Assembly (NCBI GenBank): GCA_022709735.1 | Contig: JAKLIG010000002.1 | Coordinates: 130,028-194,027, forward strand | Length of the DNA stretch: 64,000 bases | Origin: Patescibacteria group bacterium | GTDB lineage: Bacteria > Patescibacteriota > Minisyncoccia > Moranbacterales > UBA2206 | Direction of reading: 5' to 3' | Shown here: piece by piece, positions 1 through 64,000 of the stretch | Layout of the letters: every line of letters begins with the position of its first letter | How positions within the stretch are numbered: the stretch's first letter is position 1 | Notes under the pieces: generated by a model | The model's input: the letters and a program-made list of their open reading frames with translations, nothing else | The model's database searches: none | Told to the model about the DNA's origin: nothing | Translations under genes and position numbers: made by a program

Positions 1-449
1 TCTCCTTCGCCAGTGCTTTCGGTTTTAACTTGTTCGTTTTTTGAAAGCTCCATATGCACTAGGCGTCTTTCATATGGCGACATTGGACGCATAACCACTG
101 CTCGTCCTTCACGAATTGCCTGCTCGGCCATATTTTTTGCCAGCGCAAAAACTGATGCATTTTTTTCTTGGCGATAAGAATTAACATCCAAAGTAAAGTT
201 AGCTTTGTTTTGAGTTTTCCCGCGAAAAATTATTCTCGCAATGTGCTGAAGCGCTTGAAGATTTACGCCATATTGCCCGATAAGATAATTCGATTCTTTT
301 GTTTTAATGTTGAAAATTAATTCCGGCTGGTCTTCTGTTTCTGTTTCATTGGCTTCCACCTGGCATTCAAATCCCATTTTTTGAACTAATTCTTCAACAG
401 TTTTTTTGATTTCTTCTTTTGCCTCTTCGCTTATTTTTTCGTTTTCCAT
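1..449 (-). CDS. jag: Jag/KhpB-like RNA-binding protein (KH + R3H domains); N-terminus at 449, C-terminus runs off the window
   Basis: Minus-strand translation from ATG (revcomp of cat 447-449) gives MENEKISEEAKEEIKK...IGQYGVNLQALQHIARI...YERRLVHMEL, a KH-like GxxG region and an R3H-like RRLVH motif. It sits downstream of yidC as in the conserved rpmH-rnpA-yidC-jag cluster. Confidence 0.7.
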   Translation of the reverse strand, partial: MENEKISEEAKEEIKKTVEELVQKMGFECQVEANETETEDQPELIFNIKTKESNYLIGQYGVNLQALQHIARIIFRGKTQNKANFTLDVNSYRQEKNASVFALAKNMAEQAIREGRAVVMRPMSPYERRLVHMELSKNEQVKTESTGEG

Positions 450-459
450 ATATTAAAAT

Positions 460-1218
460 TTAACTATTATTTTTTTCCTTTTGGAGCACTTTCATTTGCT
501 GAATTATAGCAAAAACCGTAGAAACAAGCCAGTAGAGAGAAAGCCCAGCTGGAAATTTTATCCCAATAAAAAGCGTGAGTAGTGGGCCAAAATACATCAT
601 CTGTTTAGACATCACCTGTGAAATATCTGGGGTAGAATTCTTATCTTGCGCCACTGTTTTCGGAGTTATCATTTTTATCTGAACATATTGCGCCACTGCC
701 GCCAAAACTATCAAAATAAGCTGGGGAACAACTTTAATATCCAACTGATTCAGGTTAATTGTTTTTGAAAGATCAATAATTCCCAGAAAATATTGATTGA
801 TTTGACCTGGGTTAGAAACAAAAGAATAAAGTTCTTTTGGATCAACTAGGAGTCCAGCCTTTGAAATATTAAAAAGCACTTGATAAATCGCAATTAAAAA
901 AATGAGCTGAAAAATTGTCGGCAAGCATCCAGAAAAAGGATTGGTTTTGTTTTGCTTATAAAATTCCATCAGCGCCCGGCTTTGCTTTTCCTTGTCGCCC
1001 TTGTGTTTTTCTTGAATTTCTTTGATTTTTGGCTGCATTTCCTGCATTTTTTTCTGTGATTCAATTTGCTTGCGACTAAGCGGTATTAGAATAAATTTCA
1101 AAACTAAAGTCACAATAATAATCGCCACGCCAAAATCATGGAAGGGGATAATGTTATAAACAAAAATTAAGAAGTTATAAATCGGACGATAGACAGTTTC
1201 TCCAAAAAGTAGTGACAT
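460..1218 (-). CDS. yidC: membrane protein insertase YidC (short form)
   Basis: 252-aa multi-TM ORF with a YidC-like C-terminal region (FPAGLSLYWLVSTVFAIIQQ); positioned between rnpA and jag. Confidence 0.85.
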   Translation of the reverse strand: MSLLFGETVYRPIYNFLIFVYNIIPFHDFGVAIIIVTLVLKFILIPLSRKQIESQKKMQEMQPKIKEIQEKHKGDKEKQSRALMEFYKQNKTNPFSGCLPTIFQLIFLIAIYQVLFNISKAGLLVDPKELYSFVSNPGQINQYFLGIIDLSKTINLNQLDIKVVPQLILIVLAAVAQYVQIKMITPKTVAQDKNSTPDISQVMSKQMMYFGPLLTLFIGIKFPAGLSLYWLVSTVFAIIQQMKVLQKEKNNS

Positions 1219-1245
1219 TTTATTTTATAAATTTATTGAAATTAA

Positions 1246-1587
1246 TTATACTAACTTGGCTTTTTCCAGCACTGACATTAAATCTCTTTCCAAGTCTTTG
1301 CTCAAAATTTCTTTTTTACTGCTCTTTTTTAGAGAAATTACCAAATCAAAGCTTTCTTTTATTTTTCCTATATTTTTTCTCACTATTTCCCTAAGTTGTC
1401 TCTTGATCCTATTCCTTTCCACGGCTTTTTTGGAAAATTTTATTCCCACAAGAAATCCTGCCCGAGTTTTTCCAGTGTTATTTTTTTTCACTTTCAAAAA
1501 AACTACTCCAAAAGAAAAAAAGCTGCCCAAGCGGTGGACTTCCTCAAAATCTTTTTTATTAGTGAGGCGGTTTTTGCGAGGAAGCAT
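1246..1587 (-). CDS. rnpA: ribonuclease P protein component
   Basis: 113-aa basic protein MLPRKNRLTNKKDFEEVHRLGSFF...; typical RnpA start and position directly downstream of rpmH. Confidence 0.85.
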   Translation of the reverse strand: MLPRKNRLTNKKDFEEVHRLGSFFSFGVVFLKVKKNNTGKTRAGFLVGIKFSKKAVERNRIKRQLREIVRKNIGKIKESFDLVISLKKSSKKEILSKDLERDLMSVLEKAKLV

Positions 1588-1596
1588 ATAAATAGA

Positions 1597-1731
1597 TTAC
1601 AGAGCTAGTTTTTTTCGGCCTTCTCTTCTTCTTCTTTTCAGGACATTTTTTCCGTTTTTTGTGCGATTTCTTTTTCGAAACCCGTGTCTTTTTTTTCTTT
1701 TAGCGCTTTTTGGCTTGTATGTTATACTCAT
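1597..1731 (-). CDS. rpmH: 50S ribosomal protein L34
   Basis: Not in the ORF track because it is under 60 aa. Manual minus-strand translation gives [44 protein letters not shown], the L34 signature. Start is revcomp of cat at 1729-1731; stop is tta at 1597-1599. Confidence 0.85.
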
Positions 1732-1739
1732 TTTTTTGT

Positions 1740-1950
1740 ACTTAATTAATTTAATTAGATTTTATCAGCTTGAGCGTTAAAAGTCAATTTATTTTGCAAA
1801 TATTTGCATTTATTTTATTTTTATATTATATCTAAATTAAGTTCATGCACATCTTATTAACATTCTTATCCACTTTTTACTTAGACTGATTTTTCTAGTT
1901 GTGATATACTTTTTTTACTGTCCAATTCTTTATTTAATTAACATAATAAA
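1740..1950. other. AT-rich dnaA upstream region with one DnaA-box-like 9-mer (TTATCCACT, 1866-1874); minor origin-associated region
   Basis: 8/9 match to TTATCCACA; very AT-rich spacer between divergent rpmH and dnaA. Confidence 0.3.
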
Positions 1951-3327
1951 ATGACCAACGAGGAGCTTTGGCAAACAGCCCTGGGGGAAATAGAGCTTTC
2001 AATTTCAAAGGCTAATTTCATCACTTGGTTTAAAAACACCGCCGTTCTTTCTATAAAAGACGGCCATGTGGTTGTTGGCGTGCCCAATGGTTTTGCCAAG
2101 GAATGGCTGGAAAATAAATATGACCTTTATATTTTACGCGCGCTTAAAAATATTCAAGAAGATATTAAATCTGTTTCTTGCCTAATTTCTTCCGGATCTC
2201 CCCAAAATTTCCCTAAAATAAGCCAAGAACCAACTGTAGACGCTATTCAAGCGCCGAAAAAAACAACTTCTTTTTTTGAAAAAAAAGCACCAATAAGCCA
2301 AGAAAGTAATCTTAATCATCGCTATACTTTTGAAAATTTCGTTATTGGAGGGAGTAATGAGCTTGCCCGCGCCGCCTGTTTTGCTGTTTCTCAAAGTCTC
2401 GGTAATGTTTATAACCCACTTTTCATTTATGGCGGGGTTGGGCTTGGAAAAACCCACCTTATTCAGTCTATTGGCAACGAAGCCCTAAGATTAAACCCAA
2501 AAATTAGAGTTAAATATATTTCTTCGGAAAGATTCACTAGCGACCTTATTGATTCCATAAAAAACCAAAAAATCAAGGAATTTAAGGAATATTACCAAAA
2601 AATCGACCTTCTTATTATCGATGATATTCAGTTTATTTCCGGCAAAGAAAAAACCCAAGAAGAGTTTTTCCATATTTTCAACTATCTTTATCAATTAAAC
2701 AAGCAAATTGTCCTTTCTAGCGACCGGGCGCCAAAAGCCATCCAAATTCTAGAGGAAAGACTTCGTTCGCGCTTTGAGGGCGGGATGATTGCTGATGTTT
2801 CTAAACCCGACCTTGAAACAAGACTAGCCATTCTCAAAAGAAAAGTAGCTCAAGATGGGGTAGAAATCACCGAAGACGCCCTAGAATTCATCGCCACAAA
2901 CATTAAAAATAACATTCGTGAACTAGAAGGCGCCCTAAACCGTGTTTCTGTGAGCGCCCAATTAACTAAAAAATCAGTAGATTCTGCTTATACAAAGCAA
3001 ATTTTGTCAGATATCATCTCTAGTGGAAAGAAAAAAGGCATTACTCATAAACACATAATTAAGGTTGTTTCTGATTTTTATGAGATAGATCCGAGTGATT
3101 TAATCGCTAAAAACAGAAAGCAAGAAGTGGTAAAGCCCCGTCAAATAGCGATGTTTCTTATGCGAAGCGAGCTTTCCTACTCTTATCCTGGGATTGGCGA
3201 TAAATTAGGCGGAAGAGATCATACTACTGCTATTCATGCTTACGAAAAAATTTCTGAAGCCCTAAAAATAGACGAAAAACTTACTGAAGAATTAGCCACC
3301 ATAAAAGATCTCCTTTATACAATTTAG
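1951..3327 (+). CDS. dnaA: chromosomal replication initiator DnaA
   Basis: 458 aa; Walker A GGVGLGKTHL; AAA+ boxes; C-terminal DNA-binding domain (HTTAIHAYEKI). Confidence 0.95.
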   Translation: MTNEELWQTALGEIELSISKANFITWFKNTAVLSIKDGHVVVGVPNGFAKEWLENKYDLYILRALKNIQEDIKSVSCLISSGSPQNFPKISQEPTVDAIQAPKKTTSFFEKKAPISQESNLNHRYTFENFVIGGSNELARAACFAVSQSLGNVYNPLFIYGGVGLGKTHLIQSIGNEALRLNPKIRVKYISSERFTSDLIDSIKNQKIKEFKEYYQKIDLLIIDDIQFISGKEKTQEEFFHIFNYLYQLNKQIVLSSDRAPKAIQILEERLRSRFEGGMIADVSKPDLETRLAILKRKVAQDGVEITEDALEFIATNIKNNIRELEGALNRVSVSAQLTKKSVDSAYTKQILSDIISSGKKKGITHKHIIKVVSDFYEIDPSDLIAKNRKQEVVKPRQIAMFLMRSELSYSYPGIGDKLGGRDHTTAIHAYEKISEALKIDEKLTEELATIKDLLYTI

Positions 3328-3339
3328 TCAAAATTGGGC

Positions 3340-3605
3340 ATATCCTGTGGATAATCTATTTATATCTACCCCCAAAACCCTGTGGCTAACCCTAAAAATA
3401 AAATGTTTTTAACCTGAAGTATTTTTAAAAAATCAAAAAATACTCCAAAACATACCCCACTAAAAACACCCTCGAAAAACACTTATCCCACACTTATCAA
3501 CACATATTTTAGTTTATATAAAGCAAATTCTAAACTTATCCCCCAAAATACCTTCCATAATAAATAGTAGTAAGTTTATATTAATTAATAAAATATTAAA
3601 ATACT
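3340..3605. other. candidate oriC: DnaA-box cluster plus AT-rich unwinding element between dnaA and dnaN
   Basis: Perfect box TGTGGATAA (3346-3354). Degenerate boxes TGTGGCTAA (3381-3389), TTATCCCAC (3484-3492), TTATCAACA (3495-3503) and TTATCCCCC (3535-3543). Followed by an extremely AT-rich stretch at 3560-3600 just before dnaN. Confidence 0.55.
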
Positions 3606-4763
3606 ATGAAACTAATTTGCACTCAAGAAAATTTTAAAAAGGCTATTTATAATTGTGAGAGAGTAGTTTCTAAAAAAAATACTCTACCAATTTTAAATAA
3701 CATTCTTTTTGAAGCCCAAAAGGGTAGTTTAAAGCTATCTGCCACAAACCTAGAAATAGGTGTTTCTTCAAAAATAGGCGCAAAAATAGAAAAAGAGGGG
3801 AAAATAACCATCCCAGTAAGAATTATTAGTAATTTTTCCACTAATTTGCCAGGTGGTGAAAATATAACTCTAGAGCTTTTGGATAATAATTTGAAAATAA
3901 AAAGCGGGGGAAATAGAGCTGTATTAAAGGGAATTTCTGCGGAAGATTTTCCTCTTATTCCTTCTAAAAAAACCGAAAACCTATTAGATTTGTCTAGTTT
4001 TGAGTTAAAAAACGCCATTTTAAAGGTTATGCCAGCAGTAGCCTTTAATGAAGCGAGGCAAGAATTAACTGGAATTAACCTTATTTTAAGGGAAAAAGAG
4101 CTTTGTTTTGCGGCCACTGATAGTTTTCGTTTGGCGGAATTTAGGCTTAAAATAGAGGAAAAAAACACAAATCCGGTTAATTATAGGGCTTTTATTGAAA
4201 AAAATGAAAATATTATCATTCCTTCAAATGTACTTCTAGAACTTAATCGAATTTTAGCGCCGGAAATTGAAACTAGAGTAAAAATTACAATTGAAGAAGG
4301 GCAGATATTTTTTGAGATTGATGGCACAAAACTAGTTTCCCGGCTTATTAATGGGAAATATCCGGAATATAAACATATAATGCCGACAAATTTCAAAACT
4401 AGGATAGTGGGCGAGAAGCAAGTTTTGCAAAACGCAATCAAAATGGCGAGTGTTTTTTCTTCTGGTGGATCAAATGAGATAACGCTAAAAATTGAGGCAG
4501 AAGAAAAGAAAATATCTATTCTATCCTCGAGTGCAGAAGCAGGAGAAAACACCGCAGAGCTCAAGTTTGACATTACTGGGCCGTCTCAAGAAGTGGTGTT
4601 TAATTCTAAATATCTTTTGGATGGAATTAATTCAATTTCTTCCGGTCAGGTGGCAATTTTATTAAATAGCGAGGCTACGCCAGTGGCCGTTCGGGAAATT
4701 AATGAAAAAACCGGCGAAGTTTTGGATGATTTCACTTACATCGTTATGCCGATTAAGAATTAA
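3606..4763 (+). CDS. dnaN: DNA polymerase III beta sliding clamp
   Basis: 385 aa, MKLICTQENFKKAI... three-domain clamp-like length; immediately after dnaA. Confidence 0.9.
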   Translation: MKLICTQENFKKAIYNCERVVSKKNTLPILNNILFEAQKGSLKLSATNLEIGVSSKIGAKIEKEGKITIPVRIISNFSTNLPGGENITLELLDNNLKIKSGGNRAVLKGISAEDFPLIPSKKTENLLDLSSFELKNAILKVMPAVAFNEARQELTGINLILREKELCFAATDSFRLAEFRLKIEEKNTNPVNYRAFIEKNENIIIPSNVLLELNRILAPEIETRVKITIEEGQIFFEIDGTKLVSRLINGKYPEYKHIMPTNFKTRIVGEKQVLQNAIKMASVFSSGGSNEITLKIEAEEKKISILSSSAEAGENTAELKFDITGPSQEVVFNSKYLLDGINSISSGQVAILLNSEATPVAVREINEKTGEVLDDFTYIVMPIKN

Positions 4764-4789
4764 GAAGAAAGAAGTAGGAAGTAAGATAT

Positions 4790-4905
4790 AAATAAAATCC
4801 AAAGTTCAAAGCTCAAATTCCAAATAAAGCCAAAATGACAAAATTAAAAATTTAGATTTTGGATTTGATTTGGAATAATTTGGATTTTGGAATTTGAATT
4901 TAATA
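4790..4905. repeat. imperfect inverted repeat built from CAAAGTTCAAA/TCCAAAT units (left arm) and their complements TTTGGATTTTGGAATTTGAATTT (right arm)
   Basis: Read directly: aaatccaaagttcaaagctcaaattccaaataaagccaaaatgacaaaat ... attttggatttgatttggaataatttggattttggaatttgaattt. The right arm runs into the annotated trxB start. Confidence 0.5.
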
Positions 4906-5840
4906 TGGTGAATAATAATATTTATGATTTAATAATTATTGGTGCAGGACCAGCGGGACTCTCGGCTTCGATTTATGCTTCGCGCTACGCGATAAAACAT
5001 CTTATTGTCGGCACGGTTTTGGGTGGGCAAATTACCGAGACACATAAAATTGACAACTATCCCGGCATGGAAGATATGAGTGGTTTTGAGTTTGGACAAC
5101 TTTGGGGGAAGCATGCAAAAAAATATGGCGTGGAAATTATTCCATCTTTAGTTCAAGAAATTGAAAAAGAAAATAATATTTTCAGTTTAACTTTAGCGGA
5201 CAAAAACATCTTAAAAGCGCGGACTATTCTTTTAGCCACTGGCACGAAAAAAAGAGAATTAAATATTCTTGGAGAAAAAGAATTTCTTGGCAAAGGTGTT
5301 TCTTATTGCGCCACTTGTGATGGATTTTTTTATAAAAATAAAAATGTCGGCGTAATTGGTGGATCAGATAGCGCCGTTACTTCCGCGTTATACTTGGCTG
5401 ATTTAGCCCAGAAAGTTTTTTTAATTTATCGAAAAAGTGAACTTCGCGCCGAACCGTTTTGGGTGGAGCTGGTTAAGAAAAATAATAAAATTGAAGTAAT
5501 CTATGATACAAATGTTATAGAGATAATGGGCAAAGAAAAATTAGAAAAAGTAAAATTAGATAAAAGTTATAATAATTCAGATGAGTTAAATTTAAACGGA
5601 CTTTTTATTGAAGCCGGATCAGAACCAAGTGTAGATTATATTGAAAATTTAGGCGTTGAAACAGATGAAGGCGGATACATAAAAATCCAAAAAAACGGCG
5701 CGACGAATATTCCGGGAATTTTTTCGGCTGGCGATATTACCGACGGTTCTGACAAATTTAGGCAAGTCATTACCGCTGCTTCCGAAGGGGCAATTTCTGC
5801 CAGAGGAATTTATAATTGGCTTCGAAAAGAAGGGAAATGA
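4887..5840 (+). CDS. trxB: thioredoxin-disulfide reductase
   Basis: FAD motif IIGAGPAGLSASIYA; redox-active CATCDG; NADPH site GGSDSAVTSALYL. The true start is probably the second ATG at 4905 (MVNNNIYDLIII...), because the first 18 nt belong to the upstream repeat. Confidence 0.85.
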   Translation: MEFEFNMVNNNIYDLIIIGAGPAGLSASIYASRYAIKHLIVGTVLGGQITETHKIDNYPGMEDMSGFEFGQLWGKHAKKYGVEIIPSLVQEIEKENNIFSLTLADKNILKARTILLATGTKKRELNILGEKEFLGKGVSYCATCDGFFYKNKNVGVIGGSDSAVTSALYLADLAQKVFLIYRKSELRAEPFWVELVKKNNKIEVIYDTNVIEIMGKEKLEKVKLDKSYNNSDELNLNGLFIEAGSEPSVDYIENLGVETDEGGYIKIQKNGATNIPGIFSAGDITDGSDKFRQVITAASEGAISARGIYNWLRKEGK

Positions 5841-6118
5841 AATCTCTAAAAAATCTTTTATATAAAAGAGAAAAAAAGAAATCCATTGCGCTTACGGACA
5901 AGGATATTTTTTATATTTTTTCTAAAATCATCAAAGAAGAATTTGGAAATGTTGGAGCAGAAAAACTCAAGGCAGATTATTTCAAAAATAAAACTATTTT
6001 TGTGAGGTCTTCGAGCTCCGCTTGGGCGAGCGAACTTTTTTCCAACCGGAATACTATTATTCGGAAAATAAATAAAGAATTAGGAGAGGGGGAAATAAGA
6101 GAAATAAAAATGAAATAA
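5816..6118 (+). CDS. DUF721/DciA-like small protein
   Basis: About 95 aa with ...FVRSSSSAWASELFSNRNTIIRKIN..., typical of DUF721 proteins found near dnaA/dnaN. The likely start is ATG 5837 overlapping the trxB stop (ATGA). Confidence 0.45.
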   Translation: MASKRREMKSLKNLLYKREKKKSIALTDKDIFYIFSKIIKEEFGNVGAEKLKADYFKNKTIFVRSSSSAWASELFSNRNTIIRKINKELGEGEIREIKMK

Positions 6119-6120
6119 AA

Positions 6121-6157
6121 AAGCGAATCGGCTTTGTAATAAATAACCGATTCGCTT
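6121..6157. terminator. bidirectional intrinsic terminator hairpin between convergent genes
   Basis: AAGCGAATCGG (6121-6131) ... CCGATTCGCTT (6147-6157), a perfect 11-bp stem. The A-run on the plus side gives a U-run for the minus-strand transcript. Confidence 0.6.
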
Positions 6158-6185
6158 TCTAAAGAACATATTTTCTCTTCCTTTT

Positions 6186-6455
6186 TTATAAGCGCTGACG
6201 CTGAAAATCATTAATAGCATACTCTTTGAGCGCTTCCCAATGCTCATAAGGCAAAGTAATTCGCTTGCAAAGCACTGTGGTATCAACAAGGCCTGCAATT
6301 GTTAGTTTGAATTCAACGCCGTCTTCCCTAAATTTTACCTCGCGATCTTGAGGTGAAACAAAGATGCTTTTGCAAACATTAAGCGTGACTTCGCCTTTGT
6401 AGTTATAGTCTGAATCGTTTCTTTCGAATAGTACCGGAATTATAAAGTGTGTCAT
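6186..6455 (-). CDS. hypothetical protein (89 aa)
   Basis: ORF with a terminator just downstream; no recognisable family. Confidence 0.45.
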   Translation of the reverse strand: MTHFIIPVLFERNDSDYNYKGEVTLNVCKSIFVSPQDREVKFREDGVEFKLTIAGLVDTTVLCKRITLPYEHWEALKEYAINDFQRQRL

Positions 6456-6633
6456 TTTTTTTCTCCTTTTTCTATGGGTTTTTAAACAACAAGCCTGTTT
6501 TTAGGCTTTGGGTGAGTATAGTATAGTTTAGTTGAGTGGCCAATATGACCATTTGGTGATTAGTATCACCTTGACAAAAGGAAATGTTTAATATAAGCTG
6601 ACAATAATAAACAATACAAGTAAGTTAATAACC

Positions 6634-6717
6634 GTCATTCTGAGTGAAACGAAGAATCTGCCGAAAAATATTACCGGCTATATTATCAAGTAGATCCTTC
6701 ACTGCGTTCAGGATGAC
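6634..6717. repeat. 25-bp imperfect inverted repeat (21/25 pairs including G-U) separated by 34 nt, in the 5' leader region of the TrmB-like gene
   Basis: GTCATTCTGAGTGAAACGAAGAATC (6634-6658) pairs with GATCCTTCACTGCGTTCAGGATGAC (6693-6717). Confidence 0.5.
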
Positions 6718-6729
6718 GACCTTATTTTT

Positions 6730-7476
6730 ATGCTAACAGAAGTTTTGCAAAATTTAGGGCTATCGCCCAATGAAGCTAAAATCTATGAAGCTTTGTTGGA
6801 TTTAAAAGAATCTGGCGTGGGAGAAATTTCTACTCACGCCAAAGTGCACCGGAGAAATGTCTATGATGCTATAAAGCGCCTCATCGACAAAGGCTTGGTT
6901 TTTCCAATTCTCACCAAAGGCGAAAATATTTATGCGCCGGTTGACCCCGGGAAGTTATCGGAAATAATAAAAGAAAAAGAAATTGAACTGAACAAAATAC
7001 TTCCGGAACTTCAAGTGAAATATCAAAAAAAATCAGCGAGCCAGGAGGCCTATATTTATCGGGGCGTGGAAGGATTCAAAAATTTTATGCGGGATATGAT
7101 TAGAGTCGGCGAAGATATTTATGCCATTGGCGCAAAACTGGCGTGGCTTGATCCGGAGATCCAAAATTTTTCCGAGCAGATTATGAAAGAAATAAAACGG
7201 AAAAAAATCAACATGCATATTTTGTTTGATGAAAAAGTGAAAGAGGCTGGCGAAGAAAGTTATAAAAAATTCGGTAATAACTATCGATTTATTCCAAATA
7301 AGTATCTAACCAATTCCACGATTAATATTTTTGGCGACTATGTCGTCAATTACACCGGGCTCTATGTCAAAAAAATAGACGAGAAGGGCACGATGTTTGT
7401 TATTCGCGACCAAAAAATCGCCGACAGCTATCGGAAGTGGTTTGAATTTTTATGGGATAATTGTTCGAAGAAATAA
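6730..7476 (+). CDS. TrmB-family HTH transcriptional regulator (paralog 1 of 3)
   Basis: N-terminal winged HTH ...LGLSPNEAKIYEALLDLKESGVGEIS...; same architecture and length as the ORFs at 31552 and 49345. Confidence 0.7.
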   Translation: MLTEVLQNLGLSPNEAKIYEALLDLKESGVGEISTHAKVHRRNVYDAIKRLIDKGLVFPILTKGENIYAPVDPGKLSEIIKEKEIELNKILPELQVKYQKKSASQEAYIYRGVEGFKNFMRDMIRVGEDIYAIGAKLAWLDPEIQNFSEQIMKEIKRKKINMHILFDEKVKEAGEESYKKFGNNYRFIPNKYLTNSTINIFGDYVVNYTGLYVKKIDEKGTMFVIRDQKIADSYRKWFEFLWDNCSKK

Positions 7477-7561
7477 TTTTAGTAATTTGACATCAATTAA
7501 TAAAAAGTGCTAAGAAAATAATACAAAATCTAAAACATTTTAATTTTCAGGAGGGAAAATT

Positions 7562-7813
7562 ATGCTAACTATTTGCAATGAATCCGGTTGTAATGGAGGG
7601 GCGGTAAAAGGAACCATCCTATTTTCAGAAAAAGGAGCTTGGGTAGATGGAGTGTATTGCAAAAAATGTGGCAGAGTACACAAAAGAAAACCAACTGGTA
7701 TTTTGATCCCAGTTTTCACACAAACAGGTGGAAAAATATTTTACAGTCCGATTTTGGGATCAATTGTTCTTCTAAAACCAAGAATGGCCGAAGAAGAAAA
7801 AAGAAAAAATTAA
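7562..7813 (+). CDS. small zinc-ribbon-like protein (CxxC...CxxC)
   Basis: 83 aa, CNESGCNGG...CKKCGRV; strong SD aggagg 6 nt upstream. Confidence 0.5.
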   Translation: MLTICNESGCNGGAVKGTILFSEKGAWVDGVYCKKCGRVHKRKPTGILIPVFTQTGGKIFYSPILGSIVLLKPRMAEEEKRKN

Positions 7814-7883
7814 AAAAAATTATTCTAACAAAAAAAGAGAACGCCAATGACGCTCCCTTTAATCATTTTTATGGTATAAGCTT

Positions 7884-10445
7884 TTACGGAATTGTTGTCT
7901 TTACGGAAATACTTTTTGAATCAGTGTCGCCGTTCTTATCTTCAATAGTCGCCTTAATTGAAAGGGTGGTATTTTTTTTAGAATCAGGAACGGAATAAGT
8001 ATAACTTAACGAAGAATCAGAGGAAGAGGTAATATTATCGCCCTCAATAGACAGGGTGATTTTTTTAACTCCGAAAGGTGCATTTGCTTTGGCTTTAATA
8101 GTAAAAGAAGATGAGGTGATCGTGTCTCCATTCGAAGGGGAAGAAATATCGACACTAGGTTTGAATTTTTTAAAATCATCCGCCTTGCATTCTTTTTCTG
8201 GTGTTGGTCGAGAAGAATAGCCGTCCTTTTTATCTAGCCACTTTTCAATAGCCTTTTCCCAATTCTTAAATTGCGGATCATCTTCTGGATCTTTTGGAGC
8301 ATCTCCGCGCGGATCATCTTTTTGAACATAATAAAGAATAGAATGAGCATCGGCAAATTTTTTCTTATCTCTTTCGGATTCTGGGCAATTATCATTTGCT
8401 AAGCAATAATCATTAGATCCGGGAATTTTGCAAACAGATATTTCTTTTTTATCATCCAGTTTTCCATCTAAAACATCCTTGCCAGTTTCTTCTTTTTCAT
8501 ATTTAGGAAACTCTTCAATATTATAATTAGCCAAGGCCTTGTCCATAAATTCCCGCCAAATCGGTGCAGCAACATAAGAACCATCGGCCCCCTTGGCCAT
8601 TATGGAATTGTCGTTATTTCCTGCCCAAACACCAGCGACAAGCGAAGGAGTATAGCCGATTGTCCAACCATCTCGCCATTCATTGGTTGTTCCAGTTTTA
8701 GCGGCGACTGGGCGGTCATCAAAACGCAAAGGATTTTTTTCGCCAAAGACTGGAGCGCGAAGATCATTGGTGGATAAAATATAATCTATCATTGACACAT
8801 ATTTTTCTTCAATCACTCTTTGTCCATCACTGGGTTTGTATTGTTCCAGCACATTCCCACTGCCATCCTCTACTTTTAAAATAGAAATAATTGAATGGTG
8901 GATTCCGCCGGTAGCAAAAGTAGAAAAAGCATTCACATGATCAATAAGTTTAACTTCACCTCCGCCAAGCACTAAAGATAAACCATAATCATCAGGATTT
9001 TTAAGCGTGGTTATTCCCATTTTGTGAGCAGTATCGATGGAGTTTTGTACGCCGGCTAAATATAATGTTTCAACGGCCGGGACATTAAGAGACATTGCTA
9101 GGGCGTCTTTCATTTTGAGAAGTCCGCGATTTTCGCCGTCATAATTTTTTGGATTATATTCTTTTCCGCTGTCAGTGGAAAAATTAGTATCCACATCCCA
9201 AAGATTAGTTTCGGGCGTATAACCTTTTTCAAAGGCAGTTAGATAAACATAAGGCTTGAAAGAAGAGCCGGGCTGGCGAAGGGCAGTAGCTACATTGAAA
9301 TTTCCTTCAAACTGGCAATTTTTTCCGGAGATGCAACCAGTTGGCGTTGCTTTTCCGAAATAATCTTTTGATCCAACCATCGCTAAAACTTGGCCAGTTT
9401 TTGGATCCATTGCTACAAGCGCTTGGTTGTTAGATTTATAAACTTTTGCATCTTTTTCGGAATTATTTTTTATCGCTTCTTCAGCAATTTTTTGTTTATC
9501 CCAATCAAGCGTGGTATAAACTTTGAGCCCGCCTTGTTCCACCATTTGCTCGCCGTATTTTTTTTCAAGCATTTCCTTGATGTACATCACAAAATGCGGA
9601 GCGCTGATATTATCCGAGAAGGGTTTTATTTTTGAAAAAACATCTGTTTCTTTGGCAGTGTTCGCTTGATCTTCGGTGATGCATCCAAGCTTAACCATTT
9701 GATCCAGAGCATATTCTTGGCGAGCTTTTAGATTTTCAGTATGACTGCCGTAAGGAGAATAATAAGAGGGTGCTTTGGGAAGTGAAGCTAAGAGGGCGGA
9801 TTCATCAAGCGTGAGCTCGCTGGCATGTTTGCCAAAAAAAGTTTGGGAGGCGGATTCTACGCCATAAGCATTAGAGCCATAAGGAATTTCATTGAGATAC
9901 ATCGCAAGAATTTCATTTTTTTCAAACTTTTGTTCGAGTTCAAGAGCCAGAATAACTTCTTTAATTTTTCGGGTAAAAGTTTTTTCCGAAGTAAGAAGAG
10001 ATTGTTTGATAAGTTGTTGAGTTATAGTTGACCCGCCTTGTGCGGCGCCAAGATTAAAAATGTCTTTGAACGCAGCGCGCAAAATACTTTTCGGCTGAAT
10101 GCCGATATGATTATAAAAAGCCTGGTCTTCGAGAGCAATGGCAGCAAACTTGATTGTGTCAGGCATTTGCTCGAAAGGAATTTCCGTTCTTTTTTCTTCG
10201 CCATGAACTTCATAAAGAAGATGATCTCCGGTGCGGTCGTAAATTTTGGTTGATTGCACGACAAAGCGCTTATTGAGATTTCCTGGGCTTGGAAGATCTT
10301 TGGCAAACCAAGCGAAAACACCGACTGTAAAAAGTAAAATAATTCCAAAGAAAATCAGTGACCATTTTCTCAAGAATTTCCAATTAATCCTAAAATGCTT
10401 TTTCCCAGAAAAATCACTCCTATTTCTATGCTTAAATATATACAT
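7884..10445 (-). CDS. class A penicillin-binding protein (glycosyltransferase + transpeptidase) with a C-terminal Ig-like extension
   Basis: GT51 motifs (EDQAFYNHIGI, GGSTITQQL); transpeptidase SSFKP (SxxK) and KTGTT. Possible own promoter TTGAAA-17-TAAAAT on the minus strand in the 10446-10514 gap. Confidence 0.9.
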   Translation of the reverse strand: MYIFKHRNRSDFSGKKHFRINWKFLRKWSLIFFGIILLFTVGVFAWFAKDLPSPGNLNKRFVVQSTKIYDRTGDHLLYEVHGEEKRTEIPFEQMPDTIKFAAIALEDQAFYNHIGIQPKSILRAAFKDIFNLGAAQGGSTITQQLIKQSLLTSEKTFTRKIKEVILALELEQKFEKNEILAMYLNEIPYGSNAYGVESASQTFFGKHASELTLDESALLASLPKAPSYYSPYGSHTENLKARQEYALDQMVKLGCITEDQANTAKETDVFSKIKPFSDNISAPHFVMYIKEMLEKKYGEQMVEQGGLKVYTTLDWDKQKIAEEAIKNNSEKDAKVYKSNNQALVAMDPKTGQVLAMVGSKDYFGKATPTGCISGKNCQFEGNFNVATALRQPGSSFKPYVYLTAFEKGYTPETNLWDVDTNFSTDSGKEYNPKNYDGENRGLLKMKDALAMSLNVPAVETLYLAGVQNSIDTAHKMGITTLKNPDDYGLSLVLGGGEVKLIDHVNAFSTFATGGIHHSIISILKVEDGSGNVLEQYKPSDGQRVIEEKYVSMIDYILSTNDLRAPVFGEKNPLRFDDRPVAAKTGTTNEWRDGWTIGYTPSLVAGVWAGNNDNSIMAKGADGSYVAAPIWREFMDKALANYNIEEFPKYEKEETGKDVLDGKLDDKKEISVCKIPGSNDYCLANDNCPESERDKKKFADAHSILYYVQKDDPRGDAPKDPEDDPQFKNWEKAIEKWLDKKDGYSSRPTPEKECKADDFKKFKPSVDISSPSNGDTITSSSFTIKAKANAPFGVKKITLSIEGDNITSSSDSSLSYTYSVPDSKKNTTLSIKATIEDKNGDTDSKSISVKTTIP

Positions 10446-10514
10446 AAATTTATTTTTTAAGGCATCTTATATTTTAGTACAAAAGAGAAAGTTTTTCAAG
10501 GCAAAAGACGCGAG

Positions 10515-11786
10515 TTATTTTATAAAGGAGGCTTTAAAATATTTTTTAATATAATGAATTGTTTTTTTATGATTATCCCCGCAAATAATAACGACAATAT
10601 CTCCAGGTTTAGCAAGTTGAGAAGCTCTTTTAATAGCATTTTCTTCAATTATTATGTTTTCAACTAAGCCTCTTTTTTTATTTTTTAAAATTCCTTTGGT
10701 GAAAATACTTGAAACTTCCCCAATTTCTCTTGTAATGCTACAATTTTTTCCTACAAAACGACCCCGATTTATGCCATCAATTTTATCATAGATGATTAAG
10801 TCATCATAGGAATTTGAAATAAACCGTCCTGTTTCGGTAATGACGCTGTCTGTTCTGTCTGGAGCTAGTCTCACAACGCCCAAGAGGCGATTAACTTTTG
10901 GATTTCGTTTTAATTTTTTCCCTAATTTTGCAATTTCGCGAAGGGAATATTTTTCATGAGCATAATCAACCAAAATTTTTACATTTTTTTTATTTTTTAA
11001 CATTGTTAATCTTCCGCCCGTTTCCTCTAGTTTATAATTTCTAATTAAGGTCAGGTCTTTTTTAGTAATTTTTTTGCCATTAAAAGCATATAGGCCACCA
11101 ATTATAAACATTAAATTAAAAATAGATGGGAGAAAAATCCCGCCAAATGTCCAATCAATTTTTTTTACATCAAGAATTTTTTCTATTTTATTTTTTGATT
11201 TGATAATAATAAAATTATCCAGAAGAGTTATGATTTCCCCGTTTTTTGATAAGTGGTTTTTTATGTTAAAGTACTTAAAATTTATTCCAACTGGAAGTAA
11301 AGTGGCTTTTCTTTTTTCGGGAACTTTTTTTAATTGCGAACAAACATATTTGTCGTCAGCATTAAAAATTATAAAGCCATGATCATTGATTCTTTTAAAA
11401 ATAAAACTTTTTGAATTAGCCAAATCGGATTTTTTTTGCAGGTGGCCCATTCCTAAATGGTCTTCGAAAACATTAGTGAATATTCCAATATCATGAAAAC
11501 CATATCCTAAGCCATGAACACCGTTTGAGCCTACGGAAGATTCTAAAATTGCTGTAAAATTAGGAAAATATTTTTTCATAGTAATTAGATATTTCCCTGG
11601 GCATACAGTCGGAGCTTTAACAAATAAATTTCTGCTATCTTGCAATGTGCTTTTTTGCTTTTCATTTATATAATGCCCGTCCGTATCTACTCTAAGGGTG
11701 GTTCCTCCTGAATTTTTTATTATATAACTCAACGCCCTTGTTATAGTTGTTTTCCCTTTTGTTCCTGTTGTTGATATTATTTTCAT
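10515..11786 (-). CDS. Mur-ligase-family protein resembling the C-terminal (M) domain of cyanophycin synthetase CphA
   Basis: STTGTKGKTTITR matches the Mur-ligase P-loop (GTNGKTT); ...GLGYGFHDIGIFTNVFEDHLG matches the CphA M-domain signature. Confidence 0.7.
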   Translation of the reverse strand: MKIISTTGTKGKTTITRALSYIIKNSGGTTLRVDTDGHYINEKQKSTLQDSRNLFVKAPTVCPGKYLITMKKYFPNFTAILESSVGSNGVHGLGYGFHDIGIFTNVFEDHLGMGHLQKKSDLANSKSFIFKRINDHGFIIFNADDKYVCSQLKKVPEKRKATLLPVGINFKYFNIKNHLSKNGEIITLLDNFIIIKSKNKIEKILDVKKIDWTFGGIFLPSIFNLMFIIGGLYAFNGKKITKKDLTLIRNYKLEETGGRLTMLKNKKNVKILVDYAHEKYSLREIAKLGKKLKRNPKVNRLLGVVRLAPDRTDSVITETGRFISNSYDDLIIYDKIDGINRGRFVGKNCSITREIGEVSSIFTKGILKNKKRGLVENIIIEENAIKRASQLAKPGDIVVIICGDNHKKTIHYIKKYFKASFIK

Positions 11787-11796
11787 GATTATTAAG

Positions 11797-12807
11797 TTAA
11801 CTGAATAAATAATTTATTAAATTTTTATGGAGATCTCTTGATTTCCCTCGTGTCGGACTGCTATGAAATTGTATATCGGGAAAAGAGCCGTTAATTTCAA
11901 CTACAATCCCATCATTTTCTGTTAAAGGTTTTGTTATATCTTTGGATATAATATCTATTCCTATTATAGGAAGTTTTAAGTTTTCTGATATTTCCTTTGA
12001 CATATTAATAAAATATGGATGAACACTTTCCGTTACATCGATATATTCTCCTCCATCAAATCCGCTAAAACATAAAGGAATTTTTTTATTTTTTGGAATA
12101 ATTGAATTTAAATTGTAACCTTCTGATGCTAAAAAACGTTCAGTTTTTTCTGAAATTTTTATTTTTTTCAAACGAGCCTTCTTTCTTCTTTCTTTGTTGT
12201 ATTTATTTTCCCAGTTTATAAGTTCTCGAACTGTTCTTTTCCCATCTCCTGAAACATAAGCAGGTAAATTTTTTGTTGCAGCATAGGATCCATCAGCTAT
12301 ATAGGTTATCCTGTAATAATCTCCAGAAATATGTTTTTCCACTATTACTTTATTGTCAGTTTTTTTTGCTATCCTAAAGGAATTAATTAAGAGTTTCTTT
12401 GTAGTTACATTAATTGTAATTCCTTTTCCTTCAGCTGCTCCTATGGGTTTTACCACCACAGGAAATCCAAGCGATTTTATTGCAGAATCCAGCTCTTCTA
12501 ATTTGGAAATGGTTTTGCTTGGAGCAACCGGATATCCTAATTTAGAAAGAAAGTCTTTTGCTGTATGCTTATTTCGAGCAATAGCCATCCCTACCGGATT
12601 TGTTTTAGAGGTCATTGTTTTGTTTAACCAGATAATTTTATTTCCTCGCTTAAATATATATAAATTTTTTTTGCTGAAAATTCTATATACAGCTATATTA
12701 TTTTTTAATGCACATAAAATAAGCTTTTTTGAAATCCCTGCGGGAGATTTTTTTTTATTTTTGAAAGTATCAAGAGTAATTTTTTCAGAACATTTCAATA
12801 TTTTCAT
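11797..12807 (-). CDS. ATP-grasp ligase resembling the central ATP-grasp (G) domain of cyanophycin synthetase CphA
   Basis: PVVVKPIGAAEGKGITIN, VIVEKHISGDYYRI, PAYVSGDGKRTVRELI, IIGIDIISKDITKPLTENDGIVVEINGSFP and C-terminal HSSPTRGKSRDLHKNLINYLF parallel the CphA G-domain including the ...PRDV...LF tail. Confidence 0.7.
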   Translation of the reverse strand: MKILKCSEKITLDTFKNKKKSPAGISKKLILCALKNNIAVYRIFSKKNLYIFKRGNKIIWLNKTMTSKTNPVGMAIARNKHTAKDFLSKLGYPVAPSKTISKLEELDSAIKSLGFPVVVKPIGAAEGKGITINVTTKKLLINSFRIAKKTDNKVIVEKHISGDYYRITYIADGSYAATKNLPAYVSGDGKRTVRELINWENKYNKERRKKARLKKIKISEKTERFLASEGYNLNSIIPKNKKIPLCFSGFDGGEYIDVTESVHPYFINMSKEISENLKLPIIGIDIISKDITKPLTENDGIVVEINGSFPDIQFHSSPTRGKSRDLHKNLINYLFS

Positions 12808-12822
12808 AGTAATATCGCAGCG

Positions 12823-14217
12823 TTATTTATTTACATCAATTAAAAACTTCCCCAAATTTTTCTTACCGATTATTATCGGCATTTTTAAATTCGAGCGATC
12901 TATTATGGAAACTTTTGCTAAAAATTCTATATTATCCATAATAATATTTATATTTACCATCGGTCGATATGTTGTTCCATGGGAAGAATGAATAATGGCA
13001 GTATCGGCTAAATCAGGAATATTTTTAAAAATTTCTTTTCTTTGCTCGGGAGTTAAATTTTTAATTTGTTCATAGCTAATATTCAAATTCTCATATTCTA
13101 AAACCGTATTTTCAAAACCCAACTGTTTAGCTAGCTCTGTATCAATTGAAGAAAATCCTGCTCCAGTGTCAATTTTTGCTTCTACCTCAATTTCTTTTCC
13201 ATCTTTTCCAATGAGTTTCACTTTCTCTACTGTGCCGATGACGCGCCGGCCGGAAATTCCTTCCAATTCTTCTTCGATTTCTCCTCCAAAAAGATCTTTT
13301 CCGACGCGGACGCCTTTTTCGACGGTTTTTATTTTTATTCCGGCTGCTTTCTTGAGTCTTTCTTTGAGGCCGGAAAGATTGGCAATTTGAATGGAAAGTC
13401 CTGGGCGGGCGTTGAGCTCGATAATGGTCGGGCCTTTGATTTTATCAATCGCAATGTCAGCGCCTAAAAAACCAAGACCGGAAAGTTCCTGCGCTCGCAC
13501 AGCTAATTTCAAAATATCATTCCAATAAGGAATTCTAATTCCAGATAACAAAAGGCGAGTATCGGGAGCATATTCGATAAATTTATTTTTCCCCGAAACG
13601 GCGGTAGTAGTTGTGCCAGTAGCCATGTCGATGCCGACCCCAATAGCCCCTTGCTGAAGATTGGCTTTGCCGGAAGAATTTTTGGTTGGAAGGCGAAGCA
13701 TTGCCATAAGGGGAACTTTGTTAAAAACAATTACTCGAATGTCCGGGATGCCTTTGTAACAATAGGGCTTGAAAAGTTTTAGAAGTTGCAATCTTTCTTC
13801 AAAAAAAGCGATGTCCGGCGTTCCGGAAAGAGAAAAAGAACCGTCCAAAATATTTCGAATGTGCGCTTTTAAATCTTCTATAGAAACAAGAGAACGATCA
13901 GCTTTTATCCACACATCAGTTTGATTCTTCTTTTTTCCATAAACCACTAAAATTCCTTCTCCACCGAAACCGCGATTTGGTTTCAGGGCAAAACTTTCTG
14001 GCAATGTTTGCCAGTCAAAATTTTCGAGCTCCGCATAGTTTCTTATTTTTGCCAAAAGTTGTGGGACAGCTAAATTATTATCTTTAAGAATTTTTTTGCT
14101 AAGAAGCTTGTTATCTGCGATTTTTTTGGCGCGCGCCAAATTGAACGGCCTGATATATTCCAGGTTTCGAGAATTCATTCCAAGAATTTGCCGGCTAAGT
14201 TTTAGAAACTCAAACAT
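12823..14217 (-). CDS. RimK-like ATP-grasp (alpha-L-glutamate-ligase-like) fused to a C-terminal retropepsin-like aspartic peptidase domain
   Basis: ATP-grasp core (KPNRGFGGEGI, IIELNARPGLSIQ); C-terminal ~150 aa carries KIDTGAG (D-T-G-A catalytic motif of clan AA peptidases). Confidence 0.65.
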   Translation of the reverse strand: MFEFLKLSRQILGMNSRNLEYIRPFNLARAKKIADNKLLSKKILKDNNLAVPQLLAKIRNYAELENFDWQTLPESFALKPNRGFGGEGILVVYGKKKNQTDVWIKADRSLVSIEDLKAHIRNILDGSFSLSGTPDIAFFEERLQLLKLFKPYCYKGIPDIRVIVFNKVPLMAMLRLPTKNSSGKANLQQGAIGVGIDMATGTTTTAVSGKNKFIEYAPDTRLLLSGIRIPYWNDILKLAVRAQELSGLGFLGADIAIDKIKGPTIIELNARPGLSIQIANLSGLKERLKKAAGIKIKTVEKGVRVGKDLFGGEIEEELEGISGRRVIGTVEKVKLIGKDGKEIEVEAKIDTGAGFSSIDTELAKQLGFENTVLEYENLNISYEQIKNLTPEQRKEIFKNIPDLADTAIIHSSHGTTYRPMVNINIIMDNIEFLAKVSIIDRSNLKMPIIIGKKNLGKFLIDVNK

Positions 14218-14221
14218 AAAA

Positions 14222-14872
14222 TTATAAATGTTTCATTATTTTTCGAAACCGAAAATATTCGCTCACACGAAGCCCGGTCCATTTTCCAAGAAGAATATTA
14301 ATTGGAATAGTGAGGATAACCACCCAAGGATAAAGAGCCAAAAAATGAATGAGAATTTTTGAGCTAGCAATGAAAAATCCTAAAATTGAAATAATCAAAG
14401 TTTCAATGGCCAAAAAAATTGCAGCTTTGTCGCCTTTTTCAATTTGAACGGCGATGAATTTTTCAACTATTGTGATCATAATGAGAATTGGAAAAATAGA
14501 AACCGCTGCGAGACCTGTTCTTTTGAATTCTCCGCCAATCACTAAAATTCCCAAAATTAAGAAAGCGACGATGGTGAGCATGATAGCCACTCTTGGAAGA
14601 TAAAGCAGGCGGAATGGCTTCAAAACAAAACGCATCAGCATCCCGGTAAAAATAACCGTGACAAAAATCGCGATGCCATATTTGAGACCGTTTGTAGCCA
14701 AAAAGGCGAAAGTTACAATGAGCGGAGCATAAATTCCAAAAGCTTTAATACCAACCACTTGTCGAAGAAATGCGATAAAAGTGGCGATGATTGGAAGCAT
14801 CAAAATCAAAATAACCGTGGTGAAAGGCACGCCTTGATTTATGAAAAAGTTAATAATAGGGCTAACATTCAT
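14222..14872 (-). CDS. 7-transmembrane integral membrane protein (partner of the ATP-grasp/peptidase)
   Basis: 216 aa with seven hydrophobic helices; 4-nt gap to the downstream ATP-grasp gene. Confidence 0.6.
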   Translation of the reverse strand: MNVSPIINFFINQGVPFTTVILILMLPIIATFIAFLRQVVGIKAFGIYAPLIVTFAFLATNGLKYGIAIFVTVIFTGMLMRFVLKPFRLLYLPRVAIMLTIVAFLILGILVIGGEFKRTGLAAVSIFPILIMITIVEKFIAVQIEKGDKAAIFLAIETLIISILGFFIASSKILIHFLALYPWVVILTIPINILLGKWTGLRVSEYFRFRKIMKHL

Positions 14873-14889
14873 ATTTTTTAGTTTATAAA

Positions 14890-15393
14890 TTAATGGTTTA
14901 AATTATTTAATTTCCGGCTATTTAAATGACAGATGGCAATCGCAATGGCGTCCGCTGTGTCATCGGGTTTCGGCAGTTTTTCCAAATGCAAAATATTTTT
15001 TGTCATCATTTGCATTTGTTTTTTCTCGGCTCGGCCATATCCGGTGATCGCTTGCTTTACTTGGAGCGGAGTATAACTCGAAACTCTAACATTATTTTGC
15101 TTTAAAGTCAAGAGAATTGCGCCTCTGGCTTGGGCCACAGTGATGATTGTTTTTTGATTTTTAAAAAAGAAAATTTCTTCCACTCCCGCTTCCTGTGGTT
15201 TATATTTTGCAATTATCTTTTCAATATCCCTCGAAATTTCCAAAATCCTTTCCGCGTCAGTTTTTTGAGGCGAAGTAGCAATATGCCCATAAGAAACCGG
15301 TTCTATTTTTCCGTTTTTTTCTTCTAGTATCGCCCAGCCAGTGGTGGCGGTGCCAGGATCAATTCCTAAGACGCGCAAGTTATCATTTTTCAT
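14890..15393 (-). CDS. ruvC: crossover junction endodeoxyribonuclease RuvC
   Basis: MKNDNLRVLGIDPGTATTGWAILEE... catalytic Asp in GIDPG; 167 aa. Confidence 0.85.
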   Translation of the reverse strand: MKNDNLRVLGIDPGTATTGWAILEEKNGKIEPVSYGHIATSPQKTDAERILEISRDIEKIIAKYKPQEAGVEEIFFFKNQKTIITVAQARGAILLTLKQNNVRVSSYTPLQVKQAITGYGRAEKKQMQMMTKNILHLEKLPKPDDTADAIAIAICHLNSRKLNNLNH

Positions 15394-15451
15394 AGCTTAA
15401 TTATACTTCCAAAACGAGTTTTTTAAAAGTTTTTTGAGACAAAAAAATAAC
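15323..15451. repeat. direct repeat copy 1 (ruvC 5' end + upstream); about 96% identical to 16217-16344
   Basis: tctagtatcgcccagccagtgg...gacaaaaaaataac is present twice, with 5 mismatches over ~128 nt. Confidence 0.85.
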
Positions 15452-15538
15452 CTGAAAGGCTATTGGTTGAGATTTTGGCACAAATAATCCAGCTGGGACG
15501 ACTTTTCGATGTTGTTTAGTTGATTATGATTGAAATTT

Positions 15539-16153
15539 CTAATTGGGTATGATAGAAAAATATCCGACGGGTGTTTTAATAATTTTACCGCCCCAAGACT
15601 CAACTTCTTTTTTTGAATAGCGCTTTATAGCGGTGAAATCTTCCATTATAAAACTATCATTTTTGATACAATTAATTTTTAAATTAATTGATTTAAAATA
15701 TTCTTGAGCCAAGCCATTATCAAATTCTTCTCCGTATACAGAAATAATGATGACTTTGCCAAGCTCCTTCATTTTCGCAATGGATTTGTCCTGTTCTGGA
15801 ATGTATCCCAATGTGTTGTTGAGACAAATCACATAATCAAAATGAGGCAAGGCCGGAGGATTAGTAATATCGCCATGAATAAAATTTACACAGAGACCTG
15901 CTATGGCGATTTTTTGTTTTGCGAGTTCTACTAAAGAAGCTTCAATTTCAAGGCCAGTAATTTTCAAATCAGGACGAACTTCAAGTAAACGAATAGCTCT
16001 TGCTCCATCCATACTGCCAACTTGCAAAACACGAGCATTTTTTGGGAGCATAAGACGTAGCAGGTCAATTTCTTTGAGCCAATTATCTCTATTTGGTTTT
16101 GGTATATTTTCTAAAACGTCACAGTTTACATACACATCTTTTAATGAGGGCAT
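15539..16153 (-). CDS. class I SAM-dependent methyltransferase (cargo of the insertion)
   Basis: Motif I VLQVGSMDGARAI; acidic post-I LEIE; 204 aa. Confidence 0.7.
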   Translation of the reverse strand: MPSLKDVYVNCDVLENIPKPNRDNWLKEIDLLRLMLPKNARVLQVGSMDGARAIRLLEVRPDLKITGLEIEASLVELAKQKIAIAGLCVNFIHGDITNPPALPHFDYVICLNNTLGYIPEQDKSIAKMKELGKVIIISVYGEEFDNGLAQEYFKSINLKINCIKNDSFIMEDFTAIKRYSKKEVESWGGKIIKTPVGYFSIIPN

Positions 16154-16216
16154 ATTGAATTAATGAAAAAATGAGTTTTTACAAATTATCGAAAATTTCT
16201 TCTATTTTAATTTTTT

Positions 16217-16344
16217 CTAGTATCGCCCAGCCAGTGGTCGCTGTGCCGGGATCAATTCCCAAGACGCGCAAGTTATCATTTTTCATAGCTTAATTATACT
16301 TCCAAAACGAGTTTTTTAAAAGTTGTTTGAGACAAAAAAATAAC
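16217..16344. repeat. direct repeat copy 2. It carries a fossil ruvC start fused to a fossil yebC 3' end (16172-16200 copies the yebC stop region).
   Basis: Minus-strand reading from ATG (cat at ~16288-16290) gives MKNDNLRVLGIDPGTATTGWAILEKIKIEEIFDNL*: ruvC N-terminus joined to the yebC C-terminal residues EEIFDNL. Confidence 0.8.
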
Positions 16345-16562
16345 TCAAGAAGGTTATTAATAAAAATTTTTATTTATTTCGCTTAACATATGAGTATATC
16401 AAATGTTTGCCGAAGCGAAGAGAATATAAATAAAAGTGAGGGAGTTTTGCGTTTCTTTGCGTTTGGTCCGTCCGCCTTGACAGATTGATTGTTTTTCGCT
16501 TTACTACTACGATGTTTAGTATGTATTTTTGATAAATTATACCAATCAAAGGAGGTGAGAAA

Positions 16563-16785
16563 TTTGGAAAAATTTACACGCGAACATCTTTTAAATGTAT
16601 GTAAGTTAGGACAACGCGCAGAAACCTGCAGTTATTTAGTTCTTGGAGTTGATGGTATGGAGTGTGCTAAAGGATCGGCAACTTCTGGACTTACAACAGA
16701 AATCTTTTTGAAAAGAGAGCAGGGGTCCATGACGGCTATGGGCGATAACTGTGAAGGAAGAGAGGGGTCGGTCAAAAACGCTTGA
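16563..16785 (+). CDS. small Cys-containing hypothetical protein in a locally higher-GC segment
   Basis: Strong SD aaggagg followed by TTG/ATG; ...NVCKLGQRAETCSYLVLGVDGMECAKG...; composition noticeably more GC-rich than the flanks. The start is uncertain; the track ORF begins at 16489. Confidence 0.4.
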
Positions 16786-16852
16786 GCAACGCTTGGGCCA
16801 AATCAATTTGCCCGTTCGTTAATGTTGATATACAACACACGAGCGGGCTTTT

Positions 16853-17566
16853 TTACAAATTATCAAAAATTTCTTCCACATCTTCCTGCTCGTCCAATGC
16901 TTCGAGAAGTTTTTCGTAGTCTAAGCGCGTGGTGTTGTCAATAGAAAGAGTGGATTTTGGGAGATAAGAAAGACCGGATTCTAAAACTTTCAAATTATTT
17001 TGCACTAATTTTTCTTGAACTTTTTGCAAATTATTTTGTTCAGTAAAAACTAGCAAATTATCAGCGTCTATTTTTATATCTTTCGCTCCGGCATCAATCG
17101 CGATCATTTCAAGTTCGTCAATATTTTTGTCCTTTGCATCGATAATAATATTTCCGACTTGTTCGAAATTCCACATTGCACTGCCGGCCTCGCCGAATTT
17201 CCCGCCGGATTTTGTGAGAATGGTTTTGATTTCACTCACTGTCCGATTTTTGTTGTCGGTCACGGCTTTGATAAGCATCATTATTCCTCCCGGTCCCATC
17301 GCTTCATAAGTTATTTCTTCTATTGCATTGCCCTTGAGTTCTCCCGTTCCGCGCTTAATAGCTTTGTCAATGTTGTCTTTGGGCATATTAAATTCGCGGG
17401 CTTTATCCATAGCCATTCGAAGTTTGAAATTTGTGTCTGGGTTGCCGCCGCCTTCCTGCGCAGCGATGACGATTGGTTTGGCAAGGCGAGTGAAAATTTT
17501 AGCGCGCTTGGCGTCATTCACGCCTTTTCTTTGCTTAATTCCCGCCCAATGAGAGTGTCCTGACAT
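16853..17566 (-). CDS. yebC: YebC/PmpR-family transcriptional regulator
   Basis: MSGHSHWAGIKQRKG... canonical YebC N-terminus. I place the start at 17566 rather than the track's 17593. Confidence 0.85.
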   Translation of the reverse strand: MSGHSHWAGIKQRKGVNDAKRAKIFTRLAKPIVIAAQEGGGNPDTNFKLRMAMDKAREFNMPKDNIDKAIKRGTGELKGNAIEEITYEAMGPGGIMMLIKAVTDNKNRTVSEIKTILTKSGGKFGEAGSAMWNFEQVGNIIIDAKDKNIDELEMIAIDAGAKDIKIDADNLLVFTEQNNLQKVQEKLVQNNLKVLESGLSYLPKSTLSIDNTTRLDYEKLLEALDEQEDVEEIFDNL

Positions 17567-17585
17567 ATAAATAAAATTAATTGTA

Positions 17586-17607
17586 GGGAACAAAAATTTT
17601 TGTTCCG
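17586..17607. repeat. perfect palindrome GGAACAAAAATTTTTGTTCC between the LTD-protein gene and the yebC start
   Basis: Read directly; could be an RNA hairpin, a terminator for the upstream minus-strand gene, or an operator. Confidence 0.4.
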
Positions 17608-17660
17608 TACGGATTTATAATTTAATGGTAGCATTTTGAGGCGGAAAATTCAAGGGAAAA

Positions 17661-19463
17661 TTATATTTTCAAAATCAGATAATTTAAGAAAGAATTTGTT
17701 TTTGTCCAAATATTTTCTGAAAAATTTAGAGCCCAGTGTTTTTTGTTTTCAGGCTTTGTAAAAGTATAAAAATTTTCTTGGAATCTTAAATTTTCTGCAC
17801 CTAAAACCCGTTTATTCTGATCTAATAATTTTTCTGGTAAATTTATATTATGGCTTGAATAGGCTAATTTTTGGCGGTTTTTTTGCCTTTTTTGCCAATC
17901 CGATGAAAGGCTGTATTTGCCAAGATTGGTTTGGATTTCGGAAGCGGAAATATTAAAATTTGTTTCTTCTTGTGGAAGAGAAGGAGTTGCTATTTTATTT
18001 ATTTCTGTTGTAGAGAAGCCCAAATTGGGCGTCTCTACATTTCCGGCATTCCACACCCATTTATTATTTTTATTTTTTTCATAAATTTCATCTTCTGCGA
18101 TTTTATCTTTTTTTCGATCATATTTTATTTTTTGCACGACTTTTCCGGATGGATCACGAAGCTCGATTTTAGTTTTTTCATTTCCTAGCGTGAAAGCGCA
18201 AATTTTTTTAGTGAGCTTTTTTGTTTTGCCTTTTTTGATTTTGAAATCTTCTCGAATCGGGTGATTGACTAACTTCTCTTTGCCGGTAGCAATCGACCAA
18301 TTTTTAAGATTAATTTTGTCTTTAGATTCATTTTTAATTTCAATCCACTCATTTTTTGTGTCGCTTCCTTTTGGATTAGGCGAGATGCTTTTTATTCTAA
18401 TTTTTGGAGCATTATATTTTTCAACTTTAACTTCGAATTCATAAACCTTATCTTCTCCATCTCCGGTGATTTTGAGGCTACCTTTATATTTCCCAGTTTT
18501 TTCATATTTATGCTTGGTTTTTTTGAGATAGCTTTTATGGTCGTCGCCGAAATTCCAAGTAAATTTTTTTGCGTCATCATCAGCCAAAACATCGAAATAG
18601 GCATAAGTATTTTTGTATATTTTTTTAGGTAAGATTATTTTTCCTGACAAAATTTTGTCAAAACTATTTTCTCCACCGGGAGTAGATAGCGATGTCCAGC
18701 GCCAGGAAGAGCCATCGAAAGAAAAGGAATGAGCAGATTTTGTTGAGGAATATTTTTGGCTATCAACCAAGTTGCCATTTTTATCATGAAGAAAAACAGT
18801 ATCGCCGTTAGAATCATTGTTTAGGGAAAACGACCCATAAAAAACATAAAAGTTTCCATTTTTTTCATGTTTGGAAATTTTCCCTTTTGTTCCTTTGGAA
18901 TCTTTTATGACCCAGTCAGAGAAATCAATTTCTTTTCCGCTCGAATTTATTATTTCCACAAATTCCTCCTCTCCATTTTTGGTATCCGGCGCGGGATAAA
19001 TCTCATTGATTTTTATTCCAGAATAATTTGGTTTTTCTTCTTCTTCGGAATCGTCATCTTCTTCCCAGTTTATACTGTCAATAATTATTCCAGAATCCGT
19101 ATTGCCAAGAATTATGGCAATACCATTGTCTTCAGAAATAACACTACTTTTACTCGTATTGGCCCAAAGATAAATTTCTTTGGCAGGGATAATATCCTTA
19201 CTTCCGAATGATTTTATGCTAGTTTTTGTTCCAGTGGATGCTTTTTTAACAAGTCTATATCCATCTAGTTTAATTTCCTTGTCTGTTGTGTTGGTAATTT
19301 CTATAAAATCTTCTTCAGTTTTTCCGGGTCCTCCTGTATATTGCACATTTGTAATTTTTAAAACTGGCTCGGCCAGACAAATTTTTCCCAAAATAAAAAA
19401 GCTAGCTAAAATAACCAGCCCATAAATAAAAAAACAATAAAAATTATTTTTGTTTTTATCCAC
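17661..19463 (-). CDS. membrane-anchored secreted protein with three lamin-tail-domain (LTD)-like repeats
   Basis: N-terminal TM; repeated motifs EDFIEITNTTDKEIKLDGYRL, EEFVEIINSSGKEIDFSDWVI, NEWIEIKNESKDKINLKNWSI. Confidence 0.55.
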   Translation of the reverse strand: MDKNKNNFYCFFIYGLVILASFFILGKICLAEPVLKITNVQYTGGPGKTEEDFIEITNTTDKEIKLDGYRLVKKASTGTKTSIKSFGSKDIIPAKEIYLWANTSKSSVISEDNGIAIILGNTDSGIIIDSINWEEDDDSEEEEKPNYSGIKINEIYPAPDTKNGEEEFVEIINSSGKEIDFSDWVIKDSKGTKGKISKHEKNGNFYVFYGSFSLNNDSNGDTVFLHDKNGNLVDSQKYSSTKSAHSFSFDGSSWRWTSLSTPGGENSFDKILSGKIILPKKIYKNTYAYFDVLADDDAKKFTWNFGDDHKSYLKKTKHKYEKTGKYKGSLKITGDGEDKVYEFEVKVEKYNAPKIRIKSISPNPKGSDTKNEWIEIKNESKDKINLKNWSIATGKEKLVNHPIREDFKIKKGKTKKLTKKICAFTLGNEKTKIELRDPSGKVVQKIKYDRKKDKIAEDEIYEKNKNNKWVWNAGNVETPNLGFSTTEINKIATPSLPQEETNFNISASEIQTNLGKYSLSSDWQKRQKNRQKLAYSSHNINLPEKLLDQNKRVLGAENLRFQENFYTFTKPENKKHWALNFSENIWTKTNSFLNYLILKI

Positions 19464-19496
19464 CCTTTTATCTATTTGAAAAAAATAAATAGAAAG

Positions 19497-20090
19497 CTAA
19501 ACAACATCTTCGTGATGAATTTTTTCTCGAAGCATTTTTCCAAATTCATTTTCTTCCTTATTTTCCAATTCTTTTTGTAGTTTCATGATTAAATCTTTAA
19601 CAGAATAAGGATCTGGAATTTGTCTGAATCTAAATCTTTCTCGTTCACCGGCAGTTTGGACTAAAAGGTCGCCATAATTGAAAAAAGTTGGAATAATTCC
19701 TCGAACATCAGTAGTGACATCTTGAATTTTTTCCAGTTCTAGTTCGCTTACGACTCTTGTGAAGAGACCCTTTTGCTCAACATTGATTATTCTTTCATTA
19801 GTGACTATCCAAACGTCAAAATAGAAATCAATCCAAATAACAAAGAAAAGCAACCAAACAAAAAGGAAGAAAAGACTGCGGACAAAAGAAGCAAGACTGA
19901 AAAAAATTTGGGGGCTAAACTCATTGAAAAAATAAGAAGAGAGGGTATAGCTACCAAGGATAATCGCTAATATTAAAAAAACAATGGAAAAATGACCAAG
20001 AATATTTAACCAGTGGCGGTGAAGAACTGCCAGAATTTCTTCGTCATCTTTTTGTCCTTCAAAATGATAATGAGTAAAATTCAATTGCAT
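19497..20090 (-). CDS. membrane protein with a bacterial PH-like (YdbS/YdbT-type) domain
   Basis: Two N-terminal TM helices followed by a ~100-aa soluble domain. Confidence 0.4.
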   Translation of the reverse strand: MQLNFTHYHFEGQKDDEEILAVLHRHWLNILGHFSIVFLILAIILGSYTLSSYFFNEFSPQIFFSLASFVRSLFFLFVWLLFFVIWIDFYFDVWIVTNERIINVEQKGLFTRVVSELELEKIQDVTTDVRGIIPTFFNYGDLLVQTAGERERFRFRQIPDPYSVKDLIMKLQKELENKEENEFGKMLREKIHHEDVV

Positions 20091-20095
20091 ATGAA

Positions 20096-20323
20096 TTAGC
20101 TAAAAAAAAGAATTTTTGAAAATAAAGATTCCCAATCTATGGAGAAAAAAAATATTATATTCGCGAAAAAAAGTATAGCAGAAATTATTATAAAAATAGG
20201 AAGCATTATTTTATTTATTTCTGCATGGATGGAATAGCGATGAAGATGATAAACAATAAAGATAGCGATAAAAATAAAAGAAACAAGAAGAATAGTATAA
20301 AGGGTAAGAATTATGTAAAACAT
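20096..20323 (-). CDS. small hydrophobic membrane protein (75 aa)
   Basis: Two predicted TM helices; weakly supported. Confidence 0.3.
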   Translation of the reverse strand: MFYIILTLYTILLVSFIFIAIFIVYHLHRYSIHAEINKIMLPIFIIISAILFFANIIFFFSIDWESLFSKILFFS

Positions 20324-20329
20324 AGATTT

Positions 20330-21334
20330 TTATAAAAGCTTATTTTCGCTGTTATATTTTATGCCTAAATGCAAATAAGCAGCTTCGGTCGCGATTCGAC
20401 CCCGCGGAGTTCTGGCTAAAAATCCGATTTGGATTAGATACGGTTCATAAACATCTTCAATAGTTTTGATTTCTTCCGAAGTAGCGGCGGCGATTGTTCC
20501 AAGTCCGACTGGTCCGCCATGAAATTTTTCAATAATGGTTCGAAGAATTTGTTTGTCCGCCGGTTCGAGGCCCAATGGATCAACATCAATCATTGCTAAT
20601 GCTTCCTCGGCTACAGCTTCATTTATAATATCATGATTTTTTATTTGCGAAAAATCACGTACTCGTTTCAAAAGCCGGTTAGCCACTCTTGGAGTGCATC
20701 TGGCGCACTCGGAAATTTTTGAAAGACCGGTGTCATCGGCTTTGACTCCCAAAATTTTTGCGGAGCGCTCTAATATTTTTTTAATCTCCGGATTAGTATA
20801 AAATTCCAAGCGATGCACTGCGCCAAAACGGTTTCGAAGGGGATTAGAAATTGAACCAAGCTTGGTTGTTGCTCCAATCAAAGTAAACTTCGGCAGATCA
20901 AGTTGAATTGTTCGGGCTGATGGACCTTTGCCGATAATAATGTCTAGCTTATAGTCTTCCATCGCAGGGTAGAGAATTTCTTCGATTGACTTATTGAGTC
21001 TATGAATTTCATCGATAAACAAAATATCGCCATCGGAAAGATTGGTGAGAATTGATCCGAAATCGCCGACACGTTCAATTGCTGGTCCGGAAGTAGTTTT
21101 TATCGCCACGCCCATTTCCTTGGCGATGATATTGGCCAAAGTTGTTTTTCCCAGTCCCGCCGGGCCATATAAAAGTACATGCTCGATAGATTCCTTTCTT
21201 TTTTTAGCAGCCTGGATCAAAATATCCAAATTTTTCTTAACCTTAATCTGTCCGACATATTCATCGAAATTTTGCGGTCGAAGCGTAACATCAAAAGTCA
21301 AATCTTCCGGTTGTTCATTGGAGGTTGTAATCAT
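20330..21334 (-). CDS. ruvB: Holliday junction branch migration ATPase RuvB
   Basis: [22 protein letters not shown] Walker A; sensor motifs; 334 aa. Confidence 0.95.
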
Positions 21335-21356
21335 AATAATTGCATTATACAGCTGT

Positions 21357-21385
21357 TTGACAAATTTTCCAAGTTATGCTATGCT
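21357..21385 (+). promoter_or_regulatory. sigma70-like promoter TTGACA-17-TATGCT followed by a ~245-nt structured leader
   Basis: ttgaca aattttccaagttatgc tatgct. The downstream leader contains long-range complementarity TGCAGGCAA (21443-21451) / TTGCCTGCA (21567-21575). Confidence 0.35.
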
Positions 21386-21637
21386 CCGGGGTCATCTAAT
21401 TTAACCATTTTTTATGGTCAAATTGGTGGCTAGCAGTAAATTGCAGGCAATTGGTGGCTTCTATCTTTTGTCATCAATATAGAAACAGCTTTCAAGACAT
21501 GGGTAGGGTGGGTTCGTCCTGCGCTATTCCTCGATATTGTTTCTTTTCTCGGGGTCCTACTTCGAGTCCTTGCCTGCAGATTAGTGTAACTTTTAATTTA
21601 AAATAAAACAGTTTTTTGACAACCGAAAGGGGAAAAT

Positions 21638-21922
21638 ATGAAATCATTAATATTAATATTTAGTTTTAGTCAAGCTGACTTGATCAGTTTTATTTTTTTT
21701 CTAGGTTTTTTTCTTTATCTTTTAATTAAATGGGTTAGAGAAGAAAAGGGAAATTTTTTGATAAAAATAATTGCATCCATCGCAACCCCGCTAATTGTGG
21801 GTGCAACGTTATTTTTGTTGGGAGCATTGGGATTTCTGGCCTGCTCATGGATTTTAAGTATTTTAGGAATTAAAGGCTGGATCGTTGCTAAAACAATCTG
21901 GTTTTTACAATTAATAAAATAA
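21638..21922 (+). CDS. small membrane protein (94 aa)
   Basis: SD aaagggga; three TM segments. Confidence 0.5.
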   Translation: MKSLILIFSFSQADLISFIFFLGFFLYLLIKWVREEKGNFLIKIIASIATPLIVGATLFLLGALGFLACSWILSILGIKGWIVAKTIWFLQLIK

Positions 21923-21938
21923 AAAAAACTCTTTAAAA

Positions 21939-22199
21939 ATGAAAGGACGGTGTTTTATGAAAAAAATCATTTTGGTTGTAGTGTTATTAAGTATGTTTTT
22001 GCTTGTAGGTTGCAGTGACAATCCACAGGAAAGAAACATGCAAGGTATGTCGGTCATGCTGGCTGGTATAATGGTTAATATCTGGTTAGGAATTATGGCC
22101 ACACATAATTATTCAAGAGAACTCAAAAAATTATTAATTTTTTTATGCAAGAAAAATGGGGCATCAGAAAAAGATATTAAAGAAATACTCAAAAAGTAA
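21939..22199 (+). CDS. lipoprotein (signal peptide + lipobox LLVGC)
   Basis: MKKIILVVVLLSMFLLVGCSDNPQ... Confidence 0.55.
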   Translation: MKGRCFMKKIILVVVLLSMFLLVGCSDNPQERNMQGMSVMLAGIMVNIWLGIMATHNYSRELKKLLIFLCKKNGASEKDIKEILKK

Positions 22200-22232
22200 C
22201 CAGGCGCGGAGGGCCTGGCGAGAAAAATAAAA

Positions 22233-22268
22233 AGGACTGAGCTATTCAGATAGACAGTCCTTTTTTTA
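22233..22268 (+). terminator. rho-independent terminator
   Basis: AGGACTG(22233-22239)...CAGTCCT(22255-22261) followed by TTTTTTT. Confidence 0.7.
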
Positions 22269-22410
22269 ATGTCTAATTTTAATATAAGGCTAAAGGCTAA
22301 ATATAATTTTTAATTTTTGAATTTTTAATTTTATAAATAAATCTTAATTCTTAAATTTTTAAACATTAGAAATTAAAGCATTATTTAAAAATTATAAAAT
22401 TAAAAATTTT

Positions 22411-25400
22411 CTAAAGATCTGTTACTCTTTCCACTTCTTCCAGAGAAGTTTCGCCTTCCAAAACTCGCAAAATTCCATCTTGCGTCATGGTGAGCATGCC
22501 AAGTTCAACTGCTTTTTCTTCGAGCTCGGCTGTGATGGCACCTCTAGTGATAAGATCTTGAATTTCACGAGAAATTTGGAAAACTTCGCTTACAGTCATC
22601 TGACCCTTGTAGCCAAGTCCATTGCATTTCGGACAGCCTTTCGGTTTATATATTTCCAAAACTTTCGGAATTTCCACGCCTGATTTTTGACTAATAGTTT
22701 TCAAAACTTTTTCAATTTTTTCTTTTTCTTCTGCGCTTGGAGAAATTTTTTCTTTGCAATCGCAAAGTCTTCGCACTAATCTTTGCGCCATAAAAGCATT
22801 GACGGCGGTGGCAATGTCTGATGGAGCCACGCCCATATTGATCATTCGAGCGACAGCGCCAGCAGCGTTGTTAGTGTGGATTGTTGACAAAACCAAATGG
22901 CCAGTAAGAGAGGCTTGCACGGCCACTTGCGCAGTTTCGTCATCTCGAATTTCACCGATCATCATAATGTCTGGGTTTTGGCGAAGAAGGGCACGAAGAG
23001 CGGTGGCAAAAGTATAGCCTTCCTTTTCACTTACAGGAGTCTGTAAAATCCCAGGTAGTTGATATTCAATTGGATCTTCCACGGTGATTATTTTTACTTC
23101 GGGCTTGTTGAGAAGACTAAGGATACTATAAAGCGTGGTGGTTTTTCCAGATCCAGTCGGACCAGTATTAAGAATGACTCCATTAGGTTTTTTAATCTCA
23201 CTTATTATTTTTTCCAAATTTTCTTTTCTAATCCCAAGTTTTGTAAGATCTAGTTCTATCGAAGATCCACGAAGAAGGCGCATCACAATTGTTTCACCAT
23301 AACCGCCGAGAATTATTGAAATACGCACATCAATATTTTTTTCGGTTATTTCCTTAATATCATCATCAAACATTATGCTAAAGCGACTGTCAATCACGCC
23401 TTGACGAACTTCTGTTTTTACGCCAGAAAGCATTTTTATTTCTCCTAAAAGTGCTGGATATTCATTGAGTGGAAGTGTGGCAACATTTTGCAAAATTCCA
23501 TCGATTCGAAATCGTATTTTCACATCATCTTTTTCCGGTTCGATATGAATGTCGCCAACATTAAGAATTGTGGCAGCAGAAAAAATAATTTTATTAATAT
23601 CCATTGTCTTTGAAGCGCGCAAAACTTCTTCTAATTTTTTGAAATCTACTATATTTTCTTTAGCGCTTGAATAATTTTTTTCTTCGATTAGAATTTTTTT
23701 GCCAAGTGTTTGCGACATCAATTTTTCATAAATGCTTTCCAAAAATTCTCCTTGTCCGGTAGCTTCCTCGACTTCATCGATAGAGGTGACACCGCTAATT
23801 GCTTTCAAAATCCCGTCTTGAAGCATGGTGATCATACCAGATTCCAAGGCGGCAATGGCCAGATCAGTTTCGCCAGCCATTTCCAAAATTAATTTTTCAA
23901 TATCTTCATTGATTGTGAGAACTTCAAAAATTCCAATTCGCCCCTTGTATCCCAATCCACTGCATTTTGGACAGCCTTTTGGCCGATAAAGTTTTTCGAT
24001 ATTTTTTGGAATTTCTATTTTGGATTTCGGGGAGATAATTGAAAGAATTTTTTGAATGGATTCAATTGATTCCTTAGCGGGAACATAACTTTCTTTGCAG
24101 TCACAAAGTTTTCGCACCAAACGCTGACCGATTATGGCATTAATTGCAGGGGACATCAAAGTTGGCTTCACTCCAAGCTCAACGAGCCGTGGAATAGTTC
24201 CGATAGCATTATTAGTGTGGAGTGAAGATAAAACTAAATGTCCAGTGAGAGAGGAATTTACCGCAATGTCAGCGGTTTCATCGTCTCGAATTTCACCAAC
24301 TAAAATTACATCTGGGTCTTGGCGGACGATAGCGCGAAGCCCTTGGGCGAAAGTATAACCCCTTTCTTTTTCTACTTGGGTTTGAGAAATGCCTGATAAC
24401 TCATATTCAATTGGATCTTCAATAGTGATTATTTTTTTATCCGGTGTATTTAATTTGTTGATGATGGAATAAAGTGTTGTAGTTTTCCCCGATCCAGTTG
24501 GTCCGGTGTTCAAAATCATTCCGTTTGGTGCTTGCATTTCTTTTTGGACTATTTCATAAGCCAAGCCCTGAAGTCCTAAATTTTCTACGCTCACCTTGAT
24601 TGAATCTGGATCGAGAAGTCTCATTACAACTGATTCGCCGAAATTTCCTGGAATAACGGAAACACGAAGGTCAATTTTTTTGTCAGCTAAATTTATTTCG
24701 AAAGTTCCATCCTGAGCAATGTCGCGAAGATTGAGTTTCATTCCAGACATTAACTTTATGCGGGAAAGAATAGTGTTAAAAACATTGAGTGGCAAAAAGG
24801 CTATGTCCTGAAGCGTTCCGTCAATGCGATACCTAAGACGAAGTTTGTTTTCTTGTGGCTCAATATGAACATCGCTCGCGCCAAGCTTGTAGGCGCCAGC
24901 CATCATAATATTCAAAATTTGAGTGGTTGGCAGTTCGCCGATGCGCTGTTTCAGAGTAATAAGATCTTTCATTTCTTTCTCAAATTCGGAAAGTTCTTCT
25001 CCGCTAAGATTCAAGCTCATTTGATCCAAAACATCCACAAAAACAATCTGTTTGTATTTTTCAAAAACTCGGTTCAAGTTTGACGCAGAGACAACAAAAA
25101 TTTTTATCTGCCAGCCTTTTTCTTGCTTGAGTTTTTCCAAGAAATCTGTAGCTTCTTTATTTTCCGGATCAGAGGATATGATTGTAATCACTCTTCCATT
25201 TCGATGGATCACTGCTATCCGAAATTTCCGCGCTTCTTCTTCAGAGAGAAGTCGAATATCATCTTTAGAAATTGGGATGAGATTAGTATCGATATAAGGG
25301 AGATTAAGCTCGGCAGCCAGTTTTGAAGCTGTTTCTTCTTCCTCTTTTTTTCGGAATTGAGAAAGAATTTTAGCAGTCTTTGTTGTTTCCTGGATCTCAT

Positions 25401-25443
25401 CTTGGTTTTTATTTTGAATTTTAGGTTTGAGAATTTTTATCAT
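22411..25443 (-). CDS. tandem fusion of two complete GspE/PilB-type secretion ATPases (type IV pilus / T2SS assembly ATPase)
   Basis: Two full copies: Walker A GPTGSGKTTTLYS twice; tetra-Cys zinc motifs CDCK...CPKC twice; two GspE_N-like N-domains. Nucleotide-level internal similarity is also visible as paralogous antisense ORFs at 22754-23017 and 24134-24358. Confidence 0.85.
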   Translation of the reverse strand: MIKILKPKIQNKNQDEIQETTKTAKILSQFRKKEEEETASKLAAELNLPYIDTNLIPISKDDIRLLSEEEARKFRIAVIHRNGRVITIISSDPENKEATDFLEKLKQEKGWQIKIFVVSASNLNRVFEKYKQIVFVDVLDQMSLNLSGEELSEFEKEMKDLITLKQRIGELPTTQILNIMMAGAYKLGASDVHIEPQENKLRLRYRIDGTLQDIAFLPLNVFNTILSRIKLMSGMKLNLRDIAQDGTFEINLADKKIDLRVSVIPGNFGESVVMRLLDPDSIKVSVENLGLQGLAYEIVQKEMQAPNGMILNTGPTGSGKTTTLYSIINKLNTPDKKIITIEDPIEYELSGISQTQVEKERGYTFAQGLRAIVRQDPDVILVGEIRDDETADIAVNSSLTGHLVLSSLHTNNAIGTIPRLVELGVKPTLMSPAINAIIGQRLVRKLCDCKESYVPAKESIESIQKILSIISPKSKIEIPKNIEKLYRPKGCPKCSGLGYKGRIGIFEVLTINEDIEKLILEMAGETDLAIAALESGMITMLQDGILKAISGVTSIDEVEEATGQGEFLESIYEKLMSQTLGKKILIEEKNYSSAKENIVDFKKLEEVLRASKTMDINKIIFSAATILNVGDIHIEPEKDDVKIRFRIDGILQNVATLPLNEYPALLGEIKMLSGVKTEVRQGVIDSRFSIMFDDDIKEITEKNIDVRISIILGGYGETIVMRLLRGSSIELDLTKLGIRKENLEKIISEIKKPNGVILNTGPTGSGKTTTLYSILSLLNKPEVKIITVEDPIEYQLPGILQTPVSEKEGYTFATALRALLRQNPDIMMIGEIRDDETAQVAVQASLTGHLVLSTIHTNNAAGAVARMINMGVAPSDIATAVNAFMAQRLVRRLCDCKEKISPSAEEKEKIEKVLKTISQKSGVEIPKVLEIYKPKGCPKCNGLGYKGQMTVSEVFQISREIQDLITRGAITAELEEKAVELGMLTMTQDGILRVLEGETSLEEVERVTDL

Positions 25444-25520
25444 TTCCTTACGAATTACGAATTGGTACGAATGTACAAATAAGTAAAAAATTATAATATT
25501 ATCTTATCATAAAATGATAA

Positions 25521-25547
25521 ATTAAAAAACTGCCTAAATTAAGGCAG
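25521..25547 (-). terminator. terminator for the DHH phosphoesterase gene
   Basis: On the minus strand CTGCCTTAATTTAGGCAG is followed by TTTTTT. Confidence 0.6.
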
Positions 25548-25567
25548 TGTAAAATTTTAAGTAGAGA

Positions 25568-26701
25568 TTATTTTATTGCTATATTTTTTATTTTTTCTGC
25601 AATGGATTTTCCAGCCTCGATTAGGTTTGAATTTTCAATTTTTATCTCCAAAAATCCGCGCTTAAAATTTTCCGGAAATTCGGAAATTATTTTCTTGGCC
25701 GTTTCGGAGTTGGAAATTCTAATCAGGGCTACGGAACTTTGGGGCGTATCATTATAAACAGCCATAAAAATTTGTCCTTCGCTAAAATTTTCTTCGAGTT
25801 TTGAAATTATAAGCGACAAATCTTCTATGCTTGATCGGCTTTGCACGAAGTCTTCAACTGTTAGCGCTGACCAAATAAGCTGGCTTTCCTCGTCCCAATT
25901 TATTTTTGCCATTGCTCGTCCCCAAAGTTTCAAAATATGAAGCGGATGAGTTTTATACAGGAAGCGTACGATTTCTTGTTGGTCAGCACCTTTGTCCATA
26001 AGCGCGGCTGAAGCCGAAAGAGCTTTAGGTGTAGTATTTTTTTTCTGAAAACTGTCAGTTGCGCCGATAAGACCGGTGAGAAGGCAAGTGGCAATTTTTT
26101 TATCAATTAATTCTGGATTTATTTCTTCAAAAGTCCGAGCTAAAATTTCAGAAGAAGAGGAAGCGGTGATATCAGTGAGATTGATTTGCCCGAAATTGTC
26201 ATTATCGCTTTTATGATCAATGTTCACAATTGGCACTTCAAAAAATAAATCCGTATTGTCGAGATAAAGTTTTCCAAGTTTTTCCAAATCCGAGCAACCA
26301 ATAACGATAGCTAAGTCATATTTGAATTTTGCCAAAATAAAAGAAAAATCGCGCGGATCGATGGAGCCTTTTTCCGGCGTGACCAAGATATTGAAAATAT
26401 CGCCTTTTTCTTCGTGGCGAACTCGCATAATTTTATTTTGCGCGGTGTTGAATGAAAGCACAAAATCGCGCGCGCCGGAAATTTCCGAAAGTATATTTTG
26501 GGGACGCGGAAGAAAAGTAAATTTTTCTGACAAATGGTTAGAGAAAGCGATGGCCGGAAGAATATTCAGCTTTTCTAAAAAATAATAAAGCGCCCAGGCC
26601 GAGCCAACAGCATCAGCCGATGGATTTTCTGGAATAAGAATCAAAACTTCTTTGGAAGTTTCCAGAAATTTTTTAAATTGTTCTTGGGAAGATAGGGACA
26701 T
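25568..26701 (-). CDS. DHH/DHHA1 phosphoesterase (NrnA-like nanoRNase / pAp phosphatase)
   Basis: 377 aa; DHH-family N-terminus with metal-binding Asp/His clusters (NIDHKSDND); DHHA1-like C-terminus. Confidence 0.7.
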   Translation of the reverse strand: MSLSSQEQFKKFLETSKEVLILIPENPSADAVGSAWALYYFLEKLNILPAIAFSNHLSEKFTFLPRPQNILSEISGARDFVLSFNTAQNKIMRVRHEEKGDIFNILVTPEKGSIDPRDFSFILAKFKYDLAIVIGCSDLEKLGKLYLDNTDLFFEVPIVNIDHKSDNDNFGQINLTDITASSSSEILARTFEEINPELIDKKIATCLLTGLIGATDSFQKKNTTPKALSASAALMDKGADQQEIVRFLYKTHPLHILKLWGRAMAKINWDEESQLIWSALTVEDFVQSRSSIEDLSLIISKLEENFSEGQIFMAVYNDTPQSSVALIRISNSETAKKIISEFPENFKRGFLEIKIENSNLIEAGKSIAEKIKNIAIK

Positions 26702-26870
26702 GATAGGTAGCTTTTAGGAATTAGCTGTTAGCTTTTAGTTAGTTTAGTAAAATAGCATCTGAAAAATGTATTGTCAATGCTTAGCAGAAAGAAAAGGGCT
26801 GTCCGGATGAAAAACAAGAGGTGTATTTTTATTAATTTGGCTTATTTTAGCCTAAAATAGGCTAATGCGC

Positions 26871-26899
26871 TTGACTTTTTTGCTATTTGGGTGTATAAT
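26871..26899 (+). promoter_or_regulatory. sigma70-like promoter TTGACT-17-TATAAT
   Basis: ttgact(26871-26876) + 17 nt + tataat(26894-26899), about 80 nt upstream of the 26979 ORF. Confidence 0.6.
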
Positions 26900-26978
26900 A
26901 CAAAGTTAAAAAATATAGGTTTATTTTTTATCCAAAAACAAAAAACAGTGCTATAAAGGCACAAAAAAGGAGACGACC

Positions 26979-27350
26979 ATGAAAAAAATCACCACAGTTC
27001 TTTCAACAATTTTAATGCTCACACTTTCTGTTCCTGCTTTTGCTGGCGACCATAATCGGCATCGTGGTGACCATGCGCTTGAAACGGTTGTTATATTAAC
27101 CGGCGCTTGGGTGGCATGTGAGACAGTAAATCAACTTTTAAAGGATTCATCTTCAGAAGTGAAAGTATACCACTATGAAGTTCGTGAGCCATCACATGCG
27201 TATCGTCATCATGAACGCGAAAGCGACACATATGAAGACGCATACGATGAGCGTATGCGAAGGATGGAAAAAGAGGAGCGGCAAATGCGGGAATTCAATG
27301 ATCAGCAACGCGGGAACCGCGATGCTGAGCGAGATTTCTATTCTCGCTAA
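26979..27350 (+). CDS. secreted His/Arg/Glu-rich small protein (possible metal-binding)
   Basis: Signal peptide MKKITTVLSTILMLTLSVPAFA; GDHNRHRGDH...HAYRHHERESD. Confidence 0.5.
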   Translation: MKKITTVLSTILMLTLSVPAFAGDHNRHRGDHALETVVILTGAWVACETVNQLLKDSSSEVKVYHYEVREPSHAYRHHERESDTYEDAYDERMRRMEKEERQMREFNDQQRGNRDAERDFYSR

Positions 27351-27376
27351 ATCCCGCTAAAAGCGGAAAACAAGTG

Positions 27377-27416
27377 GCCAGATGATTCGTTGAATCATCT
27401 GGCTACTTTTATTTTT
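27377..27416 (+). terminator. rho-independent terminator
   Basis: GCCAGATGATTC..GAATCATCTGGC, a 12-bp stem, then TACTTTTATTTTT. Confidence 0.7.
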
Positions 27417-27441
27417 CTCAAAATCCAGTTAAGATAATATT

Positions 27442-27939
27442 ATGCAAAAAATAACTTATATAACTGAAAATTCTAAACAAACTCAAAAGCTTGGCGAAAC
27501 TTTAGCCAAGGAATTAAAAGGCGGGGAAATAATCTGCCTTGTCGGTGAGCTTGGCGGAGGAAAGACAACTTTTACGCAAGGTTTTCTCAAAGGCTTGAAA
27601 GTCAAAGGGCCATATACAAGCCCAACCTTTCTTGTAATTAAAAATTACAAGAAAGAAATCTCAATTTCCAAATCCCAAATTCCAAATAAATCTCAAAATC
27701 CAAAATCTAAAACCTTGCCTACCGGCAGGCAGGTCCAAAATATTTATCACATAGATACTTATAGGATCAATGCGCAAGATATAATAAATCTTGGCTGGGA
27801 AGAAATGGTGGCTGATAAAAAAAATATTATTATAATAGAATGGGCGGATAGGATAAAAAAGATAATTCCAAAAAATAGTTTATGGATTGAGTTTAGTTGG
27901 GTTGATGAGAAAAAGAGAAAAATAACACTGAAAGACTAA
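27442..27939 (+). CDS. tsaE: tRNA t6A37 biosynthesis ATPase TsaE with an in-frame low-complexity insert
   Basis: GELGGGKTTFTQGF P-loop; the insert KSQIPNKSQNPKSKTLPTGRQ is encoded by CCAAAAT-type heptamer repeats plus the palindrome TTGCCTACCGGCAGGCAGG. Confidence 0.8.
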   Translation: MQKITYITENSKQTQKLGETLAKELKGGEIICLVGELGGGKTTFTQGFLKGLKVKGPYTSPTFLVIKNYKKEISISKSQIPNKSQNPKSKTLPTGRQVQNIYHIDTYRINAQDIINLGWEEMVADKKNIIIIEWADRIKKIIPKNSLWIEFSWVDEKKRKITLKD

Positions 27940-27951
27940 GGGCTAAAACTT

Positions 27952-27993
27952 AAAACAGGATAAATTATTAGATAATTTAGACCTGTTTTTTTT
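27952..27993 (+). terminator. rho-independent terminator (long hairpin + T-run)
   Basis: AAAACAGG...CCTGTTTT with an inner TAAATTAT/ATAATTTA stem, then TTTTTTT. Confidence 0.55.
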
Positions 27994-28018
27994 GTGTCTT
28001 TTGTAATATACTAGGAAT

Positions 28019-30766
28019 ATGAAAAATAAACCTAAAAAACTCATTCTGATTGACGGCAATGCGATAATTCATCGGTCATATCATGCGCTTCCACCACTTA
28101 CGACTAAAAGCGGGGAATTGGTCAACGCCGTTTATGGTTTTGCCTCTACCATACTTAGCGTGATTTCAAAATTCAAGCCAGACTATATTTTGGCGACTTT
28201 TGATTTGGCCGGACCGACTTTTCGCCACAAGGAATATGCGGATTATAAAGCCACCAGAGTCAAAGTTGATCAGGAACTTTATGACCAAATTCCGCGCGTG
28301 AAAGAATTGGTTCGCGCGATGGGAATTCCAATTTATGAGCATGCTGGATTTGAAGCGGACGATGTGATTGGAACGATGGTTAAAAAAACAGAAAATAATT
28401 TTGGGGATATTGAAAATATAATTGTGACAGGGGATCTTGATACTGTTCAATTAGTGAGTCCGAAAACTAAAGTTTATACAATGCGCCGGGGGCTCACTGA
28501 TTCAGTAATATACGATGAGGAGAAAGTTTTTGAAAGATATGGTCTGAAACCGGATCAAATAATTGATTATAAAGGACTTCGTGGTGATCCATCGGACAAT
28601 ATTTTGGGCGTCAAAGGTATCGGCGAAAAAACAGCTTCGGAATTATTACAAAAGTATAAAACGCTGGAAGGAGTTTATGAAAATATTTCTGAAATTAAAG
28701 GCACAGTCAAAGAAAAATTGGAACGAGACAAAATGCAGGCCATTCAAAGCAAGCATTTGGCGACAATTCATCAGGAAGTTCCAGTAGAGCTGAATTTAGA
28801 AGAAGCCAAGACCCACGAATTCGACAGAGAAAAGCTGGTAAGACTTTTTCAGGAGTTGAATTTTTATTCGCTAATAAAGCGTATTCCGCAAGGCGACTCG
28901 AATATTGCGAATGAACACTCGAATGATTCGAATAAAGTAAGTGGTATAAAAGACTTTAAATACGAGTTGGTTAATGAAAAAAATAGCGAAGAATTTCTTA
29001 AGATGCTTGGCGAGCAAAAAGAAATTGCCATAAAGTTAAAATTTATTGGGGACAGAATTTTAGAAAAAAAATTAATCGGAATTGCTTTTTCTTGGAAAAC
29101 CGGAAGAGCAGGTTTTATAGCAGGAATTAGGAATCAGGAATTAGGAATCAGGAATATTTTAGAAAATGGAAATATAAAAAAGATTGGATATGATCTCAAG
29201 AGTGACATTGAAATATTGAAACAAAATGGAATAAATTTGAAAGGAGAATTATATGATGTAATGCTCTCGGCTTATGTGTTGAATCCTGGAGCGAAAATGG
29301 AATTTTCAAGATTAGTCTTGGAGCAATTGGGCGAGGAAATGGCAGAAGAAAAAAAGAAAGGACAGCTGGGACTTCAAATGGAAACTGAAAAAGAAATTTC
29401 AGAGAAAGAATGCCGGAATGCAGATTATATTTTTAAGCTTAAGGAAATTTTTTCTGAAAAGATTTCAAAGATATCAGAAGAACAAAAAAGCGAAAATAAT
29501 TTAGAAAATATATTAAATAAAGTCGAAATTCCGCTGGTCAAAATTTTGGCAGAAATGGAAATAGCGGGCGTGAAATTGAACACGCTTATATTTGAAGGCA
29601 TCGCGGAAAAAATAAATGGACGCGTAAAAAATTTAGAAAAAAATATTTATGAACTCGCTGGCGAGGAGTTTAATATTAATTCTCCAAAACAATTGAAAGA
29701 AATTCTTTTTGAGAAATTAAAAATCTCGACGGATAATATCAAAAAAGGCAAGACTGGTTTTTCTACCGCTTCATCGGAACTGGAGAAATTAAAAGGGGAA
29801 TATAAAATTGCCGAAAAAATTGAAGAGTATCGCGAAGTTTTCAAACTGAAAACTACATATTTAGATGCCCTTCCGCTACTCGTGGATAAAAATTCTCGGA
29901 TTCACACGACTTTCAATCAAGCGGTGACAGCCACTGGACGGTTGTCTTCTTCTGATCCAAATTTGCAAAATATTCCCATTCGAACTGATCTTGGACAGCT
30001 TCTTCGCGTGGCTTTTGAAGCGGAAGAAGGCTATAAACTTGTCAGCGCTGACTATTCGCAAATTGATCTTCGCGCGGTGGCGCATGTATCAGGCGACAAA
30101 AAAATGATTGAACTTTTTCATGCGGGTCATGATATTCACACGGCTACAGCTTCAGAAATAAATAAAGTTTCATTTTCTCAAGTGACGCAAAAAATGAGAA
30201 GTTCGGCTAAGGCTTTGAATTTCGGAGTGATTTATGGTATGAGCGTATTTGGTTTTTCCGCTTCGGCTGGAATTTCCCGAGACGACGCCAAAAAATTTAT
30301 TGATGCTTATTTTGAAAAATTCACCGGCGTGGCGGAATATATGAAATCAACTAAGGAATTTGCGAAAATCAATGGCTATGTCGAAACTGAAATGGGACGC
30401 CGGCGTTATATTCCAGAAATTAATTCACCAAATTTTATGGTGCAAAATGCGGCCGAACGGATGGCGATTAATATGCCGATTCAAGGCATGTCAGCGGACA
30501 TTGTGAAGCTAGCAATGATAAAAGTTCATGAGGAATTTTTTAGAAGCTCAACTTCTTTCGACCAAAACGACCGAGAGAAGTTGAGCTTCCAGCCGGGCGA
30601 TGTAAAAATAATTCTGCAAGTGCATGACGAAATAATTTTGGAAGTTAAAGAGACATTAGCCGAAGAAGTCGGAAAGAAAGTCAAAGAAATTATGGAAGGT
30701 GTTTATAAACTCAAAGTTCCGCTGGTGGTGGATGTGAAGATTGGGGATAATTGGGGAGAAATATAA
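28019..30766 (+). CDS. polA: DNA polymerase I (5'-3' exonuclease + polymerase domains)
   Basis: N-terminal 5' nuclease LILIDGNAIIHRSYHA; polymerase motifs RRRYIPEINS and QVHDEIILEV. Contains an in-frame AGGAATY x5 heptamer repeat at 29122-29156. Confidence 0.95.
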   Translation: MKNKPKKLILIDGNAIIHRSYHALPPLTTKSGELVNAVYGFASTILSVISKFKPDYILATFDLAGPTFRHKEYADYKATRVKVDQELYDQIPRVKELVRAMGIPIYEHAGFEADDVIGTMVKKTENNFGDIENIIVTGDLDTVQLVSPKTKVYTMRRGLTDSVIYDEEKVFERYGLKPDQIIDYKGLRGDPSDNILGVKGIGEKTASELLQKYKTLEGVYENISEIKGTVKEKLERDKMQAIQSKHLATIHQEVPVELNLEEAKTHEFDREKLVRLFQELNFYSLIKRIPQGDSNIANEHSNDSNKVSGIKDFKYELVNEKNSEEFLKMLGEQKEIAIKLKFIGDRILEKKLIGIAFSWKTGRAGFIAGIRNQELGIRNILENGNIKKIGYDLKSDIEILKQNGINLKGELYDVMLSAYVLNPGAKMEFSRLVLEQLGEEMAEEKKKGQLGLQMETEKEISEKECRNADYIFKLKEIFSEKISKISEEQKSENNLENILNKVEIPLVKILAEMEIAGVKLNTLIFEGIAEKINGRVKNLEKNIYELAGEEFNINSPKQLKEILFEKLKISTDNIKKGKTGFSTASSELEKLKGEYKIAEKIEEYREVFKLKTTYLDALPLLVDKNSRIHTTFNQAVTATGRLSSSDPNLQNIPIRTDLGQLLRVAFEAEEGYKLVSADYSQIDLRAVAHVSGDKKMIELFHAGHDIHTATASEINKVSFSQVTQKMRSSAKALNFGVIYGMSVFGFSASAGISRDDAKKFIDAYFEKFTGVAEYMKSTKEFAKINGYVETEMGRRRYIPEINSPNFMVQNAAERMAINMPIQGMSADIVKLAMIKVHEEFFRSSTSFDQNDREKLSFQPGDVKIILQVHDEIILEVKETLAEEVGKKVKEIMEGVYKLKVPLVVDVKIGDNWGEI

Positions 30767-30849
30767 TCTTTCCTAAAGCGAAGCTTTAGGAAGCACTGAC
30801 AATAATAAAACGGCTTTGGATTTTTCCAAGGCCGTTTTTGCTTGTTAGT

Positions 30850-31425
30850 TTAAATTGCTTGCTTTTGGATTACTTTTTCCCATTCAAGTTTTTGATGTAT
30901 TTTAACTATGTCGCTTTCTTGCATGCTAACAATTACTCCGTAATGGGCAAAAAACTTGCCCATATCCTTGACTTGGATCGTGCCACTACAATCGATCCAG
31001 ATAAACGCATTCTTCTCTCTCCTGAATAGTGTATGCGCAAACATATAGTAGGCTGTTACATGTTCAAATTCTTTTCCTTCAAAACCTGATCCAAGTCCTC
31101 TATTTCTGTAGAGAGCCAGCTTTTCCGACCATTCCATTCTCAGCCATAGATAGGCCTCGAGTGAATCAATCAATCTAGCTGATGTTCCAAACCTCTCGTT
31201 GAATGTTTCCACAATTCCAAGGGCATTGTTCATATTAATGTTTACTCCTGAGTCTGTTTTAATACGATAAAGCGTCACCCTTTTTCCCTGGCATTTTCCT
31301 GCATCTAATATATCCAGTACATTCCCAAAATAGCACCACTTATTTAAATTTATAATCCAATAAATAAAGGACGCAACACCAATGGCAAGCATTACTCCAA
31401 CGGCAATATAATAGAAATAGTTCAT
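30850..31425 (-). CDS. hypothetical membrane-anchored protein (191 aa)
   Basis: N-terminal TM; no recognised family; locally higher GC than the flanks. Confidence 0.45.
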   Translation of the reverse strand: MNYFYYIAVGVMLAIGVASFIYWIINLNKWCYFGNVLDILDAGKCQGKRVTLYRIKTDSGVNINMNNALGIVETFNERFGTSARLIDSLEAYLWLRMEWSEKLALYRNRGLGSGFEGKEFEHVTAYYMFAHTLFRREKNAFIWIDCSGTIQVKDMGKFFAHYGVIVSMQESDIVKIHQKLEWEKVIQKQAI

Positions 31426-31506
31426 AGTTAACCTCCTGTTTTATGATTTTAAAGATCTTGCTCATCCCAATGATGAACCGAGAATGATAGAAGAAACGGG
31501 GAATAA

Positions 31507-31544
31507 TGTCAAACTGTTGACAAATTTTGACAAAAGAGTATAAT
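31507..31544 (+). promoter_or_regulatory. promoter with a palindromic operator over the -35 (TGTCAAACTGTTGACA), TTGACA-16-TATAAT; leaderless start
   Basis: tgtcaaactgttgaca(31507-31522); tataat 31539-31544; ATG 7 nt later. Confidence 0.5.
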
Positions 31545-31551
31545 TTAGGGT

Positions 31552-32286
31552 ATGAATACATATTTAAATGACAATGAAAAAAAGGTTTTGGCGAGTTTGT
31601 ATAATTTGGAAGACGGAGCAGTAAATAAGATTGCCAAAGAAACTCTCATAAATAGAACGACCCTCTATCCTATTTTGGAAAAGCTGGCTGAAAAGGGCTT
31701 GGTTTCCAAGATTAAAGCAGAAGGAAAAATTCGATTTCAGCCGATTTCCAAGGAAGAATTTAGTTTGTGGGCGGAAAGGAAAGAGAAAGAATTGAAAGAA
31801 AATAATAAAGAACTTTTATGCTGGATTGATCGACAAGGCGAAAACAAAAAAACCTCCCTAGCTTCAGAGATAAAATATTTTGAAGGAATGGAAGGAATAA
31901 AAAGTTTATATGCTGATACTTGGCGAGAGAACAGGGAAAAGATAATTTATGCTATTACTGATTACAAAAGCGCTTATGAAAATATGGGTAATTTTTTCCG
32001 GAAAGATTATTTTCCAGCCAGAATTGGGCACGGGGTCTGGATAAAAAACCTAATTCCGGAAAGTCCGGAGGGGAGAAAAGATTTAAAAACTGCCAAAGAA
32101 ATGCTTCGCGAAATGAAATTTATCAAACTCTTTCGCGATTTGGATATTGAAGTTAATATTTATAACGATAAAATAGCAATCGTAGCTTTTGACAAGAAAA
32201 ATCCATCGGGTGTTATTATTAAAAATGAAAAAATCGCCGAAGCGATGAAAAATATTTTTGAATATTTGTGGAAAACAGCGAAATAA
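31552..32286 (+). CDS. TrmB-family HTH transcriptional regulator (paralog 2)
   Basis: ...LEDGAVNKIAKETLINRTTLYPILEKLAEKGLVSK... wHTH; same length as the other paralogs. Confidence 0.7.
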   Translation: MNTYLNDNEKKVLASLYNLEDGAVNKIAKETLINRTTLYPILEKLAEKGLVSKIKAEGKIRFQPISKEEFSLWAERKEKELKENNKELLCWIDRQGENKKTSLASEIKYFEGMEGIKSLYADTWRENREKIIYAITDYKSAYENMGNFFRKDYFPARIGHGVWIKNLIPESPEGRKDLKTAKEMLREMKFIKLFRDLDIEVNIYNDKIAIVAFDKKNPSGVIIKNEKIAEAMKNIFEYLWKTAK

Positions 32287-32320
32287 TATAATCTTTTAAT
32301 GTAAATTATTAAATTTTTTT

Positions 32321-33187
32321 ATGCCAGAATTACCTGAAGTGGAAACTGTCGTTAGCGACTTAAATAAAAAAATCAAAGGCGATATGATCGCTTCTTTTTG
32401 GAGTGAATGGGGGAAAGCAATTAAGGGCAAAAGCATAGAAACTTTTAAAAAAGAAATTAAGAATAGAAAAATTTTAGGCGCGAGAAGGATTGGAAAAAAT
32501 ATTTTTATTGATTTATCCGGCGGAAAAACTTTATATATACATTTGAAGATGACAGGACATCTTTTGGTAAAGAAGAAAGAAGAAAGAAGTAAGAATAAAG
32601 AAAAATCAGATTATTTTTCTGACAGGGTTAATCAGTATATTAGGCATAAATTTTTTCTTAAATCCGGGCGGACGCTGGAATTTTCGGATTTGAGGAAATT
32701 CGGGAAAATTGTTTTGGATTCAACGGAAAAGATAAATAATCTCAAAGAAATAAAAGCGCTAGGAGTTGATGCGCTGGATCCAAAATTTACTTTTCAAAAA
32801 TTTCAAGAAATTTTGAGAAAAAAATCAAGCGCCAAAATTGGAATAATCCTTATGGATCAAGATCTGATTGCGGGTATTGGAAATATTTATCGAAGCGAAA
32901 TTCTATATGATGCGGGAATTTTGCCGGAAAGAATTATAAAATCAATTTCAGAAAAAGATTTGAGAAAAATTTACGATGCAACCAAAAAAATCTTGAAAAA
33001 AGCCATAAAAATGCGGGGAACATCGGACAGTGATTACCGCGATACTTCCGGTGCGCCGGGAAATTTTCAAAAAATTTTAGCTGTGTATAATCGGGAGAAG
33101 CGAGGATGCAAAAGGTGTGATACAATAATTCAGAGAAAAGTACTAGGGCAAAGAAGCGTGTTTATTTGTTCCAAGTGTCAAAAATAA
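32321..33187 (+). CDS. mutM: formamidopyrimidine-DNA glycosylase (Fpg/Nei family)
   Basis: N-terminal MPELPEVETV; C-terminal zinc finger CKRCDTIIQRKVLGQRSVFICSKCQ. Contains the purine-rich insert KKKEERSKNKEKS at 32572-32610. Confidence 0.85.
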   Translation: MPELPEVETVVSDLNKKIKGDMIASFWSEWGKAIKGKSIETFKKEIKNRKILGARRIGKNIFIDLSGGKTLYIHLKMTGHLLVKKKEERSKNKEKSDYFSDRVNQYIRHKFFLKSGRTLEFSDLRKFGKIVLDSTEKINNLKEIKALGVDALDPKFTFQKFQEILRKKSSAKIGIILMDQDLIAGIGNIYRSEILYDAGILPERIIKSISEKDLRKIYDATKKILKKAIKMRGTSDSDYRDTSGAPGNFQKILAVYNREKRGCKRCDTIIQRKVLGQRSVFICSKCQK

Positions 33188-33275
33188 ATTTAATTTACGA
33201 ACTACGAAAATAATACGAAATACTAAAATACGAAAAAATGTTTCGTATTTCGCTCATTTCATATTTCGTAAAACA
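33186..33275. repeat. TACGAAA/TTTCGTA palindromic leader element (copy 1)
   Basis: tttacgaactacgaaaataatacgaaatactaaaatacgaaaaaatgtttcgtatttcgctcatttcatatttcgta; CGAAATAC/GTATTTCG inverted repeats. Confidence 0.5.
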
Positions 33276-33280
33276 TAAAC

Positions 33281-34438
33281 ATGAACAAGAAACAAAAAAT
33301 AATCATTGCTATTCTGATAATAGCAATCGTAGCAGGAGGATTCTATTTCCTCAAGAAAAATAGTTCTACTAAGGTGAAGCAAATAGATTTGGAAAAAGTT
33401 CAACAGAATGCTGGTCCGGCGAACACTGGTCCCGTGAGTCCAATTTCTGGAATAAGTTGTGATAATTGGAATCGCCGTCCAGTAGCAGTTATGCAACCAT
33501 CTGATGTGCAGGCTCGTCCAGCCGCCGGATTTTCCGAGGCTGATATGGTAGTTGAAATGCCAGCGTATACTTCATCAGTTACGCGTCTTATGGGAGTTTA
33601 TGTTTGCAATATTCCCAAAGAAATCGGAGCGATTAGAAGTTCCCGTCATGACTACATTGCTATCGCTAAAGGGCTAGATGCATTTTTTATTCATTGGGGT
33701 GGTTCGCATTTTGCGCTTGATCTTTTAGGAAAAAATATTATAGATAGAATTGATTGTATGACAACCAGTTATTGCGGAAGATGGCCAGTTTCCGGAAAGA
33801 TGAGATTGGAAGACACCGGGCACATCACCGGAGAAAAAGTTTTGGAAGCGATGAAAAACTTGAACCTTAGAATGGAAAGCAATTTTTCCGGTTACCCTCA
33901 TCAGGATGAAGTGCCAATTGATCAACGGCCAAGCGGAGGACACCTTCAAGTATCTTTTGCTAATCCTTATGATGCCCAGTATGATTATGATAAAAATTCC
34001 AACTCGTATCTTAGGGTTTGGGGAGGAGAAAATGATACCGATCGGAATAATAATCAGAGATTGGCTCCAAAAAATATAGCGGTGATTTTTGCCAAATCAG
34101 AACAAATAGTTAATACAAAAGATTATAAGGGTCTTGGACTTTCTGATCCTTGGGAAGGCGTGGAGGCTGTGAAAAATACCGGAGTAGAAAGTATTAGCGG
34201 ACGATACAATAATGTTGAGATTGGTGATCCTTGGTATGATGAAACTGACAATGGACCAGCAAAATATTATTTCAATGGAAAAGAATATAGTGGTACTTGG
34301 AAAAAAGACAAAGCGAAAATTGACAGTAAGATGTTTTTCTATAATGAAAGTGGTCAGGAAATACGATTTGTTCCGGGACAAATTTGGTTGGAAATTTTGG
34401 AGCCCGGGCAGACGCTTAAATGGGAACCAGTTAATTAA
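33281..34438 (+). CDS. DUF3048-family secreted protein
   Basis: N-terminal TM/signal; ...RRPVAVMQPSDVQARPAAGFSEADMVVEM..., typical of the DUF3048 N-domain. Confidence 0.55.
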   Translation: MNKKQKIIIAILIIAIVAGGFYFLKKNSSTKVKQIDLEKVQQNAGPANTGPVSPISGISCDNWNRRPVAVMQPSDVQARPAAGFSEADMVVEMPAYTSSVTRLMGVYVCNIPKEIGAIRSSRHDYIAIAKGLDAFFIHWGGSHFALDLLGKNIIDRIDCMTTSYCGRWPVSGKMRLEDTGHITGEKVLEAMKNLNLRMESNFSGYPHQDEVPIDQRPSGGHLQVSFANPYDAQYDYDKNSNSYLRVWGGENDTDRNNNQRLAPKNIAVIFAKSEQIVNTKDYKGLGLSDPWEGVEAVKNTGVESISGRYNNVEIGDPWYDETDNGPAKYYFNGKEYSGTWKKDKAKIDSKMFFYNESGQEIRFVPGQIWLEILEPGQTLKWEPVN

Positions 34439-34460
34439 GAAGTAAGAATAAAGAAGTAAA

Positions 34461-35438
34461 ATGATTATTTTTCTCTTTGGCGAAGACTCTTTCCGGTCTT
34501 CCCAAAAAGTGCTTGAAATAAAAAAGAAATTTCTATCTACTGACAAGTCCGGCTCTGGCTTGTCAGTTTTTGACTGTGAAAATGAGAAAGAAGAGGCGAG
34601 AAAAATTATTAATGCCATAAATACATCAAATCTTTTAGCTCCAAAGAGGCTAGTTATTTCCAGAAATTTAATTTCAAAATCAACTGACGATGAACAAAAG
34701 AAAATATTAGAATTTTTGAAAAGCAAAAAGAAACTTAGTGAAGATAAGGATGCAGTCTTGATTTTTTGGGAAGGAGAAATGCCGAGAAAAAATAATGCGC
34801 TGTATAAATTTTTGGATTCCAAAAAGGGTGAAGTTAAAAGTCAGAATTTTGAAAAACTAGCTGGAATAAAATTGGAAGCCTGGGCGCTGAAAACAATAAA
34901 AGAAATTAATCCGGAAGCGAAAATTTCAAAAATATCTCTTTCTAAGCTTATCGCTTTTTGCGCGGAGGATAATTTTTTGCTATTTCAGGAAATTCAAAAG
35001 CTTGTGTCTTATGCCGACAAAGAAATGATTAGCGAAAAAGATGTTGACCTTCTGGTGAAAACTAATTTAAACAGTAATATTTTTCAAATGGTGGATGCAA
35101 TTGGGGCGAATAATAAAAAAGAAGCGCTCGCGCTTTTCCACAATCATTTGCAAAAAGGCGACGATCCTTTTTATTTATTATCAATGTTTTTCTATCAATT
35201 TAGAAATATGCTCAAAGTGGCTGATTTATATGACCGTGGTACAAGATCAGAATATGAAATTGCGCGCGTCGCCAAGCTTCACCCATTTGTGGTCAAGAAA
35301 ACCTTGTCCCAAATGCGAAATTTTGATTTTTCCAAACTCAAAAATATCTACAACAAACTTTCAAAGCTGGATACGGCTGTTAAGACGGGGAAGATTGAAA
35401 TAAAACTGGCGATGGACAAGTTTATAGCGGAATTATAA
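34461..35438 (+). CDS. holA: DNA polymerase III delta subunit-like
   Basis: 325 aa with MIIFLFGEDSF... N-terminus and AAA+-lid-like C-terminal helices. Confidence 0.55.
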   Translation: MIIFLFGEDSFRSSQKVLEIKKKFLSTDKSGSGLSVFDCENEKEEARKIINAINTSNLLAPKRLVISRNLISKSTDDEQKKILEFLKSKKKLSEDKDAVLIFWEGEMPRKNNALYKFLDSKKGEVKSQNFEKLAGIKLEAWALKTIKEINPEAKISKISLSKLIAFCAEDNFLLFQEIQKLVSYADKEMISEKDVDLLVKTNLNSNIFQMVDAIGANNKKEALALFHNHLQKGDDPFYLLSMFFYQFRNMLKVADLYDRGTRSEYEIARVAKLHPFVVKKTLSQMRNFDFSKLKNIYNKLSKLDTAVKTGKIEIKLAMDKFIAEL

Positions 35439-35440
35439 TT

Positions 35441-35775
35441 GTACTTTTTCTCGCCGTGAGAAAAAGTACCAAAAAGAACTCTCAGCCCAATTTTGTCTCT
35501 GACAAATTTTCAGCTGGCTCGCTAAAATTTATGTTCCGCTTCGCTCCATAATAAATTTTTTAACGCTCGCCAGTTTCAATTTGCCTGCCTGCCGGTAGGC
35601 AGGTATCATCGCCAAAATAGGCTGAATGAAAATTAGAAAAATAAAATTTACAGCGAAGGGAGCAGAAAAGTTGAGCTTTAATGGGAAGCCTAAGATTTTC
35701 AAAAAGCTCAACTTTAATGAAGCGCAATTTTTTCAAAATAAAAACACTCCCTTTGCAGGGAGTGTTTATTTTTAC
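35441..35775. repeat. ~330-bp non-coding repeat element, copy A (5' hairpin, conserved 130-nt core, variable middle, conserved hairpin, 3' terminator hairpin)
   Basis: About 85-90% identical to 48386-48707 across aactctcagccYaattt...cgcttcgctccataataaattttttaacgctcgc and gttgagcttta...aaagctcaactttaatgaag...ttttttcaaaataaaaac. Terminal hairpin CACTCCCT-TTGC-AGGGAGTG (35745-35764). Confidence 0.6.
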
Positions 35776-35781
35776 AGAATA

Positions 35782-36051
35782 TTATTTTTTCGCGGCATTC
35801 TTTACTTGCTTATTAAGTCTAGATTTCATTCGGGCGACGGCGTTTTTGGTGAGAACTTTCTTTTGAGCGGCCTTGTCCAAAGCTTGAATAGATTTCTTGA
35901 GATATTCCTGGGCTTTGTCAATTTCTCCGCCAGCGAGCGCTGATTTTGTGATTTTTATCGCGCTTCGAAATTGCCCTTTAATCTTGTTATTTTTCAGGGT
36001 TTTTCTTTTTGTCACCCGCATATACTTTTTAGCAGCTTTGATGATTGGCAT
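35782..36051 (-). CDS. rpsT: 30S ribosomal protein S20
   Basis: MPIIKAAKKYMRVTKRKTLKNNKIKGQFRSAIK... Confidence 0.9.
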   Translation of the reverse strand: MPIIKAAKKYMRVTKRKTLKNNKIKGQFRSAIKITKSALAGGEIDKAQEYLKKSIQALDKAAQKKVLTKNAVARMKSRLNKQVKNAAKK

Positions 36052-36095
36052 GAAAATGAATCGCGAATCGACTCTAATTTTTCTCGAATTATCTC

Positions 36096-36135
36096 AAATT
36101 CGTGAAGATTAGTGTTAAATTCGTGCAGATTAGTG
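36096..36135. repeat. tandem direct repeat AAATTCGTG(A/C)AGATTAGTG x2 in the divergent rpsT/ruvA promoter region
   Basis: aaattcgtgaagattagtg tt aaattcgtgcagattagtg. Confidence 0.4.
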
Positions 36136-36208
36136 ATTTAGATACTTACTATTTTTAGCATAGCGTGAGAGTTTTGGCAAGAGCTTAGTTAAGTGGTAAA
36201 ATAAGACT

Positions 36209-36781
36209 ATGATTGCAAAACTCAAGGGGAAAATTGAATATCTTAAAAATAACTATGCCGTAGTGGATGTGAATAATATTGGATATAAGGTATATTTATC
36301 AGCTTATACTTTTGGAAAAGTCGCCGGAATGCCAGAGGTCGATTTGTTTATCCATACTTATGTTCGCGAAGATACGCTCGCACTTTATGGTTTTTTGACG
36401 CAGGAGGAGCTCGAAATGTTTGAACTTTTGATTTCCATTTCTGGCATTGGCCCAAAAGCCGGCATGGGAATTCTTTCTATTGCTACGCCGAAAACTATTC
36501 GAACGGCAATACTCAACGAAGACCCGTCAATTCTCACCAAAGTTTCCGGCATTGGAAAAAAAACTGCCGAACGAGTTATACTTGAGCTTCAAAATAAAGT
36601 CGCTGATCTGACAACCAGCGAAAAGGATGAAGTTTCAGTGGATGCCGATGCGCTTGAAGCGCTGATTTCAATGGGCTACACTATCACGGAAGCGCGGGAC
36701 GCTTTGAAAGCCGTGCCGAAAGACGTGAAGGACGTTGGTCAGAGAGTCAAAGAAGCGCTGAAAGTTCTCGGGAAAAGATAA
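36209..36781 (+). CDS. ruvA: Holliday junction DNA helicase RuvA
   Basis: MIAKLKGKIEYLKNNYAVVDVNNIGYKVYL...; HhH motifs GIGPKAG and GIGKKTAERV. Confidence 0.9.
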   Translation: MIAKLKGKIEYLKNNYAVVDVNNIGYKVYLSAYTFGKVAGMPEVDLFIHTYVREDTLALYGFLTQEELEMFELLISISGIGPKAGMGILSIATPKTIRTAILNEDPSILTKVSGIGKKTAERVILELQNKVADLTTSEKDEVSVDADALEALISMGYTITEARDALKAVPKDVKDVGQRVKEALKVLGKR

Positions 36782-36786
36782 ATTAT

Positions 36787-36857
36787 GCGAGTGTAGTATA
36801 GTGGCAATACGCGACCTTCCCAAGGTTGAATCGTGGGTCCGATTCCCATCACTCGCT
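36787..36857 (+). tRNA. tRNA-Gly (anticodon CCC)
   Basis: Manual fold: acceptor GCGAGTG/CACTCGC; D-arm GTAT-AGTGGCA-ATAC; anticodon stem CGACC/GGTTG with loop TTCCCAA; T-arm GTGGG-TCCGATT-CCCAT; discriminator T; no encoded CCA. Confidence 0.7.
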
Positions 36858-36936
36858 CAAGGTAATTAAGGGTTCCTTGTCCGCCTTTGGCGGAGACTCC
36901 CGTTACCCGCTCATTTCATAATTAATAAATAAAAAA

Positions 36937-37614
36937 ATGGAAAATGATATTAATAATCAAGAAATAAAAAAAGAATATAATCCAAATTCTGTTTTTGAAA
37001 AACAATTATCTGATTCAAATATAGTTATTTCTAATCCATCAGAGAAAAATAATAGTTTTAACTCAAAGAAAAAAATTATAGTTGCTATTATAATTGCTAT
37101 ACCGGTCATCACACTTGCTTTAATTGGATTTAAAGTTTATTCTGATTTAAAAAATCAAAGGGAAAAAACTAATGAATTTGTTCAAAAACAAATAGAAAAA
37201 CAATCGCCTGATTATAAGGTGCAAAATAATGTAGATGATTTATCAAGTTATTCAAATGAACTCAAAGCTTGTTTTAAGGAGTGTTTAAAAATACCTGCTG
37301 CAGCTCAACAATCTTGTAATAATGGTTGTTGGTTAGAAGAAGCTAGGAGGATTCAGGATATGTCGCTTTGTTTGAAATGGAAGGTCGAAACTGATATTGT
37401 TGGTTCTCAAGCGATTTGCCAAATGGAAGTTGCTATTGCTTCGGGAAATTTGGACAATTGCGAAAAGATACAAAGTTCAAACAAAGATGATACTTATTTT
37501 AAAAAATATAAATGTTATGAGGAAATAGCCAAAGCGAAAAAAGACACATCAATTTGCGAGAAAATACCAAGAGATTATTTATTAGGAAGTATGTATAACG
37601 ATTGTATAAAATAG
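36937..37614 (+). CDS. membrane-anchored Cys-rich hypothetical protein
   Basis: TM at ~47-65; 13 Cys in the C-terminal half with repeated C-x-K-I motifs. Confidence 0.45.
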   Translation: MENDINNQEIKKEYNPNSVFEKQLSDSNIVISNPSEKNNSFNSKKKIIVAIIIAIPVITLALIGFKVYSDLKNQREKTNEFVQKQIEKQSPDYKVQNNVDDLSSYSNELKACFKECLKIPAAAQQSCNNGCWLEEARRIQDMSLCLKWKVETDIVGSQAICQMEVAIASGNLDNCEKIQSSNKDDTYFKKYKCYEEIAKAKKDTSICEKIPRDYLLGSMYNDCIK

Positions 37615-37633
37615 AAAAATTTATAAAAATAAA

Positions 37634-38065
37634 ATGGATGATAATAAAAAAATCTGGCCTACTTTATTTTCTTGGGGATATTTTTTACTTTCTTTGATTA
37701 TCTCATCATTTGTCCCAGAAGTAGGACAGGCTTTTTCAAACTTTACAATTATTAAAAAGTTCAGAGAAGCATATGCTTTTGATTATCGTGCAACATTGAT
37801 GATTTTCGGCTCTCTTATTTTTATTTTTGCACTTATGTACTTAATTGATTTTCTCAGGAAGAAATACTTAAATTATTCACCCCCACCTGATACAACGGAA
37901 AAACAATTAAAATCGGGGCTATATTCATTTTGGCTTATACTAGAAATGTGGAGAATATATGCAGTTATTATAGGAACTATAATTTTGATAGCCAGTCTTT
38001 TTAAGCTCAATATGTCTTCTTTATTAGAGCACCTTAAGTTTGAATTATTTATTGATAAGCTTTAA
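37634..38065 (+). CDS. hypothetical membrane protein (143 aa)
   Basis: Four predicted TM helices. Confidence 0.45.
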   Translation: MDDNKKIWPTLFSWGYFLLSLIISSFVPEVGQAFSNFTIIKKFREAYAFDYRATLMIFGSLIFIFALMYLIDFLRKKYLNYSPPPDTTEKQLKSGLYSFWLILEMWRIYAVIIGTIILIASLFKLNMSSLLEHLKFELFIDKL

Positions 38066-38107
38066 TTGGCAACAATCTCAGTTCTAACTAAATGAACTAA
38101 AGAGCTC

Positions 38108-39079
38108 ATGGATAGCAATTTTCTTCAATCAAAAGAATGGCGGGGATTTCAGGAGGTGGTGGGGCGAAAGACGTCTTGTATTGATAGTGAAAATTTTTCT
38201 GCCAGTATAATTGAACATAATCTTCCAATTGTTGGAAAGTATTTTTATATTCCGAAAGGACCAATTATAGAAAATCAAAATGCAAATCTCAAAAATAAAA
38301 ATGACAATGCAAAATTAAAAAATAATTTAAATGAATTAATAGATTTGGCGGAAAAAGAAAAAGCGGGATGGATTAGGATTGAGCCGGAGAATGAGGAAAT
38401 TTTGGAAATGATTAAAAAAAATATAAAAAATAAAATAACTAAGGCTCCGCATGAAATGCAACCGAGAGAAAGTCTAATTCTTGATATTACAAAAACCGAA
38501 GAAGAATTATTGGCAGAGATGAAAAGTAAAACTCGATATAACATTAAAGTTGCTGAAAAACATGGAGTAAAGATTAAGAAACAAGAAAAAAGCGAGGAAT
38601 ATATCGAAGAATTTTTGAGGCTAACAAAAATAATGGCCAAAAGACAAGGAATCGAAACGCACAGTGGAGAATATTATCAAAAAATGTTTGAGATAATTCC
38701 GGGCGATGTTATTAAATTATATGTGGCGGAATATAAAAATAGAGTAATCGCCGCGAATATTATGATATTCTTTGGCGACACTGCGACTTATCTTCACGGC
38801 GCATCGGATGACCAGTATAGAAATGTTATGGCGCCGTATCTTCTTCAGTGGCAAGCGATAAAAGATGCGAAAGCTGAAGGATTTAAAAAATATGATTTCT
38901 TTGGAGTGAAAGTTAAAAACAAGTCTGGAAAATCCTGGGAAGGAATAACCAGATTTAAGACTGGATTTTCTCCAAGCACAGATCCTATTGAATTTCCGGG
39001 CTGTTATGATATAGTGATTAATCCAATAAAATATTGGGTATATAGAATAATTCAGAAAACAAAGAGTTTTGTAAGATAA
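38108..39079 (+). CDS. FemAB-family (FemX-like) peptidoglycan peptide-branch aminoacyltransferase
   Basis: MDSNFLQSKEWRGFQ... GNAT-like FemAB N-terminus; contains a low-complexity insert NQNANLKNKNDNAKLKNN. Confidence 0.65.
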   Translation: MDSNFLQSKEWRGFQEVVGRKTSCIDSENFSASIIEHNLPIVGKYFYIPKGPIIENQNANLKNKNDNAKLKNNLNELIDLAEKEKAGWIRIEPENEEILEMIKKNIKNKITKAPHEMQPRESLILDITKTEEELLAEMKSKTRYNIKVAEKHGVKIKKQEKSEEYIEEFLRLTKIMAKRQGIETHSGEYYQKMFEIIPGDVIKLYVAEYKNRVIAANIMIFFGDTATYLHGASDDQYRNVMAPYLLQWQAIKDAKAEGFKKYDFFGVKVKNKSGKSWEGITRFKTGFSPSTDPIEFPGCYDIVINPIKYWVYRIIQKTKSFVR

Positions 39080-39084
39080 TTTTT

Positions 39085-40395
39085 ATGAAAAAGTTGGTCC
39101 CACAATCCATCAAAAATATCTATCATCTTTTCCAAGCCGTCTTGGCTAATTTGATTTATGGCTTTCCTTCAAAAAATATAAAAGTTATTGGAGTAACAGG
39201 AACAAATGGCAAGACTACGACTGTGCAGATGATCACAAAGATTCTGGAAGAATCGGAGAAGAAAGTTGCCATGGCGTCAACGATCAATTTTAAGCTAGGT
39301 GAAAAAGAATGGGTAAATGCAACAAAATTTACCACTCTCTCCAGTTTCAAAGTACAGAAATTTATTAAAGAGGCGGTTAAAACTGGTTGCGAATATTTAG
39401 TTTTAGAAACTTCTTCCCATTCATTAGATCAATTCAGAACTTGGGGAATAAAATATGACACGGCTGTTATTACAAATATAACTCGCGAGCATTTGGACTA
39501 TCACAAAACGATGGAAGAATATCGCCGAGCTAAATTGAAATTATTTAAAAATGCGAGAGTAGTAGTGGTTAATTTGGATATGGAAAAGCCGCAAAATTTT
39601 ATTAAATTTGGTGAAGAGAATATTTTCGGATACACTATGGAAAATCAAAAATCAAAAATCAAAAATCAAAATGACAATATAAAATTTAAAATTATTCAAG
39701 CCAAAGATATTGAATTAGGAATTGATTATGCTAAATACAAAATATCCGCCCAAGGCGGACCAGCCTTTGGCTGGCAAGATACAAACTTCAGGCTTAATTT
39801 GCTTGGCAAATTTAATATTGAAAACGCTTTGGCAGGGACCTGTGTTGGCTTGGCCTATGGAATTTCTTTAGAAACAATAAAAAACGCGCTTGAAAAAATT
39901 AAAGGCGTGCCGGGAAGAATGGAGCGAGTGCCAAACGATGAAGGAATTGAAATTATTATTGATTATGCGGTGACGCCAGATAGCTTGGAAAAGGTGTATA
40001 GTCTTATTTCTCAAAGTAAAAAAGAAAATGCAAAAATTATTTCAGTCTTTGGTTCTTGCGGAGAGCGTGATCGTGGGAAGCGGCCAATTATGGGCGAAAT
40101 TGTTTCGCGCTATGCGGATTATATAATTCTCACTAACGAAGATCCGTACGGAGAAGATCCAGAACAAATAATTGGGGAAGTTGAATCAGGAATTAAGAAG
40201 CATGAATTAGGAAAAAATTACTGGATAATTATGGATAGAAGAGAAGCAATTAAAAAGGCCTTGCAAATTGCAAAGCCTGGAGATATTTTTGTGATTACTG
40301 GAAAAGGAGCGGAAGAGGTTATGGCAATCGGCGAAAAAAGAATTCCGTGGAATGAAAAAAAAGTTATCCAAGAAGTCTTGCAAGAATTAGTGTAA
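39085..40395 (+). CDS. murE: Mur ligase (MurE-like UDP-MurNAc-tripeptide synthetase)
   Basis: VIGVTGTNGKTTTVQMI P-loop; DNAANP-like and C-terminal Mur-ligase domains; in-frame AAAATCA x4 heptamer at 39640-39675. Confidence 0.75.
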   Translation: MKKLVPQSIKNIYHLFQAVLANLIYGFPSKNIKVIGVTGTNGKTTTVQMITKILEESEKKVAMASTINFKLGEKEWVNATKFTTLSSFKVQKFIKEAVKTGCEYLVLETSSHSLDQFRTWGIKYDTAVITNITREHLDYHKTMEEYRRAKLKLFKNARVVVVNLDMEKPQNFIKFGEENIFGYTMENQKSKIKNQNDNIKFKIIQAKDIELGIDYAKYKISAQGGPAFGWQDTNFRLNLLGKFNIENALAGTCVGLAYGISLETIKNALEKIKGVPGRMERVPNDEGIEIIIDYAVTPDSLEKVYSLISQSKKENAKIISVFGSCGERDRGKRPIMGEIVSRYADYIILTNEDPYGEDPEQIIGEVESGIKKHELGKNYWIIMDRREAIKKALQIAKPGDIFVITGKGAEEVMAIGEKRIPWNEKKVIQEVLQELV

Positions 40396-40813
40396 GGATA
40401 AAACCTAAAATTCCGCCAACAATCACTTCACTGATTCGATGTCCCATTCTTTCATGAAGACGAGGAAATTGCTCGTCTTTTATATTTAGTTGTCGAATAA
40501 GCATATTTAGATATCTTCCTTGATCACCCATATACATTCTAAGGCGCGCGGCGTCATCAATAACGATGACGGCAAGAGCGATTGCAACTGCAAAAGCTCC
40601 AGAGCTTAGGCCTTCATAATATCCGACAGAAGTTACGAGAGACACTATGAATCCAGTGTGAGCAGATGGCATATGGCCGTGCGTCATGGCATAACCGATA
40701 TTCCAGCCGTGCTTTATTGAATAGACAATAAATTTTATCACCTGAACGATGCACCCGATGGCTATCGGGATTAGAAAAATGTAGTAAGGTTTTATTGGAT
40801 CTAATATGTCCAT
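40364..40813 (-). CDS. divergent PAP2-family membrane phosphatase (DUF212-like)
   Basis: GHMPSAHTG motif; four TM helices; overlaps the murE 3' end by 32 nt on the opposite strand. Confidence 0.55.
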   Translation of the reverse strand: MDILDPIKPYYIFLIPIAIGCIVQVIKFIVYSIKHGWNIGYAMTHGHMPSAHTGFIVSLVTSVGYYEGLSSGAFAVAIALAVIVIDDAARLRMYMGDQGRYLNMLIRQLNIKDEQFPRLHERMGHRISEVIVGGILGFILTLILARLLG

Positions 40814-40917
40814 AGATTTGAGATTAATTTTTTATGTTTTAATTATAGCATATTTTTGCTATTTTACACATCAAGCGAAAAGCGGTATAATAAAAAAGTA
40901 ATTATTAAGTAAAAAAT

Positions 40918-41469
40918 ATGATAGGAGTATTAATTTTAATTGGTGTTATAGCAATAATTGTGATTGCAATAATCACAATGTATAACGGTCTTATTACTCT
41001 AAAAAATAGAGTGGATGAAGCATGGAGTGACATCGATGTCCAGCTAAAAAGGCGCTATGATTTGATTCCGAATTTAATAAATACAGTCAAAGGTTATGCG
41101 GCGCACGAAAAAGAAGTTTTTGAAAAGGTGACGCAGGCGCGGACCCAGGCAATGAATGCCGGATCAACAGAGGAGAAAGCTCAAGCGGAAAATATGCTTA
41201 GCGGAACTCTAAAATCATTGTTTGCAGTTTCAGAAAACTATCCAGACCTTAAGGCGAATCAAAATTTCTTGGAACTTCAAAGAGAACTTTCTGATACGGA
41301 AGACAAAATTATGGCTAGCCGTCGATTTTACAACGGCAATGTTCGCGATTTCAATACTAAGCTTCAAGTTTTTCCAACCAATATGATTGCCGGAATGCTG
41401 AAATTTAGCGCGCGGGAATTTTTTGAGGCGGATGAAAAAGAAAAAGAAGCGGTGAAGGTGGAATTCTAG
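40918..41469 (+). CDS. lemA: LemA-family protein
   Basis: N-terminal TM followed by ...NGLITLKNRVDEAWSDIDVQLKRRYDLIPNLINTVKGYAAHEKEV... Confidence 0.8.
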   Translation: MIGVLILIGVIAIIVIAIITMYNGLITLKNRVDEAWSDIDVQLKRRYDLIPNLINTVKGYAAHEKEVFEKVTQARTQAMNAGSTEEKAQAENMLSGTLKSLFAVSENYPDLKANQNFLELQRELSDTEDKIMASRRFYNGNVRDFNTKLQVFPTNMIAGMLKFSAREFFEADEKEKEAVKVEF

Positions 41470-41506
41470 TTTTCCATTTAAAATAAAAAATTTTTAAAAT
41501 AAAAAA

Positions 41507-43318
41507 ATGGAAATAAAAATAAGTAAAAAGGAGATTATCGGAGCCATACTGATTGTTTTTTCAGTTGGCTCTTTGTTTTATGGCGCTTATTATTTTGGTC
41601 GGAAAGAAGCGGGGAAAAAATATGCCCAAAATTCTGACACTGTAAATAAATCAGCGGTTAATGCTAATAATGTAAATCAAAGCGAAACTGGCGTAGTTGA
41701 TTTGGCCAGCGATACAATTAAAAAAGGCTGGATAAAATGGCAAGAACCGCAAGATTTGGGCGATATTGGCCTAACTCTCAAAGAACTTTATACTGGCGCA
41801 GGCAATGATACGGTCAATTCAGAAGGAGTGAAATATTTGAAAGTTGGGGCAGTAGAAAAAGGCAAATATGCGACTGCAGAAATTTTAGATGTTGTTTCTT
41901 GGGTTTATGAAGGGCCAGGGCTTTCAAGCCCGAGCATTCTTCGAGTGTTGAAATTGAATGGTGAATTTATTTTTCTGACTAAAAATATTGAAAATTTTGA
42001 TGAATACACCAATGATTTCATCAAAACTTATTTTTTCTCCGGTTCGGCAGTCAAAAAAATAAACAATGAAATTGTGATTGAAGAATTGGTTTATCCAAAA
42101 GAATTAAGAGGAGAGAATGAAAGGCAAAATTTCGTGCGCAATGATTATGAAAATAGTTTTTTTGTTGGAGACAAGCTGAAACCAGTTTTTGTCCATTCAC
42201 AATTTGGGCAGGTTTGGACAACAGATGAGAAAAAAAATATAAATCCAGAAGTATCTGCATTCGAACTTAATAGCCATTTGGGTTATCTGATGGGGGAAAG
42301 AAAAAAAGTTTATCAAGATATTTTTGGCAGATACGGATTTTATCTGAAAGCGCCAGATGGAACGGCGGTTAGCTATAAATCAGTAATAGATATTTTTGAA
42401 AAACAAGAAAGATTTTCCAAGCTTCAAGCAACTTGGAATAATGGCAAAGTAAATGAGGCAGAATATGAAATTAATCCGAGTGGTTGCGGTGCTGGCGATT
42501 ATGTTTATAATGAAACGCTAAATGTCGATGTGGAAAAAAATTTAGTGCTAGTTGGAAAATCACAAAAGGGGGATAATCTTTATGGTTATAAAGACGCGAC
42601 ACTCGCAGGATTTTCCAAACTTTACAATGATATTTATTGGACAAAAGATGGCAAGAAAAAAACAGCCGAAGAGTTTTTAAAAATAAATCCTAAGGTTTTT
42701 TGGGTGGATCCATACGGCCGAACATTGGCATTTTATCGAGCTGATATTATCAGTCCAGCAGAGTGTGGTAAGCCGGTAATCTATCTTTATCCGGAAAATG
42801 ACAAAAATGTTCATGTCGAAGTGGCGCCAGGCAATGGTTTGAGCTTCACTGATCCGCAGTATAAAAATGGCTGGAATGTGTTGGCTCGCAAAAATGGAGA
42901 GTTAGTAAATACAGAAGATGGAAAAACTTATCCATATCTTTTTTGGGAAGGCGCGGGCGATGTCTATTATGAAACTCCGACGCAAGGATTTGTGGTAGCG
43001 AAAAATGACTTGAATTCTTTTTTGGATGAAAAATTAGCCAAGCTTGGCTTGATTTCCCAAGAAATTTCTGATTTCAAGGAATTTTGGATTCCTGAAATGA
43101 AAAAAGAAAATAAGCCATATTATTTTGTGACATTTTTGTCAAAAAGATACATTGATTCTTTAGCGCCACTTTCCATTTCGCCTGCACCGGATACTATTAT
43201 TCGCGTTATGATGGATTTTAAGGGCTTGGAAAAACCAGAAAAGGTGTTTGAGTTAAAAATAAATACACCCGAGCGAAAAGGATTTACGGTCGTTGAATGG
43301 GGAGGAATGCTTAAGTAA
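41507..43318 (+). CDS. large membrane-anchored hypothetical protein (603 aa)
   Basis: Single N-terminal TM; no recognised domain; follows lemA. Confidence 0.5.
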   Translation: MEIKISKKEIIGAILIVFSVGSLFYGAYYFGRKEAGKKYAQNSDTVNKSAVNANNVNQSETGVVDLASDTIKKGWIKWQEPQDLGDIGLTLKELYTGAGNDTVNSEGVKYLKVGAVEKGKYATAEILDVVSWVYEGPGLSSPSILRVLKLNGEFIFLTKNIENFDEYTNDFIKTYFFSGSAVKKINNEIVIEELVYPKELRGENERQNFVRNDYENSFFVGDKLKPVFVHSQFGQVWTTDEKKNINPEVSAFELNSHLGYLMGERKKVYQDIFGRYGFYLKAPDGTAVSYKSVIDIFEKQERFSKLQATWNNGKVNEAEYEINPSGCGAGDYVYNETLNVDVEKNLVLVGKSQKGDNLYGYKDATLAGFSKLYNDIYWTKDGKKKTAEEFLKINPKVFWVDPYGRTLAFYRADIISPAECGKPVIYLYPENDKNVHVEVAPGNGLSFTDPQYKNGWNVLARKNGELVNTEDGKTYPYLFWEGAGDVYYETPTQGFVVAKNDLNSFLDEKLAKLGLISQEISDFKEFWIPEMKKENKPYYFVTFLSKRYIDSLAPLSISPAPDTIIRVMMDFKGLEKPEKVFELKINTPERKGFTVVEWGGMLK

Positions 43319-43321
43319 GAT

Positions 43322-45082
43322 ATGAAAAAAAGAAAAGTTTTAATTTTTATCGCGGTTATCTTTATTCTTTTTTTTGGAATTTTTAGAGCAACAAAATTAG
43401 GCACAAGTAACAAAAAAGTTTATTTTGAAACGGCTTCTCATGCGGAGGCCGTTTCTTTGATTGTCCCGCACCATTTAGTGGCGGAAGAATTAATTGACGA
43501 AGCTTTTGCTTTGACGGCGCAAAAAAATAAAGCCGTCAAAATTGACAGAGCTATTCTTATTAGTCCAAACCATTTTAATTTGGGGCATGGCTGGGTGAAT
43601 CTAAGTGACGAAAATTGGGAGACAAAAAATGGGAAAATTGAAGTGGATGTGCTAGGTCTGGAAAAAATAAAAAATATTGAAGGGTTAAATGTTGAAAATG
43701 AAGCTTTTCAAAAAGAGCATGGGGTTGAAAATATTATGCCATTTATTGCCAGATATTTTCCTGAAACTAAAGTCATTCCACTTATGGTAAAAGACGGCTT
43801 TCCCCTAGAAAAATCAGAAAAATTAGCGGATGATTTAGCGAAAAATTTTCCTCAAAACACGCTGATTATTTTGTCATCCGATTTTTCTCATGAATTGGAA
43901 AAAAATATGGCCAAGTTTCATAATCAAAAAACTATTGAAGTAATTAGGAATAAAGAATATAAGAAGATTGGAAATTTAGATACTGATTGTGCGCCGGGGC
44001 TTGTGATTTCGACAAAATATGCGCAAAATTTGGGGTATGAAAATTTTGAATTGTTTGGAGATTCCAACTCCTCGGAAATTTATGGCAAGAATTTTATCGG
44101 GGAAACAACGAGCTATATCACGGGAATTTTTTCGGAAGGGAAACAAATAAATCAAATCAAGGCAGTGCAACTGATGTTTTTTGGCGATTGGATGCTAGAC
44201 AGAAACAATCGAATGCTATCTGAAAAAAACAGTGCTCCATGGCTAAGTGAAAAATTGCGCCGGATTTTTTGGAGCCAGGATGAAAATATTTTGAATTTAG
44301 AAGGAACGATAACAGACAAGCCTTCGGTTTCGGTCGGGACTAATGAAACTCAAAAGGGTCATTTTCTGTTTACTTTTTCACCGGAAAAAACCAAAACTTT
44401 TTTGGCAGAGAATAAAATTGGCCTAGTAAGTCTTGGCAATAACCATAGCTTGAATTTTGGGCCAGATGGACTGGTAGAGACGAAAAATAATCTCAAAAAT
44501 TTTGGCGTTGAATATTTTGGTGATCCTACGAATGAAAATAATTTTTTGATTAAAGATATCAATGGGCAAAAAATCGGCTTTGTGAATTATAATCAATTTT
44601 TTGGTCCGGATGAAGAAAAAACTGTTGAGAATATAAAAGAGACAAAAAAGCGCTCGGAGTTTGTAGTAGTTTATACTCATTGGGGGACCGAGTATCAATT
44701 ATCAGAAAATGAAAAACAAAAAAAGTTAGCGCATCAATTTATCGATAGTGGGGCGGATTTGATTATCGGGTCGCATCCGCATGTAGTGGAGCCAATTGAA
44801 ATTTATCAAAACAAAGCGATTTTTTATTCGCTGGGAAATTTTATTTTTGACCAATATTTCAGCGAAGATGTGAAAACTCGGCTAGCGGTGGCGGTTTCAA
44901 TTTCAAAAGAAAAAACAGAATTTGTTCTAGAACCACTTTATACCCAAAAAAACGGGCAAGTGATCTTGGCGGAGGAAATAAAAAGAAATGAATTACTAGA
45001 TAGAATAGCAGAGAACAGCACAGTTTCTAGCGAAATTAAAGAAGGCCTGAAATCAGGACATTTTCAGATAAAAAATAATTAG
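43322..45082 (+). CDS. fusion protein: N-terminal Memo1/AmmeMemoRadiSam-B-like domain + C-terminal CapA/PgsA-type metallophosphatase (poly-gamma-glutamate capsule family)
   Basis: N-terminal ...VPHHLVAEELIDEAF...ILISPNHF; C-terminal LMFFGDWMLDR...VSLGNNHSLNFGPDGL...VVYTHWGTEYQ...GADLIIGSHPHVVEP...SLGNFIFDQ (CapA motifs). Confidence 0.6.
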   Translation: MKKRKVLIFIAVIFILFFGIFRATKLGTSNKKVYFETASHAEAVSLIVPHHLVAEELIDEAFALTAQKNKAVKIDRAILISPNHFNLGHGWVNLSDENWETKNGKIEVDVLGLEKIKNIEGLNVENEAFQKEHGVENIMPFIARYFPETKVIPLMVKDGFPLEKSEKLADDLAKNFPQNTLIILSSDFSHELEKNMAKFHNQKTIEVIRNKEYKKIGNLDTDCAPGLVISTKYAQNLGYENFELFGDSNSSEIYGKNFIGETTSYITGIFSEGKQINQIKAVQLMFFGDWMLDRNNRMLSEKNSAPWLSEKLRRIFWSQDENILNLEGTITDKPSVSVGTNETQKGHFLFTFSPEKTKTFLAENKIGLVSLGNNHSLNFGPDGLVETKNNLKNFGVEYFGDPTNENNFLIKDINGQKIGFVNYNQFFGPDEEKTVENIKETKKRSEFVVVYTHWGTEYQLSENEKQKKLAHQFIDSGADLIIGSHPHVVEPIEIYQNKAIFYSLGNFIFDQYFSEDVKTRLAVAVSISKEKTEFVLEPLYTQKNGQVILAEEIKRNELLDRIAENSTVSSEIKEGLKSGHFQIKNN

Positions 45083-45990
45083 TGTATAATTTATTTATGA
45101 GCACGCTTTATACTCAAGCTGACAAGAATACCCGCCTAACCTGGATTTATATCACCGGATTTTTGATTTTTGTCATTGGCGTGGGTTATGTTTTTGCCGG
45201 AGCGATGAATAATAGCGTGATTTTATACATTGCAGTAATCTTCTCTGTTGTGATGAGTTTTGCATCATACTGGTGGAGCGATAAAATTGTTCTGGCGATG
45301 TCGAGCGCAAAAGAATTGAAGCATGAAGACAACCCGCAAATTTATCATCTTGTTGAAAATCTTTGCATCACGGCGGGACTTCCAATTCCAAAAATTTATA
45401 TAATTCAAGACACCGCGATGAATGCTTTCGCGACGGGAAGAGATCCGGCGCACGGCGTAATTTGTCTCACAACCGGTATAATTTCCCGCCTAGAAAAAAC
45501 GGAACTCGAAGGCGTGATTGCGCACGAGCTTTCGCACATCGGGAATCGCGATATTTTGCTTTCTACGGTGGTTGTAATTTTAGTTGGATTTGTCACACTT
45601 CTAGCGGATTGGTTTCGTCACTGGGCTTTTTTTGGAAAAAAAGGGTCGGACAGCGAAGGCGGAGGACAGCTTAGAATGATTCTTATAATTTTAGCAATAG
45701 TTCTTTCAATCCTGGCGCCGATTGCGGCGACGCTAATGCAACTCGCGATTTCTCGAAAAAGAGAATTTCTAGCCGATGCTGATGGAGCGCTACTCACTCG
45801 CTATCCCGAAGGACTGGCTAATGCACTTTCAAAAATTTCTACTGATACTGAACCGCTGGAAGCCGCCAATCGCGCCACGGCCCATCTTTTTATTGCCAAT
45901 CCTTTCAAAGGCAAAAAAGTAATGAAATTTTTTATGACCCACCCACCAATCGAAGAGAGAATAAAGGCGCTAAAAGGGATGAATGTTTAA
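45082..45990 (+). CDS. htpX: M48 zinc metalloprotease HtpX
   Basis: HELSHIGNRD (HExxH); four TM helices. Confidence 0.85.
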   Translation: MYNLFMSTLYTQADKNTRLTWIYITGFLIFVIGVGYVFAGAMNNSVILYIAVIFSVVMSFASYWWSDKIVLAMSSAKELKHEDNPQIYHLVENLCITAGLPIPKIYIIQDTAMNAFATGRDPAHGVICLTTGIISRLEKTELEGVIAHELSHIGNRDILLSTVVVILVGFVTLLADWFRHWAFFGKKGSDSEGGGQLRMILIILAIVLSILAPIAATLMQLAISRKREFLADADGALLTRYPEGLANALSKISTDTEPLEAANRATAHLFIANPFKGKKVMKFFMTHPPIEERIKALKGMNV

Positions 45991-46042
45991 TCAGATAAAT
46001 AATTATTTTTATTTTATTTTGAAATAGGTAGGCGGGCAGGCC

Positions 46043-46095
46043 CACCCACCAATCGAGGAGAGAATAAAAGCGCTTCGAGACATGAATGTCTAACA
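46043..46095 (+). repeat. fossil duplicate of the htpX 3' end (~85% identical to 45938-45990), ending in its own TAA
   Basis: cccacccaccaatcgaGgagagaataaaAgcgct... versus the htpX tail ...cccacccaccaatcgaAgagagaataaaGgcgct... Confidence 0.5.
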
Positions 46096-46168
46096 TTAAA
46101 AAAATATGCTAGTATATAGTTAAGGAGAAAGTTATTTCTTAAATATAAAAATAGATTGGAGGTGCACT

Positions 46169-46687
46169 ATGGAAGAACAAAAAAAAGAAGAACAAACAAC
46201 AGGAGAAGAATCCAAAAAAGCTGATCTTAAGGAAAGCGCAAATAAGCTGGAAGCATTGTTGGATGAGTATATGGTCAAAAAAGCGCCGTTTGCTTTGCCA
46301 ACGGGAGTCAAGGAATTTATCGTAGCTGTAGCGCCATATTTGACTATTATTTTCGCTATTATGGCTATTCCGATTATTTTAGCAGCTTTGGGCCTTTCCG
46401 CTTTTCTTACCCCATTTGCAATGCTCGGAGGATTCGGATATGGACTTGGGTGGGGATTTGGCATGATTGTTTCGCTAGTTGTGGCGGTTATCACGCTAGT
46501 TATGGAATTAATGGCAGTGCCGGGAATGTTCAAAAGAAAGAAAAGCGCCTGGAGACTACTATTTTATGCTAGTATCGTAAGTTTCATCGGAGGAATTCTT
46601 TCTATTCATGGAATTGTTGGCGCTATCATCGGAGCTATCATCGGTTGGTATATCTTGTTTCAAGTTAAGGATATGTATAAAAACTAG
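46169..46687 (+). CDS. hypothetical membrane protein (172 aa)
   Basis: Acidic/Lys-rich N-terminus then 3-4 TM helices; SD ggaggtg. Confidence 0.5.
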   Translation: MEEQKKEEQTTGEESKKADLKESANKLEALLDEYMVKKAPFALPTGVKEFIVAVAPYLTIIFAIMAIPIILAALGLSAFLTPFAMLGGFGYGLGWGFGMIVSLVVAVITLVMELMAVPGMFKRKKSAWRLLFYASIVSFIGGILSIHGIVGAIIGAIIGWYILFQVKDMYKN

Positions 46688-46751
46688 TGTATTTTTTCTG
46701 TTAAAACAGGCAAATTCTTTTTGGGTTTGTCTGTTTTTGTTTAGCATTTAA

Positions 46752-46760
46752 TGGTATAAT
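46752..46760 (+). promoter_or_regulatory. extended -10 promoter element TGgTATAAT for pyk
   Basis: tggtataat read directly; the TACGAAA element lies between it and the pyk ATG. Confidence 0.4.
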
Positions 46761-46780
46761 TCAAATATAAGCTTATTAAT

Positions 46781-46870
46781 AAATTTACGAACTACGAAAT
46801 TAACGAAATACGAAACAAGAAGAAATATTTTTCGTATTTTTGTATTTCGTATTAAATTCGTATTTTGTAA
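46781..46870. repeat. TACGAAA/TTTCGTA palindromic leader element (copy 2)
   Basis: tttacgaactacgaaattaacgaaatacgaaacaag...tttttcgtatttttgtatttcgtattaaattcgtatttt; shares the TTTACGAACTACGAAA start with copy 1. Confidence 0.5.
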
Positions 46871-46874
46871 ACAT

Positions 46875-48374
46875 ATGAAAAGAACCAAGATTGTCGCGAC
46901 TATTGGACCAGCGACTGATTCCAAGGAAAAACTAAAAAAATTAATCAAGGCCGGGATGAATGTCGCCCGAATTAATTTTTCTCATGGCGATCAAAAATCT
47001 AATGGGAAATTAATAAAGTATATAAAAGAACTTAGAAAAGAATTAAAAACTCCAATTGGGATTATGGCTGATCTTCAAGGGCCGAGGATTAGAACATTGG
47101 TTGAACAGGATATTAAGGTAGAGAAAGGGGAAACTATCTTGGTAGGAGACACTTCTTTTGGATCTCAAAATCCAAAATCCAAATTTCAAATTTCAAATAA
47201 AATCCAAAATCTCAAATCCAAAAATAATACTAAATCCAAAATCCAAAATCCAAAATATTTTCTTTTGGATTGGCCAGGAATAATTAAAAATATAAAAATC
47301 AAAAACGAAATTTTGATTGAAGACGGGCTAATCAAACTCAAAGTAATTGGAAAAGAAAAAGATTTTCTGAAAGCTGAAGCGATAAACGGCGGAGTTATCA
47401 AAAATCACAAAGGCGTGAATATTCCGGATACTAATTTGAAATCCGGCGCGGTGACGAAAAAAGATTTGGATGATTTGGAATTTGCACTTTTGCAAGATGT
47501 GGATTTTATCGCGCTGTCTTTTGTGAGTAATGCCAAGGAAATAATTAATATTAAAAATAAAATTGGAAAAATTCTTGGACGGAAAAATCAATTGCCTCAA
47601 GTCGTGGCAAAAATTGAAAGAAAAGAAGCGATAAAAAATATTTCTGAAATAATCAAAGCAACGGATGCAATTATGGTGGCGAGAGGCGATCTCGGAATTG
47701 AAATGAATGAAAGCAAAGTCGTGATTTACCAAAAAGAAATAATTGCCAAATGCTTGCGTTCAGCGACTCCCGTAATTGTGGCAACCCAAATGTTAAATTC
47801 CATGATTGAAAATCCTCGCCCGACGCGAGCGGAAGTAGGCGATGTCTCAAACGCGGTTATTGATCATACTGATGCGGTAATGCTTTCCGGAGAAACAGCC
47901 AATGGCAAATATCCGATTCAAGCGGTAGAAACAATGACGGAAATTATAAGAAACACAGAAAAATCGCCTTTTGACAATTTGGAACATGGCTTTTTGGGAG
48001 ACAAAAAAAACAGTGCTTCAGCCGCGATTGCCCACAGCGCCCATGAACTTTTGAAAGACACAGCTTCCAAGGCAATTGCAGTGGCAAGCGTTTCTGGTTT
48101 TACGGCGCGAATGATTTCGAGGCATCGTCCGGAAAGTTTGATTTTTGTCATGACTAACAATGAAAAAACTCATCAGCAACTAAGTTTGATTTGGGGAGTG
48201 CAAAGTTTTGTTTTGCCAGATTGCAAAACGATGGACGAACTTATTGATAGATCAATGGAAACTTTGAAAAAAGAAAAGATGGTAAAAATTGGAGATAAAT
48301 TGATTGTAGTTATGGGTCGTCCGCATAAAACCAAAGAACATATGAGTCTCGTGAAGGTGGAGGAAGTGAGATAA
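46875..48374 (+). CDS. pyk: pyruvate kinase with a ~35-aa in-frame low-complexity insert
   Basis: MKRTKIVATIGPAT...; the insert SFGSQNPKSKFQISNKIQNLKSKNNTKSKIQNPKY is encoded by CCAAAAT heptamer repeats at 47164-47254. Confidence 0.9.
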   Translation: MKRTKIVATIGPATDSKEKLKKLIKAGMNVARINFSHGDQKSNGKLIKYIKELRKELKTPIGIMADLQGPRIRTLVEQDIKVEKGETILVGDTSFGSQNPKSKFQISNKIQNLKSKNNTKSKIQNPKYFLLDWPGIIKNIKIKNEILIEDGLIKLKVIGKEKDFLKAEAINGGVIKNHKGVNIPDTNLKSGAVTKKDLDDLEFALLQDVDFIALSFVSNAKEIINIKNKIGKILGRKNQLPQVVAKIERKEAIKNISEIIKATDAIMVARGDLGIEMNESKVVIYQKEIIAKCLRSATPVIVATQMLNSMIENPRPTRAEVGDVSNAVIDHTDAVMLSGETANGKYPIQAVETMTEIIRNTEKSPFDNLEHGFLGDKKNSASAAIAHSAHELLKDTASKAIAVASVSGFTARMISRHRPESLIFVMTNNEKTHQQLSLIWGVQSFVLPDCKTMDELIDRSMETLKKEKMVKIGDKLIVVMGRPHKTKEHMSLVKVEEVR

Positions 48375-48385
48375 TTCTTTTTTTT

Positions 48386-48707
48386 ACTTTTTCTTTCCGC
48401 AAGAAAAAGTAACAAAAAGAACTCTCAGCCTAATTTCGTCTCTGACAAATTTTCAGCTGTCTCGCTAAAATTTATGTTCCGCTTCGCTCCATAATAAATT
48501 TTTTAACGCTCGCTAGCTTCAATTTGTGTCATCGTCGAAATGGGCTGAAATAAAATACAAGGAAATTCTTGAAATAAATTTAGAATATATTTGGAAAAGT
48601 TGAGCTTTAGGGCGGAGCCTAAACTGTTCAAAAAGCTCAACTTTAATGAAGAGCCAGAATTTTTTCAAAATAAAAACCCCGGGCGGATGGTGATCACGCT
48701 CGGGGCC
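48386..48707. repeat. ~330-bp non-coding repeat element, copy B
   Basis: See copy A. 5' hairpin TACTTTTTCTT-TCCGC-AAGAAAAAGTA; 3' hairpin CCCCGGGCG...CGCTCGGGG (48677-48705). Confidence 0.6.
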
Positions 48708-48720
48708 TTAAGACAAGTTT

Positions 48721-49131
48721 CTATAACTTGACAAACTCTCCCTTAACACGAAAAATAATTTCAGGAAAGTTTTTTGTGTCCAAATAAAAGCTTTTCTTCC
48801 CTATAAATACAGACCCTTCCTTGCCGTTCAAAATAGCATCTTCAGAAATTTTTAATGGTGAAGGAAATTGCGCACGATTCAGAAAGGTATGTATAGTTTC
48901 TTTTGGAGAGGCATCTCCCGAAAAAAGATCTGAAAGTTCTAACCCAGGCATTCCCTTTGCGGGAACAGAGAATATTAACGGATATACTGTACTTCCATTT
49001 TTAAGAACAATTCCGATTTTTCCCGTTTCAGGCATGTAACGCAAACGATATAAGAGCTCAAATTTTTTTAATTTTTCACCCTCAACTTTTAAGATAATGT
49101 CTATTTCCTCTAAAGTGGTAATATTTTTCAT
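48721..49131 (-). CDS. hypothetical protein (136 aa)
   Basis: ORF followed on the minus strand by hairpin + U-run. Confidence 0.45.
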   Translation of the reverse strand: MKNITTLEEIDIILKVEGEKLKKFELLYRLRYMPETGKIGIVLKNGSTVYPLIFSVPAKGMPGLELSDLFSGDASPKETIHTFLNRAQFPSPLKISEDAILNGKEGSVFIGKKSFYLDTKNFPEIIFRVKGEFVKL

Positions 49132-49297
49132 GACGTATTCTCCCTTTTCTTTATATTGTTAATTTGCAATTATTACCTTAATAACAACACAATATAAAAC
49201 AAAAATAATATTTTGTCGATAGATTATTTCAAATGTTTTATTATTAAAACCAAATAAACCCTTAAATCAGCCATTATTTATTTAATAATATTAAAAT

Positions 49298-49338
49298 AAT
49301 GTCATAATTATTGACATTTTAGGTATTCTTGCTATGCT
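49298..49338 (+). promoter_or_regulatory. promoter with a perfect palindromic operator AATGTCATAATTATTGACATT over the -35; TTGACA-16-TATGCT; leaderless start
   Basis: Palindrome 49298-49318; tatgct 49333-49338; ATG at 49345. Confidence 0.5.
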
Positions 49339-49344
49339 ATTGGC

Positions 49345-50088
49345 ATGAGCGAACAAGAAAAAATGTTAATAGAATACGGGCTAAGCCCTAATGAAGCTAA
49401 GGTTTATTTGGCAATGCTCCTTTTTGGACATAATACGGTTTTATCAATTTCACAAGAAACAGAGATAAAAAGGCCGACAGTTTATATCACACTCGAAGGC
49501 TTGCTCAAAAAGGGTTTGGCGAAAATTATTGTTAAAGGCAAGAAAAAAACATATCTGCCGGAAGAACCAGAAAAATTAGTTCAGCTTTTAGAAACCAAGA
49601 AAAGATCTATCGAAGAAATTTTGCCGGAATTAAAAAATAATTATTTTAGCCAGAAAGAAAAACCTAAAATAATTTCTTATGAAGGAAAAGACGGGATTAG
49701 AAAAATATACCGAGAAACATTAAGAAGTAAAACAGAAGTTCTTTGGTTCGGTTCGGTTAAGGATATTTTCGAAGAATTTATGGAAAGCTTTGAGACTGAA
49801 AAGAAAAGATTGGCGAACCCCAATGGCTCCAGGGAAATTATAAATAATATTACTTTTGATAAGAGCTATGCCAAAAGAATTAATGCACAAAAAAATCCTA
49901 AAGAAAGGGTAAAAATATTGCCAAATAGTCAATTTTTCCCCAGTGTTGATAACATCATATATGAAGACAGGGTTGTAATTCTTTCAGTTAAAAAAAATTT
50001 CTATGGAGTAGTCATAGAAAACAGTGATATAGCCAATGCCTATAGAACAATGTTTGAACTGGCATGGAAATCAGCTGTAGAGCCTTAA
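49345..50088 (+). CDS. TrmB-family HTH transcriptional regulator (paralog 3)
   Basis: ...YGLSPNEAKVYLAMLLFGHNTVLSISQETEIKRPTVYITLEGLLKKGL... Confidence 0.7.
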   Translation: MSEQEKMLIEYGLSPNEAKVYLAMLLFGHNTVLSISQETEIKRPTVYITLEGLLKKGLAKIIVKGKKKTYLPEEPEKLVQLLETKKRSIEEILPELKNNYFSQKEKPKIISYEGKDGIRKIYRETLRSKTEVLWFGSVKDIFEEFMESFETEKKRLANPNGSREIINNITFDKSYAKRINAQKNPKERVKILPNSQFFPSVDNIIYEDRVVILSVKKNFYGVVIENSDIANAYRTMFELAWKSAVEP

Positions 50089-50149
50089 AAAACTTAGCGG
50101 AAAAATTATTTTTGTGGTATAATAATTTTATAAAACATAAAACAAAAAA

Positions 50150-52609
50150 ATGTTTAAAAGAAAAAGCAAAACAGAAAACAAAAAAGATAAATTCGTATTG
50201 TGGTTTAAGGAGCTAGGGATAAAAGACATTGAATTTGCCGGCGGGAAAAATGCGTCGCTGGGTGAGATGTATTCCAATCTAAAAAACAAGGGGATAAAAA
50301 TTCCCGACGGTTTTGCGATTACCTCCAAGGCGTATCGTCATTTTATTTCTAAAAACCAGCTGGATGGAAAAATAAAAAAGATACTCAAAGGTCTGAATAC
50401 CGGGAATATGGTAAATCTGGCGAAACGCGGACACCAAATCCGAGAAGCGATTCTTTCGGCGCAATTTCCGGAAGATTTGCGAAACGAAATTGTGGAAAAT
50501 TATGCCAAACTTTCCAAAGAATATGCTCGGCATAAAGATTTTAGAATTACTTGGGATCGTGATGATCACACTAATCATTTTGCGGGTGGAGTGGATGTGG
50601 CAGTGCGATCAAGCGCGACAGCGGAAGACTTGGTAGACGCATCTTTTGCGGGGCAACAGGAATCATATTTGAATGTGATCGGCGAATATAATCTTTTGGA
50701 ATCAGTCAAAAAATGTTTTGCTTCGCTTTTTACCGATCGGGCGATATCATACCGCGTCGACAAAAAATTTGATCATTTCAAAATTGCGCTTTCAGTCGGT
50801 GTGCAAAAAATGATCAGGTCAGATGAAGCCGTGAGCGGAGTAATGTTCACGATTGACACTGAATCAGGTTTTTCTGATGCCATTGTGATAAATGGTTCTT
50901 GGGGACTCGGGGAAAATATTGTGAAAGGAAAAGTTACGCCGGATGAATTTATCGTGCATAAGCCAACTCTCAAAGCCGGATTTAGGCCAATTATTGGGAA
51001 GAAATTAGGGAGTAAGGAAAATAAACTGATTTATAGCGTTGGAGGAAATTCTTCCACGCAAAGCGTTTCTGTGCCAATGGAGGATCGAAAAAAATTCGCG
51101 CTCACTGACGAAGAAGTTTTGCAGTTAGCAACTTGGGGAATGAAAATTGAAGAACATTATAAAAAACCAATGGATATCGAATGGGCAAAAGACGGAAGAA
51201 CCAAAGAACTTTATATCGTCCAAGCTCGGCCGGAAACGGTGGAGTCGCAAAAAGATAAAAATGTTTTGGAAGAATATTCACTCAAGGAAAAAGGCAAATT
51301 GCTTTGCCAAGGTTCGGCCGTTGGAGGGAAAATCGGACAAGGCGAAGCGAATGTGATAAAAGACGTGGCAAAAATTGCCCAGTTCAAGAAAGACCAAGTG
51401 CTAGTCACGGAAATGACTGATCCAGATTGGGAGCCGATTATGAAAATTGCGAGCGCGATTGTAACAAATTCCGGCGGGCGGACATCGCATGCGGCAATTG
51501 TAAGCCGAGAACTCGGGATTCCGTGTATCGTGGGAGTGGGGAATGCGACGCACGCGATAAAGGACGGGCAAAATGTTACCGTGAGTTGCGCGGAAGGGGA
51601 AGAAGGAAAAATTTATGATGGAATGTTGAAATATGAAATCAAAAAAACTAATCTCAAACACCTTCGAAAAACCAAAACCAAAATAATGATGAATGTTGGA
51701 AATCCTGACCAGGCTTTTGATCTTTCCTTTATCCCAAATGACGGAGTGGGGCTCGCTCGAGAAGAATTTATTATCACGGAATACATAAAAATTCATCCGA
51801 TGGCGCTTAAGCATTTTGAAAAAATAAAAGATCGAGAAGAAAAAAAGAAAATAGAAGAAATCACGGAAGGATATCCTGGCAAGGAAGAATTTTTTGTGGA
51901 CAAGTTAGCGGAAGGCATCGGGAGAATTGCGGCGGCTTTCTATCCGAAAGATGTGATTGTTCGACTTTCCGATTTCAAAACCAATGAATATTCCACGCTT
52001 ATCGGCGGTAAAATTTTTGAACCAGCCGAAGAAAACCCAATGATTGGCTGGCGTGGAGCATCGCGTTATTATGATCCGGATTACATGGATGGTTTTGCCT
52101 TGGAGTGCCGGGCGTTTAAAAAAGTTCGTGAAATTATGGGGCTCACAAATGTCAAAATTATGGTGCCGTTCTGCCGAACAATTAAAGAAGGCGAAGAAGT
52201 TTTGGCGCAAATGAAAAAACATGGACTGGAACGAGGAAAAAACAAACTGGAAGTTTATGTGATGTGCGAAATTCCATCGAATGTTATTTTAGCTCATGAA
52301 TTTGCTAAAATTTTTGATGGTTTTTCAATCGGTTCCAATGACCTAACCCAGCTTACGCTTGGAGTAGATCGCGATAGCGCCAAGGTTGCGCATGTTTATG
52401 ATGAAAGAAATGAAGCGGTCAAGGAACTTATCCGGCAAGTTATTTCTAAGGCGCATATCTCAAAAAGAAAAGTCGGCATTTGCGGACAAGCACCATCAGA
52501 CTTTCTGGATTTTGCCAAATTTTTGGTGGAAGAAAAAATTGATTCGATTTCCCTAAATCCTGACACAGTCATAAAAACGACGATTGAGATTGGGAAGATG
52601 GAAAAATAG
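50150..52609 (+). CDS. ppsA: phosphoenolpyruvate synthase (pyruvate, water dikinase)
   Basis: 819 aa; PEP-utilising phospho-His domain GGRTSHAAIVSRELGIPCIVG; N-terminal ATP-grasp-like domain and C-terminal PEP/pyruvate-binding domain. Confidence 0.9.
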   Translation: MFKRKSKTENKKDKFVLWFKELGIKDIEFAGGKNASLGEMYSNLKNKGIKIPDGFAITSKAYRHFISKNQLDGKIKKILKGLNTGNMVNLAKRGHQIREAILSAQFPEDLRNEIVENYAKLSKEYARHKDFRITWDRDDHTNHFAGGVDVAVRSSATAEDLVDASFAGQQESYLNVIGEYNLLESVKKCFASLFTDRAISYRVDKKFDHFKIALSVGVQKMIRSDEAVSGVMFTIDTESGFSDAIVINGSWGLGENIVKGKVTPDEFIVHKPTLKAGFRPIIGKKLGSKENKLIYSVGGNSSTQSVSVPMEDRKKFALTDEEVLQLATWGMKIEEHYKKPMDIEWAKDGRTKELYIVQARPETVESQKDKNVLEEYSLKEKGKLLCQGSAVGGKIGQGEANVIKDVAKIAQFKKDQVLVTEMTDPDWEPIMKIASAIVTNSGGRTSHAAIVSRELGIPCIVGVGNATHAIKDGQNVTVSCAEGEEGKIYDGMLKYEIKKTNLKHLRKTKTKIMMNVGNPDQAFDLSFIPNDGVGLAREEFIITEYIKIHPMALKHFEKIKDREEKKKIEEITEGYPGKEEFFVDKLAEGIGRIAAAFYPKDVIVRLSDFKTNEYSTLIGGKIFEPAEENPMIGWRGASRYYDPDYMDGFALECRAFKKVREIMGLTNVKIMVPFCRTIKEGEEVLAQMKKHGLERGKNKLEVYVMCEIPSNVILAHEFAKIFDGFSIGSNDLTQLTLGVDRDSAKVAHVYDERNEAVKELIRQVISKAHISKRKVGICGQAPSDFLDFAKFLVEEKIDSISLNPDTVIKTTIEIGKMEK

Positions 52610-52640
52610 GAAGCAAGAATAAAGAAAAAAGAAGAAAGAA

Positions 52641-52670
52641 AAAATCCGTGGTTTATCTACGGATTTTTTT
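52641..52670 (+). terminator. rho-independent terminator
   Basis: AAAATCCGT..ACGGATTTT, a 9-bp stem, followed by TTTTT. Confidence 0.7.
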
Positions 52671-52719
52671 AAATCTTGATATTTATAAGATAGTTAGGTA
52701 TTCTTATAATATTAAATTC

Positions 52720-52804
52720 GGAGAGTTCGCATAGTGGTCTAGTGCGCACGCTTGGAAAGCGTGTGTGTCGCAAGGCACCGAGGGTTCAAATCCCTCACTC
52801 TCCG
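52720..52804 (+). tRNA. tRNA-Ser (anticodon GGA), long variable arm
   Basis: Acceptor GGAGAGT/ACTCTCC + discriminator G; anticodon stem CACGC/GCGTG with loop TTGGAAA; long variable arm; T-arm GAGGG-TTCAAAT-CCCTC. A TATAAT lies 9 nt upstream (52705-52710). Confidence 0.75.
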
Positions 52805-52808
52805 CTAA

Positions 52809-53420
52809 TCATATTTTAACTTCGCCCTGCCTTAAAATCTTAATTTTCTCATTTTTTATTTCAATGAGTGTTGAGGGCAAAGATTCTAATTTTCCTTCGT
52901 CGATATAAATATCAACTTTCTTGCCGAAATATTTTTTAGCATCAGTGATGGTTTTGGCTGGAAGCAAACTTTCGGGATTGGCACTAGCAGAAACAAGCGG
53001 GCCGGTGCTTTTAAGTAATCTTTTTAAATTAGCTTTATCCGGAAGGCGGAAAGCTAAAGATTTTTGCCCGCGATGAAGATAACGAAATTTTTTGTTAGGG
53101 CATGGCAAAATTACGCTTACTTTCCCCGGCCAGATTTTTTCTAGAATTTTTTTAGTTTTCGCGTCAATTTTAATCTTAAATAATTCTAAATCATCGATGC
53201 CAGAAATAATGATAATCAAAGGTTTTTTTAGGTTTCTTTTTTTAAGGCGATAAATTTTTTCTATTGAATATGGCAAAAAAGCGCTGGCTGACAAGCCGTA
53301 AATTGTGTCAGTTGGAATAATGGCAATTTTGCCCTCATTAATATTTTGCGCTAATTTTTTATTGTTCAGTTTCATACTCTTCTTATTAGCATAGAAAGGC
53401 GAAAATTTCAAATTTTGCAA
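52809..53420 (-). CDS. tsaC: L-threonylcarbamoyladenylate synthase (YrdC/Sua5 family, short form)
   Basis: ...KIAIIPTDTIYGLSASAF...; 203 aa. Confidence 0.75.
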   Translation of the reverse strand: MQNLKFSPFYANKKSMKLNNKKLAQNINEGKIAIIPTDTIYGLSASAFLPYSIEKIYRLKKRNLKKPLIIIISGIDDLELFKIKIDAKTKKILEKIWPGKVSVILPCPNKKFRYLHRGQKSLAFRLPDKANLKRLLKSTGPLVSASANPESLLPAKTITDAKKYFGKKVDIYIDEGKLESLPSTLIEIKNEKIKILRQGEVKI

Positions 53421-53459
53421 TTTTTTGCAAGATTTTATGTATTATAGTAGGATAACTTC

Positions 53460-55256
53460 ATGAATACAGATGTCGAAGAAATAAAATCTAGGCTCAATAT
53501 TGTTGATGTTTTGGGCGAATATATCCGACTAGATAAGGCAGGAGCGAACTGGCGGGCTCTCTGCCCTTTTCATAATGAAAAATCGCCCTCTTTTATGGCA
53601 AGTGAAGAAAAACAAATCTGGCATTGTTTTGGTTGCCAGAAGGGGGGAGACATTTTTGGTTTTGTGATGGAAATGGAAGGCTTGGAGTTTCGCGAAGCAT
53701 TGAAAATTCTCGCGGAAAAAGCTGGAGTAAAATTGCAATCATACAGTCCGGAAAAAACAGAAGAAAAAAGCAGAACCTTGGAAATTTTGGAACTTGCTAC
53801 CAAGTTTTATGAAGTGCAACTTTGGAAAGGTGAAGGCAAGGAGAAAATTCTTAAATATTTACATGATCGGGGATTGAAAGACGAAACAATCAAAGAATTT
53901 CGCTTAGGCTATGCGCCGAACGGCTGGCGAAATATGCTAACTTTTTTGACTGGCAGAGGCTTCAAAGTAGAAGAAATAATTAAAACGGGTCTTTTAGTGA
54001 AAAAAGAAAATTCAGGAGATTTCTATGACCGGTTCCGTGATCGGATAATGTTTCCAATCGCAGATTATTCGGGAAAAATTTTAGGCTATAGCGCTCGAGT
54101 GGCGCCAGGTGGAGATGAATCACAGGCAAAATATGTAAATACTCCCGAAACAGAAGTTTATCATAAAAGCCGAGTGCTTTATGGCATAGATAAGGCTCGA
54201 AGTGAAATGAAACAAAAAGACAGCGTCCTTCTTGTCGAAGGCAATATGGATGTGATTGCCTCGCATCAAGCGTGGATAAAAAATACCGTAGCAGTTTCTG
54301 GAACGGCGCTCACGCAAGAACAGATTGGAACAATAAAAAGATATACTAAAAATATTCAAATGTTTTTTGATATGGACAGCGCCGGAGAACAAGCGACAAA
54401 AAAGAGTGTCAAATTATGCCTGGCAAGTGATATGTCAGTAAAAATTGTAAGTTTGGCGCAAGGCAAGGATGCGGCCGATATGGCCAAAGACAATCCGGAA
54501 GAACTTCGAAAAAATGTCGCCGAAGCTTTGCCAGCAATGGAATATTTTTTCCAGAAAACTTTTCAAAAATTTGATAAAAACAAAATTGAAGACAAGAAAA
54601 AAATAACCGAAGAACTTTTGGCGCTAATTTCTAGTTTGGAAAATGAAGTGGAAAAAAATTATTGGATAAAAAAACTGGGAGAAGGGCTGAATATAGCAGA
54701 GTCAGCATTGACGGATGAGTTTAAAAAGATTAGTCTTAAGAGTAAGATTAGAATAAGTGAAAAATCTGAAAATATTCCCGAAAAAAATATTCCTTTAGCG
54801 AAAAAAGAAATGTTAACGCGCGAGCTGATTGGGCTGATGCTTACGAGCAGTTTTGCTTGGAAAAAAGCGGCGGAAGAAGCGCGTGAGGGCAAATTTGATT
54901 TAGAGGATAATCTTTTTAGTTTGATGATTGAAAAAGGAGAAAAGGCAGATTTTGATTTTTCTGTCTTTATGGGTGAAATAGCAGAAAATCGGGAACTTAG
55001 TGAAAAAGCGGAAAAGATTTTTTCCCAGAAGAAATACCGCCTTGATCTTAATAATAATTTAGAAGAAATAGTTGTTGAAGAACCACTCAAAGATTTTCAA
55101 TTGTATGCCAATGAACTTCTAAAAGAGAATAAAAAAGAAGAGCTTAACCGCATAAGCAATGATCTTAGGGTTGCGGAAGAAAGGAAAGACAAAAACGCGG
55201 TAATGTTTCTGCGCCAGGAATTTGATCGAATTTCCAAAGAACTTGCAAAACTATAA
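53460..55256 (+). CDS. dnaG: DNA primase
   Basis: CHC2 zinc finger CPFHNEKSPSF...WHCFGCQKGGD; Toprim LVEGNMDVIA. Confidence 0.9.
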   Translation: MNTDVEEIKSRLNIVDVLGEYIRLDKAGANWRALCPFHNEKSPSFMASEEKQIWHCFGCQKGGDIFGFVMEMEGLEFREALKILAEKAGVKLQSYSPEKTEEKSRTLEILELATKFYEVQLWKGEGKEKILKYLHDRGLKDETIKEFRLGYAPNGWRNMLTFLTGRGFKVEEIIKTGLLVKKENSGDFYDRFRDRIMFPIADYSGKILGYSARVAPGGDESQAKYVNTPETEVYHKSRVLYGIDKARSEMKQKDSVLLVEGNMDVIASHQAWIKNTVAVSGTALTQEQIGTIKRYTKNIQMFFDMDSAGEQATKKSVKLCLASDMSVKIVSLAQGKDAADMAKDNPEELRKNVAEALPAMEYFFQKTFQKFDKNKIEDKKKITEELLALISSLENEVEKNYWIKKLGEGLNIAESALTDEFKKISLKSKIRISEKSENIPEKNIPLAKKEMLTRELIGLMLTSSFAWKKAAEEAREGKFDLEDNLFSLMIEKGEKADFDFSVFMGEIAENRELSEKAEKIFSQKKYRLDLNNNLEEIVVEEPLKDFQLYANELLKENKKEELNRISNDLRVAEERKDKNAVMFLRQEFDRISKELAKL

Positions 55257-55282
55257 TTTTATTTAATATTATCTAAATATTT

Positions 55283-56596
55283 ATGGCTAAAGCCAAGAAA
55301 AAAAAGAAAAAAATTTCTAAGAAAAAACCTGCTTCCAAAAAACTCAGAAAAAAAGCATCCGTTCGAAGAAAGAAAATCGCTAAGAAAAAAACTAAACTCA
55401 AGCGCAAGGTCAAAAAAGTTTTTCGCAAAAAAAAGCGCGAAGAGAAGAAAGTAAAAAAGATTTCAAAATCGACGGAAGAAAAAAACGCTAAAAGGCGCGA
55501 TGATATTGACGAGTTAGTTTATCGTGGGAAACAGAGAGGTTTTATCACGGAAGACGAAATTTTGCATGCTATTCCGGACGCGGAAAGAGAAATTGAAAAA
55601 TTAGAAGAACTTTATGAAAAGTTGGAAAAGAAAAGTATCCGGGTGATCAATTCTGATGAGATGATACGAATGGAAACGGACAAAATTTCTGAAAATCTGG
55701 ACAAGCAAAAATCCAGCAAGAGAAAAGCAAAAAAAGATACGCTGGATGTTGGCGCTTCCGAGGAAGCTTCCTCGGATCTTGTGCAAATGTATCTTCGGGA
55801 AATCGGCCGAGTAGATCTTTTGAGCACTGAAGAAGAAATATCTTTGGCAAAAAGAATTGAAAAGGGAGATCTTATGGCCAAGCAAAGACTCACTGAAGCC
55901 AACCTTCGCTTAGTAGTGAGTATCGCCAAAAAATATGTTGGAAGATCACACAATCTTTCTCTTTTGGATTTGATCCAGGAAGGAAATATCGGGCTTTTTC
56001 GGGCGGTCGAAAAATTTGATTATCGAAAGGGGTATAAATTTTCTACTTATGCGACTTGGTGGATTCGTCAAGCAGTGACAAGAGCGCTGGCTGATCAATC
56101 TCGAACAATTCGCATTCCAGTGCATATGGTGGAGACAATTAATAAGTATACGCAGGTAACAAGGAGGCTCGTGCAAGATCTTGGAAGAGAACCACTACCA
56201 GAAGAAATCGCAGTGGAAATGGGAATCGAGGTGGATAAAATTCGCCACATTCAAAAAATTTCTCAAGAGACAGTATCGCTGGAAACTTCTGTCGGTGACA
56301 GCGATGATGACAGCGTACTTGGAGATTTTATCGAAGATACAGAAACAGTAATGCCAAATCAAATCGCTTCGAGAAAAATGCTCAAGGAACATGTAGCGGA
56401 AATTCTAAAAGATCTTACCCCAAGAGAACAAAAAATTCTAAAAATTCGTTTCGGCTTGGAAGACGGCGTGACACATACTTTGGAAGAAGTGGGGCAGGAA
56501 TTTGGCGTAACGAGGGAAAGAATTCGGCAGATTGAAGCCAAAGCGCTGGAAAAAATTCGTGATCATGGGACGATCAAAAAGCTTAGAGATTACTAA
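55283..56596 (+). CDS. rpoD: RNA polymerase sigma-70 factor RpoD with a Lys-rich N-terminal extension
   Basis: Region 2 [40 protein letters not shown]; region 4 ...[14 protein letters not shown]... Confidence 0.95.
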
Positions 56597-56620
56597 AAAG
56601 ATATCCACATATCCGCATTT

Positions 56621-56646
56621 GACAAAAAATGTAGGTATGCTAAATT
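56621..56646 (+). promoter_or_regulatory. sigma70-like promoter TTGACA-16-TAAATT driving leader ORF 1 (transcript essentially leaderless)
   Basis: ttgaca(56621-56626) aaaaatgtaggtatgc taaatt(56641-56646); ATG at 56656. Confidence 0.5.
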
Positions 56647-56655
56647 AGCCTTGTT

Positions 56656-56754
56656 ATGAAGAACATGCAAACTAAATTTTATTTTATATTGTCTTTGATT
56701 ATTATTCTGGTCCTCAAGACCGGTCTTGGTTTGCATGAAATGAAAAAGGCATAA
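56656..56754 (+). CDS. 32-codon leader peptide, Ile/Leu/Val-rich (MKNMQTKFYFILSLIIILVLKTGLGLHEMKKA)
   Basis: Frame conserved with the paralog at 57575; three consecutive ATT Ile codons plus Leu/Val codons sit just 5' of the region-1/2 stems. Confidence 0.5.
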   Translation: MKNMQTKFYFILSLIIILVLKTGLGLHEMKKA

Positions 56755-56810
56755 AAGTAAATCCATTTCAAATAAACCAAGGCCGATCTCGTAAAAAGGA
56801 TCGGTTTTTT
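56714..56810 (+). promoter_or_regulatory. transcription attenuator: palindrome 1:2 (CAAGACC/GGTCTTG), antiterminator 2:3 (56718-56732 with 56774-56788, 14/15 bp), terminator 3:4 (CCGATC 56783-56788 / GATCGG 56799-56804 + TTTTTT)
   Basis: Mutually exclusive pairings read directly from the sequence; a U-run follows the terminator. Confidence 0.55.
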
Positions 56811-56826
56811 AGTTCTTTGAGAAAAA

Positions 56827-56881
56827 TTTGATAGCTAAAATAGGGTTTTAATAAATTTAAATCTTTATTTTGGCTATCAAA
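56827..56881. repeat. 15-bp inverted repeat TTTGATAGCTAAAAT ... ATTTTGGCTATCAAA (one G-U) with a 25-nt spacer, between the attenuator and the next SD
   Basis: Read directly. Confidence 0.5.
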
Positions 56882-56907
56882 TAAAACAATTTTAAAGGAA
56901 GGTAATT

Positions 56908-57099
56908 ATGATAATAAATATATTAGATGAAAAAGTAGGTGCGCCAGCTGGAGAATATGATGTATGGGGAGAAGATCAAACAGAAACATTATTATTTCTT
57001 AAACCTAAATCAAAAAAAAGTTGCAGAGAAACCTTATTGTATATAAATAAAATTAATCTGCAATCATTAAAGGATAGAGGAATGATAAAAGTTGACTAG
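56908..57099 (+). CDS. small hypothetical protein (63 aa)
   Basis: Strong SD aaggaagg 5 nt before ATG; no known family. Confidence 0.45.
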   Translation: MIINILDEKVGAPAGEYDVWGEDQTETLLFLKPKSKKSCRETLLYINKINLQSLKDRGMIKVD

Positions 57100-57157
57100 A
57101 AGAGTGTGTGGAGGTATAGCATAAACAAGAAAAGAAAAATAAAAAGGAGAGGCGAAA

Positions 57158-57361
57158 ATGAAGCAAAAGACAGTAGGTGCAGATGAGGATAGCACCCCCG
57201 GGATTAAAAGATCAAAAAACCTGGTGTCTCTTTTTGGCAAAAGAGTGATTCCAGGGGTAAGAGTTATTGGCATAGCAGGGCTCGGAAACGAGGAATCTGA
57301 CGAAAATAATGCAGGAGTGGCAAACTTATCGCCACCTCCTGGCAGAGAACCTTTCTTCTAA
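57158..57361 (+). CDS. small hypothetical protein (67 aa), Gly/acidic-rich C-terminus ending PPPGREPFF
   Basis: Strong SD aaaaggagagg; no known family. Confidence 0.45.
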   Translation: MKQKTVGADEDSTPGIKRSKNLVSLFGKRVIPGVRVIGIAGLGNEESDENNAGVANLSPPPGREPFF

Positions 57362-57528
57362 AAAATGAGAGAAAATCCTCTCGAAAAATTTTGGCAGGGC
57401 CTCGATGTCTACAAGACATTCTATGTCTGATGGGGCTTAACCATAAGCTCCAGTGCCAAAAAAACAAGGGGAAAGGTGACACAATCACTTTTTCCCTTGC
57501 ATCTAAAATCAAATTAAATTTTTATATA

Positions 57529-57556
57529 TTGACAGAATCTCAGCAGATGATAAACT
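57529..57556 (+). promoter_or_regulatory. sigma70-like promoter TTGACA-16-TAAACT driving leader ORF 2
   Basis: ttgaca(57529-57534) gaatctcagcagatga taaact(57551-57556). Confidence 0.5.
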
Positions 57557-57574
57557 GATAAAGTAAAAAAAGAA

Positions 57575-57673
57575 ATGTCAAAACAAACCAGCCAAAAATT
57601 TTATAGCTTTAATTACTTTTATTTCTGGTTTAGCCAGATCGGTTTTGTTTTGCATAAAATGAAAAAAATATAA
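57575..57673 (+). CDS. 32-codon leader peptide, Phe/Tyr/Trp-rich (MSKQTSQKFYSFNYFYFWFSQIGFVLHKMKKI)
   Basis: Same length, same C-terminal motif (LH.MKK.*) and same position relative to the stems as leader 1; 6 Phe + 3 Tyr + 1 Trp codons clustered before the stems. Confidence 0.5.
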   Translation: MSKQTSQKFYSFNYFYFWFSQIGFVLHKMKKI

Positions 57674-57727
57674 GACATTATTCATTTTAGATAAACCAAA
57701 GCCGATCTCACGCGAGACCGGTTTTTT
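57624..57727 (+). promoter_or_regulatory. transcription attenuator, paralog of 56714-56810: 1:2 TCTGG/CCAGA, antiterminator 57635-57651 with 57693-57709, terminator CCGATCTC-acgc-GAGACCGG + TTTTTT (57702-57727)
   Basis: Antiterminator 3' strand overlaps the terminator 5' arm; a compensatory C-G to U-A change relative to copy 1. Confidence 0.55.
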
Positions 57728-57812
57728 AGTTCTTTAAAACAATACACCAAAATTTTAAAATATTTGTTTAAATTACAAAAACACAACAAATAAAAGAAAG
57801 AAAGGAGTACAG

Positions 57813-58709
57813 ATGAGCACACTAATTGAATTTCAAGGATGGAGATTTACTACTTCAAATGTAACGGAAATTTTTTCGAAAGAAGCAGAGGGGCAAGCAA
57901 TCAGTGAGCTAAATAACTGGAAAGGCAATTTTCCGGTTGAAGAAACATGGGTGCAAAGGACTCTTGGTATTCCATCTCTGATTGTTCGCCTAGATTGCGT
58001 TGTTAAAAACGGGAAATTATTAATCTTTGAGATTGAAGAACGTCCCGCTGGAATTGGCGTAACGACCATATTAAATCCAGTTTTTTCCAAAAAATTCAAC
58101 AATTTAAGGAATGGCTGGCCAGAAATTAAATCAGTAGTAACAAAAGAGAGAAGTTCATGCGACGATTATTTATGGACGGAGTGCATCCCTATTGAAGTAG
58201 CTGAAAAAGATGATTGCTTGCTTCTCGTTCGTGCTGAACCGGAAGAAACGCAATTTCATAAATTTGTTTCTCGCTCTGTTAGCACGGTAATTACCAAGGG
58301 CGATAAACAATATGGCAAAGAAATGGGGTTGTGGGAAGAGGTGTCAATAACCGATTTTTATCGATTGCCATGGGATTCTGGATTTTGCTTGAAGCCTCTT
58401 AAGGGCTCAAAATGCAGAAATGTTGAAATCTGGCATCCTATTTTTGCGAAAAAGAAGAGTGGCATAGGTGGCATATCAACAAAATCCCGAATCCAGAAAG
58501 TCTTGGGATCCTATGGCAAGATGTATCTGCAAAAATTTATCGAACCCATGGAAAAACCTGGTGACAAATCCCTAATGATGGCCTATCGAGTTTTTTTTGG
58601 TTATGATTTATCAATCAAAGAGTATAGATATTTAGGTGGCGCTTGGAATGCCAGAGCAAATATTAAAATTCACGGAACACCGGATACTATAATGGGTGCT
58701 GTGAACTGA
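57813..58709 (+). CDS. hypothetical protein (298 aa), no recognised family
   Basis: SD aaaggag; immediately downstream of the aromatic-leader attenuator. Confidence 0.5.
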   Translation: MSTLIEFQGWRFTTSNVTEIFSKEAEGQAISELNNWKGNFPVEETWVQRTLGIPSLIVRLDCVVKNGKLLIFEIEERPAGIGVTTILNPVFSKKFNNLRNGWPEIKSVVTKERSSCDDYLWTECIPIEVAEKDDCLLLVRAEPEETQFHKFVSRSVSTVITKGDKQYGKEMGLWEEVSITDFYRLPWDSGFCLKPLKGSKCRNVEIWHPIFAKKKSGIGGISTKSRIQKVLGSYGKMYLQKFIEPMEKPGDKSLMMAYRVFFGYDLSIKEYRYLGGAWNARANIKIHGTPDTIMGAVN

Positions 58710-58782
58710 TTGGTGTATAATTGCTAGGAGGTGGCTCAAGCCACTTCCTAGCACAATCTAAAAATTTAATTTTAAAATAGCA

Positions 58783-59859
58783 ATGGACAATATAGCTAAA
58801 TTAGCATCAGAATTGATTAAGTTTAAATCAATTAAGGAAAATATTTCAGAAAGAAAAAGAATAGTTTCATTTGTAAAAACACAATTTAAAAATGTTCCTG
58901 TTTTTATAAAGGAATTTGATAAAAATAATAATCCTTCGATAATTATAACTTTAAAAAAAGAAAAATGCCCAAAGATTTTTTTAATTGGGCATCTTGATGT
59001 AGTCCTTGCTAATGATTCACAATTTCAATCTAAGATTAAAGATAAAAAATTGTTCGGAAGAGGCGCGGGTGATATGAAATTAGCAGATGCAGTTATGATA
59101 GAAGTAGTAAAATATTTTGCAAAAAAGAAAAGAAAACTTTCTCTGGGATTGATGTTAACTACTGATGAAGAAACAGGTGGATTTAATGGTGTGAATTTTT
59201 TATTAAATAATAAAAAATATTCTTCAAAGTTGGCGATTATACCTGATGGAGGACCAAATTTAAAAAATATTATAGTAAATCAAAAGGGTGTATTACATCT
59301 AAAGCTAAAATCTTTTGGGATATCAGCACATGCCTCTAGGCCTTTTTTGGGACAAAATGCCATAGATGATTTATATTTAAAATATTTAAAAATTAGAAAA
59401 ATTATTCCATTTACTGAGAAAAATGAATGGAAAGATACCATGAGTCTGGGAAAATTTTATGGCGGGGAAGCAATAAATAAAGTGCCTGATTATGCAGAAA
59501 TGTTTATAGATATAAGATATATAAAGGATAATGGGAAGAAAATAATTTTAAAAAAAATAAGCAACATTGTTAATTGGGAACTTATTTCTCATGGAAAGTC
59601 TCTTGTTCAGAGTACGAAGAATATTTATTTAAAAGAATTTAAAAAATTGTTAAAAAGCGAAACAGGCGATGAAGTTTTTTTCAGCAAGGTTGAGGGCTCT
59701 TCTGACGCAAGATTTTTTTCCGAAAATAAAATTCCTGTTATTATAACAAGAATAAATTGTGGCAATATACATGGTGAAAATGAATGGGGCGATTTGGAAG
59801 AAGCTAATATTTTTCAAGATGTTTTAAAAAAATTTATAAATAAAATTTGTGATCATTAA
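58783..59859 (+). CDS. M20-family metallopeptidase (ArgE/DapE/dipeptidase-like)
   Basis: IFLIGHLDVV...GRGAGDMK...LTTDEETGG metal-binding and catalytic motifs of the M20 family. Confidence 0.7.
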   Translation: MDNIAKLASELIKFKSIKENISERKRIVSFVKTQFKNVPVFIKEFDKNNNPSIIITLKKEKCPKIFLIGHLDVVLANDSQFQSKIKDKKLFGRGAGDMKLADAVMIEVVKYFAKKKRKLSLGLMLTTDEETGGFNGVNFLLNNKKYSSKLAIIPDGGPNLKNIIVNQKGVLHLKLKSFGISAHASRPFLGQNAIDDLYLKYLKIRKIIPFTEKNEWKDTMSLGKFYGGEAINKVPDYAEMFIDIRYIKDNGKKIILKKISNIVNWELISHGKSLVQSTKNIYLKEFKKLLKSETGDEVFFSKVEGSSDARFFSENKIPVIITRINCGNIHGENEWGDLEEANIFQDVLKKFINKICDH

Positions 59860-59897
59860 ATATTTTTTAATAAACATCTGGAGAAAAGAATTGAAAT

Positions 59898-60497
59898 TTA
59901 GTAAACCTTTTTATAATAGAAGTCGACATCAGCGATCCATTTGGAAACACTTTCATCACTATGTGTGGAGCAATCCCAACCGCATTTCCAAACAATCATT
60001 TTTGCTGGCGTATTAAGGTCGGAATTATCAGCTAATTCATTTATTCTTCGAGAAACGGTGCTTACTGCTTCTCTCGGATTTCTAAAGCAAGTATAACCGC
60101 TTGGAGTTACATTTTCGCCCTGTCCTCGATAACCCCAATAATTATAACAATCCTTTCCATTAAGGTGCGGAGAATATTTTCCCCAGTTACTTTCCTTTTT
60201 GGCGATGCCAATGAGAAAAGCAGCCGTTGATTTTTTTTGAGCGGAAATATATGGCACCATTTTTTCCATTGGATAGCCGGAAATCAAGCTTTGAATATTT
60301 TTTTCCAGAGGAGTTATAATTTTTTCTTTGACTTCATCGTTAAAGCCCAAAAATGATTTAGTCGCGCCTAAGATCAAAAGATCGAAAGAAAAGGCTAAAA
60401 AAATCATGGCAAAAAGAAAAGCTTTTTTGTTAAAAAACTCTTCTGGCGAAGGGATAATTACTTTTTTTGAAAATATTTTTTTAACCTTTTTCCACAT
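59898..60497 (-). CDS. membrane-anchored putative peptidoglycan hydrolase (lysozyme/glucosaminidase-like ESNWG motif)
   Basis: N-terminal TM; IAKKESNWGKY resembles the GH73/GH23 catalytic-Glu region; weak assignment. Confidence 0.35.
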   Translation of the reverse strand: MWKKVKKIFSKKVIIPSPEEFFNKKAFLFAMIFLAFSFDLLILGATKSFLGFNDEVKEKIITPLEKNIQSLISGYPMEKMVPYISAQKKSTAAFLIGIAKKESNWGKYSPHLNGKDCYNYWGYRGQGENVTPSGYTCFRNPREAVSTVSRRINELADNSDLNTPAKMIVWKCGWDCSTHSDESVSKWIADVDFYYKKVY

Positions 60498-60517
60498 AAA
60501 TTTGGCTTAATAAAAGC

Positions 60518-60546
60518 ACAAAACGGGCTTTCACCCGTTTTTTTTA
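60518..60546. terminator. bidirectional intrinsic terminator
   Basis: AAACGGG-ctttca-CCCGTTT flanked by A-run and T-run. Confidence 0.65.
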
Positions 60547-60597
60547 TTCTTTCATTACAACCTCATTATAGCATAATTTAGGCCAAAATGCAAGGAT

Positions 60598-61524
60598 TTA
60601 GAAATTACAAGTTCCGGAGTTTGCACAGCCAGAATAATCCAGCTTATTTTGATCTCGGACGATATCTTTTTTTGTGCTGATTTTATAGCGATAGGTGGGG
60701 GAAGGATTGGCGCTATAATTGTTAGCTTGAGAATCGGAAACCGATTGATTTGATGAAGAATTACTATTAGTTGATGAAACAACTTGATTGTTCACGACAG
60801 TCAAAACAGTATTGCCATTTTGAGCTTCGTAGGTGAATTTTGATCCGTCATCGGAAAAAGAAAAACTCAAAACATCATCGTAGCCTTGGCTTTTTTGCCC
60901 ATTGACTACGACATAGATTTTATCATTTTCTTTTATAACATAGGCAATTTTGCTTCCATCATCATTCATAATTATGGCCGAAGAATTTCCATTGGCATCT
61001 TTCGCTACGGCTATTTCTTTGAAAGATTTGCTTTCTTTTAGCGTTTCGGTAATATTTTGAATTTCAGCGCTAATGACCACATAGGAATTTTCATCTTTAG
61101 TGGCGACAAAGGCGATTGTTTTTCCGTCTTTGCTGAAAGTAATATAATTGGATTTTTGATAGGCATTTATTTCCTGGGTATTATTAATGACAACATAAGC
61201 TTGGCCGCCAACCTCGGCGTTATAAGCGATTTGGCTTCCGTCAGAACTAAAAACCGGGTTGGAAACAAAATCATAAGATTTTCCTTCTTCGCCGTTCCAA
61301 ATCACCGACCATTGGTCGCCCTTTTTAATTTTGTAAACTGTGCTTTTACCGTTTGAGGCGAAAAAAATATCCGGATTTTCCTGGGCGGGTGTATTTTGAG
61401 TAGCTATTGGAGCGCTGACTTCAGCTGGTTTTTTTGATTTGCTCCAAATAATTGCAAAAATAACCAGGGCGGAAAATAAAACAATTAGAAGCACGGGCAA
61501 CACTATATTTTTATTTTTTTCCAT
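60598..61524 (-). CDS. secreted/membrane-anchored beta-propeller-repeat protein (TolB/PD40-like repeats DGS.IAY...YVV x4) with a Cys-rich C-terminus
   Basis: Repeats DGSQIAYNAEVGGQAYVV, DGKTIAFVATKDENSYVV, DGSKIAYVIKENDKIYVV, DGSKFTYEAQNGNTVLTV. Confidence 0.5.
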   Translation of the reverse strand: MEKNKNIVLPVLLIVLFSALVIFAIIWSKSKKPAEVSAPIATQNTPAQENPDIFFASNGKSTVYKIKKGDQWSVIWNGEEGKSYDFVSNPVFSSDGSQIAYNAEVGGQAYVVINNTQEINAYQKSNYITFSKDGKTIAFVATKDENSYVVISAEIQNITETLKESKSFKEIAVAKDANGNSSAIIMNDDGSKIAYVIKENDKIYVVVNGQKSQGYDDVLSFSFSDDGSKFTYEAQNGNTVLTVVNNQVVSSTNSNSSSNQSVSDSQANNYSANPSPTYRYKISTKKDIVRDQNKLDYSGCANSGTCNF

Positions 61525-61627
61525 TTTATTTTTTAATAATTTACGCTTTTATAATAGCACAAAAAACATTGTCAGAAAAACTAACTTTTGGAACGAGTTG
61601 ACGATATTTAAGGAAAGGTGGTAAATT

Positions 61628-62308
61628 GTGAAAATGGAAAAGAAAAATTTCAAATATTTTGATATTATAATGGCTGTCTTTGTGGCAGTGCTTTTGATAT
61701 CTAATATTGCTTCAACGAAGATTCTGGTGCTTTGGAAATTTACTTTCGATGGTGGAACAATTTTGTTTCCCTTGAGTTATATTTTTGGAGATATTTTAAC
61801 CGAAGTCTATGGCTACAAAAAATCGCGAAAAGTTATTTGGACGGGATTTTTTTGTTCTGGCCTTATGTCTTTGATTTTAATGATTGTAAATTTTTTGCCA
61901 GCGGCTAGCGATTGGCCTTATCAAGAGGCTTTCAATGATATTTTGGGGCTGACGCCTCGGATTGTATTAGCCAGCCTCATCGCATACTTTGCGGGGGAAT
62001 TTTCTAATTCATATATACTAGCGAAAATAAAAATATTGATGTCTGGAAAAAGTCTTTGGGTGAGAACAATTGGTTCAACTTTGGCAGGGGAATTAGTAGA
62101 CACATTATTTTTTATTCTAATTGCTTTTTATGGAATATTACCAAACGGACTTTTGTTGGCAGTCTTTGTTTCAAATTATATATTCAAATGCGGAGTAGAA
62201 ATTTTGTTCACTCCTGTTACTTATAAAGTTGTTAGGTTTTTGAAAAAAAATGAAGAAGAAGATTATTATGATTATGATACTAATTTTAATCCTTTCTCGT
62301 TGAGATAA
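61628..62308 (+). CDS. yhhQ: queuosine-precursor transporter (YhhQ/DUF165, VUT family)
   Basis: ...YFDIIMAVFVAVLLISNIASTKIL...FPLSYIFGDILTEVYGYKKSRKVIWTGF... typical of the DUF165 family. Confidence 0.6.
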   Translation: MKMEKKNFKYFDIIMAVFVAVLLISNIASTKILVLWKFTFDGGTILFPLSYIFGDILTEVYGYKKSRKVIWTGFFCSGLMSLILMIVNFLPAASDWPYQEAFNDILGLTPRIVLASLIAYFAGEFSNSYILAKIKILMSGKSLWVRTIGSTLAGELVDTLFFILIAFYGILPNGLLLAVFVSNYIFKCGVEILFTPVTYKVVRFLKKNEEEDYYDYDTNFNPFSLR

Positions 62309-62394
62309 TGCTTTTTTCCTTGACAAAAATGCTTTTTTGCTATATGTTAGTGAGACTGAAAAATTAGGTTTTAGCTTATAGTTTTTAGCTGATA

Positions 62395-62432
62395 AATATT
62401 TTTCTAAAAGCTAACAGCTAATACCTAAAAGC
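62395..62432 (+). promoter_or_regulatory. conserved 30-nt motif CTAAAAGCTAACAGCTAATNCCTAAAAGCTA immediately upstream of a start codon (second copy on the minus strand at 26705-26745, upstream of the DHH phosphoesterase gene)
   Basis: Both copies are in the same orientation relative to their gene and end 6-9 nt before the ATG. Confidence 0.45.
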
Positions 62433-62442
62433 TATAAATATT

Positions 62443-63672
62443 ATGTCAAAAGTGTTAATTATTGGCGCAGGAGGAGTTGGTTCAGTTGTGGCGCATAAAT
62501 GTGCGCAGGTTCCGGAAGTTTTTTCGGAAATAGTTCTGGCTAGCCGGACGGTTTCTAAATGCCAAAAAATTGCCGATTCAGTTTTGGAAAAAATTGGAAG
62601 AAAAATTGAAGTTCGAGAAATTGACGCGATGAATGTCTCTGATTTGGTAAAACTTATTCAGGAAATTAAGCCTAACATTATTATTAATGTGGCTTTGCCT
62701 GGGCAAGATTTGGCGATAATGGCGGCGTGCGCAGAAACGGGAGTGCCGTATCTTGACACGGCGAATTATGAACCGCCCCATCGCGCGGAATTTCGCTATG
62801 AATGGCAATGGGGGATGAATCCGCTGTTTAAGTATAAAAATAATCAGGCGGTTTTAGGTTGTGGATTTGATCCAGGCGTGACGGGCGTGTTTTGCGCTTA
62901 TGCTAAAAAACACTTATTTGATAAAATTTATAATATTGATATTGTTGATTGTAATGCTGGAAACCATGGTCATGCTTTTGCCACAAACTTTGATCCGGCC
63001 ACAAATATTCGTGAAGTAACTCAAGTGGGGCGATATTTCGAAAATGGCAAGTGGGTTGAAACTGCTCCGATTATAAATAAAGATGGAAGCCGCCAGGATT
63101 TTCGCCAAACTTTTGATTTTCCGGGAGCCGGACCGAAAGAAATGTTTCTCATTTATCATGAAGAACTTCAATCGCTGGTTGATTATCTTCCAGAACTAAA
63201 AAGAATTAGATTTTGGATGACTTTTGGCGAACAATATCTCACACATCTTCGAGTTTTGCAAAATGTTGGCCTCACTCGAATTGATCCGATAAATTTTCAA
63301 GGCAAAGAAATTATTCCTCTGGATTTTCTCTCGGCGCTTTTGCCGGATCCGGCGTCGCTGGCTAAAAATTATACTGGAAAAACTAGTATTGGTGTTCGAT
63401 TCGAAGGGGAAAAAGACGGAAAACCAAAGACTGCTTTTATTTACAATATTTGCGATCACGCCAAGTGCTACAAAGAAGTTGGATCGCAAGCTATTTCCTA
63501 TACAACTGGCGTGCCGGCCATGATTGGTGCAAAAATGATTTTGACCGAAAAATGGAAAGGCAGCGGAGTAATGAATGTGGAAAATTTTGATCCAGATCCT
63601 TTTATGGAAGATCTAAATAAATTCGGTTTACCTTGGGAAATTGCGCAGGATGAAAATGTTCCAAAGATATAA
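62443..63672 (+). CDS. carboxynorspermidine/carboxyspermidine dehydrogenase (saccharopine-dehydrogenase-like)
   Basis: MSKVLIIGAGGVGSVVAHKCAQ...ASRTVSKCQKIA matches the CANSDH N-terminal Rossmann signature; 409 aa. Confidence 0.75.
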   Translation: MSKVLIIGAGGVGSVVAHKCAQVPEVFSEIVLASRTVSKCQKIADSVLEKIGRKIEVREIDAMNVSDLVKLIQEIKPNIIINVALPGQDLAIMAACAETGVPYLDTANYEPPHRAEFRYEWQWGMNPLFKYKNNQAVLGCGFDPGVTGVFCAYAKKHLFDKIYNIDIVDCNAGNHGHAFATNFDPATNIREVTQVGRYFENGKWVETAPIINKDGSRQDFRQTFDFPGAGPKEMFLIYHEELQSLVDYLPELKRIRFWMTFGEQYLTHLRVLQNVGLTRIDPINFQGKEIIPLDFLSALLPDPASLAKNYTGKTSIGVRFEGEKDGKPKTAFIYNICDHAKCYKEVGSQAISYTTGVPAMIGAKMILTEKWKGSGVMNVENFDPDPFMEDLNKFGLPWEIAQDENVPKI

Positions 63673-63678
63673 AAAAAT

Positions 63679-63712
63679 AAAACTGTCCCGACTAAATTGG
63701 GGCAGTTTTTTA
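63679..63712 (+). terminator. rho-independent terminator
   Basis: AAAACTGTCCC..GGGGCAGTTTT + TT. Confidence 0.7.
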
Positions 63713-63753
63713 AATTTAGCTTTTGAGTTATAATATAAATATTGAATAATTTT

Positions 63754-64000
63754 ATGTTGAATTTTTTAGACGCGATAATTTTAGGAATAGTCGAAGGCAT
63801 AACAGAATTTTTGCCGATTTCTTCGACGGCGCATTTGATCTTGGCTTCGGATATTTTGAAGCTAACGCAGACGGAATTTTTGAAAAGTTTTGAAATAATA
63901 ATCCAGCTCGGGGCGATTTTAGCGGTGGTAATTTTGTATTGGAAGGAACTTCTAAAATTAGAAATTATAAAAAAATTAATTGTAGCTTTCATTCCGACTG
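63754..64000 (+). CDS. uppP: undecaprenyl-diphosphatase (UppP/BacA), 5' part; continues beyond the window
   Basis: [30 protein letters not shown]... canonical UppP N-terminus. Confidence 0.8.

Follow-up and report, generated by a model that had tools for sequence, protein, structure and literature searches.

We analyzed a window of 64,000 nucleotides (nt) from a member of Candidatus Moranbacteria (Patescibacteria). In this window, the dnaG-rpoD operon is followed by a candidate attenuator, which we will call c1, that begins 22 nt past the stop codon of rpoD. There is no other terminator between rpoD and c1, so c1 must terminate the rpoD transcripts too. The element (like c2 and the downstream genes described below, it is on the forward strand) starts with a promoter at 56619..56646, which comprises a -35 box of TTGACA (56619-24), a 16-nt spacer, and an extended -10 box (TGcTAAATT, 56638-46). 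This promoter has 10 of 12 consensus matches as well as the TG motif. A preliminary description of this sequence had the spacer and the end of the -10 box right but placed the start of the -35 box at 56621, two nt too late.

The promoter is followed by a short leader ORF of 32 codons, with an ATG start codon at 56656 and its end at 56754 (MKNMQTKFYFILSLIIILVLKTGLGLHEMKKA), just as had been described. The ORF lacks a Shine-Dalgarno sequence, and its ATG is only 9 nt past the -10 box, so the leader mRNA is probably leaderless or nearly so. We infer leaderless initiation solely from the promoter geometry, and the transcription start is a prediction as well. Across 30 distinct elements of this type (see below), a near-consensus promoter ends exactly 6 or 9 nt upstream of the ATG in about 20, which accounts for the absence of the Shine-Dalgarno sequence.

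Codons 14 to 20 of the leader (56695..56715; L14 I15 I16 I17 L18 V19 L20, or TTG ATT ATT ATT CTG GTC CTC) all encode isoleucine, leucine, or valine, and include the run from ATT ATT ATT to CTC (56698-56715) that the preliminary description had pointed out. Codons for isoleucine, leucine, and phenylalanine are abundant in AT-rich genomes anyway. Among the short ORFs of the window, 4-mers that are entirely Ile/Leu/Val occur at 0.56% of positions (and 4-mers that are entirely Phe/Tyr/Trp at 0.06%). The best 8-residue stretch of the c1 leader has 7 of 8 Ile/Leu/Val, which is matched by only 3 of the window's 247 short ORFs.

The RNA of c1 can form several alternative helices. Hairpin 1:2 (56707..56723) is formed by CUGGUC (56707-12), a loop of CUCAA, and GACCGG (56718-23), with a folding energy of -7.4 kcal/mol. 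The preliminary description had instead paired CAAGACC with GGTCTTG (56715-56728), but these segments together make up an uninterrupted palindrome, without room for a loop, so that hairpin is sterically impossible. Hairpin 1:2 is followed by a U-rich tract (UCUUGGUUUG), and together they are a candidate pause hairpin; we found the equivalent small hairpin and U-rich tract in 13 of the 13 elements that we examined. Region 1 (56707-13) has region 4 as an alternative partner. Region 2 (56718-32) pairs at 14 of 15 positions with region 3 (56774-88) to form the antiterminator (56716..56790), whose inner hairpin (UGAAAUG at 56736-42 with CAUUUCA at 56764-70) surrounds the stop codon of the leader (56752-54). 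Region 3 can also pair with region 4 to form an intrinsic terminator (56781..56810; GGCCGAUCU, a loop of 8 nt, and GGAUCGGUU). The terminator's core is CCGAUC (56783-88) and GAUCGG (56799-804), with 10 nt between them, and then U6 at 56805-10; a conserved motif, AGTTCTTT, lies directly after it. The 2:3 pairing and the terminator (56783-56810) had both been noticed earlier, and we confirmed them.

Because region 3 pairs with either region 2 or region 4, helices 2:3 and 3:4 are mutually exclusive. Helix 2:3 (with its inner hairpin) is competitive with 3:4, at -28.5 versus -11.2 kcal/mol, which supports the original reading of the locus as an attenuator. Relative to 1:2 and 3:4 summed, helix 2:3 is favored by about 9-10 kcal/mol, so default termination would rest on a predicted closure by 1:4 or on kinetics. 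The predicted fold without a ribosome is not 1:2 plus 3:4, but a single long hairpin (1:4 and 2:3) against the U-run. The minimum free energy of c1 has a z-score of -3.7, and 0 of 200 shuffled sequences folded equally well.

The genes downstream of c1 (56908..57361) encode two small orphan proteins, ORF-A (56908-57099, 63 amino acids) and ORF-B (57158-57361, 67 amino acids), each with a strong Shine-Dalgarno sequence. In one related locus (L001), they are fused into a single ORF of 141 amino acids. ORF-A and ORF-B have only three close homologs and no match in Pfam or NCBIfam. By profile search, we obtained a few small relatives as well as weak matches inside PKD-repeat proteins, and an AlphaFold2 (AF2) model (pLDDT 72) gave no significant fold match. 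Thus, searches by family, homolog, profile, and fold detected no tie to branched-chain amino acids. The transcription unit is closed by a G+C-rich hairpin (57465..57499). The sequence of this hairpin varies, but it is in the same place in all relatives, and in L005 it is a canonical terminator, T-run included.

Just past this hairpin, and about 900 bases from c1, is a paralogous element of identical architecture, c2 (57529..57727). It has a promoter (57529-56), a leader ORF of 32 codons that is rich in Phe/Tyr/Trp (57575-57673, MSKQTSQKFYSFNYFYFWFSQIGFVLHKMKKI), a hairpin 1:2 (57624-38), a region 3 (57693-57709), and a terminator (57702-21) with a U-run (57722-27). In this genome, the operon that c2 would control (57813..59859) encodes an ATP-grasp ligase-like protein (57813-58709) and an M20 peptidase (58783-59859). 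The ATP-grasp protein has 298 amino acids and an AF2 model with a pLDDT of 94; its leading Foldseek matches are YjfC and glutathionylspermidine synthetase (E about 1e-7). This gene pair is kept in 7 of the 7 homologous Patescibacteria loci that we fetched.

In relatives, c2-type leaders are followed by the gene for prephenate dehydratase, and this is so in two separate genomic contexts. Several relatives also have TyrA/chorismate mutase and/or an aminotransferase further downstream. So, in these relatives, the genes after the leader serve the synthesis or supply of the amino acids that it would sense. A tblastn search found neither prephenate dehydratase nor TyrA in the window. Another aromatic leader (L096) is followed by an ORF of 270 amino acids that matches no family and has no relationship to the 298-amino-acid protein.

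The element's conserved motifs occur at just two places in the window, c1 and c2, versus 0.02 expected by chance, and we found no further copies within the 64,000 nt. A weak match to the covariance model at 43368-43459 lies inside an ORF of 586 amino acids, and we dismissed it as a third copy. An Rfam scan with gathering thresholds found two tRNAs only; no leader family reached its threshold. In a permissive cmscan, the Phe_leader model matched the c1 region (56668-56814) at 20 bits, compared to a gathering threshold of 55 bits, and with E = 1.9, which is noise. No leader family matched c2 in this permissive search, and the other matches (miRNA models) were noise.

Both copies are present after rpoD in all of the close relatives that we fetched (L001-L007, L090, L098, and L100-L102), whose RpoD proteins are 89-93% identical where measured. 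Among the matches listed in an RpoD-based genome scan, most of which are from distant phyla, the few Moranbacteria with RpoD identities of 75-86% lack the element after rpoD, so the synteny with rpoD is confined to a subclade. The same tandem module is also found outside of the rpoD context in two loci (L103 and L104) that we reached via homologs of the 298-amino-acid protein (52-53% identity). There, an Ile/Leu/Val-rich leader, small ORFs, one or more Phe/Tyr/Trp-rich leaders, and the ATP-grasp and M20 genes occur in that order, with largely different nucleotide sequences. Examples of leaders include MKNIFVKTYSVIIILLVVLLGQ..., MKILEQVKTILLSILLVLISR..., ...SFYFWFS..., and ...FYFYFWFFFF.... Elements of the c2 type are found away from rpoD in L089-L097 as well. 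The leader of L099 carries the run AAT-AAT-AAT and may represent a further codon class. (Our covariance model, R1, missed the distant elements, which we identified by protein synteny.)

Altogether, we recovered at least 25 distinct homologous instances from metagenomes and relatives. The leader ORF is intact in all c1-type homologs, with 31-33 codons, and across all homologs the leader has 29-35 codons, with the frame and the codon class kept. In other words, it is not just the stems that are kept in the homologous loci: the leader ORF persists with its length, frame, and codon class, despite the divergence in nucleotide sequence, as the original attenuation reading would lead one to expect. 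In helix 2:3 and the inner helix, 94.6% of cells are paired and six pairs show double changes; the covariation score of helix 2:3 was reached by 0 of 500 shuffles. In c1 from L005, regions 1/2/3/4 have all changed coherently, to CUGAUU/GAUCAG/CUGGUC/GAUCAG. For the terminator (3:4), an alignment of 17 sequences has 86% of its cells paired, with weak covariation because the terminator's sequence varies little.

Given the location of c1 just after rpoD, with nothing else to terminate that operon, we considered whether c1 might be simply the terminator of dnaG-rpoD plus the promoter of the next gene, with the ORF and the alternative pairing arising by chance. But the promoter is upstream of the terminator instead of downstream, the module is also found away from rpoD (L103, L104, and for the c2 type, L089-L097), and both the ORF and helix 2:3 are conserved, the latter with covariation. 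We consider this explanation to be extremely improbable.

Another explanation is that the leader encodes a small hydrophobic protein with a function of its own (for example, as a type I toxin or membrane peptide), and that the hairpins are mRNA structure and a terminator. With 32 residues that run from a polar N-terminus through a hydrophobic core to a basic C-terminus, the peptide does resemble many small membrane proteins. However, the hydrophobic stretch is broken by a charged residue whose sign flips among relatives (K21 or E21, with both E and K in L005), and the cores of c2 leaders contain Ser, Asn, or Gln. Residues at the N-terminus change freely within a constant composition class. Regions 1 and 2 and the inner hairpin encode the peptide's C-terminal half, whose conservation can thus be attributed to the RNA. 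The leader peptide has no match in Pfam or NCBIfam. Nor did we find a convincing antisense promoter: the minus-strand sites have 9 of 12 consensus matches, which is near the level in shuffled sequences. In short, the leader lacks an uninterrupted, conserved segment of transmembrane length, the antisense promoter-like sites that we found are weak, and a role for the leader as a functional protein seems very unlikely.

The preliminary description had suggested folding the RNA with the ribosome's footprint masked. We masked the footprint codon by codon and refolded the downstream RNA, using partition functions (at equilibrium only). In this model, the terminator forms if there is no ribosome, or if the ribosome is either early in the leader or at the stop codon. 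It disappears only if the A-site is on codons 14-19 or so of c1 (L14-V19, or LIIILV), which masks region 1 and leaves region 2 free. The probability that region 4 is paired drops from 0.97-0.99 to 0.24-0.45, and only in the core of this readthrough window; at other A-sites, the terminator or the 1:4 helix has a probability of 0.8-0.99. The result is stable for footprint offsets of 9-15 nt.

Modeling of the relatives gave similar results. The minimum of the terminator's probability is about 0.3 for c1 from our window, as compared to about 0.03 for L001. The readthrough windows of the c1-type leaders are IIIL (our c1), IILL (L001), and LIE(L) (L005, where L-I-E-L is less pure). For c2, the predicted window lies on the codons for F15-Y16-F17-W18, and the window of c2-type elements is FYFW even if the ORF is three codons longer or the window is two codons earlier. 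The exception is c2 from L005, whose probability never falls below 0.33. Elements that were outside of the design of this analysis have predicted windows of YFW, YYFWF, FYFWFF, and SILLV, as well as a broad one that contains VIIILLVVLL. In silico, a ribosome stalled at the regulatory codons would favor the antiterminator, and a ribosome that is absent or at the stop codon would lead to termination.

These results also bear on whether c1 is a stand-alone gene for a small RNA of about 150 nt that acts in trans, with its own promoter and terminator and with an incidental ORF. The promoter and the terminator are both strong, the long hairpin is stable (z-scores of -3.7 and -5.2), and c1 and c2 share complementary segments. 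In Sinorhizobium, an attenuator-derived RNA is reported to act in trans (PMC6614838). On the other hand, the length, frame, and codon class of the ORF are kept in at least 25 distinct instances and in distant, nucleotide-divergent elements; codons of this class lie in the readthrough window that the structure predicts; and the element is always directly upstream of same-strand genes that bear Shine-Dalgarno sequences. A small RNA gene with no role for the ORF therefore seems quite unlikely, but the RNA may have a role in trans alongside attenuation.

From the sequence features, the conservation of the ORF and its codon class, the covariation of the stems, and the mutual exclusivity of the helices, we infer that c1 is a ribosome-mediated (leader-peptide) transcription attenuator of the trp/phe/leu/ilv class. 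We put the probability of this at roughly 77%. We propose that the strong promoter would start transcription at the AUG of the 32-codon leader, or 1-3 nt upstream of it, and that RNA polymerase probably pauses at hairpin 1:2 and the U-rich tract until a ribosome arrives. The outcome would then depend on how far the ribosome has come by the time that region 4 and the U-run are transcribed. If the ribosome is absent or still early in the leader, the long hairpin (1:4 stacked on 2:3) would end at the U-run and transcription would stop. If the ribosome has reached the stop codon, which is in the apical part of helix 2:3, then region 2 would be melted, with the ribosome sitting between regions 2 and 3, so that 3:4 would pair and transcription would stop again. 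But if the ribosome is stalled with its A-site on codon 14 to 19 or so (Leu-Ile-Ile-Ile-Leu-Val), region 1 would be covered and region 2 would be free. Helix 2:3 would form, region 4 would lack a partner, and transcription would continue into ORF-A and ORF-B. So, c1 would report a shortage of charged tRNA-Ile or tRNA-Leu (and possibly tRNA-Val as well), and c2 would do likewise with its Phe/Tyr/Trp codons. The preliminary description had proposed that charged tRNAs for Ile/Leu/Val gate the downstream genes of c1. The position of the modeled window, on Ile/Leu/Val codons, is consistent with this, but the genes themselves encode orphan small proteins and are not ilv or leu genes.

Alternatively, c1 might be an attenuator that depends on translation but has no specificity for Ile/Leu/Val, and that instead responds to overall translation capacity or ribosome availability, or to arrest by a hydrophobic nascent peptide. 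The architecture by itself is silent as to what slows the ribosome. Furthermore, the readthrough window of c1 mixes three amino acids (and that of L005 includes Glu), and the downstream genes are not ilv/leu. However, the paralogous class always has Phe/Tyr/Trp codons in the window and is linked to prephenate dehydratase and TyrA. Also, what is kept across distant lineages of c1-type leaders is the codon class and not the peptide (IIIL, IILL, SILLV, VIIILLVV). We think that a non-specific signal is unlikely.

In Escherichia coli, the ilvL leader has 32 codons as well, and both ilvGMEDA and ilvBN are controlled by leader-peptide attenuators with mixed Ile/Leu/Val codons. c1 resembles these systems in having a short Ile/Leu/Val-rich ORF, an overlapping antiterminator and terminator, a U-run, and a predicted choice of fold by the ribosome's position. 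However, c1 has no sequence similarity to them and matches no Rfam leader family; its leader is probably leaderless; its stop codon is in the apical part of the antiterminator instead of upstream of region 2; its predicted state without a ribosome is a single long hairpin of 1:4 and 2:3; and it would regulate orphan small ORFs rather than ilv genes. Several actinobacterial leader ORFs are leaderless. Like the attenuators and upstream ORFs described from Actinobacteria (PMC1262725; for ilvB of Corynebacterium, PMC10272879), our elements lie outside of the Proteobacteria and have short ORFs with regulatory codons and probably no 5' UTR. They differ in phylum and in the regulated genes, and we see no sequence relationship. 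The c2-type elements are similar to the pheA leader (pheL) of Gammaproteobacteria (Rfam RF01859; PMC3082878) in that prephenate dehydratase is preceded (in relatives) by a short leader with consecutive aromatic codons. However, c2 mixes Phe, Tyr, and Trp (FYFW) where pheL has a pure Phe run, and in this genome c2 would control an ATP-grasp ligase and an M20 peptidase.

Leader-peptide attenuation itself is a textbook mechanism, and it appears to be present in this little-studied group. Organisms of the Candidate Phyla Radiation (CPR) cannot be grown alone and, to our knowledge, their gene regulation is almost unstudied. The preliminary description knew of no attenuation in such organisms, and likewise, among the papers that we searched, we found no report that ties CPR/Patescibacteria to leader-peptide attenuation. 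If attenuation operates here, then the coupling of transcription to translation, and control by tRNA charging, work in minimal cells. The elements also form a model-ready family of cis-regulatory sequences, with at least 30 instances collected.

More speculatively, leaderless three-state attenuators might be a general sensor of amino acid supply in Patescibacteria, whose cells are largely auxotrophic and host-dependent, and might act on lineage-specific genes instead of classical biosynthetic ones. This is an idea that we would not yet bet on. If it is correct, then the Ile/Leu type controls ORF-A and ORF-B, the Phe/Tyr/Trp type controls the ATP-grasp and M20 genes, and the codon content of a leader would be a functional label for CPR genes that cannot otherwise be annotated. 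Hypothetical genes would thereby gain testable ties to amino acids: the ATP-grasp ligase and the M20 peptidase to the supply of aromatic amino acids, and the orphan small proteins to isoleucine and leucine.

The putative attenuator c1 starts 22 nt 3' of the dnaG-rpoD pair (53460-55256 and 55283-56596). The preliminary description had proposed that a promoter and a leader peptide rich in Ile, Leu, and Val precede RNA segments (regions 1-4) that pair alternatively, with 2:3 as the antiterminator and 3:4 as the terminator. The promoter is present, but its -35 box TTGACA (56619-56624) begins 2 bases earlier than was described; after a 16-nt spacer, the extended -10 TGcTAAATT ends at 56646. The 32-codon leader ORF (MKNMQTKFYFILSLIIILVLKTGLGLHEMKKA; ATG at 56656, stop ending at 56754), region 2 (56718-56732), region 3 (56774-56788), the terminator CCGATC/GATCGG (56783-56788 and 56799-56804), and the T6 run (56805-56810) are all where they had been placed. 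The upstream (1:2) hairpin is different. CAAGACC/GGTCTTG, which had been proposed for this role, is ruled out: the two halves of this palindrome are contiguous and leave no loop on which to fold. The actual hairpin is CUGGUC-CUCAA-GACCGG (56707-56712 and 56718-56723; -7.4 kcal/mol), and a U-rich tract follows it. Except for this pairing and the 2-nt shift, the observation is confirmed.

The c1 transcript folds much better than shuffled sequences (z = -3.7). The predicted state of the free RNA is a long hairpin (-37.5 kcal/mol for the whole 1-to-4 structure), with the base of 1:4 abutting the U-run. A concern was that 2:3 might not compete with 3:4. By the calculated energies, the antiterminator (2:3 with its inner hairpin, -28.5 kcal/mol) is predicted to be more than competitive with the terminator (-11.2 kcal/mol).

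Refolding with the ribosome's footprint masked, which the preliminary description had suggested, also gave the expected result. For each codon, we deleted the RNA to 12 nt beyond the first base of the A site and then calculated how likely the six bases immediately 5' of the U-run were to be paired. This probability is 0.97 with no ribosome, 0.97-0.98 with codons 1-13 in the A site, and 0.99 once the A site has reached codon 20, through to the stop. It drops solely near L14-V19: codons 15-18 (I I I L) give 0.31, 0.30, 0.45, and 0.64. If the footprint offset is varied from 9 to 15 nt, this readthrough window shifts only inside L14-V19.

About 900 nt 3' of c1 lies a paralogue, c2 (57529-57727), with the same architecture: the same type of promoter, a 32-codon ORF, the helices, and a U-run followed by AGTTCTTT. 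Its leader peptide (MSKQTSQKFYSFNYFYFWFSQIGFVLHKMKKI) is rich in Phe, Tyr, and Trp instead of Ile, Leu, and Val. It is followed by a 298-aa ORF resembling ATP-grasp ligases and an M20 peptidase (57813-59859). In a scan of the window against Rfam, neither c1 nor c2 matched any family, and they are not members of any of the Rfam leader families.

The window's RpoD has a 100% identical match in a Candidatus Moranbacteria MAG, which places the genome in the CPR/Patescibacteria. Every locus whose RpoD is 89-93% identical to the window's (L001-L007) carries both c1 and c2. In these relatives, rpoD and c1 are followed by one or two small ORFs with Shine-Dalgarno sequences, a G+C-rich hairpin, and c2. 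Beyond c2 there is a small ORF, then prephenate dehydratase, and in several of the relatives also TyrA/chorismate mutase and/or an aminotransferase. Scanning metagenome contigs with a degenerate DNA pattern gave 15 further loci, and pooling these with the relatives' loci gave 25 distinct instances. The c1-type peptides fit MKNMQTK[I/L/F][S/Y]FILS[V/L]II[L/I]LV[F/L].TGLGL[R/H]EMKKA (L005 has MKTFESKTFLVGFLIELIAKISLGFRKMEKA), and every c2-type peptide has an aromatic block (e.g., FYSFSYFYFWF, FYSFYFFSFWF, or LFNVFYFWFTF). At L095 and L097, the c2 type is in an entirely different neighborhood, again about 450-550 nt 5' of prephenate dehydratase. L099 (contig Ga0172380_10000027, 1463-1616, minus strand) is a variant of the same RNA architecture in which the ORF (MHSIYQTTKRVNNNMSGITTGRLWFLRNED) has 30 codons and uses a different frame; an AAT-AAT-AAT run is near the modeled readthrough window. 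This variant may represent a further amino-acid class.

Across 17 distinct sequences, the 2:3 helix and inner hairpin are 94.6% paired, and both sides changed at 6 pairs; the covariation score was higher than in any shuffle. When the 2:3 partners were slid out of register, pairing fell to 30-54%. The 3:4 terminator is 86% paired, with little variation. In c1 of L005, regions 1/2/3/4 are coherently altered (CUGAUU/GAUCAG/CUGGUC/GAUCAG, versus CUGGUC/GACCGG/CCGAUC/GAUCGG in the window).

The readthrough window of c1 is I I L L in L001 (minimum 0.03) and L I E (L) in L005. The c2-type elements each have F Y F W, even when the ORF is 3 codons longer (L096) or the window is 2 codons earlier (L089); the exception is c2 of L005, with a weak drop (minimum 0.33). 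Elements found later by synteny have Y F W, Y Y F W F, F Y F W F F, and S I L L V, and c1 of L103 has a broad readthrough window containing V I I I L L V V L L. As background, four consecutive ILV residues occur at 0.56% of positions in the window's short ORFs, and four consecutive FYW residues at 0.06%. That the codons and the modeled structure coincide again and again in independent lineages argues most strongly for a regulatory role of the codons.

More distant instances came from the 298-aa protein. It has no Pfam domain; it was confidently modeled as an ATP-grasp ligase (pLDDT 94), with YjfC and glutathionylspermidine synthetase as the best PDB matches. The source names on record for its family are all Patescibacteria/CPR. 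At every locus that we fetched, the M20 peptidase comes after the homologue (39-53% identity). Two of these loci, L103 and L104, are away from rpoD and have the complete tandem module 5' of the homologue: an ILV-rich leader (MKNIFVKTYSVIIILLVVLLGQGGQFVFAGNKY or MKILEQVKTILLSILLVLISRIGFDLCEF), small ORFs, and then one or two aromatic leaders (MINNIAKTLYTSFYFWFSPRG..., MKNTLQGQFSFYYFWFFKK..., MQIIFQNFYFYFWFFFFGR...). Aromatic (or Met plus aromatic) leaders are also found in L106, L107, and L109; we found no such leader 5' of the homologues in L105 or L108. Two aromatic attenuators stand in tandem before the ATP-grasp/M20 operon in L104 (2523-2662 and 2817-2945) and also in L106 and L107 (about 2570-2945). 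Because the M20 pairing is constant and aromatic leaders are often upstream, we suggest that the 298-aa protein takes part in handling aromatic amino acids or peptides. The L103 and L104 modules are largely unlike the window's in nucleotide sequence, so conservation applies to the fold and to the ORF with its length and amino-acid class, rather than to stems that outlast the reading frame and codon bias.

The leaders lack Shine-Dalgarno sequences, while neighboring genes carry AAGGAG. The distance from the end of a near-consensus promoter (10-11 of 12) to the ATG is exactly 6 or 9 nt in about 20 of 30 distinct elements, which puts the likely start site at the ATG's own A or 1-3 nt upstream. 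Given this position, the leaders are probably translated leaderless.

Downstream of c1 are ORF-A (56908-57099), ORF-B (57158-57361), and a G+C-rich hairpin that closes the unit (57465-57499), where L005 has a canonical terminator. ORF-A and ORF-B evolve quickly: they are one fused ORF in L001, and unrelated small ORFs replace them in L103 and L104. They matched no family or fold; there are just three close homologues, and weak similarity to part of PKD repeats.

We also noticed several other features. An (A)GTTCYTT motif is directly 3' of the U-run in nearly all attenuators (56811-56818 and 57728-57735 in the window), including the distant ones in L103, L104, L106, L107, and L109. Between the c1 terminator and the Shine-Dalgarno of ORF-A is a long AT-rich hairpin (TTTGATAGCTAAAATAGGG...CTTTATTTTGGCTATCAAA, 56825-56883); L001 has a hairpin of unlike sequence at the equivalent place (about 5634-5690). 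A small structured element in the 3' region of ORF-B (57392-57455) has a conserved loop (TTAACCATA) and a stem with covariation in L001 and L004 (GGACTTAACCATAGTCC). The loop of L100 is a variant (TCAAACATA); the element is absent from L007, L098, and L091 and has no Rfam match. At its N-terminus, the window's RpoD is extended by a Lys-rich segment of about 60-75 residues (55283-55510), which is also present, with variable sequence, in the relatives examined.

Folding, conservation in homologues, and the ribosome-mask model all support the proposed attenuator. c1 has all of the defining structural features, the regulatory logic appears in the folding model, and for c2, prephenate dehydratase and TyrA in relatives link the amino acids that it would sense to metabolism. 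We put the probability that c1 is a translation-coupled attenuator at about 0.8; that it specifically senses Ile/Leu (and possibly Val) is somewhat less certain, but we favor it. Functionally, sequence and modeling point to classical ribosome-mediated attenuation of the ilvL or pheL type. The design departs from the classical one: translation of the leader is probably leaderless, its stop codon falls within the apical portion of the antiterminator, the predicted state with no ribosome is a 1:4 plus 2:3 super-hairpin, c2 would sense mixed FYFW codons, and the presumed targets appear not to be biosynthetic. PMC3082878, PMC1262725, PMC10272879, and PMC1183508 document attenuation in Proteobacteria and Actinobacteria, among others. 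Our literature search found no paper joining the CPR or Patescibacteria with leader-peptide attenuation, so the phylum may be new for it; the mechanism itself is textbook. c1 and c2 open regulation in the CPR to study, and they would label orphan CPR genes by amino-acid signal.

Follow-up and report, generated by a model that had tools for sequence, protein, structure and literature searches.

Tandem leader-peptide attenuators and a putative Trp-responsive ligase-hydrolase unit in a Patescibacteria group bacterium

Results

Locus architecture

All features described in an earlier note were found again at their coordinates within the window, the 64-kb stretch of DNA analyzed here. Two units follow one another on the plus strand: unit 1 (56619-57499) consists of a diverged attenuator copy followed by the small genes ORF63 and ORF67, and unit 2 (57529-59859) of attenuator 2, ORF298, and an M20 hydrolase gene. 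A scan of both strands of the window for the geometry of leader ORF, terminator, and antiterminator returned attenuators 1 and 2 only, which share 78% identity across a 74-nt core. The analysis supports both attenuators proposed earlier as ribosome-mediated attenuators, each preceded by a promoter-like site. The single nested regulatory unit of that proposal gives way to two tandem units with separate promoters. Conservation is limited to unit 2, and the counterpart of unit 1 in the relative L031 stops at a terminator of its own. Transcription probably proceeds in two tandem units, each starting from a separate promoter and passing through a ribosome-mediated leader-peptide attenuator of common design, with unit 2 as a Trp-sensing unit of a ligase and a hydrolase.

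Unit 1 opens with the promoter-like site P1 (TTGACA-16-TAAATT, TG-extended; 56619-56646, +), with 10 of 12 matches and a TG before the -10. With the ATG of leader ORF 1 lying 9 nt past this -10, the mRNA would be almost leaderless. Leader ORF 1 (32 aa, MKNMQTKFYFILSLIIILVLKTGLGLHEMKKA; 56656-56754, +) is Ile/Leu-rich and without in-frame Trp, and carries ATT ATT ATT at 56698-56706, 11 nt upstream of the antiterminator arm. Antiterminator 1 (56717-56789, +) pairs the arms 56717-56742 and 56764-56789 in a duplex of -23.8 kcal/mol (z -5.8), and its fold reaches -28.3 kcal/mol against -13 for intrinsic terminator 1 (GCCGATC...GATCGG with a U-run; 56782-56810, +). Attenuator 1 is a diverged Ile/Leu-rich attenuator copy with Ile-Ile-Ile as the critical codons within an Ile/Leu run. 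A similar Ile/Leu leader occurs in L031 at the same relative position, followed by an unrelated orphan ORF.

The promoter-like site P2 (TTGACA-16-TAAACT, TG-extended; 57529-57556, +) of unit 2 likewise has 10 of 12 matches and a TG before the -10. Leader ORF 2 (32 aa, MSKQTSQKFYSFNYFYFWFSQIGFVLHKMKKI; 57575-57673, +) contains a single Trp codon, UGG at 57626-57628, in the aromatic context FYFWF. It is followed by antiterminator 2 (57636-57708, +; arms 57636-57666 and 57678-57708) and intrinsic terminator 2 (GCCGATCTC...GAGACCGG with a U-run; 57701-57727, +). Antiterminators range from -20 to -28 kcal/mol versus -12 to -13 for terminators, and the minimum free energy structure of the full-length attenuator is the antiterminated form. 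A clear 1:2 hairpin, whether for pausing or as anti-antiterminator, was not found in the attenuators, and Rfam yielded a single match, Phe_leader, whose E-value of 2.1 falls far short of the threshold.

Leader peptides in related loci

Leader ORFs were called from ATG starts only, with five extra leaders added by eye. Applied to both strands of 69 unique related loci (815 kb), the geometry scan gave 54 hits. Of these, 39 lay no more than 320 nt 5' of the ligase gene, and most others farther upstream on the same strand. An attenuator was present in 43 of the 64 loci with enough upstream sequence, and 36 of those contained Trp. Upstream leader-peptide attenuators, one or two per locus, occur in about two-thirds of loci, and in about a quarter to a third the attenuator is absent. 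Trp occurred in 40 of 50 geometry-defined leaders (exactly one in 39) and in 50 of 131 control small ORFs, an enrichment with a Fisher p of 4e-7 and a binomial p of 7e-11. The aromatic-Trp motif of leader 2 is common to leaders of about 36-41 related loci, the residues flanking Trp being mostly F, Y, and L. A few leaders, those of L021, L028, L029, L037, and L041, have no Trp and are rich in Leu/Ile or Phe.

A strong antiterminator duplex is present with 35 Trp leaders, in which UGG precedes the arm by a median of 20 nt (9-30 nt in 32 of 35) and the arm extends as far as the stop codon. The distance from leader stop codon to terminator stem is mostly about 20-30 nt (range 13-47). Antiterminator and terminator arms from the same locus paired at a mean of -21.3 kcal/mol versus -12.0 kcal/mol for cross-pairs, a fit that none of 2000 permutations equalled. 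The retention of UGG is not explained by base-pairing between its region and the terminator 3' arm. The aromatic-amino-acid sensor suggested earlier is not supported for attenuator 1, where in-frame Trp is missing and Ile-Ile-Ile occupies the critical position. A role of attenuator 2, whose leader is conserved with the gene pair across Patescibacteria, as an aromatic, mainly Trp, sensor in direct control of ORF298 and the M20 gene is supported.

ORF63, ORF67, and RNA hairpins

ORF63 (56908-57099, +) and ORF67 (57158-57361, +) both start with ATG and have the strong, near-consensus Shine-Dalgarno sites reported before, with the core GGAAGG of ORF63 at 56897-56902 (5 nt 5' of the start) and AAGGAG of ORF67 at 57144-57149 (8 nt 5' of the start). 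The ORF67 protein ends in ...NLSPPPGREPFF. ORF63 reached a codon-usage score of 0.237, higher than all 96 spurious ORFs, and ORF67 scored 0.175, the 99th percentile of spurious ORFs, while opposite-strand ORFs scored as spurious. Both small ORFs look coding. Searches returned only ORF63 itself among 1.84 billion representatives and only ORF67 itself among 5.8 billion proteins, and ORF63 had no match in Pfam, PHROG, or PADLOC. Neither has a hydrophobic N-terminus or TM segment, and neither co-occurs with the ligase in 82 related loci, which together with the missing homologs speaks against the secreted or precursor peptides that the earlier note saw in them.

Both palindromes of that note are present. 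The first (56827-56881) is longer than noted, with 26-nt arms (56826-56851 and 56857-56882) that are 85% complementary, and forms a long AT-rich RNA hairpin of 20+5 bp (56826-56882, +) in the 5' UTR of ORF63. As plus-strand RNA it folds at -25.9 kcal/mol (z -8.96; none of 200 shuffles reached this) versus -14.8 kcal/mol on the minus strand, and all of its three wobble pairs are on the plus strand. The second (57465-57499, +) is a perfect 15-bp stem in plus-strand RNA, two pairs being G.U, with -21.2 kcal/mol (z -6.3) versus -15.8 kcal/mol on the minus strand. The sequence 3' of it is CAUCUAAAAUC, not a U-run. Each of the two occurs once within the window. The 3' region after ORF67 contains a multi-stem structured RNA (57389-57461, +) that matched no Rfam family, with a folding energy of -55.1 kcal/mol (z -7.75) for 57362-57510. 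An intercistronic 14-bp RNA hairpin without a U-run (58722-58753, +; -26 kcal/mol, one G.U on the plus strand) lies between the ligase and M20 genes. Six of six imperfect pairs across the three hairpins are G.U on the plus strand and A.C on the minus strand. This strand asymmetry points to RNA stem-loops in plus-strand transcripts and not to the protein operators once proposed, and their roles are probably in stability, processing, or pausing. ORF63, ORF67, and the neighbouring hairpins are lineage-specific extras.

Ligase and hydrolase genes

ORF298 (57813-58709, +) encodes a 298-aa protein that, as noted before, belongs to no recognisable family, with no match in Pfam, NCBIfam, or PDB sequences. 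Its nearest structural relatives are GspS, YgiC, Cp1B, and GSH synthetases, and its motifs are collinear with those of YgiC, the catalytic residues being mapped by motif inspection only. A relation to GspS/YgiC is undetectable by sequence (hhalign probability 3.6%), and the assignment as a ligase therefore rests on the predicted fold. We infer that ORF298 is a minimal glutathionylspermidine-synthetase/YgiC-like ATP-grasp ligase, predicted to join a carboxylate and an amine into an amide at the expense of ATP. While this fold is known, the family has no annotation, occurs in Patescibacteria only, and is not a well-known housekeeping family. The protein is Trp-rich (9 W in 298 aa), and several Trp columns show little or no variation when the family is aligned.

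The gene directly 3' of it (58783-59859, +) encodes an ArgE/DapE-like M20 metallo-amidohydrolase, in agreement with the M20 peptidase named earlier (Pfam PF01546 at 8.5e-22, M20_dimer at 2e-12). The motifs GHLDVV (69), GRGAGDMK (92), TTDEETGG (126), IPDGG (153), and NIHGENE (328) are present, and its metal-binding and catalytic motifs are shared with PDB 2rb7, an uncharacterised M20/M25/M40 peptidase, and with DapE/ArgE deacylases. The closest solved sequence is 2rb7 (E 2e-39), followed by DapE enzymes at about 1e-15. None of the NCBIfam equivalog cut-offs for DapE or ArgE is reached, so neither name can be given to the protein. Of about 58 informative loci, 46 have an M20 gene as the immediate 3' neighbour of the ligase, and no other neighbour, and no third gene, is conserved. 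M20 is replaced by a class-II GATase (GATase_4) in some relatives, by a class-I GATase/Peptidase_C26 in L023 and L077, and by an AstE_AspA deacylase under the same Trp leader in L015. With M20 exchangeable in this way, the conserved unit is that of ligase and amidohydrolase.

Discussion

In both attenuators, naked RNA is predicted to prefer the long antiterminator helix, the 5' arm of which falls inside the 3' half of the 32-codon leader ORF and ends at its stop codon. A ribosome translating smoothly to the stop codon would unwind this arm, the weaker terminator hairpin would form, and transcription would stop, while a ribosome stalled 9-30 nt upstream of the arm would leave the antiterminator intact and the genes would be transcribed. 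Attenuator 1 would thereby drive two lineage-specific orphan small genes, ORF63 and ORF67. For unit 2, the stall site would be the single, nearly invariant Trp codon in its aromatic context. The arrangement of Trp codon, arm, and stop codon predicts induction when charged tRNA-Trp is scarce, and judged from geometry alone attenuator 2 is predicted to switch unit 2 on under Trp shortage. A Trp-rich ligase is odd for a protein made under Trp shortage, which counts against this main reading, as do the single regulatory Trp codon, the lack of a clear 1:2 hairpin, the loci without an attenuator, and the few leaders without Trp.

The E. coli trpL, pheL, and ilvL/leuL attenuators likewise have a short upstream ORF with codons of the sensed amino acid, a terminator in competition with an antiterminator that a translating ribosome can mask, a stop codon placed so that an arriving ribosome favours the terminator, and Trp, Phe, and Ile/Leu variants. 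While classical trp leaders carry two or more Trp codons, there is a single one here. The 1:2 pause/anti-antiterminator hairpin is not evident, so that antitermination is the default of the naked RNA. Further differences are an mRNA predicted to be nearly leaderless, frequent tandem duplication of the attenuators, and control of a ligase/amidohydrolase pair instead of biosynthetic genes.

An alternative and improbable explanation is that the leaders are ligand- or drug-dependent arrest peptides of the TnaC or Erm-leader kind, in which the aromatic-Trp motif would stall translation from inside the ribosome tunnel once free Trp or a small molecule is present, without tRNA-Trp charging being sensed. 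Such peptides would fit the single, nearly invariant Trp, the hydrophobic/aromatic context conserved from -3 to +1, and controlled genes that do not serve Trp biosynthesis. However, the distance from Trp to stop varies from 27 to 63 nt with the rest of the peptide unconserved, the C-terminal halves of the leaders track RNA pairing and no peptide motif, and runs of Ile/Leu or Phe replace Trp in variants, as is typical of codon-supply sensing. It is unlikely that one or both of ORF63 and ORF67 are non-functional as proteins and that 56810-57500 is a structured non-coding leader or sRNA between ancestral tandem attenuator copies. Their lack of homologs, the strong RNA structure across the stretch, and the gene-less tandem double attenuators common in relatives (L014, L017, L036, L050, L051, L058, and L063) favour this idea; gene-like codon usage above 99-100% of spurious ORFs, correctly spaced Shine-Dalgarno sites, and the spurious scores of opposite-strand ORFs oppose it.

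It is very improbable that the region is one nested unit of secreted or RiPP-precursor peptides, operator palindromes, and an ORF298-M20 peptide module. The strong Shine-Dalgarno sites and coding-like codon usage of the small ORFs agree with it, as does a nearby ATP-grasp enzyme, some of which modify RiPPs. The small ORFs are nevertheless orphans that never accompany the ligase and lack signal or TM segments, the hairpins are strand-asymmetric, and each unit has its own promoter. A peptide-uptake or degradation module is also at odds with ORF298, whose predicted fold is that of an ATP-dependent carboxylate-amine ligase, neither a transporter nor a degradative enzyme. Rather unlikely, too, is a two-subunit amidotransferase/amidoligase comparable to carbamoyl-phosphate synthetase, in which the hydrolase feeds the ligase, GATases giving ammonia from glutamine and M20 or AstE/AspA a free amine. 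MurT/GatD is a comparable two-subunit system. Against this, the dominant partner (46 loci) is an ArgE/DapE-type M20, a family for which we know of no glutaminase role, and GATase_4 and Peptidase_C26 include the pure gamma-glutamyl hydrolases EgtC and PuuD. Moreover, the nearest structural relatives of the ligase, GspS, YgiC, Cp1B, and GSH synthetases, use organic amines, not ammonia (PMC12568646).

With a Trp-responsive ligase-hydrolase unit as the preferred reading, the replacement of M20 by other hydrolases in other lineages suggests that one kind of amide conjugate is formed by the ligase and cleaved by the hydrolase. The most likely candidate for the bond is an amide of the N-acyl or gamma-glutamyl/succinyl type, carried by an amino compound. 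Comparable pairs would be the GspSA synthetase/amidase or the protect/deprotect pairs LysX/LysK, PuuA/PuuD, and EgtA/EgtC. The hydrolase here is a separate protein (M20, GATase, or AstE) and not a fused CHAP domain as in GspSA. ORF298 is about 70-90 residues shorter than YgiC and has no detectable sequence-family relation to GspSA, the peptide-spermidine ligases YgiC/YjfC, trypanothione synthetase, or fungal Cp1B. In LysX/LysK (ArgX/ArgE) with the carrier LysW, PuuA/PuuD, and EgtA/EgtC, an ATP-dependent carboxylate-amine ligase is combined with a deprotecting hydrolase. LysK/ArgE (M20), PuuD (class-I GATase), and EgtC (class-II GATase) remove the acyl or gamma-glutamyl group later and belong to the superfamilies found as ligase partners here. 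In contrast to those systems, conserved intermediate enzymes and a carrier protein are absent, and ORF63 and ORF67 are neither conserved nor equipped with a LysW-like acidic C-terminus. If a co-transcribed ligase and hydrolase act on one bond, they would run a futile cycle in the absence of an intervening step or of regulated activities, a further point against the preferred reading.

Patescibacteria are generally regarded as lacking amino-acid biosynthesis, and the host organism, an ultra-small bacterium, is probably unable to make Trp or hydrophobic amino acids. The ligase-M20 pair and its leader are widely conserved in Patescibacteria, as a conserved but unstudied ligase-hydrolase pair that may be tied to how Trp or hydrophobic amino acids are acquired or kept in balance.

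Two predicted attenuators downstream of rpoD

The first gene in order on the + strand is dnaG (53460-55256), which is followed by rpoD (55283-56596), attenuator 1, a long hairpin, the small genes ORF63 (56908-57099) and ORF67 (57158-57361), and a structured RNA ending in a 15-bp hairpin. Further to the right, attenuator 2 precedes ORF298 (57813-58709), an intercistronic hairpin and an M20 gene (58783-59859). All features that an earlier note had listed from this region were recovered where it placed them.

Both attenuators lie on the + strand and begin with a TG-extended promoter-like site with 10/12 matches (56619-56646 and 57529-57556), followed by a leader ORF of 32 codons (56656-56754 and 57575-57673) starting 9 and 18 nt past the -10 hexamer, respectively. 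The 3' half of each leader ORF serves as the 5' arm of an antiterminator (56717-56742 with 56764-56789 in attenuator 1, 57636-57666 with 57678-57708 in attenuator 2). The 3' arm of this antiterminator shares nucleotides with the 5' arm of a terminator hairpin, which a U-run follows (56782-56810 and 57701-57727). Antiterminator energies were -28.3 and -20.2 kcal/mol compared with -13.0 and -12.3 kcal/mol for the terminators, and the minimum free energy structure of the whole leader was the antiterminated form in both cases. Three parts expected of a leader-peptide attenuator, namely an upstream leader ORF enriched in the sensed codons, an intrinsic terminator and a mutually exclusive antiterminator, were present. 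At the 1:2 position, only a small hairpin of 5-6 bp was found (CTGGTC/GACCGG, 56707-56723, in attenuator 1 and UCUGG/CCAGA, 57624-57638, in attenuator 2).

A scan for this geometry, which required a terminator, a leader ORF stop 10-50 nt ahead of its stem and an antiterminator duplex of significant strength, returned exactly two sites on both strands of the 64-kb window, attenuators 1 and 2. Rfam at gathering thresholds identified two tRNAs only and no leader family in the whole window. At E <= 10, matches across 56500-57900 were at chance level, including those of miRNA models to an AT-rich hairpin, and Phe_leader reached 20 bits where 55 are required (E 2.1).

Leader start codons lie 6-18 nt past the -10 hexamer and lack a Shine-Dalgarno (SD) site in the window (56646-56656 and 57556-57575) and upstream of the ligases of the related loci L001 and L031, so that the leader mRNAs would be leaderless or nearly so. 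A GTTCYTT motif directly 3' of the terminator U-run was seen in 11 of the 50 leaders, among them both window copies (56811-56820 and 57728-57737; TTTTTTAGTTCTTT) and those of loci L001, L031, L034, L036, L041, L051 and L056. The motif may lengthen the U-tract or serve as a downstream element for pairing or processing.

Trp leaders in related loci

Scans of genome and metagenome collections for loci with the probable ligase encoded by ORF298 yielded 82 loci, 69 of them unique. Of the unique loci, 64 had 250 nt or more of sequence upstream. Under strict criteria, 43 of these carried at least one attenuator, 36 of them with a Trp leader, and five further leaders just under the strict thresholds were recognised by eye. 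Two Trp leaders upstream of the ligase were counted by script in ten loci, several of which (e.g., L014, L017, L036, L050, L051, L058 and L063) carry them in tandem without a gene in between. The geometry scan of both strands of 815 kb of relatives gave 54 matches; 39 of these were within 320 nt upstream of a ligase, and most of the others were also upstream of a ligase on the same strand, but further away. Terminators within 300 nt of the ligase start numbered 61.

Trp was present in 40 of 50 leaders defined by geometry alone, exactly once in 39, while it occurred in 50 of 131 control small ORFs from the same regions (Fisher p 4e-7); the excess over a 1.4% background had a binomial p of 7e-11. 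Residues -3 to +1 around the Trp are mainly F, Y and L (e.g., FYFWF, SYLWF, MYFWM, LFIWA). A strong antiterminator duplex is present in 35 of the Trp leaders. Here the 5' arm of the antiterminator follows the Trp codon at a median distance of 20 nt (9-30 nt in 32 of the 35) and ends at the leader stop codon with a median offset of about 1 nt. The distance from stop codon to terminator stem in the relatives is mostly about 20-30 nt, with a range of 13-47. Terminator sequences vary highly between lineages, yet each antiterminator arm fits its own terminator, with a mean of -21.3 kcal/mol against -12.0 kcal/mol when arms and terminators of different loci are combined. Among 2000 permutations, 0 matched the real pairing, which amounts to covariation. 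The antiterminator duplex has a mean z of -5.5 over the 50 leaders. C-terminal halves of the leader peptides (e.g., KRDRFVCVQN in Saccharimonadales) track the RNA pairing and not a peptide motif.

RNA pairing was considered as a general cause of UGG conservation, as the UGG region pairs with the 3' arm of the terminator in both window copies. Across leaders this signal was weak, found in 8 of 40 with a median of -4.25 kcal/mol, and the invariant UGG is therefore best explained as a codon.

In the mechanism proposed, a ribosome at the leader stop codon would cover the antiterminator 5' arm and let the terminator form. A ribosome stalled at UGG when charged tRNA-Trp is short would sit just upstream of the arm and leave the antiterminator intact, and the antiterminator would also win if there were no translation at all. 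As the arm would be masked by the ribosome at the stop codon and not by a stalled or absent one, the operon would be off under efficient leader translation and on in Trp shortage. This logic is like that of E. coli trpL, from which the window leader differs by its one regulatory codon, the lack of a clear 1:2 hairpin and its nearly leaderless start. Attenuator 2 is a strong candidate, and in our judgement very probably acts, as a Trp-codon attenuator of a conserved ligase and amidohydrolase operon.

Attenuator 1 and variant leaders

The earlier note had placed ORF298 and the M20 peptidase under an aromatic amino acid sensor. This fits attenuator 2 with its Trp codon and does not extend to attenuator 1, where the TGG nucleotides are kept, yet out of frame (ATT CTG GTC), and the in-frame peptide is MKNMQTKFYFILSLIIILVLKTGLGLHEMKKA. 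An ATT ATT ATT run (56698-56706) lies 11 nt before the antiterminator arm, and L031, a locus with a ligase 52% identical, has a similar leader (MKILEQVKTILLSILLVLISRIGFDLCEF) at the same position as attenuator 1. With this in-frame Ile run near the arm and its counterpart in L031, attenuator 1 is read as a putative Ile/Leu-type sensor, a variant of the same design that would not be aromatic. Downstream of this leader, L031 has a long hairpin, then an orphan ORF of 101 aa that is unrelated and has a terminator of its own, and after it two Trp leaders ahead of the ligase-M20 pair. A likeness by eye of the 101-aa ORF to ORF67 was unconfirmed by tblastn.

Leu/Ile- or Phe-rich leaders stand directly before the ligase in a few loci (L029, L037, L041, L021 and L028). 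Phe-run leaders with attenuator geometry were observed in L053 (991-1044) and L029 (8440-8544), with the sequences MKSNAVVFFGFFFTPMI and ...NFFFFYFFY..., respectively, and hint at a wider family of attenuators for various amino acids in Patescibacteria. In L012 (3107-3787), just upstream of that locus's own cassette of Trp leader, ligase and M20 gene, a SLOG cluster-4 (LOG-like) protein has an extra Trp leader in front of it (MLKRNLNFYWFHYASLTGRFLCVVKK), so that the attenuator type controls at least one other gene family. The cassettes of three Paceibacterota loci (L002, L004 and L005) have no leader ORF and are preceded by a conserved gene that encodes about 300-325 residues (gene cluster 4). 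By eye, its product resembles a response-regulator receiver joined to a GAF-like domain, and the gene may represent an alternative control mode.

A predicted GspS-like fold in a new family of probable ligases

ORF298 matches, with 100% identity, a Candidatus Moranbacteria MAG protein annotated as "hypothetical protein", which places the window in a member of the Patescibacteria/CPR. Homology searches gave a family of 69-72 clusters (72 at 90% identity), in which all named clusters are "hypothetical", all taxon-labelled ones are Patescibacteria and none has a Pfam domain. The AlphaFold model, based on an alignment of 35 sequences, reached a pLDDT of 94.7 and a pTM of 0.92. Its Foldseek match in the PDB was E. 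coli glutathionylspermidine synthetase (E 3.5e-7, probability 1.00), with further matches to 3k1t, DcsG and eukaryotic GSH-synthetase-like proteins, which places the fold in the GspS/YgiC-like branch of ATP-grasp enzymes. Known enzymes of amide formation include Cp1B, the ATP-grasp enzyme of E-64 biosynthesis, and the peptide-spermidine ligases YgiC and YjfC (PMC12568646); the RefSeq name of YgiC agrees with this function.

Local alignments of ORF298 and YgiC are collinear at W..PSL..RLD (41-61 and 85-102) and PIF...MxxQxF (208-256 and 302-351). At profile level, 0 Pfam or NCBIfam families, GSP_synth and CP_ATPgrasp included, matched at E <= 1, a PDB sequence search with the family profile found nothing meaningful, and hhalign of the family against YgiC gave a probability of 3.6%. 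The earlier note's remark that the protein belongs to no recognisable family is thus upheld for the sequence, and the family is new at this level, while structure prediction gives it a known fold. Invariant or near-invariant residues (R59, D61, E73, E75, E76, K194, S199, K200, Q240 and R259) lie in motifs that resemble those of ATP-grasp by inspection. The model points to a GspS-like fold with probable carboxylate-amine ligase chemistry, and ORF298 is likely to be an active GspS-like ligase.

The protein is Trp-rich, with 9 W, which is unexpected for an enzyme that would be induced in Trp shortage. Some ligase homologs are longer, 436-474 aa (P0032, P0034, P0038-P0041, P0046, P0053, P0055, P0057 and P0073; loci L007, L010, L013 and L020), owing to some 140-200 additional residues at the N-terminus. 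These match no Pfam family, and the AlphaFold model from 9 sequences had a pLDDT of 51, too poor for a fold search. Two ligase copies occur in tandem before the M20 gene in L028, and L016 has a second copy downstream of the first ligase-M20 pair.

Hydrolase partners of the ligase

An M20 gene lies directly downstream of the ligase in 46 of about 58 loci in which the contig continues. No other conserved neighbours of the ligase were found in the related loci, where all others differ; rpoD was near the ligase in 0 of 82 loci and dnaG in one (L067), upstream on the opposite strand. The M20 metallopeptidase proposed from the sequence proved correct, as the protein has the catalytic domain PF01546 (8.5e-22) and the dimerisation domain PF07687 (2e-12), with the motifs GHLDVV 69, GRGAGDMK 92, TTDEETGG 126, IPDGG 153 and NIHGENE 328 (HxD, D, EE, D, H). 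The nearest solved relative is the uncharacterised 2rb7 (E 2e-39), followed by DapE enzymes at about 1e-15. Equivalence to DapE or ArgE was rejected, since every NCBIfam score was under its cut-off (best 162 bits against 381).

The partner is exchanged in several lineages. In a divergent clade that still has Trp leaders (L024, L025, L026 and L030), the gene after the ligase encodes a class-II GATase (GATase_4, 2.9e-18) starting with MCRLL, in L023 and L077 it encodes a class-I GATase/Peptidase_C26, and in L015 an AstE/AspA-type deacylase lies between Trp leader and ligase. As four unrelated amidohydrolase superfamilies occupy one slot, the selected unit is argued to be "amide ligase plus amide hydrolase".

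The M20, both GATase and the AstE/AspA superfamilies include enzymes that strip amines of gamma-glutamyl, succinyl or acetyl groups, such as LysK, ArgE, DapE, EgtC, PuuD, AstE and aspartoacylase. By analogy, our best guess for the cassette product would be an N-acyl or gamma-glutamyl-type conjugate, formed first and cleaved later, and GspS with its amidase, LysX/LysK, PuuA/PuuD and EgtA/EgtC are proposed as analogous make-and-cleave amide pairs. We put the chance that the two enzymes share one amide conjugate slightly below even. A futile cycle is possible if both are co-induced.

Other peptide- or carrier-based systems were weighed against this pair. In a LysW-type system, a small acidic carrier with C-terminal Glu would be conserved beside a RimK-type ligase and an M20 hydrolase, and a graspetide-type RiPP system would have a conserved precursor peptide beside a graspetide-type ligase; both were rejected, as neither companion was found. 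A defence-system reading of the region was likewise rejected. PADLOC and PHROGs returned nothing for ORF298, ORF63 and ORF67.

The M20 gene in the window has 27% G+C (GC3 0.18) compared with 39% (GC3 0.35) in ORF298 and 28%-43% in the long genes of the window. This low G+C relative to its partner makes a recent replacement of the hydrolase gene possible and fits the partner swapping across lineages. The gene has no obvious SD. Between the ligase stop and the M20 start, a + strand RNA hairpin (58722-58753) with a perfect 14-bp stem of about -26 kcal/mol contains an AGGAGG, which at about 45 nt from the ATG is too distant to be the SD of the M20 gene.

Small ORFs and RNA hairpins

ORF63 and ORF67 start with ATG, are annotated genes in source assemblies and have the near-consensus SD sites that the earlier note described (GGAAGG at 5 nt and AAGGAG at 8 nt, respectively). 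Codon usage was scored by log-likelihood trained on 36 long window genes and compared with real 65-codon fragments and 96 spurious ORFs. ORF63 scored 0.237, at the 62nd percentile of real fragments and above 96 of 96 spurious ORFs, and ORF67 scored 0.175, at the 33rd percentile of real fragments and the 99th of spurious ORFs; ORFs antisense to either scored as spurious. Homologs of ORF67 were searched among 5.8 billion proteins and those of ORF63 among 1.84 billion representatives by exhaustive phmmer, and each matched only itself. Pfam, NCBIfam, PADLOC and PHROGs found nothing in either, both were present in 0 of 82 related loci, and a search of phage genomes with 56810-57530 gave no match. 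They are probably real but orphan genes. The note's proposals of secreted or precursor peptides were not supported, since neither ORF has a signal-like or transmembrane segment (maximum Kyte-Doolittle(15) 0.68 and 1.37) and neither has a homolog; nothing found supports a secreted-peptide, RiPP or carrier-protein role. Co-occurrence with the leader elements in relatives applies to ligase and M20 gene and not to the small ORFs.

Three long stems without a U-run were identified (56826-56882, 57465-57499 and the intercistronic 58722-58753). The inverted repeat noted at 56827-56881 is present, but longer, with arms of 26 nt (56826-56851 and 56857-56882), and folds as a 20+5 bp RNA hairpin (z -8.96, 0 of 200 shuffles as good). 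The stem at 57465-57499 is a perfect 15 bp with two G.U pairs and, as noted earlier, no U-run follows it; the next sequence is CAUCUAAAAUC.

The earlier note had judged the first two to look more like protein operators than terminators. A palindromic DNA operator would be symmetric on both strands, and here pairs and energies favour the + strand: all six imperfect pairs of the three stems (one of them in 58722-58753) are G.U on the + strand and A.C on the - strand, with a chance of about 1/64 under a symmetric null, and fold energies of the + and - strands were -25.9 vs -14.8 kcal/mol for 56826-56882 and -21.2 vs -15.8 kcal/mol for 57465-57499. An RNA-level function in + transcripts is therefore favoured over symmetric operators, for example as 5'-UTR, 3'-end or intercistronic stability or processing elements. 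As no copies of either window hairpin arm were found elsewhere in the window, they are not REP- or MITE-like repeats. The stem at 57465-57499 is preceded by A7 and on the - strand reads as a hairpin with U7, like an intrinsic terminator (57458-57499); there are no leftward genes within 2.4 kb upstream of it. Between ORF67 and this hairpin lies a multi-stem structured RNA without an Rfam family (57389-57461, + strand), and 57362-57510 as a whole folds at -55.1 kcal/mol (z -7.75).

A proposed amino acid-responsive cassette in Patescibacteria

The earlier note stressed the mini-ORFs and palindromes, which are lineage-specific and have little general interest. Leader-peptide attenuation, ATP-grasp ligases and M20 hydrolases each belong to a known kind; what is new is their combination, the restriction to Patescibacteria, the novelty of the ligase at sequence level, the hydrolase swapping, and the Ile/Leu and Phe attenuator variants. 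A full-text literature search found no paper describing leader-peptide attenuators of this type in Patescibacteria or CPR.

Patescibacteria (Candidate Phyla Radiation) are generally regarded as host-dependent amino acid auxotrophs, and to our knowledge it is largely unknown how they sense and respond to amino acid shortage. The Trp-codon attenuator and its two-enzyme cassette provide a concrete regulon, in which the swapping of the hydrolase among four unrelated superfamilies strongly suggests that the biochemical coupling is real and under selection. The structural model additionally gives a fold and a probable chemistry to a family annotated only as "hypothetical". As this family is small, its importance is real but bounded.

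A more speculative reading, which we consider rather unlikely as it stands, is that the cassette is an unrecognised amino acid starvation response, so far in Patescibacteria only, in which shortage of charged tRNA-Trp would induce ATP-driven conjugation and deconjugation to salvage, capture or release Trp or other hydrophobic amino acids. The route would run via a gamma-glutamyl- or N-acyl-type amide, from a host-derived compound. If true, this would be a new metabolic answer to auxotrophy in ultra-small episymbionts, governed by an attenuator family that has spread to other genes and includes Ile/Leu and Phe variants.

Follow-up and report, generated by a model that had tools for sequence, protein, structure and literature searches.

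Introduction

In the leader-peptide attenuators of Escherichia coli (trpL, pheL/pheA, pheM/pheST, ilvL, hisL, leuL and thrL), a short ORF with a cluster of regulatory codons is combined with the RNA pairings 1:2, 2:3 and 3:4 and an intrinsic terminator, and the position of the ribosome decides how the RNA folds. Of these, ilvL is 32 codons long, equal in size to the leader ORF described below. Mixed aromatic regulatory codons are found in Corynebacterium glutamicum aroR, located upstream of aroF, where a Phe-Tyr-Phe leader governs read-through by ribosome stalling (PMC11802643). In mycobacteria, leaderless poly-Cys short ORFs at operon 5' ends are reported to be amino-acid-responsive attenuators (10.1101/834739).

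Here I analyze a putative attenuator from an uncultured Patescibacteria/CPR bacterium of the Moranbacteria, within the window (the whole 64-kb stretch of DNA that was analyzed). CPR bacteria have tiny genomes and few recognizable regulators. They are not known to possess amino-acid biosynthesis. A literature search on CPR, Patescibacteria or Saccharibacteria together with attenuation or leader peptides found no relevant paper; its coverage was incomplete, and novelty is unproven. The element, hereafter referred to as copy 2, is probably a ribosome-dependent (leader-peptide) transcription attenuator of the ATP-grasp/M20 operon that follows it, answering a shortage of aromatic amino acids, and this interpretation is well supported by the comparison with related elements.

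Copy 2 has the short ORF, codon cluster, antiterminator and terminator of the E. coli attenuators, with a putative region 1, and would share their logic, but differs in its host and in several other respects. Its codons mix Phe, Tyr and Trp (with His and Met in relatives) rather than representing one amino acid, its ORF has no Shine-Dalgarno sequence and belongs to a family that is mostly predicted leaderless, its stop codon falls within the 2:3 hairpin loop and not between regions 1 and 2, and the genes that follow encode an ATP-grasp ligase-like protein and an M20 deacylase, not biosynthetic enzymes or a tRNA synthetase. It resembles aroR in having a leader peptide with mixed aromatic regulatory codons; however, Trp is also included here, the cluster is much longer, with eight aromatic codons within codons 9-19 (F9, Y10, then the F12-F19 run), and the operon is not biosynthetic, whereas aroR controls an aromatic biosynthesis gene (DAHP synthase). 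Compared to the mycobacterial poly-Cys ORFs, the amino acids are different, and a canonical, covarying intrinsic terminator/antiterminator pair is found here.

Anatomy of the copy 2 element

The anatomy, conservation, covariation, frame-specific codon bias and placement of the ATG relative to the promoter were all computed. An earlier sequence-only reading of this DNA had proposed an attenuator with a promoter TTGACA-16-TAAACT and a 32-codon ORF, both of which are present (Table 1). Within positions 56500-57900, no other promoter-like site scores as well as this one and its counterpart at 56619-56646, each with a 10/12 match and an extended -10; the promoter of the orthologous locus L037 is TTGACA-16-TAAGAT. 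The ORF is devoid of a Shine-Dalgarno sequence, and a short A-rich 5' UTR of about 11-12 nt is predicted. Its ATG is found 18 nt after the -10 box, and that of L037 16 nt after it; neither is predicted leaderless. Initiation in these two leaders, which also lack a Shine-Dalgarno sequence, would thus be left unexplained, a point that counts against an attenuator.

Table 1. Features of the two leader elements and of the neighboring genes, in coordinates of the window.
Feature	Position	Strand	Details and evidence
Copy 1 element	56619-56810	+	Promoter 56619-56646; ORF 56656-56754; region 2 56716-56734; region 3 56772-56789; terminator 56783-56810
Two small ORFs between copy 1 and copy 2	56908-57361	+	63 aa, 56908-57099; 67 aa, 57158-57361; good Shine-Dalgarno sequences; no family
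Copy 2 promoter	57529-57556	+	-35 TTGACA 57529-57534; 16-nt spacer; TG 57548-57549; -10 TAAACT 57551-57556; 10/12 match, extended -10
Copy 2 leader ORF, 32 codons, MSKQTSQKFYSFNYFYFWFSQIGFVLHKMKKI	57575-57673	+	32-codon orthologues in L037 and L038
Copy 2 regulatory codon cluster F12 N13 Y14 F15 Y16 F17 W18 F19 (F9, Y10 further upstream)	57608-57631	+	Codons TTT-AAT-TAC-TTT-TAT-TTC-TGG-TTT; masking model; family-wide frame-specific enrichment
Copy 2 region 1 (putative anti-antiterminator)	57624-57634	+	TCTGG pairs with CCAGA (57634-57638); at equilibrium, the terminator 3' arm is bound by CTGGTTT and GC
Copy 2 region 2, antiterminator 5' strand, within the 3' part of the ORF	57635-57654	+	dG -18.5, z -4.9; covariation
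Copy 2 apical helix of the antiterminator hairpin, AAAATGAA/TTCATTTT	57656-57688	+	ORF stop codon (57671-57673) in the loop
Copy 2 region 3, antiterminator 3' strand	57689-57709	+	Last 8 nt (57702-57709) are the terminator 5' arm; columns covary with both partners
Copy 2 intrinsic terminator, CCGATCTC-acgc-GAGACCGG + T6 (57722-57727)	57702-57727	+	Region 4 is 57714-57721; 86 nt before the next gene
Putative first regulated gene, 298 aa, predicted ATP-grasp ligase fold (glutathionylspermidine/glutathione synthetase-like)	57813-58709	+	pLDDT 94.7; Foldseek E 1e-6, TM 0.5-0.6
Putative second regulated gene, M20 (ArgE/DapE-like) metallo-deacylase or peptidase	58783-59859	+	Conserved neighbor of the ATP-grasp gene

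The pairing of regions 2 and 3, and the overlap of region 3 with the terminator arm (57702-57709), were recovered as previously described. The pairing consists of 12 bp (57636-57647 with 57708-57697, one of them G-U) followed by 3 bp (57649-57651 with 57695-57693), and none of 200 dinucleotide shuffles was as good (RNAduplex dG -18.5, z -4.9). It sequesters all 8 nt of the terminator 5' arm, and is therefore mutually exclusive with the terminator. The terminator itself is weak (dG -7.3), with 7 of its 8 pairs formed and one A.C mismatch, which counts against an attenuator. The complete 171-nt leader folds with a z of -5.2.

The codon cluster had been placed ahead of region 1. While TCTGG (57624-57628) and CCAGA (57634-57638) do exist, region 1 in fact overlaps the last two codons of the cluster. 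With the native upstream sequence, region 4 pairing is 0.96, compared to 0.31 in shuffles, and region 1 lifts termination-competent pairing above the shuffled controls (Wilcoxon p 4e-7), with 0/60 shuffles reaching the native value for copy 1 and for copy 2. In the alignment of related elements, column covariation is weak for the 1:2 helix and absent for the 1:4 helix, which would also count against the attenuator. I had considered a nested 1:4 helix as a conserved feature of the family, but dropped it since its columns do not covary; it is retained here as a property of the equilibrium folds of copy 1, copy 2 and their orthologues.

A paralogous element upstream

A paralogue of equal length, with the same ending and the same layout, had been reported 900 nt upstream, and it was found there (copy 1), starting ~22 nt past the stop codon of rpoD. 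Its 32-codon ORF, MKNMQTKFYFILSLIIILVLKTGLGLHEMKKA, is rich in Ile, Leu and Val and shares the LH.MKK. ending of copy 2. The ATG is 9 nt after the -10 box, and the copy 1 mRNA is therefore predicted to be near-leaderless; its antiterminator has a z of -5.3. The 64-kb window contains no further copies.

Frame-shifting indels separate the two copies. Compensatory changes between them had been claimed, and this stands in part: the C-G to U-A change is real, and so is the replacement of G-C by A-U in the basal part of the apical helix, but one other position is a mismatch or bulge in copy 2. The claim of covariation is thin on these two sequences alone, and becomes solid with 15 homologues (see below).

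Copy 1 presumably controls the two small ORFs of 63 and 67 aa. All-against-all BLAST found no similarity between these and the small ORFs in the corresponding position of other loci, and there is accordingly no common 'small protein' cargo after the aromatic leaders or the type-B leaders, in which Ile/Leu/Val runs replace the aromatic cluster.

Related elements in other Patescibacteria

In ∼25 of 31 Patescibacteria loci, spanning several classes, an element is found on the same strand, upstream of a homologue of the 298-aa gene. The curated set comprises 34 elements, 31 of the aromatic type and three of the Ile/Leu type. Conservation of the small ORF, and of its codon bias, extends to two orthologues of about the same ORF length (L037, L038) and to ∼30 more distant elements. 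Despite strong sequence divergence, the frame stays open from its start into region 2 in each of the curated elements, in a set that was partly chosen by requiring an ORF. In each of the 34 elements the antiterminator takes up the terminator 5' arm completely or almost completely, and it is far more stable than shuffles (median z -4.6; z < -2 in 29/34). A scan of both strands of all loci for a promoter, leaderless small ORF and terminator returned almost only these elements, and in the 64-kb window it returned copy 1 only.

Among the 22 elements with a strong promoter, 17 have their ATG 6-9 nt after the -10 box. On the basis of these predicted transcription starts, leaderless mRNAs are predicted, which would explain the missing Shine-Dalgarno sequence and would tie the ORF to the transcription start. 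Leaderless initiation is thus predicted for copy 1 (gap of 9 nt) and most relatives (gaps of 6-9 nt), but not for copy 2 (18 nt) or L037 (16 nt). Corynebacterial leader ORFs of the aroR sort are reportedly also on leaderless transcripts, according to Neshat and colleagues in 2014.

At L038, an aromatic-type leader directly follows rpoD, in the slot that is occupied by the Ile/Leu/Val type in the 64-kb window, indicating that one RNA scaffold carries different regulatory codons. Two leaders in series precede the same gene in L001, L017, L020, L022, L023 and L024, and copy 1 and copy 2 follow each other on one strand. This is reminiscent of tandem riboswitches and T-boxes; however, the sensor here would be a translating ribosome, and not a ligand- or tRNA-binding RNA. 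Leaders similar to copy 2 also precede unrelated genes, namely small ORFs, a SLOG protein and an AstE/AspA deacylase.

I then measured covariation on a sequence-only MAFFT alignment of 15 elements, with slid pairings as controls. In the antiterminator, 84.8% of the cells are paired and 18 of the 25 pairs change on both sides, with 57 such cells compared to 8-16 in the controls. In the terminator, 94.2% are paired, with 18 double-change cells compared to 0-3. Both structures therefore covary among the relatives, a check that had been proposed for this locus, and the columns of region 3 covary with both their antiterminator and their terminator partners. RNA pairing is conserved, but the peptide sequence past the aromatic cluster is not, and the reading frame of the motif ATCGGTTTT differs between loci.

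Regulatory codons and modeled ribosome masking

In the ten codons before region 2, Phe, Tyr and Trp make up 41% of the residues across the family, compared to a background of about 10%, and this is seen in the ORF frame only. Individually, Phe reaches 20.1% (background 5.0%), Tyr 12.6% (3.3%) and Trp 8.4% (1.4%, and 0.4-0.5% in the other frames). Trp, usually a single residue, is found in 28 of the 31 peptides, where 10 are expected. His and Met are also enriched across the family, so that the sensed set is wider than Phe, Tyr and Trp, with Trp nearly universal. In distant lineages the cluster is often one Trp codon with mixed Tyr, His and Met neighbors and no homopolymeric run, which would count against an attenuator.

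The effect of a ribosome masking part of the leader was then modeled with equilibrium folds, as opposed to co-transcriptional kinetics. The pure 3:4 terminator probability was tried as the read-out and replaced, since it predicts antitermination without a ribosome for many elements; pairing of the terminator 3' arm to anything was adopted instead. In this model the 3' arm is freed only when the A site is at Y14-W18 in copy 2 (57614-57628), where its pairing falls from 0.96 to 0.0-0.2, or at I15-I17 in copy 1; L037 and L038, the orthologues, give the same picture as copy 1 and copy 2. The modeled stall window and the codon cluster coincide. The sequence-only reading had described the two loci as a branched-chain and an aromatic sensor; the modeled windows agree with this, but the set of amino acids in the family is broader.

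Of the 31 aromatic-type elements, 19 have region 4 at least 0.6 paired without a ribosome and below 0.35 somewhere in the ORF. In these, 63% of the stall-window codons encode F, Y, W, H or M, compared to 23% outside the window (p 1e-10). The other 12 show no clean modeled stall window, which counts against the attenuator. In the equilibrium model, regions 2 and 3 both stay free when a ribosome is placed right at the stop codon, and termination under replete conditions would therefore rest on kinetics or sterics that are outside the model.

The same RNA switch could also be operated by the nascent peptide, perhaps aided by a small molecule or antibiotic in the ribosome tunnel, as in TnaC-, SpeFL- or Erm-leader-like systems, with Trp and its neighbors forming an arrest motif. 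At least one Trp, generally single and flanked by F, Y, H or M, is indeed more motif-like than a homopolymeric run, the downstream genes are not biosynthetic, and the ATP-grasp fold resembles glutathionylspermidine synthetase, recalling polyamine-linked arrest peptides such as SpeFL. However, known arrest peptides have a fixed motif and spacing, whereas here the aromatic residues are free to vary in order, number and spacing (FYFW, YYFW, FYWFHY, YLW, HLMW and others), and the distance from the Trp to region 2 ranges from 9 to 32 nt. Copy 1 and the type-B elements also swap the cluster for Ile/Leu/Val runs on the same scaffold, which fits codon sensing. In addition termination is intrinsic here, unlike in TnaC and SpeFL, where it is Rho-dependent. 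I therefore consider arrest by the nascent peptide unlikely.

Proposed mechanism of attenuation

For the codon-sensing attenuator, I infer from these features the translation of the leader, ribosome stalling, termination and the response to starvation. The strong sigma-70-type promoter would produce a short transcript, whose first AUG would open the 32-codon ORF. A ribosome that is not slowed would enter region 2 and continue to the stop codon in the 2:3 hairpin loop; region 3 would then pair with region 4, terminating transcription at the U6 tract, which lies 86 nt ahead of the ATP-grasp gene. If no ribosome is present, region 1 would keep the terminator 3' arm paired, through the 1:2 and 3:4 helices or, as in the equilibrium fold of copy 2, through a nested 1:4 and 2:3 hairpin abutting the U tract, and transcription would also terminate. 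When charged tRNA-Phe, tRNA-Tyr or tRNA-Trp is scarce, a ribosome would stall with Y14-W18 in the A site, masking region 1 and leaving region 2 free. The 2:3 antiterminator could then form, region 4 would be left without a partner, and transcription would read through into the ATP-grasp ligase/M20 deacylase operon. Copy 1 would follow the same scheme with Ile (and Leu) codons, to control the two small ORFs upstream of copy 2.

The leader as a possible small RNA or small protein

It is also conceivable that the terminated transcript acts mainly as a trans-acting small RNA or a dual-function RNA, with the ORF incidental or secondary. The strong promoter and terminator would yield a discrete RNA of ∼160 nt with a very stable fold (z -5.2), and there is a precedent in rnTrpL from Sinorhizobium, reportedly an attenuator-derived small RNA with a role in trans (PMC6614838). 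This is nonetheless very unlikely to be the main function: the F/Y/W enrichment is frame-specific, the ATG is at the predicted transcription start in most members, the frame stays open into region 2 in every curated element despite divergence and the indels between copy 1 and copy 2, and particular genes always follow the element directly, in the same orientation. A role of the leader RNA in trans would add to attenuation, and not replace it.

The ORF could alternatively encode a small hydrophobic protein, either a type I toxin with an antisense RNA or a small membrane protein, with the hairpins serving mRNA stability. The peptide does have a polar N-terminus, a hydrophobic/aromatic core and a basic C-terminus, and copy 1 and two other Ile/Leu-type elements score as transmembrane-like. 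However, a transmembrane-like 18-residue window is found in only 6 of 34 peptides, and in copy 2 the maximum mean hydropathy over 18 residues is 0.86 and the longest uncharged run is 7 residues. A promoter-like site is present on the antisense strand (57711-57684), but it is weak (9/12), ∼5 such sites are expected by chance in the region, and it is absent from copy 1. The lack of conservation of the peptide past the aromatic cluster, set against the conserved pairing, and the varying frame of ATCGGTTTT also speak against a protein, and tandem copies at a fixed position before the same operon are ill-suited to a toxin-antitoxin module. The mostly non-transmembrane-like peptides and the lack of a conserved antisense promoter thus argue against a type I toxin-antitoxin pair, the alternative that had been singled out for checking, and a protein product of this kind is extremely improbable. 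As far as the sequence allows, the tests that had been named beforehand as able to refute the attenuator all came out in its favor.

Downstream genes and possible implications

An M20 peptidase had been noted downstream of copy 2. This gene is present, but the first gene of the operon is the ATP-grasp ligase-like one, which leaves the suggested 'scavenging' of amino acids a guess. Searches of Pfam and NCBIfam identified nothing for the 298-aa protein, the two leader peptides or the 63- and 67-aa ORFs, the profile of the 298-aa family matched no PDB sequence, and no record was returned by exact-sequence look-ups of the leader peptide and of the 298-aa protein (also as P0001). Family and fold searches gave no demonstrable link between the ATP-grasp-like or M20 genes and aromatic amino acids; no role in making, charging or importing these is known for the regulated genes, which counts against the attenuator.

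A short ORF directly upstream of an ATP-grasp enzyme, in conserved gene order, might suggest a RiPP-like precursor with M20 as the processing peptidase, but this has almost no likelihood, since the peptides lack a conserved core with Thr/Ser/Lys and Asp/Glu acceptor-donor residues, their C-terminal halves are not conserved as peptides, elements of this kind are also found ahead of unrelated genes, the ORF and the enzyme gene have a terminator between them, and the ATP-grasp fold matches glutathione and glutathionylspermidine synthetases, not graspetide ligases.

A wider, and doubtful, possibility is that the attenuators form an unrecognized amino-acid-starvation regulon of the CPR. These would be mostly leaderless, codon-tuned attenuators, with aromatic/His/Met and branched-chain types interchangeable on one scaffold, that switch on small proteins, an ATP-grasp ligase and deacylases of the M20 or AstE/AspA type, in a new pathway for auxotrophic, host-dependent bacteria to obtain or liberate scarce amino acids. 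If attenuation is confirmed, this conserved family would provide a first concrete mechanism by which this large uncultured group regulates genes under amino-acid limitation. It would also give a lead on the function of an orphan gene pair that occurs across the group, an ATP-grasp ligase without a Pfam family and an M20 deacylase, since induction by a shortage of aromatic aminoacyl-tRNAs can be tested as a clue to their role. The family would further show how a single RNA scaffold has been re-tuned in nature, from aromatic to branched-chain codons, and would exemplify leader ORFs that sit at the transcription start. As a mechanism this is textbook; what gives it value is the setting of the attenuator and the genes under its control, not a new principle.

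Comparison with known RNA families

At the Rfam gathering thresholds, no leader family was identified in the 64-kb window and 16 related loci, where only tRNAs were found, and the T-box and riboswitch models gave no match. Phe_leader (RF01859) scored 20 bits (E 1.9) on copy 1, compared to a gathering score of 55, and did not match copy 2. With a cutoff of E <= 10, the matches within 56550-57850 are at chance level, besides the best local one (mir-753, E 2e-4), which corresponds to a separate hairpin at 56825-56883.

Architecture of the leader elements

The leader element with aromatic codons (copy 2) is probably a ribosome-dependent transcription attenuator tuned to these codons, and its Ile/Leu/Val-type paralogue (copy 1) would be tuned to Ile/Leu. 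The sequence-only reading had proposed attenuation, which is supported here by RNA structure, covariation, frame-specific codon bias and a ribosome-masking model; the promoter, ORF, pairings and terminator that it had assigned to copy 2 were all found where it had placed them. Region 1 denotes the anti-antiterminator, 2:3 the antiterminator hairpin, 3:4 the terminator, and region 4 its 3' arm.

Features of the two leader elements and their surroundings (window positions)
Feature	Position	Strand	Basis
Copy 2 -35, TTGACA	57529-34	+	sequence
Copy 2 extended -10 TG, within the 16-nt spacer	57548-49	+	sequence
Copy 2 -10, TAAACT	57551-56	+	sequence
Copy 2 leader ORF, 32 codons, peptide MSKQTSQKFYSFNYFYFWFSQIGFVLHKMKKI	57575-57673	+	translation
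Copy 2 region 1/2 pairing, TCTGG/CCAGA	57624-28 and 57634-38	+	sequence
Copy 2 region 2 pairing with region 3	57635-54 with 57689-57709	+	sequence
Copy 2 terminator, CCGATCTC-acgc-GAGACCGG-T6	57702-57727	+	sequence
Copy 1, same layout, Ile/Leu/Val-rich 32-codon ORF, directly after rpoD	56619-56810	+	
Near-perfect hairpin, ~57 nt, dG -25.9, between copy 1 terminator and 63-aa ORF	56826-56882		
Promoter-like GTGAGA-16-TAAAAT within copy 2	57711-57684	-	
Very lysine-rich N-terminal extension of the rpoD product	55283-55450		
298-aa (ATP-grasp) gene	57813-58709		
M20 gene	58783-59859		

Over the 1.4 kb scanned, the two highest-ranking promoter-like sites belong to copy 2 and to its twin (56619-46), each with an extended -10. 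The 171-nt leader of copy 2 folds with a z of -5.2 against dinucleotide shuffles, and its region 2/3 duplex has a dG of -18.5 (z -4.9). Nucleotide homology between the copies crosses frame-shifting indels, the frame of TTCTGGT differing between them, and despite this both ORFs are open over 32 codons. No third copy was found within the 64-kb window.

The minus-strand promoter-like site within copy 2 is weak (9/12) and at chance level given the AT-rich sequence; none of the sites listed for copy 1 corresponds to it. The hairpin downstream of copy 1 might act as a protein operator or as a processing site, or form a second structure; its match to mir-753 (E 2e-4) is spurious. Two comparable inverted repeats (~2838-2960) occupy the same position after the Ile/Leu-type leader of the related locus L001.

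Distribution in the Patescibacteria

The 298-aa protein is identical (100%) to an NCBI protein assigned to Candidatus Moranbacteria, and its homologues form 69 clusters, in Patescibacteria only, with the M20 gene next. The DNA upstream of two homologues (51-53% protein identity) is arranged as in the window: an Ile/Leu/Val-rich small ORF with its terminator is followed by small unknown ORFs and then by one or two aromatic small ORFs, each with a terminator, ahead of the ATP-grasp and M20 genes. The aromatic leader peptides there are MINNIAKTLYTSFYFWFSPRGRFVFAKKM, MKNTLQGQFSFYYFWFFKKAGLCDVELNR and MQIIFQNFYFYFWFFFFGRSVFVVN.

A family-alignment scan for homologues, with one genome per species, gave 30 loci from Moraniibacteriota, Paceibacterota, Saccharimonadales, Levy-, Doudna- and Wildermuthbacteria, and others. 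In ~25 of 31 distinct loci the upstream DNA carries, on the strand of the homologue, a small ORF and after it a hairpin and U tract, in tandem in some. When all loci were scanned generically and regardless of strand for a promoter, an ATG within 5-10 nt, an ORF of 10-50 codons and a terminator, almost nothing matched beyond these leader sites, which share the strand of the ATP-grasp gene. Leader elements are widespread in a group whose regulation is almost unknown, a first point of interest.

Tandem leader-terminator pairs precede a single ATP-grasp gene in L001 (3523-3945), L017 (277-602), L020 (3477-3785), L022 (3522-3845), L023 (3524-3831) and L024 (3641-3880), the second unit usually without its own promoter or Shine-Dalgarno sequence. 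Candidates with a promoter, leaderless small ORF and terminator also occur away from the ATP-grasp gene, in L013 (6143-6300), L025 (467-598) and L026 (7572-7748); their peptides differ in composition (e.g. MKLSSFLLSISIIRIAES), and they may be other attenuators.

A metagenome DNA-pattern scan yielded two close orthologues of copy 2, L037 (peptide MSKQINQNFYSVYSFSFWFSQIGFGLLKMNRA), which precedes an unknown 112-aa gene, and L038 (peptide MINLQTKNLYSFYYFFFWFFSQIGFGFVKIKA), directly after rpoD. The slot after rpoD holds an aromatic-type leader in L038 (9390-9590) versus an Ile/Leu/Val-type one in the window (56596-56812), and it looks like the regulatory codons were switched on one scaffold. These two leaders have similar N-termini (M.N.QTK) and a similar RNA scaffold.

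Structure and covariation of the RNA

Thirty-four elements were curated (31 aromatic-type, 3 Ile/Leu-type), and the ORF region of each was paired with region 3, taken as the terminator 5' arm plus the preceding 14 nt. The best duplex includes the whole 5' arm in 33/34 elements (10/12 nt in the other, L021), with a median z of -4.6 against 200 dinucleotide shuffles of the upstream sequence, and z < -2 in 29/34. The leader stop codon usually falls 3-19 nt past region 2, within the 2:3 hairpin loop. Helix sequences differ by lineage and their partners change together (GATCGG/CCGATC, GGGAGG/CCTCCC, CGGTGG/CCACCG, GGTCGC/CCGGCC, and others).

To count column covariation, 15 elements were aligned with MAFFT from sequence alone. 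Pairing in the antiterminator stands at 84.8%, with changes on both sides in 18/25 pairs (57 such cells), versus 31-52% and 8-16 cells in slid controls; 0/500 shuffles reach the observed values. For the terminator, pairing is 94.2% and the double-change cells number 18, versus 0-3 in slid controls. Region 3 columns covary with region 2 and also with region 4, and in these sequences such dual covariation is the signature of a putative switch.

In most elements the 1:2 helix can be made out by eye, but its column covariation is weak and its register ambiguous. A 1:4 helix closes the minimum-free-energy fold of copy 1, copy 2, L037 and L038, and found no support as a family-wide feature. In an alignment-free test, mean pairing of the terminator 3' arm was 0.85 with native upstream sequence versus 0.64 with shuffled sequence (Wilcoxon p = 4e-7), and 0.96-0.97 versus 0.31-0.52 for the window copies (0/60 shuffles as high). 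That native upstream sequence raises this pairing supports a function for region 1.

Codon bias and predicted translation of the leaders

Codons were counted over the ten positions before region 2 in the 31 aromatic-type leaders, and compared to background and to the other two frames. Trp makes up 8.4% (background 1.4%; other frames 0.4% and 0.5%), Phe 20.1% (5.0%; 7.5% and 8.4%) and Tyr 12.6% (3.3%; 2.9% and 9.7%), with moderate enrichment of His and Met. Trp is present in 28/31 of these peptides, where ~10 would be expected.

In 17/22 elements with a strong promoter match, the ATG lies 6-9 nt after the -10 hexamer, which puts it no more than ~3 nt from where transcription is expected to start; most leaders are therefore predicted to be leaderless mRNAs, a second point of interest. 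This would account for the absence of a Shine-Dalgarno sequence in such elements. Neither window ORF has a Shine-Dalgarno sequence, although neighbouring genes have strong ones. The gap is 9 nt in copy 1, in line with a leaderless mRNA; in copy 2 (18 nt) and L037 (16 nt) it is larger, and these two have instead a conserved A-rich leader of ~11 nt.

Past the aromatic cluster, RNA pairing is conserved and the peptide is not; for instance, the frame in which ATCGGTTTT is read differs between the window and L001. An arrest dependent on the nascent peptide or a ligand, acting on the same RNA switch, is the least improbable alternative, though unlikely. A small RNA acting in trans is less probable again. 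A type I toxin or small membrane protein is very improbable, since a transmembrane-like 18-residue window occurs in only 6/34 leader peptides, and not in copy 2; a RiPP precursor is equally so.

Ribosome-masking model

Attenuation by a translating ribosome was modeled by masking its footprint (A site -15 to +12) at each codon, computing the partition function, and reading out pairing of the final 5 nt of the terminator 3' arm. In copy 2, this pairing stands at 0.96 with no ribosome present and at 0.9 with the A site on codons 2-13, falls to 0.5 at Y14 and 0.0-0.2 at F15, Y16, F17 and W18, and returns to 0.6-0.7 from F19 on and 0.9 near the end. L037 and L038 behave likewise, and copy 1 dips at I15, I16, I17 and partly L18. 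As the dip is confined to the biased codons, these are the sole ribosome positions leaving the terminator unformed, which, within the model, is the logic of classical attenuation.

Nineteen of the 31 aromatic-type elements pass a filter requiring region 4 to be at least 0.6 paired without a ribosome and < 0.35 somewhere in the ORF; the other 12 show no clean dip. Among the 19, F/Y/W account for 39% of codons in the dip versus 19% outside (Fisher p 4e-4), and F/Y/W/H/M for 63% versus 23% (p 1e-10). The model is an equilibrium one with an assumed footprint. Scoring the 3:4 helix alone makes many elements appear antiterminated when no ribosome is present or when one sits exactly at the stop codon, so kinetics and sterics, which are outside the model, must matter.

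Comparison to known systems

The leader element has the structure that defines a leader-peptide attenuator. This kind of regulator is already known, and copy 2 is, to judge from its sequence, a new instance. No Rfam family matched the element in the window and 16 related loci, which places it outside every curated leader family; Phe_leader scored 20 bits against a gathering score of 55, for copy 1 only. In function, its nearest counterparts are the E. coli-type amino-acid leaders, the Phe-Tyr-Phe aroR leader of C. glutamicum (PMC11802643) and the leaderless poly-Cys short-ORF attenuators of mycobacteria (10.1101/834739). The literature searched, coverage of which is incomplete, contained no account of leader-peptide attenuation in CPR, Patescibacteria or Saccharibacteria.

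Genes downstream of the leaders

The 298-aa protein matched no Pfam or NCBIfam family, and its family profile matched no PDB sequence. Its AlphaFold model is confident (pLDDT 94.7), and the best solved-structure matches are glutathionylspermidine synthetase, glutathione synthetase and DcsG (E 1e-6, TM 0.5-0.6, ~10% identity), which have the ATP-grasp ligase fold in common. The predicted fold is, with confidence, an ATP-grasp fold resembling glutathionylspermidine/glutathione synthetase. The second gene encodes an M20 ArgE/DapE-like deacylase; its nearest relative of solved structure, 2rb7, carries no functional assignment.

An aromatic-type leader directly precedes an AstE/AspA-type deacylase (PF24827, E 2e-17) in L021 (2784-3879) and a SLOG cluster-4 protein (PF18306, E 6e-34) in L018 (3107-3787), with the ATP-grasp gene further downstream in both; similar leaders at other loci also precede unrelated small proteins. 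It is plausible that the deacylases liberate or salvage amino acids in an auxotroph. A third point of interest is that the leader elements point to a function for this orphan ATP-grasp and deacylase module. The 298-aa family is an orphan restricted to Patescibacteria, some homologues (436-474 aa) having a ~150-aa N-terminal extension; wherever the called genes of a locus were listed, the M20 deacylase comes next.
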